Shown here piece after piece: positions 1 to 64,000 of a stretch of 64,000 nucleotides of DNA. Numbering within the stretch: position 1 is the first letter of the stretch; every line of letters starts with the position of its first letter. Source of the DNA: Mobula hypostoma (lineage: Eukaryota). A program made the translations under genes and the position numbers. The DNA lies in the NCBI RefSeq assembly GCF_963921235.1, contig NC_086097.1, positions 115,632,001 through 115,696,000 on the forward strand, given 5' to 3'. The notes beneath the pieces were generated by a model. The model saw only the letters and a program-made list of their open reading frames with translations, was not told the origin of the DNA and ran no database searches.

Positions 1-1215
1 TTGTCCTTACAGACGCTTGTAGCTTTCCTTAGGAAGTGAGAGCTGTAGGTGTCCTCCAGGGCCGGAAGTTGTATCCCGATAATCTTCTGTGCGCTAGAGA
101 CGACCCGCTGAAGTGCTTTCCTATCAGCTGCTGTACAACTGAGATACCACACAGAGATGCAGTATGTTAAGATGCTCTCTATGGTGCAGCGGTAAAAGTT
201 CACCAGCATCTGTTCAGGTAGACCGGCTTTTTTCAGCGTCCTGAGGAAAAACAAACATTGCTGTGCTTTCTTAACTATTGTAGTGATGTTAGAGGACCAT
301 GTAAGGTCTTCTGAGATGTGTATTCCCAGAAACCTGAAACTGGACAATCTCTCCACTATGTCTCCGTTAATGTAGACTGGGGCGTACTCGTCATCCCGTG
401 ACTTTCCAAAATTGATAATTAGTTCCTTAGTCTTTGCTGTATTAAGAGACAGGTTGTTCTCTGGGCACCAGCTCACTATGTTCTGTATGTCCACTCTGTA
501 CGCTGATTCGTCTCTGTTGGAGATCAACCGATCAACCCGATCACTGTTGTGTCGTCTGCGAATTGGACGGTGGTATTGGTGTTAAATACAGGTACACAGT
601 CATAAGTGAAGAGGGAGTAGAGTATGGGACTCAATCCACAACCTTGTGGTGTACCAGTGTTCAGGATAGTAATGGAGGACAGGCGAGGGCCCAGTGTCAC
701 TACCTGTGACCGCTCTGACAAGAAATTCAGGACCCAGTTGCAGAGTGATGAGCTGAGGCCTAGCTGGTGGAGTTCAGAGATGAGCTTGATGGGGATGACA
801 GTATTAGAAACAGAGCTATAATCAACAAACAACATTCTCACGTATGTGCCCTTTCCCTCCAGGTGTGACAGGACAATGTGAAGAGCTAATGAGATGACAT
901 CCTCCACAGAGTGCGAGTCCAGTGTAGCAGGAATACTGACTTTCATGTGGGAGAGGACCAATCTCTCAAAGCACTTCATTATTATTGGTGTGAGGGCAAC
1001 TGGGCGATAGTCATTCAAATTGTTGATGTTTGTTTTCTTCGGGACAGGCACTATGGTGGCTGACTTCAGACACTTTGAGACCGTTGCCTGAGATAGTGAC
1101 AGATTGAAAATTCTCATAAATACATCAGCCAGTTGTTCAGCGCAGTCTTTAAGTACCCGTCCTGGAACTCCATCTGGGCCTGCAGCTTTTTGTGGATTGA
1201 CCCTCTACAGCGTAC
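1..1215 (-). mobile_element. Rex1/Babar-clade LINE, reverse transcriptase fragment (decayed)
   Basis: ORF 524..1117 has RT motifs [39 protein letters not shown] and QFADDT, typical of Rex1/Babar; homology continues to the window start. Confidence 0.85.
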
Positions 1216-1467
1216 ACTTTATGAGATATCCATACTGGGGCATTCGGAATATGGAGTGCAGCCTTGAAAATGGGCAATAATGAGCAAAGTGCAGGGAGTT
1301 GGAAAGCTTTATGATCAGGTTGATAATCATATTGCTCAACTGATAGCTGGTGAGTTTATCCCAGTTTTAAAAGACATTTTCACTTGGACAACATACACTG
1401 AAGATGGAAGAGGAATAAAAGGCCCTGCAAGAAGATGTTATGTGAAAATTTAGGTTTCCAGACAGAT

Positions 1468-1887
1468 TACTTAGTTACTGTCTGTTACACCACTGGTGTC
1501 TAGGGCAGTAATTAAGGTCCTCCATCTCTGGTGGTGTTTAAGGCTTCCTTCATTGTGTCAGTAACTTCCTCCTGGCTTTCACTGTAAATCATGCAAGTCC
1601 CAGCTAGAAACTCAGGAATACTGTCACATTCAGATGTAGGAGGATTCTTCATTGCTGTTTCCGTGACAATTTTGTGTTAGGGCTATGTTGTTATCCCTAA
1701 GCTGAACTGCCAAACCTGGAGGAATGGTGGACCACTCTTAGTCTGTCCTCTACCCCCTGACCTGTTTGAGATGGACGCCCCTACCAAGGGACAAAGCATA
1801 AACCCCTGATTCCTGCCAACATAGCTTTTCAGAACATTGAGGCACGCGAGCCTCCGAACCACAACAAGGTTGTGGTCCTCTTGGAGG
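1468..1887 (-). mobile_element. Short non-autonomous retroposon, probably RTE-derived (Expander/BovB-like 5' UTR joined to a 3' tail)
   Basis: Flanked by imperfect TSD ttccagaca(g/t)at (1456-1467 and 1888-1899); short tandem AGTAA-type tail; the 5' part resembles RTE 5' UTRs as I recall them. Confidence 0.55.
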
Positions 1888-2567
1888 TTCCAGACATATG
1901 ACTTGTTTTAATTGGAGTCTATTCTTGATGGAATTAGCTGATAGTGTGATGGGCAAGTTAGTGTAGTGATCTAAGAGTACTATTTGTACTTGTTTATGTG
2001 GTAGAATGGTAACTTGCATCAGTAGGCCAAATAATTATTCTGATATGTATTTCATAAAATTATAGAAATGTACAGCACAGACTGGAGCTTTTCAGACTCA
2101 TTTTGTCCATACTGACTGTGATGTCTGTCTGCAGTAATCCCATTTGCCTGAATTAGGCCAATATCCCTCATTGCCTTTCCTGTCTGAATATCCATTCATA
2201 GTAGTAGTGAGATCACTCGAATTGAGTATGATGTTCTCCTGAGGGGTTGTCTATTGGCGGGTCCTCAGGTGGCTGTAGATCCACATGTTCTGGTGCAATG
2301 TGGACAAGAGGGAATGGTAGCTTTGGGTAGTGGTTGGGTCTTTTGATTGGACAGTCTCTCCTGTCACAGCTGCCGCTTGTTCTCTGTGGCACAACAAAAG
2401 TCATTCTTATGTAGCGCAGCCCCCCCGAACAGATTTACCCATCCAAATCTCTTTCAAACATTATGATTGTACCCATCCCCACTGTCTCCTATGGAAACTC
2501 ATTCTGGATACTCACCACCATGTGGAAGAACTTACCAAGACTTTCTTTAAGCTTCTCCCCTTCACTG

Positions 2568-2937
2568 GCATGTAACGAGAGCGTCTTGGACCTCCAGGTG
2601 GCCCACAGCAGGGTTGATTGATAAGTTCGTGGCCTAAGATAGAAGGAGATGAGTTATACAGCTCTCGTTACATGCACGTGCATTTCAACTCTTTGAGTGA
2701 AAAGGCAGAAAGTTTGTTAATAACTCATCTCCTTCTGCCCTAGGCCACGAACTTATCAATCACCCCTGCTGTGGACCACTTCTGGAGGTCCAAGACACCG
2801 GCTTCTACAAAGAAAGGATCCGTATGCTCCATGACTGCTGGACTAAGTGTGTAAATGTACGAAAAAATAGATGTGCTAGGTTTTCTAAAATTGACTCCTT
2901 CTACCTTAGGCCACGAATTTATCAATCACCCCTCGTA
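2568..2937 (+). mobile_element. Mariner-derived non-autonomous element with internal inverted duplication
   Basis: Right TIR ends ...ATCAATCACCCCTCGTA; further TIR copies at ~2609-2648 and ~2730-2767; 2803-2860 encodes FYKERIRMLHDCWTKCVNV, like a mariner transposase C-terminus. Confidence 0.75.
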
Positions 2938-2939
2938 AA

Positions 2940-3430
2940 AACTTTGTTATACACCACCTTCCTACTAATTTTTGCTATATTATATGCCTTCTCTTTTGCT
3001 TTTATTCTCTCTTTGACTTCTCTTGTCACCCATGGTTGCCTCATTCTCCCTTTAGAATACCTTCATCTTTGCGATGTATCTATCTTCTGCCTTCTGAATT
3101 GTCCCCTGAAATTGCAGGCATCGCTGTTTTGTTATCATCCCTGCTATTGTCACCTTCCAATTAACTTTGGCTAGCTTTTCTCTCATGTGTCTATAATTCC
3201 CCTTACTCCATTGTAATACTAATACGTCTGACTCTATCTTCTCCCTCTCAAAACTGCAGGGTGAGTTCTATCATATTACGATCACTCTCTTCAGAGGGTT
3301 CCTTTACCTTAAGCTCTCTAAGCAAATCTCATTCCTTACGCAGCACCCAATGCAGAGTTGCCTTTCTCCGAGTGGGCTGAAACAGAAATCTTGTAGGCAT
3401 TCTACAAATTCTCTCTCTAGGGATTCAGCG
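2940..3430 (-). mobile_element. Decayed CR1 ORF2 fragment (endonuclease C-terminal/linker region)
   Basis: Resembles the corresponding region of the CR1 copies at ~6300-6900 and ~31800-32340; many indels. Confidence 0.55.
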
Positions 3431-3879
3431 CCAACCATGCTGCCCCCAAAACAATTCATTTCAATGTTTCAATGAAAATGTGACAATAAAGCTAATCTTT
3501 AAGTTATAATTTTTAATGTTAATTTTAAACAATTGCCTGAAATGAAATATGTTTTGACAGGCTACTGATGAGAAATATTTGTTTTGTTAATTTAAATTGA
3601 TTGGGAAGTTCTTTCACTGCTTTGGAGCGTTTCTGATAATCACAGCCTCCACTCTATTGAATGAACTTGGGCACATGCAGGAAGAAATCTACAGCATGAT
3701 GTCCCAAGAAAAGTCATAAGATTAGTAATATGAATAAAAGTTTGTAGATATTGTGTGTGTGAATACTAGGGGCAAGAGACACAGGATTGACTCTTCTCCT
3801 GTAGCCCAGTTTGAAGTGTCCTCTGAAGATGAGAGAGTGAAGATCTCAGTGGAAAAGGAACTGTGTTATTGGAGGGCAT

Positions 3880-4474
3880 GATAAGGGTACTTAAGGAGGT
3901 GGCTTTAGAAATCGTGGATGCATTGGTAATCATTTTCCAATGTTCTATAGATTCAGGATCAGTTCCTGTGGATTGGAGGGTGGCTAATGTTGTCCCACTT
4001 TTCAAGAAAGGAGGGAGAGAGAAAACTTGGAATTATAGACCGGTTAGCCTGACGTCAGTGGTGGGAAAGATGCTAGAGTCAATTATAAAAGATGAAGTTA
4101 CGACACATTTGGATAGTAGTAACAGGATAGGTCCGAGTCAGCATGGATTTACGAAGGGAAAATCGTGCTTGACTAATCTTATCGAATTTTTTGAGGATAT
4201 AACTATGAAAATAGACAAGGGAGAGCCAGTGGATGTAGTGTACCTGGACTTCCAGAAAGCCTTTGATAAAGTCCCACATAGGAGATTAAGTGGGCAAATT
4301 AGGGCGCATGGTATTGGGGTCAGAGTACTGACATGGATTGAAAATTGGCTGGCTGACAGAAAACAAAGAGTAGCAATTAACGGGTCCCTTTCAGAATGGC
4401 AGGCAGTGACCAGTGGGGTACCGGAGGGTTCAGTGCTGGGACAGCAGCTGTTTACAGTATATGTTAATAATTTA
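3880..4474 (+). mobile_element. CR1 LINE RT region, left part (host of the 4475-8441 insertion)
   Basis: ORF 3863..4483: DWRVANVVPLFKKG, NYRPVSLTSVVGK, QHGF..GKSCLTNL, YLDFQKAFDKVPH, SGVPEGSVLG. Confidence 0.95.
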
Positions 4475-7400
4475 ACTATATAACCATATAACAATTACAG
4501 CACGGAAACAGGCCATCTTGGCCCTTCTAGTCCGTGCCGAACTCTTATTCTCACCTAGTCCCACCGACCTGCACTCAGCCCATAACCCTCCATTCCTTTC
4601 CTGTCCAATTTAATCTATCCAATTTAACTTTAAACGACAACATCAAACCAGCCTCAACCACTTCTGCTGGAAGCTCATTCCACACAGCTACCACTCTGAG
4701 TAAAGAAGTTCCCCCTCATGTTACCCCTAAACTTTTGTCCTTTAACTCTCAACTCATGTCCTCTTGTTTGAATCTCCCCCACTCTCAATGGAAAAAGCGT
4801 ATCCATGTCAACTCTATCAATCCCCTTCATAATTTTAAACAACTCTATCAAGTCCCCCCTCAACCTTCTACGCTCCAAAGAATAAAGACCTAATCAGTTC
4901 AACCTTTCTCTGTAACTTAGGAGATGAAACCCAGGCAACATTTTATTAAACCTCCTCTGTACTCTCTCAATTTTATTGACATCGTTCCTATAATTCAGTG
5001 AGCAGAACTGTACACAATACTCCAAATTTGGCCTTACCAATGCTTTATACAATTTCAACATTGCATCCCAACTCCTATACTCAATGCTCTGATTAATAAC
5101 GGCCAGCATACCAAAAGCTTTCTTCACCATCCTATCCACATGAGATTCCACCTTCAGGGAACTATGCACCATTATTCCTAGATCCCTCTGTTTTACAGCA
5201 TTCTTCAATGCCCTACCATTTACCATGTATATCCTATTTTCGTTAGTCCTACCAAAATGTAGCACCTCACATTTTTCAGCATTAAACTCCATCTGCCATC
5301 TTTCAGCCCACTCTTCTAACTGGCCTAAATCTCTCTGCAAGCTTTGAAAACCTACTTTATCATCCACAACACCACCTATCTTAGTATTATCTGCAGAATT
5401 ACTAATCCAATTTACCACCCCATCATCCAGATCATTAATATATATTACAAACAACATTGGACCCAGTACAGATCCCTGAGGCACGCCACTACACACCATC
5501 CTCCAATCTGACACACAGTTATGCACCACTACTCTCTGGTGTCTCCCACTGCTGAATCCATTTTACTACTTCTATATTAATGCCTAACGATTGAACCTTC
5601 CTAACTAACCTTCCATGTGGAACCTTTTCAAAGGCTGTACTGAAGTCCATATAGACAACATCCACCGCTTTACCCTCGTCAACTTTCCTAGTGACCTCAT
5701 CAAAAAATTCAAGAAGATTTGTCAAACATGACCTTCCAGGCACAAATCCATGTTGACTGTTCCTAATCAGACCCTGTCTATCCAGATAATTATATATACC
5801 ATCTCTAAGAATACTTTCTGTCAATTTACCCACCACTGATATCAAACTCAGAAGCCGATAATTGCCAGGTTTACTCTTAGAACCATTTTTAAACAATGGA
5901 ACCACATGAGCAATATGCCAATCCTCTAGCACCATCCTCTTTTCTAATGATATTTGAAATATTTCTCTCTGAGCCCCTGCTATTTCCACACTAACTTCCC
6001 TCAAGGTCCTAGGGAATATCTTGTCCGGACCCGGAGACTTATCCACTTTTATATTCCTTAAAAGCACCAGTGCTTCCTCTTCTTTAATTGTCATACTTTC
6101 CATAACTACCCTTCTTGTTTTCTTTAACTTGCACAATTCAATATCCTTCTCCCTAGTGAATACTGAAGAAAAGAAATTGTTCAAAATCTCCCCCATCTCT
6201 TTTGGCTCCGCACATAGTGGTTCACTCTGATTCTCCAAGGGACCAATTTTATCCCTCACTATCCTTTTGCCACTAACATTGCTGTAGAAACCCTTTGGAT
6301 TTATTTTCACCTTACTTGCCAAAGCAGCCTGGTATCTTCTTTTAGCTTTTCTAATTTCTTTCTTAAGATTCTTTTTACATTCTTTATATTCCTCAAGCAC
6401 CTCATTAACTCCAAACTGCCTATATTTATTGAAGATCCCTCTCTTTTTTCGAACCAAGTTTCCAATATCCCTTGAAAACCATGGCTCTCTCAAAATTTAA
6501 CCTTTCCTTTCAACCTAACTGGAACTTAAAGATCCTGTACCCTCAAAATTTCACCTTTAAATGACCTCCATTTCACTATTACATCTTTCCAATAAAACAA
6601 ATTGTCCCAATCCACTCCTTCTAAATCCTTTCGCATCTCATCAAAGTTAGCCTTTCTACAATCAAAAATCTCAATCCTAGGTCCAGTCCTATCCTTCTCC
6701 ATAATTATATTGAAACTAATGGTATTGTGATCACTGGACCCAAAGTGCTCCCGAACACATACCTCCGTCACCTGCCCTGTCTCATTCCCTAACAGGAGAT
6801 CCAACACTGCTCCTTCTCTAGTTGGTACCTCTATGTATTGCTACAAAAAACTATCTTGCAGACATTTGACAAACTCCAAACCATCCAGCCCTTTTACTGA
6901 ATGGGCTTCCCAGTCTATGTGTGGAAAATTAAAATCTCCCACAATCACAGCCTTGTGCTTACTACAAATATCTACTATCTCCTTACAAATTTGCTCCTCC
7001 AGTTCTCGGTCGCCATTAGGTGGTCTGTAATACACCCCTATAAGCATCACTACACCTTTCCTATTCCTCAATTCCACCCAAATAGCCTCCCTAGACGAGT
7101 CCACTAATCTATCCTGCCAGAGCACCGCTGTTATATTTTCTCTGACAAGCAATGCAACACCTCCCCCTCTTGCCCCTCCTATTCTATCACACCTGAAGCA
7201 ACGAAATCCTGGAATATTTAGTTGCCAATCACACCCCACCTGCAACCACGTTTCACTAATAGCTACAACATCATATTTTCAGGTATCAATCCATGCTCTA
7301 AGCTCATCCACCTTTCTGACAATGCTCCTAGCATTAAAATAGATGCATTTTAGAAACTCTCCACCTCCCACTCTCTGTTTATCCTTAATGGAGCAAACAA

Positions 7401-8441
7401 CTTTGTTATCTTTTTCTTCCTTTTCCCCTATATCCTTGGTCTGATTGCTCCTGATCTCTGTCCCCTGCCTATCCTCCCTCACACACCGCCTACCTGCCTT
7501 GTCCATCTGTGAAGCAACCTCCTCTCTCCTAGTCTCCTTAATTTGATTCCCTACCCCTAACCATTCTAGTTTAAAGTCACCTCAATAGCCCTCGCAAATC
7601 TCCCTGCCAGGATATTGGTCCCCCAGGATTCAAGTGTAACCCGTCCTTCTTATACAGGTCACGCCTGTGCCAATAGAGTTACCAATGATCCAAAAACTTG
7701 AATCCCTGCCCCCTGCTCCAATGCCTCAGCCATGCATTTATCCTCCACCTCATCGCATTCCTACTCTCACTGTCGCGTGGCACAGGCAGTAATCCCGAGA
7801 TTACTACCTTTACGGTCCTTTTTCTCAACTCCATTCCTAACTCCCTATATTCTTCTTTCAGGACCTCTCCCCTTATCCAACCTATGTCATTGGTACCTAT
7901 ATGTACCACGACTTCTGGCTGCTCTCCCTCGCACTTCAGGATCTCTTGGACGCGATCAGAAACATCCTGGACCCTGGCACCAGGGAGGCAAACTACCATC
8001 CGGGTCTCTGGACTTCATCCACAGAATCGTCTATCTGACCCCTCAACTATCGAGTCCCCTATTACTACTGCCCTCCCCTTCCGCTCCTTACCCTTCTTAG
8101 CTACAGTGCCGGACTCGGTGCCGGAGGCACGGCCAGTGTTGCTTCCCCCAGGTATGCTGTCCCCCCCAACAGTACTCAAACAGGAGTATTTATTGTCAAG
8201 GGACACAGCCACAGCCACAGGGGTACTCTCTATTGCCTGATTCTTCCTATTCCCCCTCCTAAACATGATCCACTTGTCTTCCTCCCATGGCCCTGGTACG
8301 ACCACCTGCCTGTAACTCCTCTCTATCATCTCCTCACTCTCCCTGACCAGACGAAGGTCATCGAGCTGCAGCTCCAGTTCCCTAACGTGGTCTCTTAGTA
8401 GCAGCATCTCAACGCACCTGGCGCAAATTTGAATGTCCGGG
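4475..8441 (-). mobile_element. CR1 LINE, ~4 kb, with partial ORF1 (SGNH/GDSL esterase) and disrupted ORF2 (APE endonuclease + RT)
   Basis: ORF1 motifs VIGDSIV, CLPGARVQDV, VHIGTND (7679-8407); APE motifs YFNARSI, VGDFNFP, GSSDHN; RT motifs GVPQGSVLGP and SADNTK; 8-bp 3' tail repeat at 4475-4492; several stops and frameshifts. Confidence 0.95.
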
Positions 8442-9400
8442 AGATGAAGGGATTAAAAGTAACATTAGCAAATTTGCAGACGACACAAAGCTGGGTGGCA
8501 GTGTGAAATGTGAGGAGGATATTATGAGAATGCACATGACTTGGACAGGCTGGGTGAGTGGGCGGATGCATGGCAGATGCAGTTTAATGTGGATAAATGT
8601 GAGGTTATCCACTTTGGTAGTAAGAATAGGAAGGCAGATTATTATCGAAATGGAGTCAAGTTAGGAAAAGGGGAAGCACAACAAGATCTAGGTGTCCTTG
8701 TGCATCAGTCACTGAAAGCAAGCATGCAGGTACAGCAGGCGGTGAAGAAAGCTAATGACATGCTGGCCTTCATACCAAGGGGAATTGAGTATATGAGCAA
8801 AGAGGTCCTTCTGCCACTGTACAGGGCCCTGGTGAGACCACACCTGGAGTATTGTGCTGCAATTTTGGTCTCCATGTTTGAGGAAGGACATTCTTGCTAT
8901 TGAGGGAGTGCAGCGTAGGTTCACAAGGTTAATTCCCAGGATGGTGGGACTGTCATATGTTGAACGATTGGAGTGACTGAGCTTGTATGCACTGGAATTT
9001 AGAAGGATGAGAGGGGATCTGATTGAAATATATAAGATTATTAAGAGGTTGGACACGCTGGAGGCAGGAAGCATGTTCCCATTGTTGGGTAAGTCCAGAA
9101 CCAGAGGCCACAATTTAAGAATAAGGGGTAGGCCATTTGGAACGGAGTTGAGGAAAAACTTTCTCACCCAGAGACTGATGTATATGTGGAATGCTCTTCC
9201 CCAGAAGGCAATGGAGGCCAAGTCTCTGGATACTTTCAAGAAAGAGATGGATAGAGCTCTTAAAGATAGCGGAATCAAAGGTTATGGGGATAAGGCAGGA
9301 ACTGGATACTGATAGTGGATGATCAGCCATGATCACAGTGAATGGCGGTGCTGGCTCGAAGGGCCGAATGGCCTACTCCTGCATCTATTGTCTATTGTCT
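8442..9400 (+). mobile_element. CR1 LINE RT C-terminus and 3' end, right part of the 3880-4474 element
   Basis: Reading frame resumes after the insertion (..NNL|DEGIKSNISKFADDTKLGG); RPHLEYC motif; (CTATTGT)n-like tail near 9385-9402. Confidence 0.9.
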
Positions 9401-9584
9401 ATTGAAAACAAAGAAGCTTGAATTCCATCAAAGGTTCAGATCAAATGACAGAATGTCGAAGAACAGACTTTCTTTGGCAAAGCTACAACAGGATTTTGAA
9501 GCTGAGTATTTAGGTGGCAGTTTCACTCCACACAATACAAAATGCAGCTGGGAGATACAGTGAGCTTGTTAAATACACCTGTTA

Positions 9585-10354
9585 GGGTGCATTCTCCAGT
9601 TACCTTATAAGGTAACCGTAGCCTTCAGCCAGGAGCAGATGTCATCAGGTGGTTCCCAACCTTCACAGAGTGCTTGGACCGTTAACCACGACACTCTTCA
9701 GTTGGTGGGCCAGCAGTGGTGGCCAGATCACTGCCCATCTGTTCCTGGCTTCCAGCTCCCCTCCTCTCGCCTACTCCAAATCCAACAAGAGGCTCGTTCT
9801 GCCTCTTACTCCATCCTACGAGCTGCTTGTTTTTTGCTCCTTTCGTCCAGGCCCAGATCTGACAACAACCGCCATGCTGATTTGGCTGGGAAACCTCTGC
9901 AGCCGACCTCCACAGGGAACAACCATGCCTGCCATCCCTTGTCTTTACACTCCTGCACTAAGGGCTGGTACTTCAAGGTCTTTCTCTCGTGGGCCTCTTC
10001 CTATCCCTCCTCCCATGGCACAGTCAGCTCAGCCAGAATTTTTTCCTGTCTTCAGTTGACCACAGTACAATGGCTGGGCATAGGGTTGTGTGCACCACAT
10101 CTGGGAACTGAAACCTCCTTCCCACATTGACCCTCATCTCCCAGGAGTTGGCTGTTAGCAGAAGATTGGGCTTTGGTTGTTTGGTTACGAAAGGCCTGGC
10201 TGCCTCTTTGATGATGGTGATGGCCTTCCTCAAATCTGTGCCAGCCGTCCTCTTCTTTCATCTCTCCCACTCTAGAGTGTCAGCAAGAGCCAGGAGCACC
10301 TTATCATGGCGCCACCTATACTGTCCTTGAGTTAGAGCTGTCTTACAACAGGAC
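9585..10354 (-). mobile_element. HERO-like non-LTR retrotransposon 3' fragment with restriction-like endonuclease (RLE)
   Basis: Manual minus-strand translation: SCCKTALTQGQYRWRHDKVLLALADTLE ... TTLCPAIVLWS ... ELTVPWEEG ... KYQPLVQECKDKGWQAWLFPVEVGCRGF; RHD, degenerate PD and E motifs of the RLE domain; stops and frameshifts present. Confidence 0.8.
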
Positions 10355-11364
10355 TACTTCCAAGAAGTCACAGAGATATGCTTTCCTTGCTCTTTGTATC
10401 GCTGATCATATCGATAAGTTTCAGTGTTCCTCCCATTCTAATATTTAATTTTTCATGATTTGCCTTTAACAGGGAGTTCATAAATGCTCCTTTAGATGTT
10501 TCATTTTTTTGAAGCAGTGTGAAATGAACAATCTCGAGCACCTCGACATTATCACAGGCTTTATTATTCTTACCATGCAAGGAGGAACTCACTGTGTTTG
10601 ATTCTGCTGTACCACACTCTGTTAATCTTCATTAGACAAAGAGAATTATACACTTGTCTTACGGGCAGTAATAAACCTCAGGGATTTTCTGACATTTTCT
10701 ATCGCAGAACAAAGCTCCAGTGATTTACGCTTGGATGAACACATTTTCTTAAAGAATTCCCCTATTCCTAAAGTGTCATACTTCTCAAATAGTAACAATA
10801 GATGGAATGATAAAGAATATTATATTCACGATAGTTCATATAAATAACCCTGTTGTACTGCATTTATTTTATCAATGTAGTGGACATTTCTGATTAATGC
10901 TTGAGGCATATTTTATTGAAGCACTTCACCTTTTTCTCCAAAAGAAAGGACCAACTGTCCTTATAGTTACCAGCTCTCTAGACGTGACAGAAGTAGGTGA
11001 GAGAACATTAGTGAAAAGTAGTTTTGTAGGAAAACACATCACGTCACGCACCCTATCCAATTGCTGAACGAAACACTATGCTTCAATAGTTGATCCGTCA
11101 GCTCCCATTATACATTTTCAAACGGTCAATTGACATAAAGATCTGATATGAACCTTCGCGGGAATTTCATGAGGGATTTCTCTTTATTGAATGATTGCGG
11201 GCTTTTTTCATTGAAAGGTTTGCCTCTCAAAGGGGTCTACATATTTATTACATCCCAAATTACTCAATATATTGTTATTGTAAAGCTGCCTAGGCACCAC
11301 TGAACCAAAAAATTATTAACATTGCTCCCATAATGGGCGTTTCAATTTTATTGGCCCTTGCCAA

Positions 11365-11440
11365 GGATCCCGAAGGGTCTTGGCCAAAATGTTGACTGTT
11401 TATTCCTCTCCATGCTGACTGACCTGCTGAGTTTTTACAA
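11365..11440 (+). mobile_element. Degenerate Penelope pLTR fragment
   Basis: gaagggtcttggccaaaatgttgactg...acctgctgagtt matches the PLE terminal repeat at 39250-39345. Confidence 0.6.
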
Positions 11441-13299
11441 GCTATGGAATCACTTTCAAAGGACTATAACTCCTTTTCTCAGTATTATCTATCTATCTAC
11501 TTATAATATTTATTCATTTGTTTGTTTGATGGTTTGTCTATTTATTTAGACATTTTGTCTTTTTTTGCACATTGGTAGCTTGTCAGTTTTTGTGTGCAAT
11601 ATTTCATCGATTTCATATTTTTTTCTACTGTAATTGGTTACGAGAAAATTAGTCTCAAGGCAGCATATGCTGAGATATATTTACTTTGATAATAAATTTA
11701 ATTTGAACTTTGAAGGTGAGAGGGGAGAAACTTAAAGAAATTCTTGGTGAGTTCTTCCATATAGTGGTGAATATCCGCATTGAGCTGCCACAAGAGATAC
11801 TGGAGGCAGATATAATTATAAAGGGATTTGGACAGGGATTTGAACTTTGAGTTCCTCCAGCATTTTGTGTGTGTTGCTCATTACCAGTCACCAGGTCTGT
11901 CGTAGCTTCCCATTGGTGAATATTATATATTTGTTAAGGATTATGATGTGGACAGCACTAATTGTTCTAGATTGAGGTTAATGATTTAGCAAACCCTGAA
12001 TGAAAACTGTCTCTCTATGTAAGCATTTGTGAGTGATTTGCTGTCAAAGCCTCCTATTTTGTGAGATGAGATGACTAGTGATTTTCCTCAGCCTGTAGTT
12101 TCTCTCACTCTATCTGCTCATGTCCTTCACATCCAGCTGGATTGGCATCCAGCTTTTTCTGCTACCCTGATTGCCTTCTTGGGTGGCTCAGGTTTGCAGC
12201 AGGCAAGCCACCATAAGGAAATCCCCACACCTGATGGGTGCAGACTGTGGGTTGCCCCCAGTGCAATTAGCCACAAATTGCATTAACATTCCCAGGAGGA
12301 ATGATACCCACTCCTTCAGTGTGTAGCTGACTATGGAGCACCTATGGACTGATGCAGGCACCAGATTCTGAATTTTGTACAAAAAAAGACATTTTCCACA
12401 AGGATTTTGGTTCTTGCATGGCTGTTATTGCATTGATGTAAGGCCACTATGGCAAGGCATTGAAATGATGTCAATAGTCAGTGAAGCCTTCTCGCCAGGG
12501 TTGAACTATAGTATTGCAGTTAGCAGTAGATTGTTGTATGCTATGTTAGCACTGGAAGTGTGGTGACACTGGTGGGCTACCCAGCACAACCCTTACTGAT
12601 TTCATTTGACACAATTTGAGGCATTTCACTGTCTGCTTTGATGTACAGAGGACAAATAAAGCTCATCTCTTTTTTTCTTCTTAAACTGGCTGTGGGGACT
12701 GGCAGACATTGTGCACTCCCTGAGGTTTAAGATATCATGCATTCGTCCTGGAAATATGGCATTGCCATGAGGATTTTTTTTTTGCTGATGATCCACAATC
12801 ATGTTTATTGGAAAAGTGAAACCCTTTAGTGATGTAATCAAAAGGCTGACTGTTGTGCTCATGGGAAATCAACAATTTTTGCTTCCAGTGTCAAAGATGC
12901 CAGCTGCTTTTTAATAAAATGAAAATAGGTGAAATAATTGTTTTTTTTCCTCAATATTTTCTCATGATCTCTCTGATGCTCTGATACAGCATTAAAAAGA
13001 TCTGGTGTAGCTCTTAGACAGGAAGTTGAGGGTCAATGTGAGTGTGACCTTCATAGAGTATGTTTGACCCTGATGTATGTGGACTCTTTTTCAAAAAGCC
13101 ATATGTACTCATTGTTGATCTGAGACTATTCCATGCCAGACGTACCACTTGGGATGCAAACCTCAGCTTGGATCCCACCAGAAAAGCAAGAAATGAGTAT
13201 CATACAACTAGTGATATTATTGCTAGTGTGATTGATTCAGGATGAATTGGACTGCTCACCCTGCACGTGGACTGTTTGCTTGACACTCATCAACGAAAA

Positions 13300-13665
13300 G
13301 GCTACACAGCATCCATACCAGGACCACCAGTCTCAAAATCAATTTCTTCCCCTAAGCTATCAGGCATATTAACACCTCTTCCTAATAATAACCGTGAACC
13401 TCCCTGATCCCTCACCACCACCACCGATCATTTCCTGTCAGTCACCTTACGTACAGATTCTCCTGTACCTTGTGTCACTTTACGTACATACTATCAGTCT
13501 ATATTTATAAGTTCATCTTATGGATTTATATTTATTGTGTTTTCTCTTGTGTTCTTTATCCTTATTGTGTTTCATTCATGTTGCATCGGATCCAGAGTAA
13601 CAATAATTTTGTTCTCCTTTACACCTGTGTACTGACGAGTGACGATAAACAATCTTGAATTTTGA
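13300..13665 (+). mobile_element. Rex1-like LINE 3' end fragment
   Basis: Encodes the typical C-terminal RTTSLK..FFP.AIR segment followed by a T-rich 3' UTR and a (CTTGAA)-like tail. Confidence 0.55.
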
Positions 13666-13784
13666 ACCTTGAAATAGTTTATTGCCTGACTAGAGTTGAG
13701 AAACAAGGCATTATTCAATCTAATTTTTGGGTTTTGCGTCATTAGTGCACCTATAATCTTTTTCTAAGAAATATGATGTACCTT

Positions 13785-14660
13785 TTGGTGTTGCTCAGGG
13801 AAGCTTTCTTGGTCCCCCACTCTTCTCCTTATACATACTTCCCTTATATATTAGAGAGCATAAGCTTGATTTCCACAGTCATGCAGATGACACACGATTG
13901 TATACCTTGGTTGAGACTGATGATGATAAGACCCGATCTTCTCTGACATCTGGCATGGCTGCAGTAAGTAAATGTATGAGCAGTAATTTCCAAAAACTAT
14001 ATGAAGATAAAGTGAAATATTTTTAGTTGGTCCCAAAGGCAAAAGAGAGAAGCATCTTGATAAACTGGGGAACTTCGCTTCCCATGTAAAATCAGAAGTA
14101 ACTAGCCCGTGTTTTATCCTTGATACAGATTTGAAATTTAAATCCAACATAAAATCCAACTCAACAAATGTTGCAAAGGTACATCTGATGCTGAAAAACT
14201 AACTTATGCCTTTGTATCAAATAGACTAAATTACTGCAATGCACTTTTTACTGGCTTTTTATAGCAATCTATTGACAATCTTCATTCAGTATGCCACTGC
14301 TAGACTTTGAACTAAAACCAGGATGAGAGAACATGTCATGCTCATCGTAACTACTCTGCATTAGCTTCCTGTATGTTTTTAAAGTTTACTTACTTGTTTT
14401 TAGAGCTCTCAATGATCCGGGGCCAGACTACATCATAGAATTGTTTTTTTGTTTTAAACGCCTGCTTGAACACTCAGTTTTCTTTATCAGTGTCTTAAAT
14501 TTAGACAATCTCCATCAAAAGAAAATTGGCAGGTCAGCTTTTTTTAAACTATGCTTCTAAACTGTGGAACTCAATGCATAAAGCTATAAGGGATGCAGAC
14601 TCAGATGACATTTTGAAATGCCAGCTCAAGACCTAGTTATTTAACCTTGATTTTAACTAA
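13785..14660 (+). mobile_element. Decayed L2-clade LINE (RT and 3' region)
   Basis: Remnants G(V)[46 protein letters not shown]. Confidence 0.7.
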
Positions 14661-16149
14661 CATCATTTTGTCTTTTATTTTTATTTTTTCACTTTATCTG
14701 GTTATAAGACATTTTGAACTACATTGTCTGTGTGAAAAGTGCTCTATACATAAGTTATTGTTATTAATGAATGAACAATGCTGATGTGGCTGCCTTTGTA
14801 AATAATGATCTAGAAACTGGCACATTTGCATTAATCTCTCATGCACAAATCTGGCAGGTTTCAACACAATGGCAACCATTCCCTGCTGAAATTCTCCCTT
14901 TAAGAAACTCAGATGGATAATTTAACATGGCTGTTGATTTTTGCATAATAGTTCAAACAGGTAATAATATCATCAATGTGTTTAAATGCTCATCACTCCC
15001 TCACTGGCAAAAATTGAAGCAATTCTGTGGAGACTATATCCTTCGATTTTTAACTCACAATAAAACAAGGAGAAAACCCTGCAGCAAGTTGGCAAGGATT
15101 TGTAAATTCATAGCTCCCCTCTGTATAGGTGTCTGGATTTTTAGCATATTACTGCTGGGTCTCAGAGTAATTAGTTTTGCAGCAAATATCAGCACTATGC
15201 AGAGTCATATGTCTCTGCTTTACACTGACTTAGCACTCTCTGCAGCACAAGACTCAAACTGTGACATGTCCCCTAGGGTGTTGGGGGTTTGTCATGGTGG
15301 CTGGCATTCACATCTGTGGAAGCCACTGTTAATAGAGTGCTTTAGTGATAAGACCTATTTCCTACAAATCTGTGTATCCAAGATACAGAGTAGTCAGATG
15401 ATATTAGGAATGAAACAGTATTATTAAATTGAGGCATATTTACAATGGGTAGTATTTGAATTAACAATGGTGACAAACCAGAACATCTTCTCTAATGAGG
15501 TACTTTCACTCGAGTTGAGAGATTACAATAACATAAGGTAATGGATGACACTAGAACCTCTGACACCATTTTCTTCTGAGCAATGATATTAACCCCACAT
15601 GTTCATAGCCATTATGATAACCCAGTCACGTATGGGTTCTGATGACTAACAAGGCTATCCCTTCCTGGTTGCAGCCTCCGACCTACAAATACCTTCAGTA
15701 CCCTGGTGGTTTAAAGACTATTCTTCTAAGACCAAACTCAGCAGGCTATTATCAGGCGAATGAGGTTTCCTTTGTTCTCTATTTAAGATTCACACACATA
15801 GTCTCCCACTACCACCAGCAGCATCTCCAATAACTACAAGCTGAAAATCTTGATTGAGCCATTTCTAAACTCTCTGGTCCTAAACATGCAACAACTTTGT
15901 TCAAACTATATTATCTATTTACCCAATGTCAGCATCATTGTTGTCCCAGTACATTTTCAGTAGATAACAGATTTACAATTAAACTGTACTGCATTTGAGA
16001 AAACACATCAGGTGACTCTTTATGTCTGCATGCATACAACACATTTCAGCAACCTGGCAGTCCTTTAATAGTGGCACGTTCATTGTGCCGCCATGAATTA
16101 TCCACTCCACTATCATCAATGAATTAACAATATAGTCATAGAACACTAG

Positions 16150-16540
16150 CTGTCACCATTATGCGCCATGTCATATGACATGGGTGATCATAATTGTTCT
16201 TGGCAAATTTTTCTACAGAAGTTGTTTGCCACTGCCTTCTTCTGGGCAGTGCCCTTGTAAGATGGGTGACCCCAGCCACTATCAATACTGTTCAGAGACT
16301 GCCTGCCTGGCATCAGTGGTTGCATAAACAGGACTTGTGATATGCACCAGCTGCTCATACAACCACCTGCCACCTGCTCTCATGGCTTCACATGACCCTG
16401 ATGGGCGGGGGTGGGGATGGTGGTGGTGTGGGTAAACCGGTGCTACACCTTGCCCAAGGGTGACCTGCCGGCTAGTGGATGGAAGAAGCATCTTACATCT
16501 TTTGGTACTTTGGTAGAAACATATTTCGACCTCACCACCT
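16150..16540 (-). mobile_element. SINE, probably with an RTE-related 3' tail
   Basis: tttgccactgccttcttctggg and ttgcccaagggtgacc segments resemble RTE-partnered SINEs; no ORF. Confidence 0.5.
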
Positions 16541-17754
16541 CATAGGACACTACAATACAGAAATGGAGACTACCTAGTCCATGCCAAACCATTATACTGC
16601 TTAGTCCCATTGATACCTTTCCTTCAGCTTACAGCATATTAATTAGAACCATAAAGTTCCACCCTGCCCACTGGGATATCAAAGCTGCTCATTTTTTATA
16701 TGTTTGGAGTTTTACCGAACGACATGGACCACTTTGATTTTTGTTTCATTTAATTTGTTCTTGTTGAACATTTAATATAGGTATTACAATTCTAATTTTT
16801 GAAGGAAAGTTTTCCAAAATTCACAATATTTAGGAGTGTTCCGATTAAGCATTAGACCTAAATGCAGTGGTCATTGAACACCCTAATTAACATGAATTCT
16901 AATTCCTTGGCAATTTCATCAAGTAAGCCTGTTTTCTACTGACTGCATTATACCTGCAGAAGGCAAAATGTGTACACCTCTGGCAAAATATGTGATCGAG
17001 CTATGGATGAGTTTGATAGGGGAGTTAGTGGTCAGGTTCGGGTTTAGGGATAGAGACATGGAGAAGTTAGAGGTAAGACCAAAGCCTAGGCCTCTGATCT
17101 GCTGTCAAAGGTCAGTGAGGATGAGAGCTGAGCTTGCACCTCCACCCCAGGTCACCCAGGTCACCGAGTCATCAGTGGGTTCCGGGATCGGAGTTCCCTG
17201 CAAGCAGGAGGTGCAAGAGCCGGTGACCACTCGGGTATGCGAATCGGTGAGACTGGAGTTTGAGGCCTAAAGTGTTCAGTGTCCCATTGTTGGTAAGTTT
17301 GGAGTTCAAGGTGCAGAGTCCTCACACGTTGTCATCAGTGAGTTCTGGGGTGAACACCAAAGAATGAAGCCCGAAAGTCGATCAGGAATTCAGAAATCGA
17401 GGTCCGATGGCCGGAGCCCTCAGTCTGCACCCTTTGTCTGAAATCTATGAGAGCACTGGAGGCCGAAGAAAGCCTGTCTTGGGGTTGGAGGACTGTATGT
17501 GAATAGGTGAGCAGGAGGGAGGAACAGATTTGGTTGTGCTGTTTTATTTTGTTATTTGTTGTGTTCAGCTTTGTTGTGTTCTGTGTTGTTCTGCTGAACA
17601 TTGTGGATGTACCAGGCTGGCACTGTAATGTGTGGTGACACCAGGGGGCTGTCTGCCACACACCCTTGAACCTGCTGGTTGCTAACACAAATAAACATTT
17701 TACCGTATGTTTCGATGTCCATGTGAAAAACAAATGAATCTGAATCCGATTAAT

Positions 17755-18026
17755 AGGCATCCGTTAGTCTCATGAGACCATGGATTTGTGCCTTGGAAGG
17801 TTTCCAGGGCGCAGGTCTGTGCAAGCTTGTATGGAAGACCGGCCATTGCCCATGCTGCAAGTCTCCCCTCTAAATACCACTGATGTTATCGAAGGGAAGG
17901 GCAGGACCCATACAGTTTGGCACCAGTGTCATCGTAGAGCAATGTGTAGTTAAGTGCCTTGCTCAAGGACACAACACCTTCAGATCACTAGACAAACGCC
18001 TTAACCACTTGGCCACGCGCCAACAC
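17755..18026 (-). mobile_element. tRNA-derived SINE (same family as 25535-25835, B-box region deleted)
   Basis: Reverse complement begins GTGGCCAAGTGGTTAAGGCG (A box) and aligns along its length with the 25535 copy. Confidence 0.8.
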
Positions 18027-19254
18027 AGTGATTTAATGGTATAAAGAGAAATGTTTCTGCATGACCGTTTCATAGAATGGACAGAAAAGTATGTTGAGCA
18101 TCAGCAACAGGACCTCTAATGTAAATGCAGGAAATCATCGCCCAACCCCACCAGTCATTGACTTGAAGTGTACCTTTAGTTCTTAATGTTTGTGTCCCTG
18201 TATTTCCAGTGGCCAGAGCTTAAAAATGTAAATCCTTTGTTTGGTGGGAGAATCACGTATTTTAAGCCGAGAGTACCACACGGACCTGGAAGCTAGAAGC
18301 AGAAGTGCAGAAGGCCAGATTTTCAAAGTTTAAAGTTTTGACAGGAAAGTAATGTGAAAAGGAAGAAGACAGGAAAAATAATTGAGAAGAAGCTGATATG
18401 GCATATTTTGCGACATTAGGATGTCAACAAATTACCACAACCAATGAATGATTTGTGTATTCTTGTCATTGTCAAGAAAGGAAGCAGATTGTCTAGCTTG
18501 TGCACAACATACCACAAATATTAATGAAGCCATTAGCTAGACGATCTATTCAGTGCTATTGATGATAGATAAATATCAGCCTGCCGCAAGGTAATCTCAA
18601 GGCATAAATCATCTCATGGCTGCATTACAACATTAATTGAATAGTGAGGGAGGGTTGCCAGTAAATAGAACAGAATCGGCTTTAATGGTTATTTTGCACA
18701 TCCACTTGTAAACTTTGCAAAGCAGCTTAACTAATCATATCTGCCTTCATCTGATTATCTCTTAATCTGCCTTTGGAAGGATAAAAAAGTCACATGACGA
18801 CATAAATAAAAGACATGATTATCAATCCCCGTGACAAGGGTGCCCTAGTATTGCAGCTTATATCATAATCGGATATTCAGCAGTGTAGGTACGCTCATGG
18901 AAATTAAGAGTTTCAGGTCAGCATTAGAAGTATCCAAGAAGAGTTTCTAACTCAAGATCTAAACTTCATAATGTCACTGTAGAGAAGCTTCATCTGCTGA
19001 AGTTAAAGCAATGCTCAACACATGGAGGAGTGTGGTTTGTTATTAAGTTAAATACAAGCTGCAACCTGCTGATTGAATCATGGCAGGAAAACAAGGGGCA
19101 TTCAGGGAAGCAGCCTTGCCAGTAATTTAGAGTATTGTGCATTCTTTTCCTATTTCAGTGATTTAAGAATAGGCATACCATACCAGAGTAATGACGAAAG
19201 AGAACAGCTATGTCCTACCTTTCATATTGTACAACATCAGATACATTAGAGTAG

Positions 19255-19335
19255 GGGCTCCCAATCTTTTTTATATCAGGGAGCCTTACCATTAGCTGAG
19301 GGGATCTGTGGACCCCACGTTGGGAATCTCTGCAA
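19255..19335. mobile_element. Small hAT-like MITE (second copy ~23342-23420)
   Basis: ~80 bp with degenerate inverted ends (t/c)aggggctcccaa ... ttgggaatctctg; related copy at 23342. Confidence 0.45.
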
Positions 19336-19744
19336 TAGAAGCATTTAGGAATTTCTTAGAAAGGCAAATGAATGATTGAAACAGGGAGGGCTGTTTTGGA
19401 CAGAAGGGTTAGATTGATCTTAGAATAGGTTAAAAGGTGAGCACAACATCATGGGCTGAAGGGCCTGTACTGTGCTGTAACATCTATCATGCCTATCTTC
19501 TATGTAACATTTCTCATGTCTCTCATGTAGACTACAAAAAATCCTATTTTAGTGGAGTTCTTATCGATGATATTTTCCAGGTTTATTCTTTTATCAGCAT
19601 TACTAAAAATGGTTTATTTGGTATTTGGCTCCGTGTTATTCTGGAGCTGCTGCTTATGGCACAACAATTCAACAATGCTAAGTCTAGTGTTTTAAAATTA
19701 TTTAAGTTTGTAAGAGATGATATATAACTTGCTCTTTCTATTAG

Positions 19745-20595
19745 ATGGGCGTGCTTGTGCATGAATCACAAAAGGTTGGATTGTAGGTGCAACAGGCTAT
19801 CAAGAAATCAGAAGGAATGCTGGCTTTCATTGCTAGAAGGTCGAATTTAAGAGTAGGGAGGTTATGCTACAACTGTACAGGGCATGGGTGAGTCTGCACC
19901 TGGACAAACAACAGGAATTCTGCAGATGCTGGAAATTCAAGCAACATACATCAAAGTTGCTGGTGAACGCAGCAGGCCAAGCAGCATCTATAGGAAGAGG
20001 TGCAGTCGACGTTTCAGGCCGAGACCTTTCGTCAGGACTAACCTGGAGTATTGCATGTACTCATGTCTCCTTACTTGAGGAAAGATATTCTGGCTTTGGA
20101 GATAGTTCAGAGGAGAATCACCAGCTCAATTCCAGAGATTAGGAGAAACTGAGTCACCTGGGACTAAATTCACTGGAATTCAGTAGATTTAGAGGTAATT
20201 ATAGAGAAACATATAAAATTATGAAAGGGATGGAAAGAGTAAAGGCAGGAAAGTTGTTTCCACTGGTAACTGAGTCTCAAACTAGGGGAAATAGACTCAA
20301 CATTCAGGGGAATAGATTTAGGATAGAGGTGAGGAGAAAACACTTTTCCTTGCCCAGGGAAGCAATAGGTTAACTCACTAAAAATATTTAAGACACAGTT
20401 AGATATATTTTTGCATAGGAGAGGAATTATGCACAATGGGGGAAGGTAGGTAGGTGGAGCTGAGTCCATAGCCAGGTCAGTAAGATGAGCTAAGCCCATG
20501 GCCATTTCAGTCAAGGTCTTTTTGAATATTGGAGAAGGCTCAAAAGGGCCAGATAGCCTACTCCTGCTCATTTCTTATATTCTTTTGTTCTTATG
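19745..20595 (+). mobile_element. Decayed CR1 3' portion interrupted by a PLE insertion
   Basis: VMLQLYRAWVSLHL|EYC motif split at 19904/20041; CR1-type 3' tail. Confidence 0.8.
19905..20040 (-). mobile_element. 136-bp Penelope pLTR insertion carrying a hammerhead motif (20003-20040)
   Basis: TSD acctgga at 19898-19904 and 20041-20047; minus strand reads tagtc-CTGACGA-aaggtctcggcct-GAAA-cgtc-gactg. Confidence 0.85.
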
Positions 20596-20669
20596 AACAA
20601 AGTAGAGACTTGTGAGAGATTAGAGAAGCTTAGCCAGCCAATTAAACATGAAGAAGAGAAAGCTGTTCA

Positions 20670-20790
20670 TTTTGGCTTCTTTCCCCTTCCTCCTCAGTCC
20701 TGAAGAAGGGTCTCAGCCAGAAACATCAACTGTTTATTCATTTCGATAGATGCTGCCTGACTTGTTGAGTTCCTCCAGCATTTTGTGCGT
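20670..20790 (+). mobile_element. Degenerate Penelope pLTR fragment with hammerhead-like core
   Basis: cagtc-CTGAAGA-agggtctcagcca-GAAA-catcaactg...gatgctgcctgac. Confidence 0.7.
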
Positions 20791-21869
20791 TTGTGTGCTT
20801 TACATAGAGAGAAATCCATTGGTTGAATTAGTCAATCAATGGCTATGTTCTTGGTCAGACTGTCATCTCTAGAATGAAGGTTCTGATCACATGAACCAGC
20901 TCGGATCATGACTGGCACTCCCAAAGGAAACCCTCTACCAGATGCTTTATCACAACATGAAGACAGAAAAAGTGGTTCAAGGATGTATTCAAAGTCTTAG
21001 CAATAAAAAAGGAATGCCCTCTTTGAGTCATAGTCCATGATTGCTCAAAATGGAAAAAGGCACCTGGGAAGCCATTGCCCACCTGTTTTTATGATAGAAA
21101 CATAAAGGTCATGTAAAAATAGTGGAAGGTATATTCAACATTCCCAACAACTTGCCACCTCTCTTTAGCAAACATTTAATCCACGTTTGACAGTGCTTGC
21201 AATCCAGGTTGGATCCATCAATCATCTCAGAGATCATGGAACTGGAGTGGAAGCAAGTCATCTTTGAATCAAAAGACAATTTACAAAAATAACAGGGAGA
21301 AATACTTGAAGACATGAGAATAGTGTCAGTGTCAATAATGTTGGAATAAAAAAGACGAAGCTACAATTAACTAAAGACATGAGGAAAGAGAACACCACAC
21401 CAGTATATGGAAGGGGTGGAAGGGTGTCAATCATGCAATAGCAGTTTGCTGAATGGCTTTTAAGTCATTTAAAAAATACGGCTTGGCGGCAGGGAGTACC
21501 ATTGTTCGGCATTGTGTGCTCAGAGAGATAATATCCTGTGATTTCTCACTAAAGGTTCAGCAAATCTTAAAACTTTTGTCAAAATCTTCTCCTCTGTCTG
21601 AGATGGAATAGTAATTTAAGTTAAGCTAGATTTCTGGTTTGCTTCACATAGTGTCTCTATATGTACATTTGAATGTTTTGTGCTTTGTTAAGTTTGTGGA
21701 ATTTCAGCTTTCATGGTTATGACTTATAATAGTTCCTGTGTTTCCATACCATTGAATAAACTGTGATTACCATACACAGATGCAACAACGAATACATGAA
21801 AACTCTCTACATTGAACTCTTCATGCAAGTTAGTGACGACTAAATGCGAACAATGGTTTGTTGTATCTA

Positions 21870-22695
21870 TCTCGGTAGGTACAGTTAATGTCAGAGAAAC
21901 GTACACACTATACATCCTGAAATTCTTTTTCTTCACAAGCATCCATGAAAACAGAGGAGTGCCCCAAAGAATGAATGATAGTTAAATGCTAGAACACCAA
22001 AGACCCCACTCAGCTCCCCCCTCCCACGCATAAGCAGCAGAAAGGCAACAAACCCCCCCACCAGCAAAAAGCATCAGCACCCACCACCGAGCAATCATGT
22101 GTGCAGCAAAGCATCAATAAAGACACATACTTGCAGTACCCCAAAGACTACTCACTCACCCGTTATTTGACATACTACAGGCTCTCTCTCTCTCTCTCTC
22201 TCCCTAATTCGGGAAAAAGAGGTGTCCCTGTTTTGCGAGAGAGGAGACGTAACAAAACAACTCACTGATTTATGGTGTTAAAAGTCTGTTATGTCGCTTT
22301 TTTCGAGCTCTGTGCCCAAAGAACTTGGGTCTCTGGGCACACAGCCTGCAGCCAGCTCGCTGTTTATGATTTTCCATCTCCCACAACGCATCAGACGGCC
22401 ACGCCGGCCTCGGGTCTGCCCGCCTCCAGAGCCATGAAAATCCATCCAGCACCCGGAAAGGCGTGCTAGTCTTCCAGGCCACATCCTTGGCATATCGAAA
22501 AGTGGCCAGTCCTGAGGCCCTGAGAGCGGGACTCATTTCCACAAAGAACTGAAGACAGCATGTAACTCCAGGTCAGGGTCTTCAAAAGAACCTTGAAAAG
22601 GGGGAAAAAAAGCGATATCAAAGATAGAAATAGAGCTGCTTCTGAAGATGCAGGCAAAGAAGTCGCTGTTAGGTGCCACCGTCTCCTAAACTCTC
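21870..22695 (-). mobile_element. Unclassified non-coding interspersed repeat, probably a non-autonomous retroposon
   Basis: Relatively GC/CpG-rich block with an internal (CT)n tract against an AT-rich background; no credible ORF; class not determined. Confidence 0.35.
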
Positions 22696-22794
22696 ACAGT
22701 TAATGTTACTGCATGAGCCTTTCAACAGAAAATTCATCTGATGCTAGAACAAAATATAAACCAACATGAATCATTGTAATAGAATCTCAAATAT

Positions 22795-23320
22795 GAAAAA
22801 ATCTGCAGATGCAAAGCAACACACACAGAATGCTGGAGGAACTCAGGTCAGTCAGTATCTATGGAAAAGAGTAACCAGTGGACGTTTTGAACTAGGACCA
22901 TTCATCAGGACTGGAAAATGAGACGAGGAGTCAGAGTAAGAAAGTGGGGGGAGGGGAGAAAGTAGCTCAAGGTGGTAGGTGATAGGTGAAACCCGAAGGA
23001 GGGAGGGGTGAAGAAAAAGAGCTGGGAAGTCCATTGGTGAAAGAGATAAAGAGCTGGAGAAGGGGGAATCTAATAGGAGAGGTTAGAAAACCATGGAAGA
23101 AGTGGATGGGGGATGAGCACCAGAGGGAGGTGATGTGCAGGTAAAGGAGATAAGGTGAGAAAGGGAAATGGGTTGGGGAATGGTGGGGGGCGGGGGTTGT
23201 GAATTACCGGAAGTTCGAGAAATCGGTGTTCATGCTGTCAGGTTGGAATATAACGCGTTGCTCCTCCAACCTGAGTGTGGCCTCATTGTGGCAGTAAAGG
23301 AGGCCATGGACTGACATGAA
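22795..23320 (-). mobile_element. Older Penelope fragment (GIY-YIG C-terminus + pLTR)
   Basis: Colinear with 38150-38657 (ctgcagatgc..., purine-rich UTR, ttgctcctccaacctgagtgtggcctcat). Confidence 0.8.
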
Positions 23321-23554
23321 CCATTGTAATACATTCTACACCAGGGCCTCCCAACTTTTTAATGCCGTGGACCAATACCATAAAACAAGGGTCCACAGAC
23401 CCCTGATTGGAACCTCCTTTCTATACTATTTAGGGCCATATATAGCTTAGTTATTGTGACATCACAATGTTCATGGAATTTCTTATTGCTTATTTACTAG
23501 AAAAAGCAGAGAATTTTTTTCAAAAGGTCAGACAAATCCTGTAGAAAGAGAAAC

Positions 23555-23690
23555 CAGGTGCCACAGTAATGTAATGGTTAGTGTGGCACTATTACAGCTT
23601 GGGGCATTCCAAATTTCGGAGGTCAAATCGGATACTATCTGTACGCTTTCTCTGTGAATGCATGGGTTTCCTCCGGGTGCTCTGATTTAA
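23555..23690 (+). mobile_element. HE1/V-type SINE 5' fragment
   Basis: tRNA-like head (...atggttagtgtggcactattacagc) and V-domain-like tgcatgggtttcctccgggtgctc. Confidence 0.65.
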
Positions 23691-23739
23691 TATCTTAGGT
23701 CAAAACCAATTAATTGAAGTTCTTCCAGCATTTGTCTTG

Positions 23740-24150
23740 ACTTGAGGGTCTGAGTCATAGGAAAAGGCTGAAGAGGTTAGAGATTGAATAGATTATGAGG
23801 GGTATAGATAAGATGGATGCAAACAGGCCTTTTCCACGGAGGTTGGGTGAGACTAGAACTAGAAATTGTAGGTTAAGGGCAAAAGGTGAACTATTTTAAG
23901 GGTAACATGAGGGGGGAACTTCATTTAGAGGGGGTGGGAGTGTGGAATGAGTTGCCAGTGGAAGTGGTGGATGTGGGTTCAATTGCAGCATTTAAGAGTA
24001 ATTTGTATATGTATATGGATGGGGGCAGTATGGAGGGTGATGAGCCAGGTGCAGGTTGATGGTACTTGGCAGAATAATAATTTGGCATGGACTAGATGGG
24101 TCAAATGGCCTGTTTCAGTGTTATAGTGCACTCTGACTCTCTGACTCAAT
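23740..24150 (+). mobile_element. CR1 3' end fragment
   Basis: Similar to the reverse complement of 29940-30360; (ACTCTCTG) tail repeats. Confidence 0.75.
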
Positions 24151-24820
24151 TTCTTGCCTTTATTTCATACTTCCACCATACATAATTTTTTAATTTAATT
24201 TTTTAATATGTTTATAAATTTTCACTTCAGTTTATAGCTTTCCTGCAATTTCACTATAAAGAAAATGTTCATATTATGCTCAAAACATCAGGCTTAATAT
24301 ATGTCCTTGGTAAAGCAGATTGTCAACACTGGCATAGCTAGTCCCATGCGCAGCATTGTTTTAATACCACCTGGGTGGAGAACAGAATGAAAGAAGAACC
24401 TCCTACTGGTAACAGAGCCAGCTGACATCCCCAGTTCACCTCTTTGTTAGACTAACTTCCTCCAAGTGTTATAATAATTACGTTTTAGTTTGGGATTGGA
24501 CAAAAGTGTAGTTAGATAAGTGACATGAAAAACAAAGGTTGTGAGAATAATAATTAAAGAAAATAAAATCATCGTAAGTGAAATATGAGCAATGTTCTCT
24601 GACCAACAAATGAAGGTGAAGGTTGCAGCCTTTCGTTGATTAGTTGTTGATTCCGTGAGTTATGACTGATGAGAAATAAGACATAAAAATTGGAAGCTGC
24701 ACAAATGTTTATTATGAGAGCCCAAAGATGCTGATGGACTGCGAGAAGAAAATGAAAGAACAGAGGAACTTAAGCCAAAGTCAAACAGGAGAGAATCTGC
24801 GGATGCTGCAAATCCGAGCA

Positions 24821-25345
24821 GATCCCCCCAGTTTCTTGGGCTGCGTTAAGTCTAGGGAATACACACTCTGGTCCCACTAAATCCATGAGATTGAGACGGC
24901 TCTCCCACCCCAAACCCCGGTTTGTGTGGACGCTGTGTAATTTGCTCCTTTGTTACAACTCAGTGCCAAGAATCAATAGACAGCACACTGCATACAATTA
25001 AAGGAATTATATTTATGAATCTTAACTAAAGGGTCAGTAAAGAAAAGAAAAACAAGGGCCCATTATAATTAAACAGTCAAATGTGCACAAGTTGGAGCTC
25101 ACCGCTTCCAAAAGTAATATTCACAGATCCTCAGTCAACTGCGGCACCTTGCTCCATCAAATCACGGTCTCCCAACAGGTCAAATCCTACGACTGGTTCT
25201 CTCCAGCATCTTCTCTCTTCATTTCCTGCTGAACAAAGGACCCAGCTCACATTCCACAGCATTCATTATCTCTAACCATAACCCAAACACTGTTTGTACA
25301 GAAAGACCATTACATTAGCAGTGAAACCTTTCCCAGGGCATTACA
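24821..25345 (-). mobile_element. Probable solo LTR
   Basis: Inserted in the PLE with duplication cgagca (24815-24820 and 25346-25351); one end reads TGTAA on the minus strand, the other end lacks the canonical CA. Confidence 0.55.
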
Positions 25346-25534
25346 CGAGCAACACACACAAAATACTGGAGGAACTCAGCAGGCCAGATAGCATCTATGG
25401 AGAAGAGTACAGTCGATGTTTCGGGCCAAAACAACCTTGGCAGGACTGGAGAGAAAAAGCTGAGGAGTAGATTTAAAAGATGAGGAAGGGGAAAGAGAGA
25501 AACACTAGGTAAAGGAGAAACCTAAAGGGAGAGG

Positions 25535-25835
25535 ACACGTGGCCAAGTGGTTAAGGCACTTGACTAGTGGCCCGAAGGTCGCGAGTTCGAGACCCAGCCG
25601 AGGTAGCGTGTTGTGTCCTTGAGCAAGGCACTTAACCATACAGTGCTCTGAGACGACACTGGTGCCAAGCTGTATCGGCCCTTGCCCTTCCCTTGGACAA
25701 CATTGGTGTCGTGGAGAGGGGAGACTTGCAGCATGGGCAACTGCCGGTCTTCCATACAACCTTGCCCAGACCTGTGCCCTGGAGAGTGAAGACTTTCCAG
25801 GCGCAGATCCATGGTCTAATGGATGCCTTTATATT
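25535..25835 (+). mobile_element. tRNA-derived SINE, near full length
   Basis: A box TGGCCAAGTGG and B box AGTTCGAGACC; 12-bp TSD taaagggagagg at 25523-25534 and 25836-25847. Confidence 0.85.
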
Positions 25836-26131
25836 TAAAGGGAGAGGGATGAAGTAAAGAACTGGGAAGGTGATTGGTGAAAGAGACACAAGGCCATGGA
25901 AGAAAGAAAAGGGGTGAGGAGGACCAGAGTCAGGTGATGGGCAGGCAAAATGATAAGGTGAGAGAGGAAAAAGGGGATGGGAAATGGTGAAGTGGGGTGG
26001 TGAGGAGCATTACTGGAGTTTGAGAAATCAATGTTCATGCCATCAGGTTGGAGGCTACAAAAGTGGAATATAAGGTGTTGTTCCTCCAGCCTAAGTGTGG
26101 CTCCATAATGACAGTGGAGGAGGCCATGGAT

Positions 26132-27066
26132 CATAGAAACATAGAAACATAGAAAATAGGTGCAGGAGTAGGCCACTCGGCCCTTTGAGCCTGCACCGCC
26201 ATTTATTATGATCATGGCTGATCATCCAACTCAGAACCCCGCCCCAGCCTTCCCTCCATACCCCCTGACCCCCGTAGCCACAAGGGCCATATCTAACTCC
26301 CTCTTAAATATAGCCAATGAACTGGCCTCAACTGTTTCCTGTGGCAGAGAATTCCACAGATTCACCACTCTCTGTGTGAAGAAGTTTTTCCTAATCTCGG
26401 TCCTAAAAGGCTTCCCCTCTATCCTCAAACTGTGGCCCCTCATTCTGGACTTCCCCACCATCGGGAACAATCTTCCTGCATCTAGCCTGTCCAATCCCTT
26501 TAGGATCTTATATGTTTCAATCAGATCCCCCCTCAATCTTCTAAATTCCAACGAGTACAAGCCCAGTTCATCCAGTCTTTCTTCATATGAAAGTCCTGCC
26601 ATCCCAGGAATCAATCTGGTGAACCTTCTTTGTATTCTCTCTAAGGCAAGGATGTCTTTCCTCAGATTAGGGGACCAAAACTGCACACAATACTCCAGGT
26701 GTGGTCTCACCAAGGCCTTGTACAACTGCAGTAGTACCTCCCTGCTCCTGTACTCGAATCCTCTCGCTATAAATGCCAGCATACCATTCGCCTTTTTCAC
26801 CGCCTGCTGTACCTGCATGCCCACTTTCAATGACTGGTGTATAATGACACCCAGGTCTCGTTGCACCTCCCCTTTTCCTAATCGGCCACCATTCAGATAA
26901 TAATCTGTTTTCCTATTTTTGCCACCAAAGTGGATAACCTCACATTTATCCACATTAAATTGCATCTGCCATGAATTTTCCCACTCACCCAAACTATCCA
27001 AGTCACCCTGCATCCTCTTAGCATCCTCCTCACAGCTAACACTGCCACCCAGCTTCGTGTCATCCA
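26132..27066 (-). mobile_element. Young 5'-truncated CR1 (open RT C-terminal frame)
   Basis: Uninterrupted DDTKLGG...RPHLEYCVQFWSP...WNSLP; (CATAGAAA)n tail; TSD catggat at 26125-26131 and 27067-27073. Confidence 0.95.
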
Positions 27067-27534
27067 CATGGATGGATATATCAGAATGGGAAAGGGAAGT
27101 GGAATTAAAATGGGTGGCCACTGGGAGATCAAAGTGCTGATTTTAGATCTCATTGTTATGTTAACAGTTATTGTATTAAAATTCAAAGTTCAAAGTACAT
27201 ATATTATCAATGTATACATTATACAACCTTGAAATCCGTCTCCTTACAGGCAGCCACAAAATAGGAAAACCAAAAGAACCCACAAAAAAGAAGTCTGACA
27301 AACACCCAATGCGCAGAAAGAGGGGAAAAAACAAATCGTGCAAACAATAAAAATAACTTAGAACAAAAGTGAGTCCTCAGACACGAAGCCCGGAACAGCC
27401 CATAGCCTCTGCCTCAGTGCAGAGAAGAGTGGTGTAAATGTCATGACACCTCAAGCAGAACTGGCCCTACCCTCGACTCTGGTCCTGACACCCTGCCTTT
27501 TCAGTCCATCTGGCCTGGTGTTTATATCGTCCAA

Positions 27535-29470
27535 GCATAAGACCATAAGGCATAGGAGCAAAATTAGGCCATCTGACCAGTTGAGTCTGCTCTGCCATTC
27601 AATTATGGATGATCCTTTATTTCCCTCCTCAACCCCACTCCCTAGCCTTCTCTCTCTAACCTTTGATGCCGAGTCCAATCAAGATCCTATCAATCTCTGC
27701 CCTAAATAGCTCCAACAACCTGGCCTCCACAGCTGCCTGAGATAATAAATTCCACAAATTCACCACTCTCTGGCTAAAGAAATTTCTCTGCATCTCTGTT
27801 TTAAATTGACACCCTTCTATCCTGAGGCAGTGCCCTCTTGTCCTCGACTCACCCACAATTGGAAACATCTGTCTAACATCTTCTACTCTGTCTAGGCTTT
27901 TCAACATTGCAAATGTTTCAATGAGATCCCCCCGTTCATCTCTCTAAATTTCAGCGAGTACAGACCCAGACCTATTAAATGTTCCTCATATGATAACTCT
28001 TTTGTCCCTGGAATCATCTTTGTGAACCTCTTCCGAATCCTCTCCAATGCCAGCACATCTTTTCTTAGATGAGGAGCCCAAAACAGTTCACAATACTCAA
28101 GGTGAGGCCTCACCGGTGCCTCATAAAGACACAACATTCCATCCTTGCCGTTGTATTCTAGACCTCCTGAAATGAATGCTAACATTGCATCTGCCTTCCT
28201 CACCACCTACTCTACCTGTAAGGTACCTTTTAGGTTGTTTTGTACAAGGACTCCCAAGGCCCTTTGCATCTCAGATTTTTGGATTTTCTCCCTGTTTAGA
28301 AAATAGTCTGCGCATTTATTTCTACGAGCAAAGTGCATGACCATGCATTTTCCAACATTGTGTTTCTTTTGCCACTTTCTTGCCCATTGTCCTAATCTAT
28401 CTAAGTCCTTCTGCAGCCTACCTGTTTCGTCAATACCATCTGCCAATCTTCATATCAACTGCAAACTTGGCAACAAAGTCATCTATTCCATCATCTAAAT
28501 CATTTATATGCAGCATAAAAAGAAGTGGTCCCAACACCGACCCCTGCAAAACATCACTAGTTACTGGCAGCCAACCAGAAAAGGATCCTTTTATTCAACT
28601 CACTACCTCCTACCAATCAGCCAATGCTCTAACCATGCCAGTAACTTTCCTGTAATACCATGGGCTTTTAACTTGGTAAGCAACCTCTTGCATGGCACCT
28701 TGTCAAAGGCCATCTGAAAGTCCAAATATACAACATCTGCTGCATCCCCTTTATCTATCCTATGGATTCTTTTGGGTTTTGTGTTTTGTGGCTGCCTGCA
28801 AGCTATTCTCCTCAAAGAACTCCAATAGGTTCGTCAGGCAAGATTTTCCCTTAAGGAACCATGCTGACTTGGTCTTATCTTGCCTTTTGTCACCCGGTAC
28901 TCCATAAGGTCATCCTTAAAAATTGATTTCAACATCTACCTAACCAGGCTAACTGTTCTATAATTTCCTTTTTGCTGTCTTCCTCCTTTCTTAATATGTG
29001 GAGTGACATATGCAATTTTCCAGTCGTCTGGCACCATGCCAGAGTACAATGATTATTGAAAGATCATTACTAATGCCTCCACGATCTCTACCGCTGGCCC
29101 TTTCAGAACCCTAGGGTGCGTGTCATCTGGTCTGGGTGACTTATGTACCCTCAAGTCCTTCAGTTTCTTGAGCACCTTCTCTATTGTAATAGTAACTGTG
29201 CTCACTTCTCATTCTTCATACCCGGCAGCATCTGGCACACTAATAGTGTCTTCCACAGTGAAGACTGATGCAAAATACTCATTTAGTTCATCTACCATCT
29301 CCTTGGTCTCCATTATTATTTCTCCAACCTCATTTTCTGGTGGTCCTATATCCACTTACAGCTTTCTTTTATATTTTACATACTTAAAAAAGCCTTTTAT
29401 GATCCACGTTGATATTGCCTGCTAGCTTGCTTTCATATTTATTCTTTCCTCTCCTCATGATTCTTTTAGT
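27535..29470 (-). mobile_element. Decayed CR1 ORF2 (RT) with 3' end
   Basis: Fragmented ORFs with YLDFQMAFDKVP, RPHLEYC and NFFSQRVVNLWN; (CATAAG) tail. Confidence 0.9.
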
Positions 29471-29911
29471 TGGACCTGCGAGAAACCTCGTTGCTGTGGC
29501 CTGCTCCTGCCACTGATTGGGTTGACAGATCATTCCTTGCTTTAAGACTTGAGCCAAGTATCTTTGATACATTCTGGGTAGAAGGCATTACCAAAGATGT
29601 GCGAGAGGTTGCTAGTAAATCATAAGTATGAGAATCGATTATCAACATTACTTGTAACATCGTTCATGAAGCAAATTGCTATGAACTGTCACTGCAGACA
29701 GTGAGGAGGCAGGCAGAGCAGAGGCTGGTTCAGGGGATGATCCATGCTGGGGCATTGCAGGGCACAAGTTGTTTGAGCCGTAGATGGATCCAGAGTTCAT
29801 ATCGCTGCCAGAGGTGGAGCGAGCAACTTGGAGAGGAATCGAAGAGCGGAGTCAATGCATGCCCACCTAACCCGGATGTGAGGTTAGATGGCTCCAAGCA
29901 CTGAGCTGATT

Positions 29912-32900
29912 TAGAACCATAGAATCATAGAAACTACAGCACAGAAACAGGCCCTTTGGCCCTTCTTGGCTGTGCCGAACCATTTTCTGCCTAGTCCCAC
30001 TGACCCGCACACGGACCATATCCCTCCATACACCTCCCATCCATGTATCTGTCCAATTTATTCTTAAATGTTAAAAAAGAACCCACATTTACCACCTCGT
30101 CTGGCAGCTCATTCCATACTCCCACCACTCTCCATGTGAAGAAGCCCCCTCTAATGTTCCCTTTAAACTTTTCCCCCCTCACCCTTAACCCATGTCCTCT
30201 GTTTTTTTTCTCCCTTTGCCTCAGTGGAAAAAGCCTGCTTGCATTCACTCTATCTATACCCATCATAATTTTATATACCTCTATCAAATCTCCCCTCATT
30301 CTTCTACACTCCAGGGAATAAAGTCCTAACCTATTCAACCTTTCTCTGTAACTGAGTTTCTCAAGTCCCGGCAACATCCTTGTAAACCTTCTCTGCACTC
30401 TTTCAACCTTATTTATATCCTTCCTGTAATTTGGTGACCAAAACTGAACACAATACTCCAGATTCAGCCTCACCAATGCCTTATACAACCTCATCATAAC
30501 ATTCCAGCTCTTATACTCAATACTTCGATTAATAAAGGCCAATGTACCAAAAGCTCTCTTTACGACCCTATCTACCTGTGACGACACTTTTAGGGAATTT
30601 TGTATCTGTATTCCCAGATCCCTCTGTTCCACTGCACTCCTCAGTGCCTTACCATTAACCCTGTATGTTCTACCTTGGTTTGTCCTTCCAACGTGCAATA
30701 CCTCACACTTGTCAGTATTAAGCTCCATCTGCCATTTTTCAGCCCATTTTTCCAGCTGGTCCAAGTCCCTCTGCAGGCTCTGAAAACCTTCCTCACTGCC
30801 TACTACACCTCCAATCTTTGTATCATCAGCAAACTTGCTGATCCAATTTACCACATTATCATCCAGATCATTGATATAGATGACAAATAACAATGGACCC
30901 AGCACTGATCCCTGTGGCACACCACTAGTCACAGGCCTCCACTCAGAGAAGCAATTCTCTACCACCACTCTCTGGCTTCTTCCATCGAGCCAATGACTAA
31001 TCTAATTTACCACCTCTCCATGTATACCTAGTGACTGAATTTTCCTAACTAACCTCCCATGCGGGACCTTGTCAAAGGCCTTACTGAAGTCCATGTAGAC
31101 AATATCCACTGCCTTCCCTTCATCCACTTTCCTCGTAACCTCCTCGAAAAACTCCAGCAGATTGGTCAAACATGACCTACCACGCACAAAGCCATGTTGA
31201 CTCTCCCTAATAAGCCCCTGTCTATCCAAATGCTTGGAGATTCTGTCTCTTAGTACTCCCTCCAATAACTTACCTACTACTGACTTTAAACTCACCGGCC
31301 TATAATTTCCCGGATTACTTTTCGATCCTTTTTTAAACAACGGAACAACATGAGCCACTCTCCAATCCTCCGGCACTTCACCCGTAGAGAGCGACATTTT
31401 AAATATTTCAGCCAGGGCCCTTGCAATTTCAACACTAGTCTCCTTCAAGGTCCGAGGGAACACTCTGTCAGGTCCCGGGGATTTTAATTTTAATTTTCCC
31501 ACTTTAATTTTCCTCAAGACAGCAAGCACCTCCTCCTTTTCAATCTGTACAGTTTCCATGGTCTCACTACTTGATTCCCTCAATTCCATAGATTTCATGC
31601 CAGCTTCCTTAGTAAATACAGACGCAGAAAACCTATTTAAGATCTCCCCCATTTCCTTTGGTTCCACACAAAGCTGACCACTCTGATCTTCAAGAGTACC
31701 AATTTTATCCCTTACAATCCTTTTGCTCTTAATATACTTGTAAAAGCTCTTTGGATTATCCTTCACTTTGACTGCCAAGGCAACCTCATGTCTTCTTTTA
31801 GCCCTCCTGATTTCTTTCTTAAGTATTTTCTTGCACTTCTTATACTCCTCAAGCACCTGATTTACCCCCTGTTTCCTATACATTTCATACAACTCCCTCT
31901 TCTTCTTTATTAGAGTTGCAATATCCCTTGAGAACCAAGGTTCCTTATTCCTATTCAATTTGCCTTTAATCCTGACAGGAACATACAAACTCTGTACTCT
32001 CAAAATTTCCCCTTTGAAGGCTTCCCACCTACCAATCACATCTTTGCCAGAGAACAACCTGTCCCAATCCACGCTTTTTAGATCCTTTCTCATTTCTTCA
32101 AATTTGGCCTTCTTCCAGTTCAGAACCTCAATCCTAGGACCAGATCTATCCTTGTCCATGATCAAATTGAAACTAATGGTGTTATGATCACTGGAACCAA
32201 AGTGCTCCCCTACACAGACCTCTGTCACTTGCCCTAATTCGTTTCCTAACAGGAGATCCAATAATGCATCCCCTCCAGTTGGTCCCTCTATATATTGATT
32301 TAGAAAACTTTCCTGAACACATTTTACAAACTCTAAACCATCTAGACCCCTAACAGTATGGGAGTCCCAATCAATATATGGAAAATTAAAATCCCCTACC
32401 ACCACAACTTTATGTTTCCTGCAGTTGCCTGCTATCTCTCTGCAGATTTGCTCTTCCAAGTCTTGTTGACTATTGGGTGGTCTGTAATACAATCCCACTA
32501 ATGTGGCCATACCTTTCCTGTTTCTCAGCTCCACCCATAAGGACTCAGTAGACAAGCCCTCTAATCTGTCCTGCCTGAGCACTGCTGTAATATTTTCCCT
32601 AACAAGCAATGCTACTTCCCCACCTTTCATTCCTCTGCCTCGATCACATCTGAAACATCGGAACCCTGGAATATTAAGCTGCCAGTCCTGCCCCTCCTGT
32701 AGCCAAGTTTCACTAATTGCTACAACATCATAATTCCACGTGTCAATCCACACCCTCAACTCATCCGCCTTCCCCGCAATACTCCTTGCATTGAAATATA
32801 TACACCTCAGAAGATTTTTACCACCACTCACAACCTTTCTATCAGCGGATTTGCTTAAACTTTCAACATCATTTATTTTCACCCCAGCCACACTGTCAGC

Positions 32901-32932
32901 TCTGGCACTCTGGTTCCCATCCCCCTGCAAAT
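29912..32932 (-). mobile_element. CR1 LINE with near-intact ORF2 (APE endonuclease + RT), one premature stop
   Basis: ORFs 31002..32930 and 29991..30968 are in the same frame, separated by one TAG (31002-31004) at a conserved Trp; all APE and RT motifs present including FADDTK; (ACCATAGA) tail. Confidence 0.95.
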
Positions 32933-33500
32933 TCTGGTCGGCTTAGCGAACAGAGTGGTGGACACCGCTGCTGAAATCCGGAGGAAAACACACAAAGGGG
33001 GATCTCAAAGCCGAGGAAAGAGGACCGGGTCGAGACAACAGAGACCTTTGGAGAAGAGGAGTTCGGTGGGTAATACCGTTCCGCCTGACCAGAAGTGCAT
33101 CGAGAGTGGTAAGCGGTGTGAAGGAGTGGGGTGCTTACTGATCTGGTTAACATCGGATGGTGCAATCCGGGGTATATTACGATCGAGGAACGTGTTTGCA
33201 GACTGGATATTGAACTTTTTACTGTTGGACTTCGGCCACATTCCACCGTGATACAACACTTGGCGGCACGGGAGATCGTTCCTGCCTGTGGCCATCGAAC
33301 GTGCAGCTCCTCCTGTGGAGGGTCAGACACCCTGAGCCAATAGAATGGTCCTGGACTTATTTTCCATCTGGCTTAGTTTGCATTTTGTTGTTTGATTGTT
33401 GGGTATTTTTGTATTGCTATATTTACGCTCTATGGTTGGTGAGGCTGTAACAAAACCAAATTTCCCTCGGGATTAATAAAGTATATCTATTTATCTGTCT
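32933..33500 (+). mobile_element. Internally deleted Rex1/Babar derivative
   Basis: Endonuclease remnant (ESGKR..G; LVNIGWCNPGYITIEERVCRLDIELFTVGLRP) joined directly to a 3' end with tail aatttccctcgggattaataaagtatatctat. Confidence 0.7.
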
Positions 33501-33727
33501 AAAATCTTCTCCGTGGTGGGGAGGGGGACCCACTGCTCAAACAGTGGGTACTGGCAGCTAAACTCTCCATGTAATACAAACAAGGAAGTGAACAAGTCTT
33601 TGAAGATTGGGTAGTTACACTATAACCTCCCTTTAGTGAGGGTGCCCATGGATACTTATATCTGATAGGGCTTGAGGTCTTCGTTTGAGTTTAGAACTTT
33701 GCGGTCAGCAAACCCAATACCGTCACA
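33500..33727 (+). mobile_element. 3' fragment of the LTR family at 54537-56049
   Basis: Shares ggcagctaaact, aacaagtctttgaagatt and ttagaactttgcg..cagcaaaccca..acc(g/a)tcaca with 55575-56049. Confidence 0.7.
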
Positions 33728-34319
33728 CTGCAAATGATCCTGCTTGATTATGAAGTGAACTGAGGAACTGAGTGGCTGATCCCTCCTCCTTCCTCTTTGT
33801 CATAGTCTTGTATTTTCCGAGTTCTCCTGAATCCAGCAGCAAAATCTATAATGCAAACATTTGTGTTCAGTATGCAATACAGTTAGTGTTCACTCTGTCA
33901 TTTTCAATTCTGCCATGCCTAATTGTACTGACACATCATTTCATATTGAACAGATTTAATTTCTTCTTCCATTTGTATGAATTCCATTGAGATATGGTGA
34001 ATTCATATCCTGTACTTGGTTTTCTGCCCTTTATGAGAGCCACTAATCTGGATAACCAGGTGTATGAAGTACCTATGGTGTCTAAGAGGAGCCAATAGTT
34101 ATAAGCATTTGTAAGCATTCAGAGAGGATATGGAAACACAGGTAGAGATAGAGGGTGAATGTTGAGGAAAGGATGGCATGGGAGAACAGAGAGGACGGAG
34201 AGAGAGGGTGAGCGGGATGTGGATGCTGTACCACATCAGCAGTCAATGACCAGAAAAAGTGCAACAAATTAAAGTGAACGCTGGATTTTAGCCAAAATAT
34301 TCTGGACAACAGCTTTCAT

Positions 34320-34600
34320 TGCATTTTCCTTGCCTTTCTCCCCTGTCTTTCCCTGTCTCTCACTTCTTAGCTTTCTTGCTCTCTCATGTCCCCTCTTCTC
34401 AATCACCCCATCCAACTGTCTCTCTCTTTCTCCCTATTCCCTGTTCTTCATTATTCCCATCCCTTATTTCTCTCCCTCTTCACTCTCCCCTCTTTTCCTT
34501 CTCTTTCTCACTCTCTCTGTCACTTTCGCTTTTAACCTTCTTCTTCTTTCACACTCATTCTCTACCTTTTATCTGTCCTCTCCCTTTTCACTCTCTCTCC
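34320..34600. repeat. Polypyrimidine (CT-rich) low-complexity tract
   Basis: Almost only C and T on the plus strand for ~280 bp; source of spurious S/L/P/F-rich ORFs. Confidence 0.8.
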
Positions 34601-35274
34601 AACTGTTCCTGACCCTGGTGTTATGGCACCCATGGCTCCTGTACCTCATTCCTGATGGCAGCAATGAGAACAGAGCATGGCCTGGATGATGCGAGTTCTT
34701 GATGATGGATGTTGCATTCCTGTGGCAGTGACGTTTGTAGATGTGCTCAATGGTGGAGAGGGCTTTTCCTGTGATGGACTGAATTGTGTCCATCACTTTT
34801 GTAGGCTTTTCCATTCTTGGGCATTGGATTCATCAGCTGCATGGAGAAGGGGAGCTTGCTGCATGGACTACAGCTTGCTGTCCCTATCCTCCTGCCCTGG
34901 CTTGTGTATCATGTTGGCAGCTAGGACACAGCATCCATTGTCAATCCCGACCAATGGAGGGCCGCAACTATTCCTTTGAATCTCTTTTCATTCAATGAAG
35001 AGATTAATTGTTTCCTGAAACATCATGAGTCATTTGTGGTGACACATGCAGGTGGCCAATTGTTAGGGTGAGATATGTGTTGGAATATGCAATTAACAGA
35101 TGTGAACTGACTCCAGGTACAAAACTCCTGGGGTAGCATGCAGGAAAACTTCACTTTTTCAGACCTGAATAAAACTGAAGTGAAAGATTTAGGGTAAAGG
35201 ATAAAAGATATAGAATGAATCTGAAGGGACTTTTATCACACAGAGAGCTTTGGGAAAATAAGATACTTAGAACA

Positions 35275-35475
35275 CTACACACAAAGTGTTGGAGGAACTA
35301 AGCAGTCAGGCAGGAACTGTAGAGTGGAATAAACAGTTAACACTTTGGTCTGAAGCTCTTCATCAGGACCCATTGACCAGTGATTTCCCTCCATAGATAC
35401 TGCCTGATTTGCTGTGCTTCTTCAGTATCTTGTGTGTGTTGCTTTGGAATCTGATCCCTGCTGGATCTCTTGTGC
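35275..35475. mobile_element. Old degenerate palindromic Penelope pLTR pair
   Basis: Antisense pLTR piece (35275-35370) followed by a sense piece (35375-35475), same layout as 48700-48937. Confidence 0.6.
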
Positions 35476-36299
35476 TTATTACTGAGAGTGCTTTACTTTT
35501 CAATCCAAATCAGTGACTGCACTTTAAAGAGTGTGACCATGGCCAGTGTGGGTTACTCCCATGTTTGGTTGCGAGCTGAAGGAGAATGCAAGCAGTCAGG
35601 TGCACAGACATCTGCCCTTCACTATGTAGTTACATGCCGCGATGCGTTACACCGAGGGAGAAATGCAACAGCCACAAGTACAAACTGACCTACTTACACT
35701 CATTATTTATTTATGAAATATCCATACATTTGCTGAGTTATGCCATGATTCCAGATGGTCCATAATTTACAGTTCTGCCAGTACCTCACAGAGAATGACA
35801 GAACTTGAGTACAGGAGATATTGCAGGTGTCAGAGATCTTGAGGAACACGTACAAATGCTGGAGGAACTCAGCAGGTCAGTTAGTATCTATGGAGGAGAA
35901 TAAACAGTTGGCTTTTTGGGCTGAGACCCTTCATCAGGCCTGGAGAGGAAAGGGAAAGAAACCACACCCCCTCCCCCACTTTCATGGTTCATGGGGGAAC
36001 CACAGGAATGATTTGATGATCCACTGTATTGCTTAGCAAGAGGACATTTTAAGCCAGATAATCAACGTATGGACAGGTTGAGCAAGATGGTAAGCCGGTA
36101 AATCTCTTTGTCACTGGAGTAAATAGTAGTGGCATGTTAAGAAATTTGGTATTGGTATTGTTATTAGTTTATTATTGCCATATGTACTGTACCAAGAAGA
36201 CGTCTTTCAAACTGCTTATAAAGATTAAATCATTATACAATACATTGAGCTAGAGTAAGTTAAAACAATACAATACAGAATAAAGTGTAAAATCTACCA

Positions 36300-37730
36300 A
36301 AAAACTGCAGTGCAGGTAAATGATAAAGTGGAGGATCAGAATGAGGCAGTTTGTAAGGCTAAGAGTTCATCTTATGGGACAGGAGATCCATTCAAAGAGC
36401 TGATAATGGTGGGATAGTAGTTGTCCATGAGCCTGATGGTACGTGATTTCAGGTCTTTGTATCTTCTGCCCAGGGGGAGAGAGGGAAAGAGAGAAGGTCT
36501 AGGGTGGGTCAGGTCTTTGACTATGTTGTCTGTTTTACTGAGGCAGTGAGAGGTATTGACAGAGTCCAGACTGAAGAGGTTGGTTCCTGTGATGTGTTGT
36601 AGTTCTTTGTGGTCACATGCAGAACATCTGCAACATTTAAGACAGAAAGCTTTCTTTGGTGCATGAATAAACTGGTAGGAGTCGATGAGGACATGCTGAG
36701 TTTCTTTAACCTCCTGAGGAAGAGGAAGTATTGTTGAGCTTTCTTGATGTGACATCAAATTGTAGTTTTATGAGGACGGACTACTGGTGATGCTCACACC
36801 CAGGAACTTGAAGCTGTCAACCCTCCCAACATCAACACTGTTGATGTAGACAGGAGCATGAGCACTGATGAGTTTGGTTAGAATAATAGTATTGAAGGCA
36901 AAACTATACTCAATAAACAATAATCTGATGTAGGTCTTTTTACTGTTCGGATGCTCCAGAGATGATTATAGGATTAGGGAAATGGCATCTGGCGTAGACA
37001 TGTTTTGGTAGTAGGCAAATTACAGTGGATCTAGGTTATCTGGAAAGCAGGAGTTAATGTGTGTCATGACCAGGTCTTGAAGCACTTCATGATGGTAGAT
37101 TTTAGAGCCATTATGTGGTAGCCATTAAGGCACACTATCTTGTTTCTCTTGAGAATCAGGATGACAGTGGTCTTCTTAAAATCTGAGGAAAGAAAGCCTG
37201 AAGCTGGGAGAGGTTATAAGTATCTGCAACTACCCTTGCCAACTGATCTGCACAAGACCTAAGGATATGGCCAGGGACACCATCCAGGCTCAATGCTCTC
37301 CACAGGTTCACCTTCCAGAAGGCTGATTTTGCACCCGCATCAGTGACTGTAGAAACAAGTGCACGAGAGACAGTTGGAGAGAGCAGTGATATATCCATTC
37401 CCTTCTAGTCCAAATGTGCATAGAATGTATTAAACTCATTGGGAAGGTATGTGCTGTTGTCGGCAATGCTGCCCAACTTTGGGTTTGTAACTTGTTATAG
37501 TATATATGCTCTGCCACAGCTAACAGCTGAACAAAGACTCAATTTTGGACTGGTACTGCTTTGCAACATCTCTGATAGCTTTATGGACATCATACTTCGA
37601 AATATCTTTATTTCTTTTAAAGGTCAGGGTCAGGTGATTTGAATGCTGTGGACCTAGATTTCAGCAGAGAGTGGATCTCTTGATTCATCCATGGTTTCTG
37701 GTTTGGAAACATACAGATTATCCTCTTTGG
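36300..37730 (-). mobile_element. Decayed Rex1/Babar LINE
   Basis: Remnants such as DGVPGHILRSCADQLARVVADTYNLS and LFPSLPLGRRYKDLKSRTIRL. Confidence 0.75.
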
Positions 37731-38238
37731 TACATAGTCCTCAACATAGTCTATGATGGCAGTGATATCTAGGTAGCTGAGTGTCTGAACGTGGAGAAGT
37801 CTATTGACTCAAAGCGATCATGTAAACACAAGAGATTCAACAGATGCTTTAAGTCCAGAGGGACTCAGCAGATCAGGCAGGATATCTGGAGAGGAACGAA
37901 CAGCTGATGTCTCTACTTCATCTACTTTTCCAGAAGGCTAAGGAGATTCAGAGTGCTTCTGATGATCATGGTAGCTTAACAGTTAATGAGACACTATTAC
38001 AGCTTGGGGAACCAAAGTTTGGAGTTCAACTCTGGTGCCATCTGTGAGCAGTTTGTAGGTCCTCCCTATGAATGTGTGGGTTTTCTCTGGATGCATCAGT
38101 TTCCTCCCACATTCCAAAGACATTTTGGTTAGTAGGTTCGTAAACGCCAGGAATTCTGCAGATGCTGGAAATTCAAGCAACACACATCAAAGTTGCTGGT
38201 GAACGCAGCAGGCCAGGCAGCATCTCTAGGAAGAGGTA

Positions 38239-38276
38239 CAGTCGACGTTTCAGGCCGGGACCCTTCATCAGGACTA
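38239..38276 (-). ncRNA. Minimal type I hammerhead ribozyme motif (PLE)
   Basis: tagtc-CTGATGA-agggtcccggcct-GAAA-c-GTC-gactg: conserved core, stems I and II, loopless stem III. Confidence 0.75.
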
Positions 38277-39248
38277 ACTGAAGGAAGAGCTAGTAAGAGA
38301 TTTGAAAGTGGGAGGGGGAGGGGGAGATCCAAAATGATAGGAGAAGACAGGAGGGGAGGGACGGAGCCAAGAGCTGGACAGTTGATTGGAAAAAAAGGAA
38401 TATGAGAGGATCATGGGACAGGAGGGCCAGGGAGAAGGAAAAGGGGGTGGGGGGGAAAACCCAGAAATGGGCAAGGGGTATAGTCAGAGGGACAGAGGGA
38501 GAAAAAGGAGAGAGAGAGAAAGAATGTGTGTATATAAATAAATAACGGATGGGGTACGAGGCAGAGGTGGGGTATTAGCGGAAGTTTGAGAAGTCAATGT
38601 TCATGCCATCAGGTTGGAGGCTATCCAGACGGAATATAAGGTGTTGTTCCTCCAACCTGTATACTGCGTCCGGTGCTCCAGATGTGGCCTTCTATATATT
38701 GGTGAGACCTGACGCAGACTGGGTGACCGTTTTGCTGAACACCTACGCTCTGTCCGCCAGAGAAAGCAGGATCTCCCAGTGGCCACACATTTTAATTCCA
38801 CATCCCATTCCCATTCTGATATGTCTATCCATGGCCTCCTCTACTGTAAAGATGAAGCCACACTCAGGTTGGAGGAACAACACCTTATATTCCGTCTGGG
38901 TAGCCTCCAACCTGACGGCATGAACATTGACTTCTCAAACTTCCGCTAATGCCTCACCTCCCCCTCGTACCCCATCTGTTATTTATTTATATACACACAT
39001 TCTTTCTCTCTCTCTCCTTTTTCTCCCTCTGTCCCTCTGACTATACCCCTTGCCCATCCTCTGGGTTTTTCCCCCCACCCCCTTTTCCTTCTCCCTGGGC
39101 CTCCTGTCCCATGATCTTCTCATATCCCTTTTTGACAATCACCTGTCCAGCTCTTTGCTCCATCCCTCCCCCTCCTGTCTTCTCCTATCATTTTGGATCT
39201 CCCCCTCCCCCTCCCACTTTCAAATCTCTTACTAGCTCTTCCTTCAGT

Positions 39249-39286
39249 TAGTCCTGACGAAGGGTCTCGGCCTGAAACGTCGACTG
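39249..39286 (+). ncRNA. Minimal type I hammerhead ribozyme motif (PLE)
   Basis: tagtc-CTGACGA-agggtctcggcct-GAAA-c-GTC-gactg; predicted cleavage after C39281. Confidence 0.75.
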
Positions 39287-40165
39287 TACCTCTTCCTAGA
39301 GGTGCTGTCTGGCCTGCTGCGTTCACCAGCAACTTTGATGTGTCTTGCTTGGTTAGTAGGTTAATTGGTTATTGTAAATTGTCCTGTGATTAGGCTAGGG
39401 TTAAATAAGTGGGTTGCTGGACAGGTCAGCTCATCGGGCCGGAGTGCCTGTTCCATGCTGTAGGTCTAAATGAATAATTTTTAAAATGATCAGATCAAAT
39501 TTGCAGAGGTTCCGTAACCAGTCAAGGATTGTGATGAATAACTAAGTAAGAATTCCCATCCAAACCAGTTGCACTCATGTCAACTTTTTCCTAGTTGTCA
39601 GAAATCTGATTCACAGGGTCGACAACAATGTTATTAGCTACCACTTATTCAGCAGTGACCTACTTGTTGCTCTTCAGTCTGAGCCACTCAGCTGCAGACC
39701 TCATTACAGTCTTGAGATTAGGGTAGCATTTAACTGAAAGTGATGCCAGAGAAATGTAGTAAAAGTGGAATTAATTAGTGTCATCCCTTAAGAAAGACGA
39801 GTGAAATGATTGTGTTTGTAGGAAATCAATTATATCAGTTTCAGGAGATTAAGGCAAAAGTTTCCCAGGACTGTGTCTCAGGACCAACTATTCTCAACTA
39901 TTTTATCAATGGTCTTCTTCCATTGATTATTGAACAGATTTTTAGTTCCTTTCAAAAAAGGCTGACCATCCATTTGTGCAATGGATACCACAGAAAAAGA
40001 CCTTGTAACACTTAGATCAGTACCTTTTGTCAAAAGGAAGTAAAAATTATTGTGAGATTATGCTACTAGATATTTATCAAAGAAGGAAGTGAATGCGTAT
40101 TAATCACAGAAAGTACAATAACAGTCATAACATACAAGAAACGGCTAAGAATCAACCTTTAAAAT

Positions 40166-40901
40166 CACTGGACAACCAAGATTTTGCTTCCTGAATACTT
40201 TTGGGTGTATTTTATAGATTCTAGACTGCTGAACATGACAGTCACCATGAAATTTCCCTATCACTCTCCATTTTTAAAACAATCATCCGTTTTTGTTATT
40301 CCAATTCATAATTCAAGTCAGGGTAACTGATGCGAAGATTAACAAAGACATTTTTGTGGGTCCACAAATCAAACAGATCATCAATAGCAGGCAATTCAAA
40401 GAATTTCTAGTGGGGCCAGAGAAATTTTCAATGAAGGCATTTAAGAAATTAGTTGAAAATTTTCTTGGCATCTACAGAGCACCAAAGTACATGCAGCTGG
40501 TTGACAATATGCTTTAAGCATACAAAACCATGAACTGCAAAATGTCACTAAAGATTCATTTCCAGCATTCCCATTTAGACTTCTTCCCTTCAAATCTTGG
40601 CACTGTCAGTGACGAGCATGGTGTGCTGGCTAATTATTGTTGGATACTTGAGTGAGAAGCCTCAGACACTGACTGCAAATAAAAATCATTAACAAAGCAT
40701 TGTTAGCTTAGTCGAACTGTTGCAAAGCATTAGCACCATTATGCAATTAAATGCATTATATTCAATAAAAGATTATTTCTTGTTTCTCCAAATACCTACA
40801 ATACAAATAGTTTGAAATTATATTTGTTTTCACTTTCAAGTGGTCTATCATAAAAAAATTCTGAGGAAGCAACACTTATGCTAAAAAATTATTGTCCAGT
40901 A
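40166..40901 (+). mobile_element. Chapaev3-like DNA transposon deletion derivative
   Basis: Transposase remnant TDAKINKDIFVGPQIK...MSLKIHFQHSHLDFFPSNLGTVSDEHG; inverted ends CACTGGACAA (40166) and TTGTCCAGT(a) (40892-40901). Confidence 0.7.
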
Positions 40902-41859
40902 TATTTAATTGTATTTATCTGGGTCCCAGGTTGTAGCTGAGGATATGAACTCAGTGGGACCAGCCACATATCAGCCCTGACAATGTGAACAGAATAGGGT
41001 CAAGCTATTTTGTGCAACTAATAACCCTTTGATATCTCTCAACCATCCACAAGATTGTGACGAAACTCTCCTTTAATGCAACCACTTCACAATTCTTGAA
41101 TGGTGGCTACCTCAAAATATTGACCAGACTCCAAATGTTCAAGATGTACCATCATCACTTCAAAGAGAGCAAACAATGCTTAGTTAGCTTGTGAAGCCCA
41201 TTTCACAGAGACTGACTATTAGAAAAATTCCCTGATGATCCTCTGCTATGTGTTGCCATCTAGTCAAAATATAACTTATTTATTGCTGACCCTGTGATTT
41301 GTGCTGTGTATCAGGATTTCATTAAAAACCCTGACCAGATTGAAATGGACCAGCTTTGTAAATTGTTCCTCTCCTTGTGGTAACTGTACACAGACAATGT
41401 TGGAGTTTGCTGTTGGTAAATAAAGAAGAGGAAATTTATTTTCAACATACTGGTAAGGAAGCCTAGTTCTTTGAAAATTTGTACCTAGTAAAAGGATATT
41501 ATTCAGGGATAGTGGGAAATCTGCACATTTAATTTAAATATAAAGTTACATGCTTCATTGATGTCTCATGCAGATCTTTTATTCTCATATGCATCTACTG
41601 AAGTCATGAATCAGTGTGTTTGCAGACACAGTGGTTCAAGTTTATTTATTCATTTAGCCATAGAGTATGCAGTCGGCCTTTCTGCCCCTTTGAGCCACAC
41701 TGCCTCAGCAAACCCCAACAACATGATGAACCCTAACCTAATCAAGGGACAAGTTACAATAACCAAATAATCTACTCAGTATGTCTTATACAATGGGATG
41801 AGTTAAAGTGTAACAGGGGGCTATTCATTTAAACTAGAAAGGGTTGTGAATACAGGGAT

Positions 41860-43480
41860 TGAAGGTGTAATATTTGAATGCACTCAGTATACAGAATAAG
41901 GTAGGTGATCTTGTAATGCAGTTAGAGATTGGCAGGAATGGCTGTGTGCATTTTAAAGTTGTGGCTGAAAGAAGATCATAGTTGGGAGCTTAGTATCCAA
42001 GGGTACACATCGTACGGAAAGGAAAGACAGGTGGGCATGGGGGGAGGTGGTGCTGGGGTTGATCAGATGGCTCTATTGGTAAAAAATACAATTAAATCCT
42101 TTGAAGAATTGATATAGGATAGAAAGATGTAGAATCCTTGTGGGTATAGTTCAGAAACTGCAAGGGTGAAAAGACCCTGATAGGAGTTGTATACAGACCT
42201 CCAAACAGTAACCATGATGTAGCTCCAAATTATAACGGAAGATAGAAAAGGTATGTAAAAAGGGCAAATTTGCGATAATCCTGGAGGATTTCAGAATATT
42301 GTTTATTTGGATTTTCTGAAGGCCTTTGACAAGTTGCTGTATATGAAGCTGCTTTCCAGTCTGTAACTAGAATAGATAGAGGATTGGCTAATCGGCAGGA
42401 GGCAAACAGCTGGAATAAAGGTGGTCTTTTCTGGTTGGCTGCCAGTGACTACTGATGTGCTGCAGGGGTCGGTGTAGAGGCCTTTGCTTTTCATGTTTAT
42501 AGCAATGATTTTGATGATGGAATTGATGGCTTTGTGGCCAGGTTTGTGGATGATACGAAGACAATTGGAAGGGCAGATAGTATTGAGGAAGCAGGGTGTC
42601 TGCAGAATGACTTGGACAGATTGGGGGAGTGGGTGAAGAGGTGGCAGATGGAACGCAATGTAGTGAAGTGAATGGTCATGCACTTTGGCAGAAGGAATGA
42701 AGGTGTGGACTATTTTGTAAACGGTGAGAAAATTGAAAAAAAATCAGAGGTGCAAAAGGACTTGGAGTGCTCGTGCAGGATTCCCTAACGGTTAACTTGC
42801 AGGTTGAGTTGGTGATAAAGAAGACAAACACAATGTTAGCATTCGTTTTGAGAGGACTAGAATACAAAAGCAAGGTTGTAATGCTGAGATGTTATAAGAC
42901 ATCGGTTAGACCATCCTTGGAGTATTGTGAGCAATTTTGGGCCCCTTATCAAAGAAAGGATGTGTTAGCATTAGAGGGAGTCCCAAGGATGTTCACAAGA
43001 ATGATCTGAGGAATGAAAGTGTTAACATATGAGGAGTGTTTGATGGCTGTGTCCCTGTACTCACTAGAGTTTAGAAGGATGAGGGAGGATCTAGTAGAAA
43101 TCTGTTGAATATTGAAAGGTCTGGATAGTGTGGATGTGGAGAGGACGTTTCCTATAGTCGGGGAGTCTAGCACTAGAGTGCACAGCCTCAGAATTGAGGG
43201 ATGTTCATTTAGAACAGAGATGAGGAAAAAATTATTTAGCCAGAGGGTGGTGAATCTGTGGAATTCATTGCCACAGATGGCTGAAGAGACTATGTCATTG
43301 GGTATATTTAAGGTGGAGGTTGATTTGTACTTGATTAATCAACTCATCAAAAATTGTTGGGGGGGGAGAAGGCAGGAGAATGGGGCTGAGAGGGATAATC
43401 AATTAGCTATGATGGAATAGCAGTGCAGACTTGATGGGCTGAATGGCCTAATTCTGCTCCTACGTCTTAGGGTCTTACGA
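41860..43480 (+). mobile_element. Decayed CR1 with internal deletion (endonuclease joined to RT)
   Basis: APE remnants (WLKEDHSWELSIQGY, VVYRPPNS) jump at ~42300 to YLDF.KAFDK; RPSLEYC motif and 3' tail follow. Confidence 0.85.
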
Positions 43481-44892
43481 TCTTTGTGCTGTGGGTGTAA
43501 ACTGGAGCACTTGGGGAAAACCCATGCATTCCACGGGGAGAACGTACAGAGACTCCTTACAGAACAGCATCAGAATTGAACCCTAAACTCCAGAAGCACC
43601 CTGAGTTGAAATAGCAACGTGCTAATCACTATGCCACCGTTGGGCCCTTCATTATTCAGTGATTGGTGAAAGCAAGGATGGCTATCAGGAAGGCTATAAG
43701 GGTCGTGGAATCCCCTATTGTTACTACATTAAAAAAATCTGCCCTGTATCTTGTGCTTCCATAGTCCATTCTGTCCAAAATCATGGGCTATCTTTTGCTA
43801 GATAGTGTTGATTATTCCTCTTGTAACAATCAACAGCAGGTCATCGCAGATGGTTAACTTTTACCTGCGTGCTACCACTCCTCTCCATCAAACCTCATTA
43901 ATGCCCCTTTATCCAAGTTACCTCACAGTTCTCTTGCCTAGCTTCACTGCTCCTCTCAGCATTGAGGTTATCTAGACCACCACCATTCTTGATCCACTAC
44001 ACCCACTAATCCTAGTTTCACTATATTCTCTGTCCAATCTCCACTATCCAAGATCCACCAAACAGCAACATTCAAGACCCATCAAGCATCTCCACCAAAT
44101 CCAATAAACACCCCCTCACAACTCTACCAAGCATTTGCATCACAGCTCCACTAAACATCTCCATTCAAGGTCCATCAAACATTCACAACCAAGAACCACT
44201 AAATTTCTCCATCAGTTCCACCAAACATCTCCACCAGCTCCACCACATGTGTCCAGCTCCTTCATAACATGTCATCCAATCTGAATAATACCCATATCCC
44301 ATATCAGAGTCCCATTACATCAGTCTATTCCAGCTCCATTATACACATTCATCTGAACTCTTACATAGAACTCGAAGGGCCGAATGGCCTACTCCTGCAC
44401 CTATTTTCTATGTTTATGTTTCTATGTTTATATCCATCAACATAACTTCATCTTCCCTTCAATCCTTCCTCTGCAATAACATCTCTCCATACCTTCTACA
44501 ATCACCTCCAGCCCAGCTTCACTATATATTTTAGTAATAGTTTTACCTTATCATTCCATTCCAGTTCTACCTCGTCTCTCAATTTCAGCTCCAGTGCAGC
44601 ATCCCAACTCAGATCCCGCATGATTATCCATTCTTCTTCAGTTTACCACATTATATTCTCTCCATCCATATGCATTATCTCAGCCCTTACTCAGATTAAG
44701 CTACCGAAAGTTTTGAAAACTTCGTAAAGAAATCATATACTTTTACGCCATCACTTTGTAAATGGAGTTTTTCAATTTAATGAGATTTTATCAAAATAAA
44801 AAAACTTATTGAAAAATGTTACAATTAATAAATAAAGCAAATATACATTTTCATATTGATGTATTTATTGTTCATATTCTTAAAGGACTGAC

Positions 44893-45013
44893 CAGAACTG
44901 CAGCAAGCTGACACAGGGACACTGCCTGAGTTCCTTGGAATTTCTCTTCTAGCGATGGCCAGCAGATCTCTTTTCTCTTTTCTTCATTGTCCAAGCTATC
45001 TTGAAATGTTGAA
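44893..45013 (-). CDS. Possible isolated coding exon of an unidentified host gene
   Basis: Acceptor ttttacttttcAG and donor CTG|GTCAGT; 121 nt; only one frame open (STFQDSLDNEEKRKEICWPSLEEKFQGTQAVSLCQLAAVL); non-repetitive AT-rich flanks; protein not recognised. Confidence 0.3.
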
Positions 45014-45419
45014 CTGAAAAGTAAAACATTCTAATTAACCAAATGTTTTGTTAACATTTAGCTGCAGGCAATTCCACTAAACGCTCATTAGCAGATAAGT
45101 TGTCAACTTTGGAAAAATAGCAGTCGTTGTTCACTGGATTGTTAATTTGATGAAAGAAACTAATGCTTTCATCTAACATGGATTTGGATCAAATATAACT
45201 ATTCTTGTTCCAGGAATTGTAATTCCTTTTAATCGGGAGTTTATGTTAATCATGAGCACATTCCTTAGAAGGGTTCCAATGTAATAATTAGGTGCCAAGT
45301 TCAAAAGATAATATTTGCTAGTTAGTCCCCTTTACATAAGTGTAATTCAGTATTCAAAATCTGTGCTTTAAGGCTTAGCTGTTGCTCTCTTGTTAAGCTT
45401 GCTGGCAGCACTGGTACGA

Positions 45420-46250
45420 AATGTCCACAGATCCCTCAAATTTGCAGTGCTAATTGATAAAGTTGCTGAGAAAGGGGTATGTTGTGTTGACCTTCATTAG
45501 TTGGAGGAATTGAGTTCAAAAGTTGTGAGGTAATGTTGCATCTCTATAAAACCCTGGTTATACCGTACTTGGAATTTTGTGTTCATTTCTGCTCACTTCA
45601 TTGTAGGAAGGGTATGGAAGTTTTAGAGAGGGTGCAGGGGAAATTTATCAGGATACTCCCTGGATCAGTAAGCATATCTTATGAAGATAGGTTGAGCGAG
45701 TTAGGGATGTTCTCTCTGGAGCAAAGAAGGACAAAAGGCAACTTGATAGAATTGTTCAGGATAAGAGACATTGATTGAGTGGATAACCAGAGAATATTTC
45801 CCAGGGCAGAAATGGTTAAAGTGAAAGGACATAATGTTATGGTAATTGGAGGAGAGTACAGGTAGGACATCAGAGGCAACATTTTTAACATTGAGAGTGG
45901 TGGATGCATGTAATAGAGGGAGAGGTAGATACATTAGATGTGTTTTTCTACATGGCTGCATTTTACTGGTATCTCATATGTGCTGTGTGTGACCATTGGT
46001 ATTGTGTTCTGCACCTTGGCCCCTGAGTAACGTTCTCTCATTTGGCTGTATTTATGGGTATTCATGTATGGTTGAGTTATAATTAAACCTGAATTGAATT
46101 GAATTAAGAAACACTTAGATAGGGACATGGATGATGGGAAAATGGAGAGCTATGTTAGAGGGAAGAGTTGGATTGACCTTAGAGTAGGTTAAATGAGCAG
46201 CACAACATAGTGCACCCAAGGTCCTGTACTGTGTTGTAATGTTTTATGTT
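45420..46250 (+). mobile_element. Decayed CR1 3' portion
   Basis: MLHLYKTLVIPYLEFCVHF...LERVQGKFIRILPG; contains an unrelated insert at ~45930-46105. Confidence 0.75.
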
Positions 46251-47825
46251 TGAAGGCATTTTATTTTTGGGGACACTGACATGTGTTTCATGGTGCCATG
46301 CAGAATTTGTGTCTATTGGTCCACCTCATCACCTTCACACACTGTCATGTGACAAGAGTCCCCTCTCATACTGAACACATGCTCACCCTTCTCCATTGAA
46401 GTCGCTGCTGATAATGTTTGTTCAGTGGTCTTTTTGCTCCTTGGCTCATTTTTCTGTGTAAAATCCAACCAGGAAGGTTGCTGCTACTATGAAACAAAAC
46501 AATCTATAGAAATTGGGAACTGACTGCAGAGATTGCAGGCTCGCCCACCCCACTGTTTGCATGGCGTGTAATATAAATCAGGACCCGACAGATACAAGTG
46601 CTTCTATTGGTGTGTAATGCAAGTCTGGATATATCCTCTGGGACTTTGATTATTGTCAACATTGCCTAAGGGTCACTCATCCAGAAACAAGCTTCCAACG
46701 TACTACTTTAAATTGAAAATGCACATCAGTGGAAAAGCCCTAAATAATAAGATAGAAAAATTACGGAAAAAAATGTACAAGGACTTGAGGACAAGGACAG
46801 AAGTTATAGGGAAAGGTTAAACAGGTTATGTCTTTATTCCCCAGAGCACAGGAGAAAGAGGGGAGATTTGATGAAGGCATACAAAGTTATGAAGAGTATA
46901 GATAGGGTAAATGCAAGCATGCTTTTTCCACTGACATTGGGTGAGACTAAAACTAAAGGTCATAGATTAGGAGTGAAAGGTGAAACATTTTAGGGGATTC
47001 TTTTTCACTCAGAGGGTGGTACAAGCAGAAGTGGTAGAGACCGGTTCATCTGAATATTTAAGAGAAAGTTAAGTAAATACATACATAGAATGGGTGCAGA
47101 GACAACGGTCCAGGTACAGGTGGATAGGACTATGCAGAATAACAGCTTGGCGCAGACTAGAAGGGCTGAAGTGCCTGTTTTCTGAGCTGAAGTGCTTGAT
47201 GATCCTATGGATCTAATGTAAGTCCCATTTAGTGTAAGTCATGCAGTTTGCCACTTTTCTTTGGTAAGCCCACGTCACCCACATCCACAACCCCACCTCC
47301 ATTCACCACAATTACACCACCATGTAGCAGTTCCCTCAGATGACCCATATGCTTGCAGTCTTCTTCCAGTATTCTCCTAGCATCTGCCACTTTTCTGACC
47401 CAACACTCTGTCAGTGATATTTCACTTACCATCTAGGTATTGTGATCAGACAATTATTAATAAAGGGCAGAGAATACCCATGGCATTTGCTTTACATATT
47501 GCTAGCAAAATGAATAGATGAATGTTCCTACAGATTGAGAAAAATGCACAATAAATTATTTTTTATTTGATGAAATTCTATGATTTGCTGTCATTTACTC
47601 TTCCTGTAGATCACAAGCAGTTACTGGAAAACCTGGATTATAAAGCAAAGGAAGCTTCCAGAATCCAAAGATGAGCAGTGTTGCTTTCACCGTCTTATTA
47701 CTCAGTTGAAAATTGTTTTCAAAGCAGAACGTAATTGTTGACAGTAGGTCTGGATTACTACATATCTTATGTGATATTCAAACTGAAGATCTGATTTTCA
47801 ACTTGCAGATAAGTATTTTCCTGTT

Positions 47826-48296
47826 CTTCTTTTCCTTCTTCTTCTTGTGCCCTTAACTCCTGGTGGAGTTGTTGGGGCGCCGTCATGACAAGCTTTGCAC
47901 CAGCTTTTTGGTGTGCTCATTATGTGGCGTGTCTTGGGCATCCGAAACCTGGCGGAGCCCATCCCTCTCCAGGTTTGACCACAGCCGATTTCCTCCAACT
48001 AGGTGACTCGCCTCGGTCGTGAACACGTGGCCATTATAGTTCATCTGAGGACCTTTCCGTCCCGGCCGGTGCCTTCAACATGGAAGTCTTTCGCCCAGTG
48101 GTGCCGTGTTAACACCACCCCCTCACGTGGTTTAGCCCACCAGCTGAAGTGGTTTACTGGGGTATGGCGCTTGCAGCCAACACGTGAGAGATTTAGGAGA
48201 TGGATGAGGACCAGTGATGCCCATCCACCCTGTCTGGTAGGAAGCAGCATGCCAGACATCAAAGGTACTACCTCTATTCAGAACCCCCCATACCCC
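47826..48296 (-). mobile_element. Non-autonomous retroposon (probably RTE-mobilised) with 5' HDV-like ribozyme and (AAG)n tail
   Basis: 11-bp TSD attttcctgtt (47815-47825 and 48297-48307); simple-repeat tail; no credible ORF. Confidence 0.75.
48122..48296 (-). ncRNA. Candidate HDV-like self-cleaving ribozyme
   Basis: P1 GGGGUAU/AUACCCC; P2 CUCACGUG/CACGUGAG; P3 GGC/GCC; L3 UGCAAGC; P4 CCAC/GUGG; J4/2 GCUAA; order matches the nested double pseudoknot. P1.1 is imperfect. Confidence 0.65.
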
Positions 48297-48699
48297 ATTT
48301 TCCTGTTATAGGCAATTAAATTACGCAAGTCATTCAGCAAGGTGCAATATTATCTTTAATGGGAATAGGTTATCCTGGAAAAATATCCAAATTAATATTG
48401 TCAGCCAATCATAGAACAGAGAACATGGAAAATTACAGGCCCTTAGGCCATAACATGCCAAACTTTAAAACTACTCTAAAATCAATCTAACCCTTCATTC
48501 ATGTGCCCATCTGTGTATCTTAAATAACCCCTAATGTATCTGCCTTGACCACCATCCCCGACAGCATGCTCCATGCACCCAACACTCTCTGTATAAAAAA
48601 AAAACTTACTTCTGGCATCCACCCCTATACTTTTGTCCAGGTACCTTAAAATTATGCCGCCTCATATTAGCCATTTAAACACAGAATAAGATTGTTTAA

Positions 48700-48937
48700 G
48701 CAACACACATCAAAGTTGCCGGTGAACGCAGCAGACCAGGCAGCATCTCTAGGAAGAGGTACAGTCAACATTTCAGGCCGAGACCCTTCGTCAGGACTAA
48801 CGAAGGGTCCTGACGAAGGGTCTCGGCCTGAAACATCGACTGTACCTCTTCCTAGAGATGCTGCCTGGCCTGCTGCGTTCACCAGCAACTTTGATGTGTG
48901 TTGCTTGAATTTCCAGCATCTGCAGAATTCCTGTTGT
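48700..48937. mobile_element. 238-bp palindromic Penelope pLTR insertion with a hammerhead motif on each strand
   Basis: 14-bp TSD ataagattgtttaa (48686-48699 and 48938-48951); ~100-bp inverted arms; motifs at 48762-48799 (minus) and 48805-48842 (plus). Confidence 0.9.
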
Positions 48938-49194
48938 ATAAGATTGTTTAAAATTGGAACATAATTTTTCCATTTCAACATTTTTACCTGGCTACATGCT
49001 GGACATAGTAGATTTGAATAATAGAATGCCAGCGTTCGCAGTTTGCTTGTAAATTAAAGTAATACAAAGCTAGCCATTTTCACAGGCTTGGAAATGGCCA
49101 CTTGACTGTTCCAATGGACCCACTTTGGAGTCCACTTGATTCCTTTCAAGGCTTTGACAAACACTTGACTTTAGTGTCAAAGTCAGACATGCAG

Positions 49195-50075
49195 GCACAT
49201 AGAATCATAGAGTCGTAGAGAATTTCGCAGAAAGAGGCCCTTTGGCCCATCCAGTCCATGCTGTACTATTATTCTGCCTGCACCTGGACCATAACCCTAC
49301 ATACCCCTCCCATCCATATACTGTACTTTCCAAACTTCTCTTAAATGTTAAAATTTAACCCACGTTCGCCACTTCCGCTGACAACTCATTCCACAGTCTC
49401 ACTATCCTCTGAGTGAAGAAGTCACTCTGTCCCTCACGATCCCCTTAAAACATTCCACCTTTCACCCTTAAGCCCTGACCTCTCATTCTAGTCTCAGCCA
49501 ACCTCAGTTGAAAAAGCCTACATCCATTTACCCTTTACAATTTTGTATACCTCTTCATTCTCCTATGCTCCAGGGAAAAGTCCTAACCTTTTCAACCTTT
49601 CTTGATAATGCAGGTCCTCAAGACATGGCAACATCCTTATAAGTTTTCTCTGGACTCTTTCAATCATACCATAAAACCATAAGACACAGGAGCAGAATTA
49701 GGCCATATGGCTCATTGAGTTTGCTCCACCGTTCCATCATGGCTCATTTATTTTCCCTTTCAACCCCATTCTCCTACCTTCTCCCCATAACCTTTGACAC
49801 TCTTATTAATCAAGAACCTATCAACCTCTGCTTCACATATTCCATTTAATCTCATAATTTATAGTTATTTTGTGTCTTTGCACTGTACTGAAGAGCCTGT
49901 TTGTGTACTGTCATTTACTGGTATCTTTCCTGTAGGTTGGTATCCAGAACTGTACACAATACTGTAAATGAGATCTCACAAATGCCTTATAAAACTTTAA
50001 CATAACGTCGCAACTCCTGTACTCAATACTTTGATTTCACAAGGCCAGTGTGCCAAAAGCTCAGTTTACAACCCT
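49195..50075 (-). mobile_element. Decayed CR1 3' portion with a nested CR1 3' end (~49668-49840)
   Basis: Similar to 29915-30570; a second (ACCATAA) tail begins at ~49668. Confidence 0.75.
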
Positions 50076-50864
50076 ATCTAATGAATGACGTAACTCTTGC
50101 TACTGAAGATTTGAGGCTGATCTTTGCTATACATGGATAATTTGCAAAGTTAGTCTTTAGCAATGAACCAAAATTCACATTGCACTCACTTAAAGTCCTC
50201 TGGTATGTAAAAATTATTGATTGCTGTACATCATCTTCCTTTAGGATTGGGAATAGAGAGGCCTGTACCTGATAAAGGTATTCCATGGCAACTCTAGCTT
50301 CATCATGCATCATTGATTGGTCAATTCTTAGTGTAAAAGTGTTACAAAGCTATATTCTAGAAATTATATTATTCGATGGAGCAGTCATTTTTTACATGTT
50401 TGATTTTCATAGAACCTTTCTTTAAGGGTATGGTCGAAAATTGAAGCCAAGATTAATAAATTAAGTTAAATCAACTGTGTCTACGTGAAGGAGTTAGAAC
50501 TACCAGACAAGTGTACAAGTTGGGAGCTCAGCAATAGAATCTTAGTAAAGCAGTCCACATTTATGTTCTGAAGCAGTATTTAGCCTGCGTCAGAAATAAC
50601 GTCAGCAATGTACATGTTGATTAGCTTATCATAGCAGTGATTATTCTGAAGATAGTGAAGTGATGTGTGGCAGCTTATCTATTCCTGAAGTCAAAATAGA
50701 ATCAGCTGCTGATGAAGAGTCACGGAAGGTCAATGGACTAAGCCAAGAGATTGTACTGTATCTTCTGCATTTTATTCATCCAATATAATGTCAGTGATAA
50801 GTGCATTGTTGAGGCAGCTGGAATCACTAATGATGTCAATGAAATGAAATTTGCAGTGGCTATC

Positions 50865-51390
50865 TACACTCAGTGGCCACTTTATTAGGTGCCTCCTGTA
50901 CCAAATAAATTGGCTACAGAATGCATGTTCTGGTATTCTGCTGCTGTAGCCTAGCCACTTCAAGCTTTGACATGTTGTGCATTCAGAGATGCTCTTCTGC
51001 ACACTGCCACCGTAATACTTGGTCACTTGAGTTACTATCACCTACCTGTCAGCTTGAACCAGTCTGGCCAGTCTCCTCTGATCTCTCTCATTAACAAGGT
51101 GTTTTTTTTTGGCCACTGGCTTGCCACACACTGGATATGTTTTATTGTTTTTTTTTTGCACCATTCTGTGTAAACTCTAGAGACTGTTGTACGTGAAAAT
51201 GCCAGGAGATTAGCAGTTTCTGAGATCCACAATCCACTCTGTTTGGTACCAACAATCATTAGTCTGAAAAACAACCGAACCTCCTGACCACATTTGCCTG
51301 CTTTTTTGCATGAGTCACTGTTATATGATTAGCTGATTCGATATTTGTAATAATGAGCAGGTGTACCTAATACAGTGGCCACTGAATATA
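50865..51390 (-). mobile_element. Tc1-like non-autonomous transposon
   Basis: TIRs TA-CACTCAGTGGCCACTTTATTAGGT and ACCTAATACAGTGGCCACTGAATA-TA; HTH remnant IVGTKQSGLWISETANLLAFSRTTVSRVYTEW. Confidence 0.85.
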
Positions 51391-52066
51391 GTTCTGAAGG
51401 ATGTTAGTAATAAATTTTGATTGCATTACGTGAACCAAATGCCCTTGTCAATATATAATTTATAAATCATTTGTTATTTATTCTTTCATTGTCATTGTTC
51501 ATTCTAGAACAAACATCAACTGTTTCTCCACTGTAATATCTCAAATGATCAGACATGAATCCTTTAATTATTCTGTACCTTTCAGAGAGAGACATACTTC
51601 ATTGCTGGTTCCCTGACTCATGAGATTGAGTTTTCCAACTCTGAAACATTAGGCAAATGGTAAAAGCTGACATGGCACCAGTGGGGTTAATCAAAAATTA
51701 AACACTGCTTATGAGTGATTTATCACTTCAATCTGCAACTGCAGCATGGCTACTCCCCTTCCTTAGTTTCACTATTTACTGCTAATAGTGATGTTAGGCT
51801 GCAATCAACAGATTGTTAGCCAGGAATTTACTGCTGTAATAATGGTGTTGTGATTGGTGCCGGTTGTCTAACACTGTGAAATTGACTGCAATTCTCTGAT
51901 AATATCTGGTAGTTTTGTGAACATCCCACAAAATGTCGCCTTATATCCACAATATCATGTTATATCACATTTACATAGAGTGCTGCTACAAGAAGGCAGC
52001 ATCCATCACCAAAGGCCTTCACCTTCTAGGCCATGCCCTCTCCTCACTACTACCATTGGACAGGAG

Positions 52067-52646
52067 GTTGTTGTTGTTGTTGTTGTTGTTGTTGGTCCAT
52101 CGTCGATGTCGATGAGGACCTTGACACCATTATTATGGTGTCGAGACTAGCGCGTGATTTGGATTTAAGTGAGGGAGAGTTGCACAGTGCCAGCCTCACT
52201 CTCTCTTCCCAATTCCCATCTGGATCCAGTGGCAAGACAGAGTCAAGATGGCTGGAGATGGGATTAGGTGCAGTGGATGACCAGGACATCTGCGGTGTCT
52301 TGTCCTGCTCTACACGTTCCACAACGCTTGCAGAGACTGCCTTCTTGACCGTTGGACCTTCCATTGGGCTCAACCACTCAATCCGCCGGAGTCTGTCTTC
52401 ACATGCTGGGATAGATAACTCCCTATCTCACCGAGGGTTTGAGACCCATCAGCTACCCTCAGCTGGTTTAGCCGACTTGTCAAAGCCGTTGCCCGGGGTA
52501 TGGCCACTGTCGCATGCAAACAGCTACGAGGAGCCACAGGTGAGAGATGAGTGCCAGGTGGGGAACAAAGGTGCACTAACCGCCTTGAAGAGGAAGCAAC
52601 ATGTTCTCCATCAGAGGTGCTACCCCTCCCTGACACTCCATACACA
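52067..52646 (-). mobile_element. Non-autonomous retroposon (probably RTE-mobilised) with 5' HDV-like ribozyme and (AAC)n tail
   Basis: Perfect 21-bp TSD actactaccattggacaggag (52046-52066 and 52647-52667); (GTT)9 on the plus strand. Confidence 0.8.
52458..52646 (-). ncRNA. Candidate HDV-like ribozyme with enlarged L3
   Basis: P2 CUCACCUG/CAG(c)UGAG; P3 GGC/GCC; L3 starts UCCUCG; AUACCCC-GG-GCA-A; P4 CGGC/GUCG; J4/2 GCUAA; 5' strand of P1 degenerate (UGUGUAU). Confidence 0.55.
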
Positions 52647-54536
52647 ACTACTACCATTGGACAGGAGAAGCTATAGATCCCATACCATCAGGTTCAAGAA
52701 CAGTTATCAGGCTACAGCCACCAGGCTCCTGATTCAGAGTGGATAACTTCACTCACCTCAACTCTGACTTGATTTCACAACCTACAGCTTATTTGACAAC
52801 TTACTTCTCAGCATTGTTTTATTTCCACAACTTGTCATCTTTGCACTTCGATTTTTTTTCAGTTTTTGTTTATGTATGGTTTTTCATAAATTCTGTTGCA
52901 TTTCTTTATTATCCTGTAAATGCCTGCAAGGAAATGAATCTGAAGGTAGTGTATGTTAACATTCTTTTTTATGCACTTTCGTAATAAATTTACTTTGACG
53001 TTGACTCCATCCATTCATATTTCAACATGGAAAGCAGGAAGCTGCTGTCAATGATCTGATGATCGTCCAGAGCTGTGCTGCCTTGCAGCCTGTCCCAGGG
53101 AAACCAAGGAAACAACTGAAATCCGGAAAAGCTGGGACATTCATGACGTAGTGCCCCCCTGTTATAGCAATTCAGGTAATGGAAATTCACCCCTACAGAA
53201 TTCACAGATAGCAAGCTAAAATTTGAGATTATCACAACCAAAGATCACTTTATAAAAATATTAGTACTGCATATGGATTGCATTGTGTCAGTGTGACCTC
53301 ATGGGTATGCAGTGTTCTTTGGATTGCTTACCCTTTATGTCTAATGGTTTGCCTTTGGACTAGCTCTGGGTTTTCACTTACTGTTGTCATGGGGATTGTT
53401 AAACTCTCTTTGTATATATCACATTTATTTAATTTATGTTAATTGAATTAGCATGTTATTTCCAATGTCTTGCATTGTAGTTGTTGTCTTTGGGGGTTAG
53501 TGCTTCATCTGGACACTGGGGCTATCTGATTGGTCCTGAATTCCTAACATGCTGCAGGGAGTATTTCAGTGGGGGTTTGCCAATCCCTGGTTGCTTTGTC
53601 GTTATGGATCCTTGTCTGGTGAAATTCTGACCAGGTACTTCTCTGTGTGTCATGAGTTATTTCATTTCTTCAAGATTCTGTATAGTTTGCCTGAGTTCTT
53701 GTTAGTTTTGCTGGTAATTTCTGTAATAACTCCTTTGTTTTGTTTGAATTGCCAAAGTCTCTGGGATTCCTGCACGACACTCGCTAGCGATCCTGACAGA
53801 GATACAGAATAGAAATGCAGAAATATGTGGAGGTATCATGGATATTAATACAACTTTACTTAAAAAATCTTTTTTATGGTGTCTCAGCTTCAAACTTCTT
53901 CATGCGTGTATTCCATCCTTTATTTCATATCCTGGTTAAATGCTTAAAAAAATCTGTTTTTTCTCTCCTGGCTTGATATTTATGAGAAATGCCTAGTTTG
54001 ATTGAATGCTCAACCACGCTAACGACATCTGTGTTGCCTGGTTTCCTTCCGTTAATGCTTGATGGCATCCACTGTTGGAAAAGAAAAGTCTGCACCCCAG
54101 GGATTGCTTTTTGCAAGCAGTTTTGAGCTCAACAATGAGCATTACTTCACCATAGTCTGGATATGTATGTTTAAAAGAGCCCATTCCACAATTTTCAATT
54201 TAGTAAGGTTAATAGAGATGCTATTTGTCACAAATTTATAAGAATGACATTCACTTGAAGATTTTACTGGTTTTACTTATATATCCTAAATTATGATGGT
54301 GGAAATAACAGAAACACAAGTAGTAAAATTCATACATCTTGCTCCATACCTATGCTTCTTGCACATATCTTACCCCTACAACTTTTGTTTAACAAAGGAA
54401 CAGAATTAGGCTATTTAGCCCATCAATTCTGCTCCGCCATTCAGTCATGGCTGATTTATTATCCCACTCAACCCCATTCCCCTGCCTTTTCCCCATAACC
54501 TCTGACACCCTGACTAATCACAAACCTATCAACATC

Positions 54537-56049
54537 TGTGGTAGATATTTGCTACCTTTTTCATGTTGGCTAATCTTGCTTTCTAAACACCTCAACTTCC
54601 ACTTGTAAGATCACAAGCAATTGTAAGTAAACTTCCGATTTGTTTAGTTTCTGTTCAAATATGGGAGCCAGACTTCAGTTCTTAAGATGCAAATTGAAGG
54701 CAGCGTACAGTTTGAAGTTAAATGAAGTATTGTGTATAGAGAAGCTTCGAAAACACTCTCTGTTGTAAGTAACTATACCTGCTGAATTACTGCTTGAGAG
54801 ATGCAGTTACAAGTCAATGGGCTGTTTTATTTGGCTTGTTTCAAAACAGACAAGCTGACTGTACCTCTTCCTAGAGATGCTGCCTGGCCTGCTGCATTCA
54901 CTAGCAACTTTGATGTGTGAAGCTGACCCTAAGGTTTTTAATTCAAAGAAGCTTAAAGATCAGACGGACAGTATAATTTAACGTATCAATAACTGATCTA
55001 TTAACGTTGGAAGTTATTGATGAATGGATATTTTATGTACTCTATGAAGTTAGCGTTACGGCATTAAACATGAACTGTGAACACTAAGCTGAGGTCAATG
55101 TTTCTTTCAGACTGTGTTAAAAGGGTATCAGAGGAAATCCAGTATCATATGTGCGTGAAGTCACCCAAATGGTAGAAAAAGAGTACCTATGTAGAGAGCA
55201 GTAATGACTTATCAGCAATGGGGTAAGGAACATCAAGAAACCTGGAAGAAACATGGGATGAACTAGAATCCATTCCTCTGGTTTTGGTTTCTAAGCCAGA
55301 TGATTTGTTCATCTGCGACTTGTTGATATGTTTTTTTAGTTTATAGAATTTGTACCTGTGTTTTGGAAATCCTTAATCCTTTGTCCTTTGCGTCTTAGAG
55401 ATGCTTTGTGCTTTAGGAATGGTTTGTGATTTGGTAATGTTTAAGACAGAAATCCTCTGTGAGTTTTAATTTTGTGTTAAGAATGTTATTTAAATATGAT
55501 TTAAGAATGTTGTTTGGATTAAATGCATAACACTGAAAATAAATGAACTGCTTTAAACTACTTTGTTAGGTGGAAGTATTTTCTCCTTGGTAGGGAAAAG
55601 GGACCTCAAATACTGGGTATTGGCAGCTAAACTTATCATAGAATATAAATAGGGAAGTAAACAAGTCTTTGAAGATTAATTAGTAACAGTATAAACTCCC
55701 TCTACTGCAAAACATACACAAAATGCTGGAGGAACTCAGGAGGCCAGGCAGCATCTATGGAAAAAAAGTACAGTCGACCCTTCAGCAGGACTGGAGAAAA
55801 AGAGCTGAGGTGTAGATTTAAACAGTTGGGGGTGGGAGGGGAGAGAACCACTAGGTGATAGATGAAATCTGCAAGGGGTGGGATGAAGTATACAGCTGGG
55901 AAGTTGATTGGTGAGATGAGGTGAGAGAGGGCAAAGGGGATGGGAAATGGAGAAGCGGGGGTTAAGTTTAGGGTTAGGGTTATCCGCCAGGGCTTAAGGA
56001 CTTCACATGAGCTTAGAACTTTGCGTTCAGCAAACCCAGTACCATCACA
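54537..56049 (+). mobile_element. Solo LTR inserted in a CR1 3' fragment, itself holding PLE pieces (~54856-54920 and ~55709-55960)
   Basis: TGTG...CACA termini; imperfect 4-bp TSD catc/cctc; host CR1 sequence rejoins across it; homologous 3' fragment at 33500-33727. Confidence 0.65.
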
Positions 56050-57274
56050 CCTCCATTTTAAATATGCTCAATAACTTGCCCTCCACAGCTGCATGTAGCA
56101 ATGAATTCCACAGATTCACCACATTTTGGCTAAAGAAATCTTGCCTCCAGTTGGTTGGTGTCTAGATAGATAAAGAGGTGAACATTCTCTTGGCTTTAGC
56201 CCATTCAGGAGCAACTTTTTAATAGTCATCATATTACACCACTCAATTTCACCTTTCCGTAGCAAACTAAACAAGAATTACCCCTCTTACTGTGTCCTAT
56301 TATGTGCTGAGTTACCCTGGGAAATCTGACTCTTGTCCATTGGTCCCATGATAATTTCTCATTGTTCTAAATATAATGAATATCACATGACAAACCCCTT
56401 TTCTAGAAGCTCCCAACATTAGAAACATCCACTTGATCTAGGCCTTTCAATATTCAATAGATTTCAATGAGATCCCTGTCCCTTTGATTTTGCTAAACCC
56501 TAGTGAGTACTGGCACAGAGCCATCAAATTCTCCTCATGTGCTGATTTCAGTTAAGTTTAAAATTTCTTAAAGGGTTTCACGCAGTGAATGCATGATAAT
56601 CATAAGCACAAGAGATTCTGCAGATGCTGAACATCTAGAGTAACGTACACAAATTGCTAGAGAAATGCAGCAGGTCAGGCAGAATCTATGGAAAGGGATA
56701 AAAAGCTGACTTTTTGGGACAAAACCCTTCAGCAGGACCGCAGTTAATGTTTTCCCCCCAACCTTGGTTGTCTAGGGTTAAGGATTACAGCATCAACAAA
56801 AGGAGTTGGCCATTGAAGATTGTAATGAAAAAAAATTTATTCTTTTTTTATGAGATAGACGGAGGCCTTTCAGTTTAAACCAGCTCTCACTGAAATTCCA
56901 TTAGTCCAATGCTGCCACTTATCTCCCTACGACCTATTCTACCAGATGCCCATCAATTCCGCCTTGCTTCCCTCGCCTCCAAGAAAAAATTCACAGAAAC
57001 CAATTAGTCTATTAGAATGTATGAGGAAATCAGAACACTCAAGGAAACCCACAGCATCACAAGAAAATGAAGAAATTCTACACAGACAAGATCAGCTTTG
57101 AAACCATGAGGCAGTTTTCTGGAACCCATGAGGCAGTGATGGTTGAGGCTAGTTTCTTTGTAGTTTCAAAGAATGATTGCTAAGTTTATTGAAACAAATA
57201 TGATCATCAGGGACTTGGCAGATTAGATGACAAGATTTTTAATAAGTGTGAAAATCGCAACTGTGGAGATAGAC

Positions 57275-57505
57275 CACACAGCAGCCACTTTATTGTACAC
57301 CCACTCATTACTGTAAATATCTGATCAGTCAATCGTGTGGCAGCAACTCAATGCGTAAAAGCATGCAGTCATGATCAAGGGGTTCACTTGTTGTTCAGAC
57401 CAAACATCAGAATGAGGAAGAACTGAGACTTTGTGACTCTGACTGTGGAATGATTGTTTGTGCCAGAAGGGAAGGCTTGTGTATCACAGAAACTATTGAT
57501 CTCCA
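57275..57505 (+). mobile_element. Tc1-like fragment related to 50865-51390
   Basis: gccactttatt TIR remnant and atgattgtttgtgccagaagg...cagaaact transposase N-terminal remnant. Confidence 0.6.
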
Positions 57506-58659
57506 ATCAACACATTCATGGCCAATCTACTCCCTGCCTCAACTGATGATGGATGCTGCTTTCATGCCACAATGCTTTGTGTAGATGCGCTTTACCTTTG
57601 ATGGCCTAGGCTGCACCCACTAGTTTTTGAAGGATTTTCTGTTCAAGGGCATTGTTTTTTCCATACCAGACTGTGATGCAGCCAGTCAATATACTCTCCA
57701 CCATACGTCTATGGAGGCTTGTCAAAGTTGTAGAAGTTATGCCGAATTTTCACAAACTCCTAAAGAAGTTGAGGCACTACCCTGCTTTCTTTAACCTATT
57801 AAGTATTCCAACCATTTAACCAACTCTAAAATCAATCTAACCCTTCCCTCAAACATTCTATAATCAATGTGCCTACGAAGGAGTCTCCAAAACGTTTCTT
57901 AAACACCCCTACCCTAATGTATCTGCCTCTGCCACCACCCTTGGCAGGGCGTTCTACACACCCACTACTCTGTATGTGTGTGATATTCCCCTATTCTTAC
58001 CTCCAACCATCTTAAAATTATGCCCCCTTGTATTAGCTATTTCTGAACTTTGAAATAGTATTTCACATACATACAATAATTAAAATTTCAGTCTGGGAAC
58101 TTGCTCCTGAAAAATGCCTCATTGTACTTAAGCTGTTTGACTCCATGATATTGTAATTCCAGGTCCAATGAAAGCATGGTATCCTGACTCAATGTGGTGT
58201 TCAGCTGAGACTCCTCTTCAACTGTTCTTCTGTAATTAATTCAATGTTGCATCTTTCTTCAAAACATTTTGCTAAATCTCCTAGTGTGATCTTACTGCTA
58301 TTTTGCCTCATTTCCCACTGAACAGAGGCAGCGCTGAACTTGGTTATCCAGTGTTTCATTCTCCTGTTAAAAACATTATCTTCTACTGTCATCTTTCTTT
58401 TAGATTTCAATTGCAACTGCCTGTTCAGTCTACATGGGAAAACTTTGCAGCTCCTGCTGTTTACTTCTCCCAGACTATGTAGTTTAAGATCAGAGGTAAT
58501 AATTAGTGATTCTTATTTGATGTTTTAATGTTTCTTCAAACTGCTATTTATTTTCCAGTGCCTCGACTTGTCAGTTATTTTTATTAATTTGTTGCTGGTT
58601 GTAATGTATATGATATATGGTATATATGGAAAATTGCAAATATCACTTCACTCTTCAAA

Positions 58660-60520
58660 AAGAGAGAGAGAGAGAGAGGCAGAAGAAAGGAAATTATAGG
58701 CCAGTTAGTCTGACCTTAGAGTTTGGGAAGATGTTGGAGTCAATTGTTAAGGATGTCGTTTCAGGGTACTTGGATGTCGTTTCAGGGTACATGATAAAAT
58801 AAGCCAAAGTCAGCATGGTTCCCTTAAGGGAAAATTTCCCTTGACAAATCTGTTGGAACTCCTTGAGGAAATAACAAGCAAGATAGACAAAGGAGAATCG
58901 GTTGATGTTGTGTACTTGGATTTTCAGAAGGTTTTTGGCAAGGTGCTGTGCATGAGGATCTTTAATAAGATAAAAGCCCATGGTATTACAGGAAAGGTGC
59001 TAGCTTAGACAGAATATTGGCTGATTGTCAGGGTTCAAAGAGTTCGAATAAATGGAGCTTTTTCTGGTTGGCTGCTGGTGACAACTGGTGTTTCACAGGA
59101 GTCTGTGTTGGGACTGCCTCAGAATACAGGTACGTCCATATAGAACAGAGATGAGGAGGAATTTCTGTAGCTAAGGAGTGGTGACTCTGTGGAACTCATT
59201 GCCAAAGTTTGTGGAGGCCAGGTCATTGAGTATATTTAAGGCAGAGGTTGATAGATTCTTGATTAGTCTGGGCATGAAGGGATACAGGGAAAAGGCAGGT
59301 GATTGGGGCTGAGAGGGAAATCGATCAGCAGAACAGGCTCGATGGTCCAAATGGCCGAAATTTGCTCCTATACCTTATAAACCATAAAACATAGGAGCAG
59401 AAATAGGCCATTTGGCGCATCATGTCTGCTCCGCATTCAATCATGGCTGATCCTTTTTCCCCTCCTCAGCCTCTCTCCCCAACCTTCTCCCCATAACCTT
59501 TGATGCTGTCCCCAATCAAGAACCTATCAATCTCTGCCTTAAATATACCCAATAACCAGGCCTCCACAGCTGCCCATAGTAACAAATTCCACAAATTCAC
59601 CACCCGCTGGCTAAAGGAATTTCTCCACATCCCTGTTACAAATGGACACCCCTCTATCCTGAGACTCTGCCCTCTTGTCCTAGACTCCCTACCATGGGAA
59701 ACGCCCTTTCCACATCTACCCTGTCAACCATTCGACGTTTGAGGCCGAAACCCTTCATCATAACTTGAAAGGAAGGAGAAAGATCCAGAATTCAGATTCA
59801 TAGTTCAGATTTATATTCAGATTCAGATCCATTTATTTATCAAATGTACATTTAAATATGCAGGTTGCATTGACAATGAACTTAACCTAAGGGTGTGCTG
59901 GGGACAGCTCACAAGTGTTCCGAGACCTCCTGCTGCCAACATAATATGCCCACAATGCTTGCCAGAACATCACAGATCATCCCATTATGGGCAGGATGCC
60001 GGGCATTTGAAGAGGGTGCAGGAGGTTTACCAGGATGTTGCCTGGGTTAGAGTGCTTGTGGTATACCGAGAGGCTGGATAAACACATGTTGTTTTCTCTG
60101 GAGTGGCAGAGGCTGGGGAGAGATCTGATAGAGGTTTATAAGGTTATGCGAGGCATAAATAGAGTAGACAGACAGTAGCTTTTTTTCCAGTTTTGAAGTG
60201 TCACATATCAGTGGACATGCATTTAAGGTGAGAGTGGATAAATTCAAAGGTGCTGTGAGGGGCAATTTTTTTACACAGAGAGGAGTCGGTGTCTGCAATG
60301 TGCTGCCTGTGGTGCTGGTAGTGGCAGATACATTAGGGACTTTTAAGAGATAAGACATAGGCACATGGATGTGAGGGAAATGGAAGGCTATGGACATTGC
60401 ATATGCATAAGGGATTAGTTTACTTGGCCATTTGATTTCTAATTTAGTTGGTTTAGCACAACTTCGTGGGCCAAATGGCCTGTTCCTGTGTGGTACTGTC
60501 CTATGTTCCATGTTCTACAA
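58660..60520. mobile_element. Cluster of decayed CR1 pieces (58660-59380 plus, 59380-59740 minus, 60000-60520 plus)
   Basis: KKGNYRPVSLT and YLDFQKVF motifs; tail-to-tail junction near 59380; CR1 3' tails. Confidence 0.75.
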
Positions 60521-61189
60521 TAAAGCAGAACAGAAGTAACGGAACAAAAACAGCGAAACAAGCCCTTTCCCTCCCTCCTACCCACCCACGCACAAGGACA
60601 GTCCCCCAAACTGAGAACAGGCATCTAGGCCTCCAGTCTCCAATCTCCAGGCTTTGATTTCTGATCGACCATTGGGCTTTGATCTTTGGTTTCCACCCTC
60701 AGACTACCCACTGTTGGAATCCCAATCTCCCGGCCTCGAACTCACAGTCACATTTTGGTGACATTCACTGTTAGCAACTCTTCAGACTCATTTCATAAAA
60801 CCCTTCAATTTTGACTGCCTTGAGGGTCTCTTTGCAATGTATACCATGCCCTTGCATCTCTTTCACTCTGTAATAAAATATGAATCATAAAAATGCAGTT
60901 AACTGTCGCTCCATGGCAATCATTAAAACAATGTTGTCTCTGGGGTGAACATATTTTGTTTTGCCCAAAGCTCTCTATAAGTTCATTCTCCACAGTAGTA
61001 CAATCAATCATATATTGCTCCACTGTTACAAGACAAGCAAGAGTGAAATAATAAAATGTAATAATGTTGGTCAAATGTACACACTGGGGTAGTAAAGGTT
61101 TAGACTGTCAACGTAATAAAATACGCAGTTCATCACTGTCGTTTTAAATATGTATTGATGAAAGCTACCTTTTAGTGAAGTGAGAAACA

Positions 61190-61915
61190 TCAAATTTCCA
61201 CCTATCCCCTCCCAGCTTCTAATTTCATTTCCACTCCTCCACCCACCTACCTTCCCCCTCACCTATCACTTGCTAACTTGCACCACTTCCCTTCTTTCTT
61301 CCCCCTCCCCCACTTTCTTATTCTGGCTTATGTCCCCTTGTTTCCTGCCCTGATAGAGGGTTTCTGCTGAAATGTCAACTGTTTAATTTCCAACCATGCA
61401 TGTTGCCTGACTTGCTGAGTTCCTCATGTATTTTGTGCGTGCGCTGTTCAAAATCTCCAGCATCTGCCAAATCTCATTGGCTTCAACTTTCCTTTCAGTG
61501 CAACATGATTTGCATAGAAATAACCATCCTCTGCCTATGCCAATATGACAGAGTGGATGTGGAGAGGCTGCTTCCTATAGTGGGGGGGGGGGAGAGGGGG
61601 GGTTTGGTCTCAGACCAGAGGGCACGGATTCAGAATAAAAGGACATCTCTTTAGAACAGAAATGATGTTGAATTTTCTTAGCCAGAGGGTGGTGAATCTG
61701 TGAAAATCATTGCCTCAGGTGGCTGTGGAGGCCAAGTCATTAGGTATGTTTAATGCAGAGTTTGATAGCTTCTTGAATAGTAAGGGTGTCAAAGGTTAAG
61801 GAGAGAACGCAGGAGAGTGGGTTTGAAACAGATAATAAATCAACCATGATGGAATGGCAGAGCAGACTCAGTGGGCCAAATGGCCTAATTCTGCCCATAT
61901 GTCTTATGGTCCTTA
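61190..61915 (+). mobile_element. Degenerate PLE pLTR (61190-61480) followed by a CR1 3' fragment (61540-61915)
   Basis: cctgatagagggtttctgctgaaatgtcaactg...ccagcatctgc; DRVDVERLLPIVG and a CR1 tail. Confidence 0.65.
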
Positions 61916-62604
61916 GAAGCATGAACTCTACCCACTTACCTCAGCATCAAGTGTCTACTTAGAGCAAAAGAGATGAAGACAGGATTATGAATTTCATAAC
62001 ATATACTGGTGATATTAAACTTGATTCTGATAGACCAGGGAGCCATTCAAACTTGTTCTGCCATTTACCATGATTATGGATGTTTAAAATTTCATAACCA
62101 CTTTCCTGGCCAATCAGTACATTCCTTGGTAACCAATAGGAGTTGCAGAATCAGCAATACCAACAAGAAATATTTATCAGGTGAGGCAGCATCAGTGCAC
62201 CATAAAGCCAATATTGCCTTCCAACCAACCTTTCGGTTTCATAAAAAAAATGTTTAATCAAATACTTTCCAGAATAGATCACGTTCTGAATTTGATGTGT
62301 GGTAATATACATTTCACCATAAACTTCATGAGTTTTCCAATGTTATATCACTTAATTGCTTTGTTAGCTGTTTCAGAAGTGTTAAAAGCACATTATCTCT
62401 ATGTGTCATGATAAGTTGCTGGTATTTCATTACTGCAAACATATTTTCTCAATACGTAGTTTCATTTGTGTTCATCATCAGCTTCATTTTTCTCTGTGGT
62501 TCTGGCAGCATGTACTGGAAATAATCAGACATTTAAATTTTCAGTGCAGACTTTATTTTTACAATGCAGATGATCAGTTCTTACGACACAGGAAGATTCA
62601 AGAT

Positions 62605-62890
62605 TGTTTATTTATGGAGATACAATGCAGAAAAGGCCCTTCTGGCCCTCTGAGCCATGCTGCCCAGCAATCCCCTGATTAAATCCTAGCATAGTCATGG
62701 GATAGTTTACAATGACTGCAACCTACCAGCCGGTTCATCTGTGGAATGTGGGAGAAATCAGAGCAGCTAGAGGAAACCCATGTGGTCACAGGGAGAACTT
62801 ACAAACCTCTTACAGGCAGCAGCAGGAATGGAACCCGTGTGGCCTGCACGGTAAAGCATTGTGCTAACCACTATGCTACCGCACCACCCT
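62605..62890 (-). mobile_element. HE1/V-type SINE
   Basis: Reverse complement begins ggtggtgcggtagcatagtggttagcacaatgc (A box); V-domain-like gaggaaacccatgtggtcacagggagaac on the plus strand. Confidence 0.75.
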
Positions 62891-63026
62891 AGTGTTGTCA
62901 ACCTTTAGTACACAACTGTAAAAGGGAGTGAACTGATTGTAGTCCTGTATCCAGTGCAGCATGAAAAACACAATAAGCATAAAGTACACAAAAAACAATA
63001 AATATAAATATAAAAGCTATCCTTTA

Positions 63027-63876
63027 TGTGACAAGAATACACATAGATTAAGATGTTAGCTATCCTGTGTGATCAGCAGTTGGTCTGCCACCTGTCTTCA
63101 GGAGAGAAAGAGATAAGGAAAACAATGGAGCAGCATTTGGAGATGTGTAATAAAGGGACGGGAGAGAGAGTAACAGAAGGCGGAAGCTGTCAAGAGCGGC
63201 TTCCCCTTTGAACCCTGAACTGTTTGAAGTGATGGACAGGCGATACCCCAGCAGGGGGATAAAAAGGGACAGGTTTGCTAAGGCAGGACACACACGACAC
63301 CCGAGGTAACAAGACCCTAGAAGCGGTGCGTCTCTCACAAGTCAGTGGGAAGTACCGGGCCATAAACGCACAGGGTGGAAAGGCACGATCGGCGGGAACC
63401 TGGTGTGTGTCCACCCTTGCCTGGGTGCCAGGTTCAGCGCAGAGAAACGGTTGTATCTGGAAACGGAGGGGTCATGGTCGGTGACCTCAGATGACATCAC
63501 AAAGGGCTCGCCCGACAGCTGACTGCGAAGGTCTATGTGTGGAAGCTGTTTTGAATATCCATTCGTTTTGCTCTCTCTCCTTCCCCCACACTGTCCATCT
63601 CCCACTGCAGTGATTACTGCGAACTGAACTGAACTTTCCGTCACTTTGAAACTGGTCATTTGCCCCTAGACAACGATAGAGCTTGATTGATCCTGTTATC
63701 TGAATTCTGTGTACATGTATGTTTATCATTGCTGAACTGTTGCATTCATTATCCTTTTGATTAGATTACTGTGTTGCTTGTTTCTTTAATAAAACTTTCT
63801 TAGTTCTAGTAATCCAGACTCCAACTGAGTGATCCATTTCTGCTGGTTTGGCAACCCAGTTACGGGGTACGTAACA
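63027..63876 (+). mobile_element. Solo LTR (probably Gypsy-type), ~850 bp
   Basis: TGTGAC...GTAACA termini; imperfect TSD ttta/tata; TATA-like GATAAAAA near 63258; AATAAA near 63788; CpG retained. Confidence 0.7.
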
Positions 63877-64000
63877 TATAAAACACAATATGCAAGTAAC
63901 TATTAGATACATAGACTCACGGTATGTAAGTAAAGCGACGCTAGGTGATGTGTATGTAGTGGTAGTCATGGCTTGGCTTCGCGAATGAAGATTTAGGAAG

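Follow-up and report, generated by a model that had tools for sequence, protein, structure and literature searches.

A TSD-flanked, ORF-less retroposon of Mobula hypostoma with a predicted large HDV-like ribozyme fold at its 5′ end, shared with an RTE-like LINE

The insert and its family

Within the window, the 64,000-nucleotide stretch of the Mobula hypostoma genome that was analyzed, the minus-strand insert at 47826-48296 is a single ORF-less retroposon copy, with target-site duplications (TSDs) on both sides, ending in an (AAG)n tail and belonging to a family with a length of about 465 nt. An earlier note on this DNA had described it as an ORF-less retroposon whose 5′ end is the first base of an HDV-like ribozyme fold, and this description stands. 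The features are as follows:

48297..48307, minus strand: 5′ TSD AACAGGAAAAT, 11 nt, exact, adjoining G1
48290..48296, minus strand: P1 5′ strand GGGGUAU, pairing 7/7 with 48159-48165; G1 is 48296, the base 3′ of the predicted cleavage site
48189..48289, minus strand: J1/2 insertion of about 101 nt, a peripheral domain that is rod-like in MFE folds and by its base draws P1 and P2 close to each other
48179..48188, minus strand: P2 5′ strand, 9/10 pairs with 48122-48131
48166..48178, minus strand: P3 GGC/GCC (48178-48176 with 48168-48166) around a 7-nt L3 (48175-48169), recognized by pairing
48159..48165, minus strand: P1 3′ strand AUACCCC, recognized by pairing with 48290-48296
48157..48158, minus strand: P1.1 partner dinucleotide, AG in the window copy and GG in the consensus
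48137..48152, minus strand: P4 hairpin, CCAC/GUGG (48152-48149 with 48140-48137), CCGC...GCGG in the consensus
48132..48136, minus strand: J4/2, with the sequence GCUAA that is its consensus in both families (this one and family D, below) and a putative catalytic C at 48135
48122..48131, minus strand: P2 3′ strand, pairing with 48179-48188
47903..48121, minus strand: remaining part of the LINE 5′ region that the SIDE retains (consensus 176-394), from alignment to the LINE
47902..47903, minus strand: internal-deletion junction joining LINE nt 394 to nt ~3261, from the alignment; contigs of public runs diverge here, with loose ends at 47903
47826..47902, minus strand: LINE 3′ end (end of the ORF, stop codon and ~46-nt 3′ UTR) and (AAG)n-type tail, from comparison with the LINE
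47815..47825, minus strand: 3′ TSD AACAGGAAAAT, an exact repeat of the 5′ TSD

The window copy is identical to the family consensus at 441 of 462 positions. More than 1,281 first-look candidates were found in the same genome; all 40 that were scored match the window copy at 90-93% identity (100% at the window's own place), and each of the 30 top copies begins with GGGGTAT.. and ends in an (AAG)n-type tail. For an unbiased sample, copies were chosen by an internal 22-mer, which had 113 exact matches (0 for the reversed control). The 5′ ends of these copies cluster at G1, as expected from the earlier note: 32 of 40 alignments begin at consensus nt 1-4, 2 begin at nt 7 and 9 with mutated ends, and the remaining 6 are truncated, beginning at nt 12-69. 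No homology was found by BLAST among the upstream flanks of the copies (0 matches). Among exact TSDs of at least 8 nt, 22 are credible; 10 of these abut G1 exactly and 5 overlap it by 1-3 G, while 3 stop 1-2 nt and 4 stop 4-7 nt before it; TSDs of full-length insertions are 8-13 bp long. The contig cover of 4 public runs (Logan) ends at 48296, although these contigs carry no information on RNA ends; at the mutated core positions of the window copy, including 48174, they have the consensus letters. Judged from its sequence, with both P1.1 pairs gone, the window copy is an old, dead insertion.

A parent LINE with an internal deletion

Consensus positions 1-394 of the SIDE correspond to LINE positions 1-394, and consensus positions 394-453 to LINE positions ~3261-3319. 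By this alignment, the element derives by internal deletion from a 3.3-kb LINE in the same genome, an APE+RT element of RTE-like build, and is thus bipartite and of SIDE type. Of the SINE/SIDE family inferred in the earlier note, it is the SIDE that is borne out, the 5′ 394 nt and the 3′ ~60 nt being the two ends of this LINE. The start codon of the LINE (47941-47939) and 13 codons are retained within 47903..48121, and the MPKTR... that they encode shares its reading frame with the APE-like N-terminus found in the LINE ORF of copy L091. The same head lies 2.9-3.5 kb upstream in 3 of 12 extended LINE 3′ ends (L091, L101, and L093), and L091, at 3.33 kb, has a 10-bp TSD abutting G1. The RT domain is recognizable (RVT_1, E = 1.5e-35), and the APE matches are sub-threshold (E = 0.006 and 0.013). 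The LINE has a single ORF, with the frames broken in all copies seen and the stop codon ~46 nt before the tail, the unit of which is (AAGG)n or (AAGGC)n in the LINE versus (AAG)n in the SIDE. Members of the RTE clade are compact, with a single ORF encoding an N-terminal APE and an RT, a very short 3′ UTR and a microsatellite tail.

A further short family of the same genome, group B, combines another head with an internal piece of the LINE 5′ region and the LINE 3′ end, without the ribozyme. A tRNA origin of the group B head was considered and is not supported, with 0 genes predicted by ARAGORN in 4 copies and the consensus and no tRNA match in Rfam for 6 copies. A box-B-like motif is visible by eye in this head.

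The predicted HDV-like fold

From G1 onwards, the family consensus has a complete HDV-like fold (a 7-bp P1, P2 crossing P1, P3, an L3 beginning UCC, P1.1, P4 and J4/2), which occupies the first ~175 nt of the element. P1, P1.1 and P3, the pairing on which the earlier note had made its reading depend, are fully paired in the consensus. The elements that the note listed for the window copy are also all there, namely the 7/7 P1, P2 with one mismatch, P3, the 7-nt L3, P4 and J4/2 GCUAA. P1.1 (CC with GG) is present in both family consensuses and absent from the window copy, which has lost both pairs through C123G (48174; L3 is UGCAAGC in the copy vs. UCCAAGC in the consensus) and G139A (48158, in a CpG). 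The note had suggested CpG decay as a possible cause of the missing P1.1 guanine, and this guess is right, the consensus having a G there next to a C; the note had named this one loss, and C123G is the second. In P4 of the window copy, G147A and C158U, both CpG transitions, keep the pair as A-U. Single copies have substitutions in J4/2, such as GAUAA, GUUAA, GCGAA, and GCUGA; the J4/2 motif of HDV-like ribozymes is C-N-R-A, in which the C is catalytic. One point against the ribozyme reading is that P1 opens with a G-C pair in the consensus, not with the G-U wobble of HDV and CPEB3.

The ~100-nt J1/2, which the earlier note had drawn as about three hairpins, takes instead the form of a single long, irregular rod that has small branches at its apex (-40.9 kcal/mol for the consensus, nt 9-13 closing with 99-103). 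Its stability is unremarkable in the window copy (z = -0.70; of 200 shuffles, 47 are as stable) and modest in the near-consensus copy L127 (z = -1.92; 8 of 200). The base of the rod is invariant between the families and hence shows no covariation.

The fold was then described by an HDV descriptor, which was written after the fold had been seen and which requires P1.1 in its full version and dispenses with it in its relaxed version. Because both of its P1.1 pairs are lost, the window copy fails the full descriptor and passes only without P1.1. On the two strands of the window, 128,000 positions in all, the relaxed version matches at 22 start positions, including 48296. For the full version there is 1 match in the window, and it lies elsewhere; starting at 16664 on the minus strand, it has a P1 rich in G-U, lacks a repeat context and was judged to be due to chance. 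At nt 1 of both family consensuses the full descriptor matches, whereas among 22,746 dinucleotide shuffles of the consensus a match at nt 1 occurs in 0 (full) or 7 (relaxed), with full matches anywhere in 64. Few individual copies keep the full core (9 of 70 sampled copies pass the descriptor), and in a subfamily where position 7 is C, P1 is reduced to 6 bp, without compensation.

Comparison with curated models counts against the reading. Rfam gave 0 matches at the gathering score in the whole window, and its HDV-family models, at E up to 10, none in the window copy or in 4 further loci (L127, L124, L142, and L108), where only unrelated weak matches appeared; this is a weak negative, as the models encode neither pseudoknots nor a 100-nt J1/2. 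Two of these loci, L127 and L142, pass the descriptor though unmatched by the HDV-family models.

Covariation between two families

A second short family, family D (consensus from 12 copies), is ~77% identical to the main family and ends ~440 nt from G1 with a 3′ end unlike that of the LINE. Six of the 8 substitutions that separate the two cores make up three compensatory pairs, and 0 pairs are broken, so that the covariation that the earlier note had proposed to look for is found between the family and D in P1, P2, and P3. In P1, A6-U133 becomes G-C in family D, with the G-U intermediate seen in one LINE copy, L123; in P3, G120-C130 becomes C-G (in alignment A3, 22 rows have the former and 7 the latter); and in P2, G116-C168 becomes C-G, a change that depends on the placement of a 1-nt deletion. 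The other core changes in D are the deletion of one base at the P2 mismatch and changes of the last L3 base and of one J1.1/4 base. The consensus of P4, P1.1 and J4/2 and the UCC with which L3 starts are unchanged between the families, and these parts are therefore uninformative on covariation.

In simulations with 11 random substitutions (400,000 trials), at least 2 compensated pairs arose in 0.05% of trials and at least 3 in none, and 4.9% of trials left no broken pair. In alignment A3, 28 cells are changed on both sides vs. 14.1 ± 3.2 in shuffles (0 of 500 reach 28), and 88% of cells are paired vs. 32-52% in slid controls. Within the family, 30 copies showed no covariation, their 88.1% of paired cells being equal to the shuffled mean; by this measure, copies within a family decay neutrally. 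The evolutionary support thus amounts to one two-lineage comparison with three events, since within-family covariation is absent. A search for a third lineage with a 35-place degenerate pattern on L3, P1.1, and P4 returned 79 matches (control, 0), all of the two known types. Family D was also considered as a second autonomous LINE, an idea rejected on finding that the 3.5 kb downstream of two D copies are without similarity to the LINE or its RT.

A ribozyme at the head of a SIDE-type element

We consider the element to be, with a probability of about 0.8, a SIDE-type derivative of an RTE-like APE+RT LINE, the first ~175 nt of which would encode a large HDV-like self-cleaving ribozyme. Under this scheme, the LINE and its short derivatives would be transcribed within longer Pol II transcripts, by read-through or from host genes. 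P1, P1.1, P2, P3, and P4 would then form the nested double pseudoknot, with the J1/2 rod pinching P1 and P2 together, and the J4/2 cytosine would catalyze scission just 5′ of G1, leaving a product RNA with G1 as its first base. The LINE protein may recognize the common ~60-nt 3′ end with its microsatellite tail and copy this RNA by target-primed reverse transcription. Full-length insertions would start at G1 with 8-13-bp TSDs because the RNA begins at G1 and is copied in this way. More tentatively, these elements may represent a lineage of large HDV-like ribozymes in vertebrates, marked by a rod-like J1/2 of ~100 nt, unseen by curated models and carried by an RTE-like LINE together with two short, independent derivatives, a proposal that we regard as possible though doubtful. 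Under this proposal, with about 1 in 8 sampled copies retaining the complete core, scattered copies on the order of a hundred could still cut the host transcripts in which they lie.

The 5′ ends at G1 would suit a fixed transcription start equally well, and the fold could be real without being a working ribozyme: G1 would be the start set by an internal Pol II promoter, and the structure would serve protein binding, RNA stability, or translation initiation. The first 77 nt of L1Tc are described as both promoter and ribozyme (PMC3383444), IRES-like roles of such 5′ structures are noted in a review (PMC6765202), and the lack of an Rfam match agrees with this reading. Against it, the unpaired residues that are conserved are exactly the ones that make up the catalytic core of HDV (L3 UCC.., the GG for P1.1 and the J4/2 C-N-R-A before the P2 3′ strand), and the consensus of this unpaired core is identical in two families while the helices change by compensation. 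Moreover, LINE, SIDE and family D start with the identical G, which in all three families is where the predicted cut falls, and another role would give no reason for P1 to lie at nt 1; we therefore hold a structured but non-catalytic 5′ end to be unlikely.

The HDV-like drawing might also be a chance pattern in a G+C-rich, structured 5′ UTR, a view to which the 22 relaxed matches in the window, the 64 shuffles with a full match anywhere, the unremarkable stability of J1/2, and the lack of within-family covariation lend something. Yet no shuffle matches in full at nt 1, the consensus repairs the defects of the copy, and three compensatory changes with none broken relative to D exceed what any simulation reached; chance is very improbable as an explanation and already close to refuted. 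Scarcely credible is an ordinary Pol III SINE with a head derived from a small RNA. The size of ~465 nt, the lack of an ORF, the copy number and the TSDs are all SINE-like, but ARAGORN finds no tRNA and Rfam no small-RNA family, the whole 5′ 394 nt are collinear with the 5′ end of an autonomous LINE, and group B, in the same genome, carries another head in place of the ribozyme.

Comparison with known systems

According to PMC5786205 and PMC6765202, both of which cite Ruminski 2011, HDV-like ribozymes, predicted or found, lie at the 5′ ends of LINEs including RTE and R2, and the non-LTR hosts named there are R2, RTE, baggins/LOA, R4, and L1Tc/Ingi (Ruminski et al. 2011, via the same two sources). 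The present elements resemble those described in having a nested double-pseudoknot core, a predicted cut site at the first base, an APE+RT host of RTE-like build, and a proposed release of the RNA from a longer transcript; they differ in that the host is a 3.5-Gb animal genome, no Rfam model recognizes the sequence, and the fold is a prediction. The ribozyme drz-Agam-2-1 from mosquito is likewise large, with a structured J1/2 domain, P1.2 (Webb et al. 2016, PMC4908430). As described there, it shares with our elements a long P1-P2 insertion predicted to fold on itself with its base joining the ends of P1 and P2, whereas the insertion here is ~100 nt long and forms an irregular rod of about -41 kcal/mol with weak stability relative to shuffles. 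By analogy with the account in PMC4908430, we infer that the rod may benefit catalysis.

The R2 SIDEs of Drosophila and the R2/R1 hybrid SIDEs (Eickbush and Eickbush 2012, PMC3414825) are, by that account, also short and ORF-less, join a LINE 5′ ribozyme with variable J1/2 to a LINE 3′ end, and are propagated in trans by the LINE machinery rather than being Pol III SINEs. In contrast to them, the parent here is of APE type and inserts genome-wide with TSDs rather than into rDNA, copies number hundreds to thousands rather than a few, and 394 nt of the 5′ end, 13 codons among them, are retained in the SIDE. Kojima (2018, PMC5786205) treats bipartite ORF-absent RTE elements (RTESINE1/2, MAR4_MD, WALLSI3, and Bov-A) and SINEs built from them; like the present family, these bipartite elements consist of the extreme 5′ and extreme 3′ ends of an RTE-type LINE, and group B has the build proposed there, with another head, an internal LINE 5′ piece and the 3′ end, and the ribozyme omitted. 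That paper suggests a 5′ ribozyme as the explanation of such builds, and its passages on these elements cite predictions and show none in them, whereas the present analysis documents the ribozyme fold both for the LINE and for two bipartite families.

In Trypanosoma cruzi, as described in PMC3185411 and PMC3383444, an autonomous LINE, L1Tc, and its truncated non-autonomous partner, NARTc, similarly have a common 5′ HDV-like ribozyme, L1TcRz, in the Pr77 hallmark, although the L1Tc ribozyme is a compact 77 nt, acts also as a promoter and belongs to a protist element of the Ingi clade. Perere-3 of Schistosoma mansoni (RTE clade) carries Twister T-variant ribozymes at its 5′ end (PMC8501958); it is akin to our LINE as an RTE-type element with a 5′ self-cleaving ribozyme (efficient in Perere-3) and APE-mediated non-specific insertion with TSDs, although its ribozyme is of another class.

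To judge from these accounts, the element is a well-supported new example of a kind already in print, namely ribozyme-headed RTE and R2 LINEs, SIDEs, and bipartite ORF-less RTE derivatives (PMC5786205, PMC3414825, and PMC6765202). The principle, already established for R2, L1Tc, and insect RTEs, is unchanged; what is added is an HDV-like ribozyme fold for one RTE-like LINE of a large animal genome, together with the deleted derivatives of this LINE. Since standard Rfam scans see nothing here, catalogues are probably incomplete for forms with a long J1/2. The elements also provide a worked case for the hypothesis put forward in PMC5786205, in that bipartite RTEs keep the extreme 5′ end, here the predicted ribozyme, and head-adding families take an internal 5′ piece. 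If the more tentative proposal of a vertebrate ribozyme lineage is true, the LINE, the SIDE, in which the ribozyme is kept, and group B, in which it is left out, would form a natural test of whether a 5′ ribozyme decides which parts of a LINE are usable in SINEs.

Structure, copy number and 5′ ends of the retroposon family

The earlier note described an ORF-less retroposon starting at the first base of an HDV-like ribozyme fold, and this description is confirmed: on the minus strand of the window, an insert bounded by an exact direct repeat starts at G1 of the fold and terminates in an (AAG)-type tail. Every pairing that had been listed is present in the window copy, in the order characteristic of HDV-like ribozymes:

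Features of the window copy
48296-47826, minus: insert, with an 11-bp direct repeat at both sides
48307-48297 and 47825-47815, minus: direct repeat AACAGGAAAAT, 11 bp, exact, bounding the insert
48296-48290 with 48165-48159, minus: P1, GGGGUAU with AUACCCC, 7/7 paired
48188-48179 with 48131-48122, minus: P2, 9/10 paired
within the fold, minus: P3, GGC/GCC, paired
within the fold, minus: L3, 7 nt
within the fold, minus: P4, CCAC/GUGG
48135, minus: candidate catalytic C within J4/2, GCUAA

Rfam returned no matches in the whole window at the gathering score, and a permissive scan of 47700-48400 yielded four weak, unrelated hits and no ribozyme match. ARAGORN detected no tRNA in the element.

DNA searches of the genome (3.48 Gb in 200 contigs) produced at least 1,281 first-look candidates for the window copy. 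All 40 that were scored are 90-93% identical to it and nearly all are full length (100% being the window's own locus), and the 30 best-scoring loci share the GGGGTAT start and an (AAG)n-type tail, many with clear target site duplications (TSDs). Because these 30 loci were selected by score, a second sample was drawn by matching a 22-mer from inside the head, with 113 exact matches in the genome and none in the reversed control; 40 places were taken in list order, leaving out those already sampled. This sample contained 16 short copies, 12 members of the related family D, 11 heads of the LINE and 1 fragment. Copy 5′ ends are clustered at G1, as the earlier note had anticipated: 32 of the 40 alignments begin at consensus nt 1-4, 2 have mutated ends and begin at nt 7 and nt 9, and 6 copies are 5′-truncated, at nt 12, 15, 37, 41, 48 and 69. 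A scripted search of 46 short copies located the tail in 40, and in 22 it identified a credible exact TSD 8 nt or longer. This repeat adjoins G1 exactly in 10 copies and overlaps it by 1-3 G in 5; in the other copies it stops short of G1, by 1-2 nt in 3 and by 4-7 nt in 4. The 140-nt upstream flanks of the copies gave 0 hits to one another.

A parent LINE and its short derivatives

An exact search for the family's 3′ motif matched 390 places in the genome (0 in the control). Of these, 60 were sampled and included 4 members of the SIDE family, 28 (plus up to 5 shorter) LINE 3′ ends and 23 members of a third short family, group B. In the LINE, approximately 46 nt separate the end of the ORF from a tail of (AAGG)n or (AAGGC)n type, and a complete SIDE head lies 2.9-3.5 kb upstream in 3 of the 12 LINE 3′ ends extended by 6 kb. 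In L091, a 3.33-kb LINE, a 10-bp TSD directly adjoins GGGGTAT. Nucleotides 1-394 of the SIDE consensus correspond to LINE nt 1-394, and nt 394-453 to the last approximately 60 nt of the LINE. Both ends being collinear with those of the LINE, the short element is an internally deleted, bipartite, SIDE-type derivative of it. The LINE start codon is at consensus nt 356 (window 47941-47939), so that 13 codons are kept in the short element. The LINE carries one reading frame, which is interrupted in all copies examined and contains an RVT_1 match (E 1.5e-35) and, N-terminally, an APE-like region whose Pfam hits fall below the cut-off (E 0.006 and 0.013). In length, in having one APE+RT ORF, in its very short 3′ UTR and in its microsatellite tail, the LINE resembles elements of the RTE clade.

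Single SIDE or LINE heads carry additional internal deletions or rearrangements (L045, L066, L055, L122 and L125); in L066, for example, consensus 1-65 runs directly into 279-462, and 375-413 is missing from L045. Locus L060 (G000:C2:97297751-97298819) holds the final ~43 nt of the LINE 3′ end twice, in inverted orientation and ~60 nt apart.

Despite the common 3′ end, tails at loci L031-L090 differ: (AAGG)n or (AAGGC)n in the LINE, (AAG)n in the SIDE and (AC)n in group B. Group B is a short family without the ribozyme, whose last ~130 nt join a segment from within the LINE 5′ region (SIDE consensus ~321-393) to the LINE 3′ end, preceded by a different head and an A-run. A box-B-like motif is visible by eye in this head, which neither ARAGORN nor Rfam called as a tRNA. 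Group B was sampled at L033, L036-L038, L040, L042-L044, L050, L058, L062, L065, L070, L071, L078, L080, L085 and L087 (each ~450-960, element orientation).

The predicted ribozyme core in the consensus and its decay in copies

In the majority consensus of 30 copies, P1, P1.1 and P3 are all formed. The window copy matches this consensus at 441/462 positions, and the consensus is better precisely at the diagnostic sites: L3 begins UCC rather than UGC, the 2 bases after P1 are GG rather than AG, and P4 is CCGC/GCGG. In the window copy, C123G and G139A abolish both P1.1 pairs, whereas G147A plus C158U retain the P4 pair as A-U. The earlier suggestion that the P1.1 guanine reads A through CpG decay agrees with the consensus G, which lies within a CpG, but overlooks the second P1.1 pair, lost through C123G. 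Contigs of 4 public runs carry the consensus letters at the mutated core places, which shows that the consensus is correct, not that the RNA is cut. Among sequencing runs on public record, no RNA run was found to contain this stretch.

We formalized the fold as a descriptor that requires G1 and a P1 of 7 bp, allows J1/2 to be up to 130 nt long, and further asks for at least 6 bp in P2, 3 Watson-Crick pairs in P3, an L3 loop 6-8 nt in length, both P1.1 pairs, 4 bp in P4, and C-N-R-A immediately ahead of the P2 3′ strand. It matches at nt 1 of the SIDE and family D consensuses and nowhere else in either, and at one other start on the 2 strands of the 64-kb window, probably by chance. At that match (~16400-16664, minus strand), P1 is rich in G-U pairs and no repeat boundary is apparent. 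Among 22,746 dinucleotide shuffles of the consensus, the full descriptor occurred anywhere in 64 and at nt 1 in 0, and at nt 1 in 7 when P1.1 was not required, odds that are somewhat inflated because the descriptor was written after the fold was seen. Only 9 of the 70 sampled copies pass it (4/30, 3/16, 1/11 and 1/12 in 4 groups), and the window copy is one of the many that have decayed; where nt 7 is C, as in one subfamily, P1 shortens to 6 bp with no compensation.

Rather than the approximately 3 hairpins proposed earlier, J1/2 (nt 8-108) is predicted to fold into a single long, irregular rod, at −40.9 kcal/mol for the consensus and −40.7 for family D; its stability z-score is −0.70 in the window copy and −1.92 in a copy close to the consensus. 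At its predicted base, nt 9-13 pair with nt 99-103, adjoining the ends of P1 and P2; the differences between SIDE and family D are apical, in a part that is predicted to fold differently in the two. The predicted rod bears a weakly supported likeness to the peripheral J1/2 (P1.2) domain, which activates large HDV-like ribozymes by pulling P1 and P2 close to each other (PMC4908430); J1/2 of R2 ribozymes is described as highly variable (PMC3414825).

Compensatory changes between two families

Within the SIDE family, no covariation was found among 30 copies (88.1% paired cells, equal to the shuffled mean; score 0.059 versus 0.061 shuffled), as expected if copies decay neutrally after insertion, and this result neither supports nor contradicts the fold. 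The informative comparison is with family D (12 copies), which is 76-80% identical to the SIDE over nt 1-370 and shares the G1 start. Across the 175-nt ribozyme region, the 2 consensuses differ by 11 substituted and 2 deleted positions. Eight substitutions fall in the core (nt 1-7 and 109-175), and 6 of these 8 are both sides of 3 base pairs. From SIDE to family D, A6-U133 in P1 becomes G-C, G120-C130 in P3 becomes C-G, and G116-C168 in P2 becomes C-G, the last depending on the placing of a 1-nt deletion. P1, P2 and P3 thus each carry a compensatory change, the covariation for which the earlier note had called. The other core changes are a base deleted at the single P2 mismatch, a substitution at the last L3 base and another between P1.1 and P4. 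All pairs stay intact, and the L3 (UCCAAG), P1.1 GG, P4 and GCUAA consensus is identical in both families. When 11 random substitutions over 175 nt were simulated 400,000 times, at least 2 compensated pairs arose in 0.05% of trials and 3 in none, and no pair was broken in 4.9%.

In A3, an alignment of 34 heads, pair 6/133 is A-U in 21, G-C in 6 and G-U in 3, and the middle P3 pair is G-C in 22 and C-G in 7. Cells changed on both sides number 28 (14.1 ± 3.2 shuffled) and the covariation score is 0.171 (0.129 shuffled), neither value being reached in any of 500 shuffles, and 88% of cells are paired versus 32-52% in slid controls; relatedness alone can beat the shuffle comparison, which is in substance 3 events on one branch. 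One LINE copy, L123, has a G-U intermediate in P1. A degenerate pattern on L3, P1.1 and P4 matched 79 places in the genome (0 in the control), all of SIDE or family D type and with P3 and P1 variants always linked; it revealed no third ribozyme lineage.

Family D (L104-L106, L108, L111, L115, L117, L118, L121, L128, L134 and L141; also L143 and L144) is ORF-less and ~440 nt long. Its 3′ end, unlike that of the SIDE, has short GAACC/AAAC-like repeats, implying another LINE partner. In L143, an RT-like fragment of another LINE type lies downstream of the family D copy (~1592-1840); at E 1e-3 it does not match the RTE-like RT.

Proposed mobilization and relation to known elements

The evidence demonstrates a family, its parent LINE, copy 5′ ends at G1, a complete HDV-type core in the consensus and 3 compensatory changes. 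The observation of a retroposon headed by an HDV-like fold is confirmed, and its interpretation as an HDV-like ribozyme-headed SIDE is supported, with cleavage as a putative step. The element would be transcribed within longer Pol II transcripts, the J4/2 cytosine would drive self-scission 5′ of G1, and the SIDE would be mobilized in trans through the 3′ end common to the LINE. The main rival, which is less probable, holds that G1 is a transcription start and that the fold serves another role.

The ribozyme-headed reading has precedents. The 5′ ends of R2, R1, R4, RTE, Ingi and LOA elements have been found, or are predicted, to carry HDV-like ribozymes (PMC5786205 and PMC6765202, citing Ruminski et al. 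2011), NARTc shares the ribozyme of L1Tc (PMC3383444), and an RTE element of a flatworm is described as carrying a twister variant instead (PMC8501958). Mammals are known to have bipartite RTE derivatives that lack an ORF (PMC5786205), and group B, with an internal 5′ piece and no ribozyme, matches a proposal made in that paper. A literature search that lay outside most subscription journals, Repbase and Dfam yielded no paper on the SIDE family or on HDV-like ribozymes in cartilaginous fishes, and the family may therefore well be catalogued as a repeat. The element is a well-documented example of an already known kind of ribozyme-headed retroposon, to which it adds an HDV-like form that escapes Rfam, and a single genome with a LINE, 2 ribozyme-headed short families and a third that has the internal 5′ piece but lacks the ribozyme.

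Follow-up and report, generated by a model that had tools for sequence, protein, structure and literature searches.

Introduction

HDV-like ribozymes are known at the 5' ends of the non-LTR retrotransposons R2, R4, RTE, Ingi/L1Tc, LOA and R1 and of SIDE, NARTc and SIDER derivatives, and share with the element described here an exact 5' placement and persistence in internally deleted copies (PMC3774820, PMC6765202, PMC4035085). Their known role at this position is to cut the element RNA from a longer transcript (PMC6765202). Length variation of the R2 ribozymes is named for P1, P2, P4, J1/2 and J1/4, with L3 mentioned only for an altered spacing in one wasp element, and the available text of these papers yielded no helix within L3 of a non-LTR HDV-like ribozyme (PMC3774820, PMC6765202, PMC4035085). 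RTE elements headed by ribozymes, and two-part derivatives of these, are likewise known, and the two-part build devoid of an ORF has been described for RTE, Ingi, Vingi and R2 (PMC5786205). RTE-N2_Lch, RTESINE2 and WALLSI3 resemble the present element in combining a LINE 5' part with a short 3' part, in having no tRNA head and in starting with the LINE's own 5' end; that paper, however, gives no RNA structures, and the text covered describes no L3 hairpin, no partner strand and no pairing between the 5' and 3' parts (PMC5786205).

The large HDV-like ribozyme drz-Agam-2-1 of Anopheles shares with this element a double pseudoknot, a P1.2 domain in J1/2, short linkers and an extended P2, but its extra domain lies in J1/2, whereas the present element also carries an L3 hairpin whose partner is outside the ribozyme (PMC4908430). 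According to the available text of that study, it had not previously been proposed for the HDV-like family that peripheral domains make stabilising tertiary contacts (PMC4908430). Base pairing of L3 outside the core is also shared with the L3-L3 dimer of the CPEB3 ribozyme, in which pairing joins the 7-nt L3s of separate molecules and P1.1 opens (bioRxiv 10.1101/2022.09.22.508989); here, in contrast, a separate hairpin loop is predicted to pair within the molecule, leaving the P1.1 nucleotides free. The passages of the literature covered contained no L3 helix in HDV-like ribozymes, no loop-partner contact and no end-to-end pairing in RTE elements, and their supplements may show RTE ribozymes with a long L3.

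The element in the window and its family

The DNA analysed (the window) is a stretch of 64,000 nt from Mobula hypostoma (GCF_963921235.1, contig NC_086097.1, positions 115,632,001 to 115,696,000). It contains a copy of a two-part family, f2, which is read on the minus strand from 52646 to 52067 and is flanked by identical 21-bp repeats:

52067..52646, minus strand: f2 copy, two-part and non-autonomous, made of the 5' ~521 nt and the 3' ~50 nt of the element LINE-B
52647..52667, no strand: 21-bp TSD on the 5' side, identical to 52046..52066
52046..52066, no strand: 21-bp TSD on the 3' side, identical to 52647..52667
52067..52094, minus strand: (AAC)n tail, read from the letters

A search of the animal's own genome gave 5028 first-look candidates for the family, of which 40 were scored and 30 loci were fetched. 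TSDs of 8-21 nt surround 18 of these 30 copies. The other fetched copies are 92-93% identical to the window copy, which diverges by 7.2% from the f2 majority (1.1-5.6% for the other 29); its first 260 nt hold 22 differences from that majority, many of them CpG decay. P1 positions 2-3 have been lost and P2 contains one mismatch, and for these reasons the window copy is probably dead. The letters on which the sequence-only reading relied (the 21-bp TSD, the (AAC)n tail, P2, P3, the 28-nt L3, the 3' strand of P1, GG, P4 and GCUAAAC) all lie where they had been placed.

Comparison of f2 elements with two LINE proteins gave no match to an RT or endonuclease frame. In most f2 copies a frame of ~95 codons that begins with an ATG (52067-52364, minus strand) has no stop before it enters the AAC tail, and the search for its protein relatives was uninformative, with two unnamed, partly matching proteins among 359 candidates.

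Parent LINEs and related elements

The parent of f2 was found with a related element from another source as query, after two exclusion patterns aimed at it had returned f2 copies only. Nine LINE-B loci are 90-96% identical to f2 as far as about position 521, beyond which they enter an APE-RT coding region, and f2 positions 1-521 and 518-569 match both ends of the LINE-B loci L312, L313 and L316; by these matches, f2 is the first 521 nt joined to the last ~50 nt of the autonomous APE-RT LINE-B. The parent LINE is taken by us to be of RTE type, from its architecture and tail type. Its coding pieces are broken in all copies seen, and are mostly about 60-67% identical to those of a second element, LINE-A. 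The latter was met by chance from a PF20049 search, which found an RTE type with a tail resembling that of a further ribozyme-headed family in the window (the 48122 family). LINE-A is a young LINE whose copy L182 encodes a single frame of 1129 aa with PF03372 and PF00078 (endonuclease and RT), and its 5'UTR is 77% identical to f2 positions 232-505.

Homologous heads were also recovered in f3 (19 loci, 13-25% from their majority), in f4 (11 loci, 4-8%), both with tails differing from that of f2, in LINE-C (seven loci), and in three metagenome loci, namely L274 and L276, which represent a short element, and L275, which runs into an endonuclease frame. The f4 loci L230-L252 combine one ribozyme head with at least two unrelated 3' parts, so tails have been exchanged under the same head.

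The 5' ends of LINE-A (L194-L223, L182-L184, L282-L303) have mostly lost the front two thirds of the ribozyme. Among 30 LINE-A loci picked by the region after the ribozyme, 29 have no intact head, and only L211 keeps the whole ribozyme, with a 7-nt L3. Many of the fronts consist instead of GC-rich tandem units of ~30 nt with a TATA-like box, and others carry what we take to be a piece of methylmalonyl-CoA epimerase coding sequence; by its letters, this looks like a swap of ribozyme for promoter in a young LINE.

The 48122 family (window copy at 47840-48296, minus strand) has a head 78% identical to L211 over 200 nt and a (GAA)n tail like that of the PF20049-bearing LINEs, and is, judged by these matches, a head-tail chimera. 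The window also contains long, near-perfect inverted repeats of a common repeat, at 48695-48909 (103-nt arms 9 nt apart) and at 38138-39351 (nested arms of 183 and 221 nt).

Complementarity between the 5' and 3' parts

52120..52145, minus strand: junction of the two parts; the 5'UTR arm of 11 nt (52135-52145) is complementary to the 3'UTR arm (52120-52130)

In full LINEs the 5'UTR arm is complementary to a 3'UTR arm 3.5 kb away, and the letters of the arms differ among LINE-A, LINE-B, LINE-C and L274. The short elements join exactly at these complementary arms (L182, L313, L319 and L274 compared). Each of eight 3' segments pairs best with the 5' segment of its own lineage, and the reverse holds in six of the eight; in windows picked after the match was seen, seven of the eight pairings beat all but 0-6 of 500 shuffles, the exception being L323. 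A tRNA-like short element lies between the arms of the junction duplex in four copies (L091, L095, L098 and L112), with somewhat different sequences.

The 5' end and P1

52642..52648, minus strand: register of the P1 5' strand, GGGGUGU in the family, positions 2-3 missing here; predicted cut before position 1
52549..52639, minus strand: J1/2 domain, with the GGGGUA of the earlier reading inside it; 52629-52639 and 52549-52558 form the closing P1.2 of 10 bp
52495..52504, minus strand: P3 3' strand and P1 3' strand, from the letters and cross-family comparison

The 5' strand of P1 had been called degenerate, which describes the window copy but not the family: among the 30 copies, 14 start with GGGGUGU and five with GGGGUAU; in the remainder, between one and four of the initial letters are altered or missing. 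The P1 partner whose absence from the family consensus had been named beforehand as refuting the fold is present, GGGGUGU forming seven of seven pairs with ACACCCC. The regions upstream of the copies have nothing in common, and since copy starts cluster at this point, the 5' strand of P1 can be placed at the first seven bases of the element; f2 copies start, by alignment, at the predicted first base of P1, a G. A second set of 30 f2 copies, chosen by a 3' pattern only, gave a comparable picture: alignment begins at position 1 in 13 of them and no more than 7 nt from it in 18, the other 12 being truncated or rearranged at various points. An A at P1 position 6 (G-to-A) occurs in 12 of 59 f2 copies, almost none of which has a compensating change; of R2 ribozymes, a quarter are reported to have mismatches at the top of P1 (PMC3774820).

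P1 is absent from nested folding models, in which the 10-bp P1.2 closes J1/2 and is followed by P2 extended to about 11 bp. An internal GGGGUA (52621-52626) had been put forward as an alternative P1 strand; it lies within J1/2, and is not needed because the family begins with a full strand, GGGGUGU, that already pairs with the 3' strand of P1. The P1 5' strand occurs twice, nine bases apart, at 52633-52648 (minus strand), and L275 has a further duplication of its 5' end. A cut at the second GGGGUGU (position 10) was rejected, as no starts cluster there in the 30 copies and this strand also forms P1.2.

The predicted ribozyme core

52537..52544, minus strand: P2 5' strand, from letters and covariation
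52458..52465, minus strand: P2 3' strand, one mismatch in the window copy
52533..52535, minus strand: P3 5' strand, from letters and alignment
52526..52532, minus strand: canonical 7-nt head of L3 (U, CC of P1.1, G), from letters and comparison
52493..52494, minus strand: GG of P1.1, from letters and alignment
52473..52488, minus strand: P4, 6 bp with a 4-nt loop, from letters and covariation
52466..52472, minus strand: J4/2, predicted catalytic C at 52471, from letters and comparison

All five helices (P1, P2, P3, P1.1 and P4) are possible in the f2 majority. In an alignment of 15 long-L3 elements, hand-picked rows of less decayed copies, 91.7% of 469 cells are paired with the insert helices included, and double changes occur at one pair of P2, one of P3 (in a single row) and four of the six of P4. 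Across families, P2 pair 6 appears as C-G, G-C, U-A and A-U, all four Watson-Crick forms, and P1 pair 6 as G-C or A-U, a double change against the 48122 family. Aligned automatically, the short-L3 and long-L3 cores fell out of register, and that alignment was excluded. All lineages have an L3 head of UCCCCG, UCCAAG or UCCUCG, in which a U is followed by YC for P1.1 and, five bases on from that U, by a G; a U-G pair in L3 is described for HDV-like ribozymes (PMC3774820). J4/2 reads GCUAA, GCCAA or GCGAA according to family, the predicted catalytic C (C75 in PMC13635239) being followed by N-A-A. The rate here, 0.011 substitutions per site in 67 f2 copies, is uninformative on selection, as are all within-family rates, since copies decay neutrally.

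A search of the window against Rfam with E up to 1 returned no HDV family for either element, its three matches being at chance level and none of them at this element, and the core pattern had no match in viral or prokaryotic contigs. Owing to their mismatches, neither window copy was picked up by a strict descriptor scan. The cross-family covariation and the start of copies at the predicted first base of P1 support the proposal that the head is a structural variant of the HDV fold, a predicted ribozyme with a hairpin in L3.

Particulars of the earlier proposal are modified by the family. P4 had been contrasted as CGGC/GUCG here against CCAC/GUGG in the 48122 family; these letters stand in the two copies but are decayed forms, the majorities having CGGC/GCCG and CCGC/GCGG with one true double change. 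The L3 start UCCUCG is present in the window copy, yet is a minority form in f2, where UCCCCG prevails; P2, mismatched in the window copy, is perfect in the family. The element had also been offered as independent support for the fold at 48122-48296: that fold is supported, the 48122 majority having a perfect P1, a 7-nt L3 and an intact P1.1, but the two heads are homologous (80% identity over 49 nt), so the support is that of covariation and not of independent origin.

The hairpin in L3

52506..52524, minus strand: inserted L3 hairpin with a 6-bp stem, from cross-family alignment
52512..52518, minus strand: 7-nt loop of the insert (UGCAUGC), predicted to pair downstream

The whole L3 of the window copy spans 28 nt (52505-52532). 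The extra CUGU/ACAG hairpin noted there exists but is larger than proposed, with a 6-bp stem, GCUGUU/GACAGC, and a 7-nt loop. It is inserted after the seven canonical L3 bases, which stay in place. In the viral ribozyme the last base of L3 is flipped out and dispensable. f2 departs from the L3 of 7-8 nt typical of HDV-like ribozymes, and on that account the element is regarded as a variant predicted to work like the HDV-like family and not as an ordinary member. A subfamily combining this P1 with a short L3 was looked for and discarded, the shorter forms being 19 unrelated single-copy deletions, all different.

The long L3 is found in six lineages (f2/LINE-B, f3, f4, LINE-C, L274/L276 and L275) that are 68-84% alike, some of them autonomous and two from other sources. 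It measures 28 nt, with an insert of 21 nt, in f2, f3, LINE-C and L275, and 26 nt, with an insert of 19 nt, in f4 and L274, where the stem is short by one base on each side, both gaps having been put there by the aligner unprompted. In the 15 rows the stem is paired in 96.5% of cells, and none of its six pairs changes on both sides, so that covariation, for which the sequence-only reading had suggested a test, is absent from the stem and resides in the loop and a downstream partner that this reading had missed. The predicted pairing probability of the stem is 0.3-0.44, and the hairpin alone folds no better than shuffles (z -0.6 for the window copy, +0.1 to -1.5 for five relatives); its reality therefore rests on comparison and not on energy.

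Predicted pairing of the hairpin loop with a downstream strand

52400..52406, minus strand: partner strand (GCAUGUG), complementary to the L3 hairpin loop, from cross-family comparison

The loop of the insert is complementary to a strand 105 nt downstream, just before a conserved AAG. The loop and its partner read UGCAUGC with GCAUGUG in f2, f3 and LINE-B, A(G/A)CACGC or UACACGC with GCGUGUG in f4 and L274, UGCUAGC with GCUAGC in LINE-C, and UGCAUGC with GCGUGUG, through a wobble, in L275. Two pairs change together, one between U-A, C-G and A-U and the other between A-U and U-A. The C-G form is carried by seven of the nine f4 copies with a readable partner (11 loci), the other two having a U-G and a mismatch. 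Four of five LINE-C copies with a readable partner have the matching UA, three of these having been chosen by the loop alone, and two LINE-C copies are without the partner region. L311, an f3 copy caught by the LINE-C pattern, has a changed loop and an unchanged partner, as expected of decay after insertion.

In the 15 rows, from which broken loop-partner cases (L244, L281, L311 and L278) are among those left out, 93.1% of 101 cells are paired, against 7-61% in slid controls. Double-change cells number 12, against 3.4 +/- 1.8 in shuffles, none of which reach it in 500, the rows being related to one another. Only two of the seven pairs covary, a count reached by 348 of 500 shuffles, and the changes amount to about three independent events. 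Duplexes within a lineage have energies of -7.4 to -9.7 kcal/mol and swapped ones -2.6 to -3.3 kcal/mol, a loss of about 4-7, except that the f2 loop with the f4 partner retains -7.0 kcal/mol through a wobble. As f4 groups with f2 (84%) and L274 with L275, the C-G form would have arisen twice or moved as a block.

LINE-A gives separate support: its L3 has 7 nt, and the loop of f4 instead tops an unrelated stem of 6 bp that lies some 45 nt ahead of the same partner. The match of loop and partner is exact in 26 of 49 cases, some loci having been fetched twice; the stretch has a z of -2.1, and the loop-partner pairs are present in the folding model. The 48122 family has a hairpin directly behind P2 whose 7-nt loop is complementary to a strand about 75 nt further on, and this may be a pseudoknot of the same kind. 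The complementarity and its concordant changes make it likely that the L3 loop pairs with the strand 105 nt downstream. Because LINE-A has the same loop on another stem before the same partner, the insert is likely to be half of an extra 5'UTR pseudoknot that was grafted into the catalytic loop and has no part in catalysis.

Interpretation

The window element is probably best explained as a decayed, LINE-derived element with a predicted HDV-type ribozyme head, the L3 hairpin of which is likely to dock 105 nt downstream. Within this explanation, comparison of copies and families demonstrates the two-part origin, the TSDs, the start at P1 position 1 and the covariation of P1, P2, P4 and the loop-partner helix, while the course of events would be as follows. 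Transcription would occur by read-through, and the head would cut the element from the longer transcript at position 1, as expected from the known role of such ribozymes. The extra helix would form late, because transcription reaches the partner strand 51 nt beyond the end of the ribozyme strands, and would tie the cut, uncapped 5' end to the remaining 5'UTR as a third pseudoknot. Docking may thereby provide a scaffold for stability, translation or protein binding, and possibly also tune the rate. Acting in trans, the LINE protein would then copy the RNA of f2 by way of the 3' end common to f2 and the LINE.

That the hairpin is only a tolerated passenger on an active ribozyme, its match to the partner stemming from an old local duplication or from chance, is considered unlikely. 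In its favour, the loop core is palindromic in f2 and LINE-C, where complement and direct repeat look alike, independent changes are few, and consensus folding around the partner reaches only -3.4 kcal/mol with no uniform helix. Duplication cannot, however, explain f4, L274 and LINE-A, in which loop and partner are complementary but are not repeats; f4 is nearest to f2 and yet differs from it concordantly in both strands, and the insert has been kept in all six lineages. Docking could instead be a switch that regulates cleavage by keeping the ribozyme inactive (or active) until the 5'UTR further downstream has been made. The helix is indeed attached directly to the catalytic loop, peripheral domains alter the rates of HDV-like ribozymes about 1000-fold (PMC4908430), and in CPEB3 crystals L3 pairing is seen to open P1.1 (bioRxiv 10.1101/2022.09.22.508989). 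Against this, a fast ribozyme would already have cut by the time the partner arrives, 51 nt after the fold is complete, and LINE-A has the same helix outside the ribozyme, which argues for a role independent of catalysis. For these two reasons a scaffold acting after cleavage is favoured, and the switch is given a rather small probability.

It is quite improbable that the head no longer cleaves, with an internal promoter setting the start and the fold kept for another purpose. There is a precedent in Pr77 of L1Tc, which is both promoter and ribozyme (PMC3383444), and most LINE-A copies have replaced the ribozyme front with GC-rich repeats and a TATA-like box, or with other sequence, and have still spread; but across lineages that differ in age (~2%, 6% and 16% from their majority) all catalytic positions have persisted, as have P1.1 and the base that pairs in P1 with the first base.

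Significance

If the docking is real, this would be a natural HDV-like ribozyme with a helix in its catalytic loop and a covarying long-range contact, and L3 would join J1/2 and P4 as a third insertion site. Whole families would then escape searches that assume a short, fixed L3, the L3 site would be usable for engineered switches, and the conserved middle of RTE 5'UTRs would gain a testable handle on its function, the natural loop-partner variants being ready swap controls. A wider interpretation is advanced tentatively, as a possibility that falls somewhat short of an even chance: one RTE lineage may have grafted a conserved half-pseudoknot of its 5'UTR into L3 of an active HDV-like ribozyme, giving a natural triple pseudoknot, an L3 insertion site and a contact that couples the self-cut 5' end to downstream RNA. 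Together with the lineage-specific 5'/3'UTR duplex, this contact may define the RNA that the RTE protein copies, and would explain what the two-part derivatives must keep.
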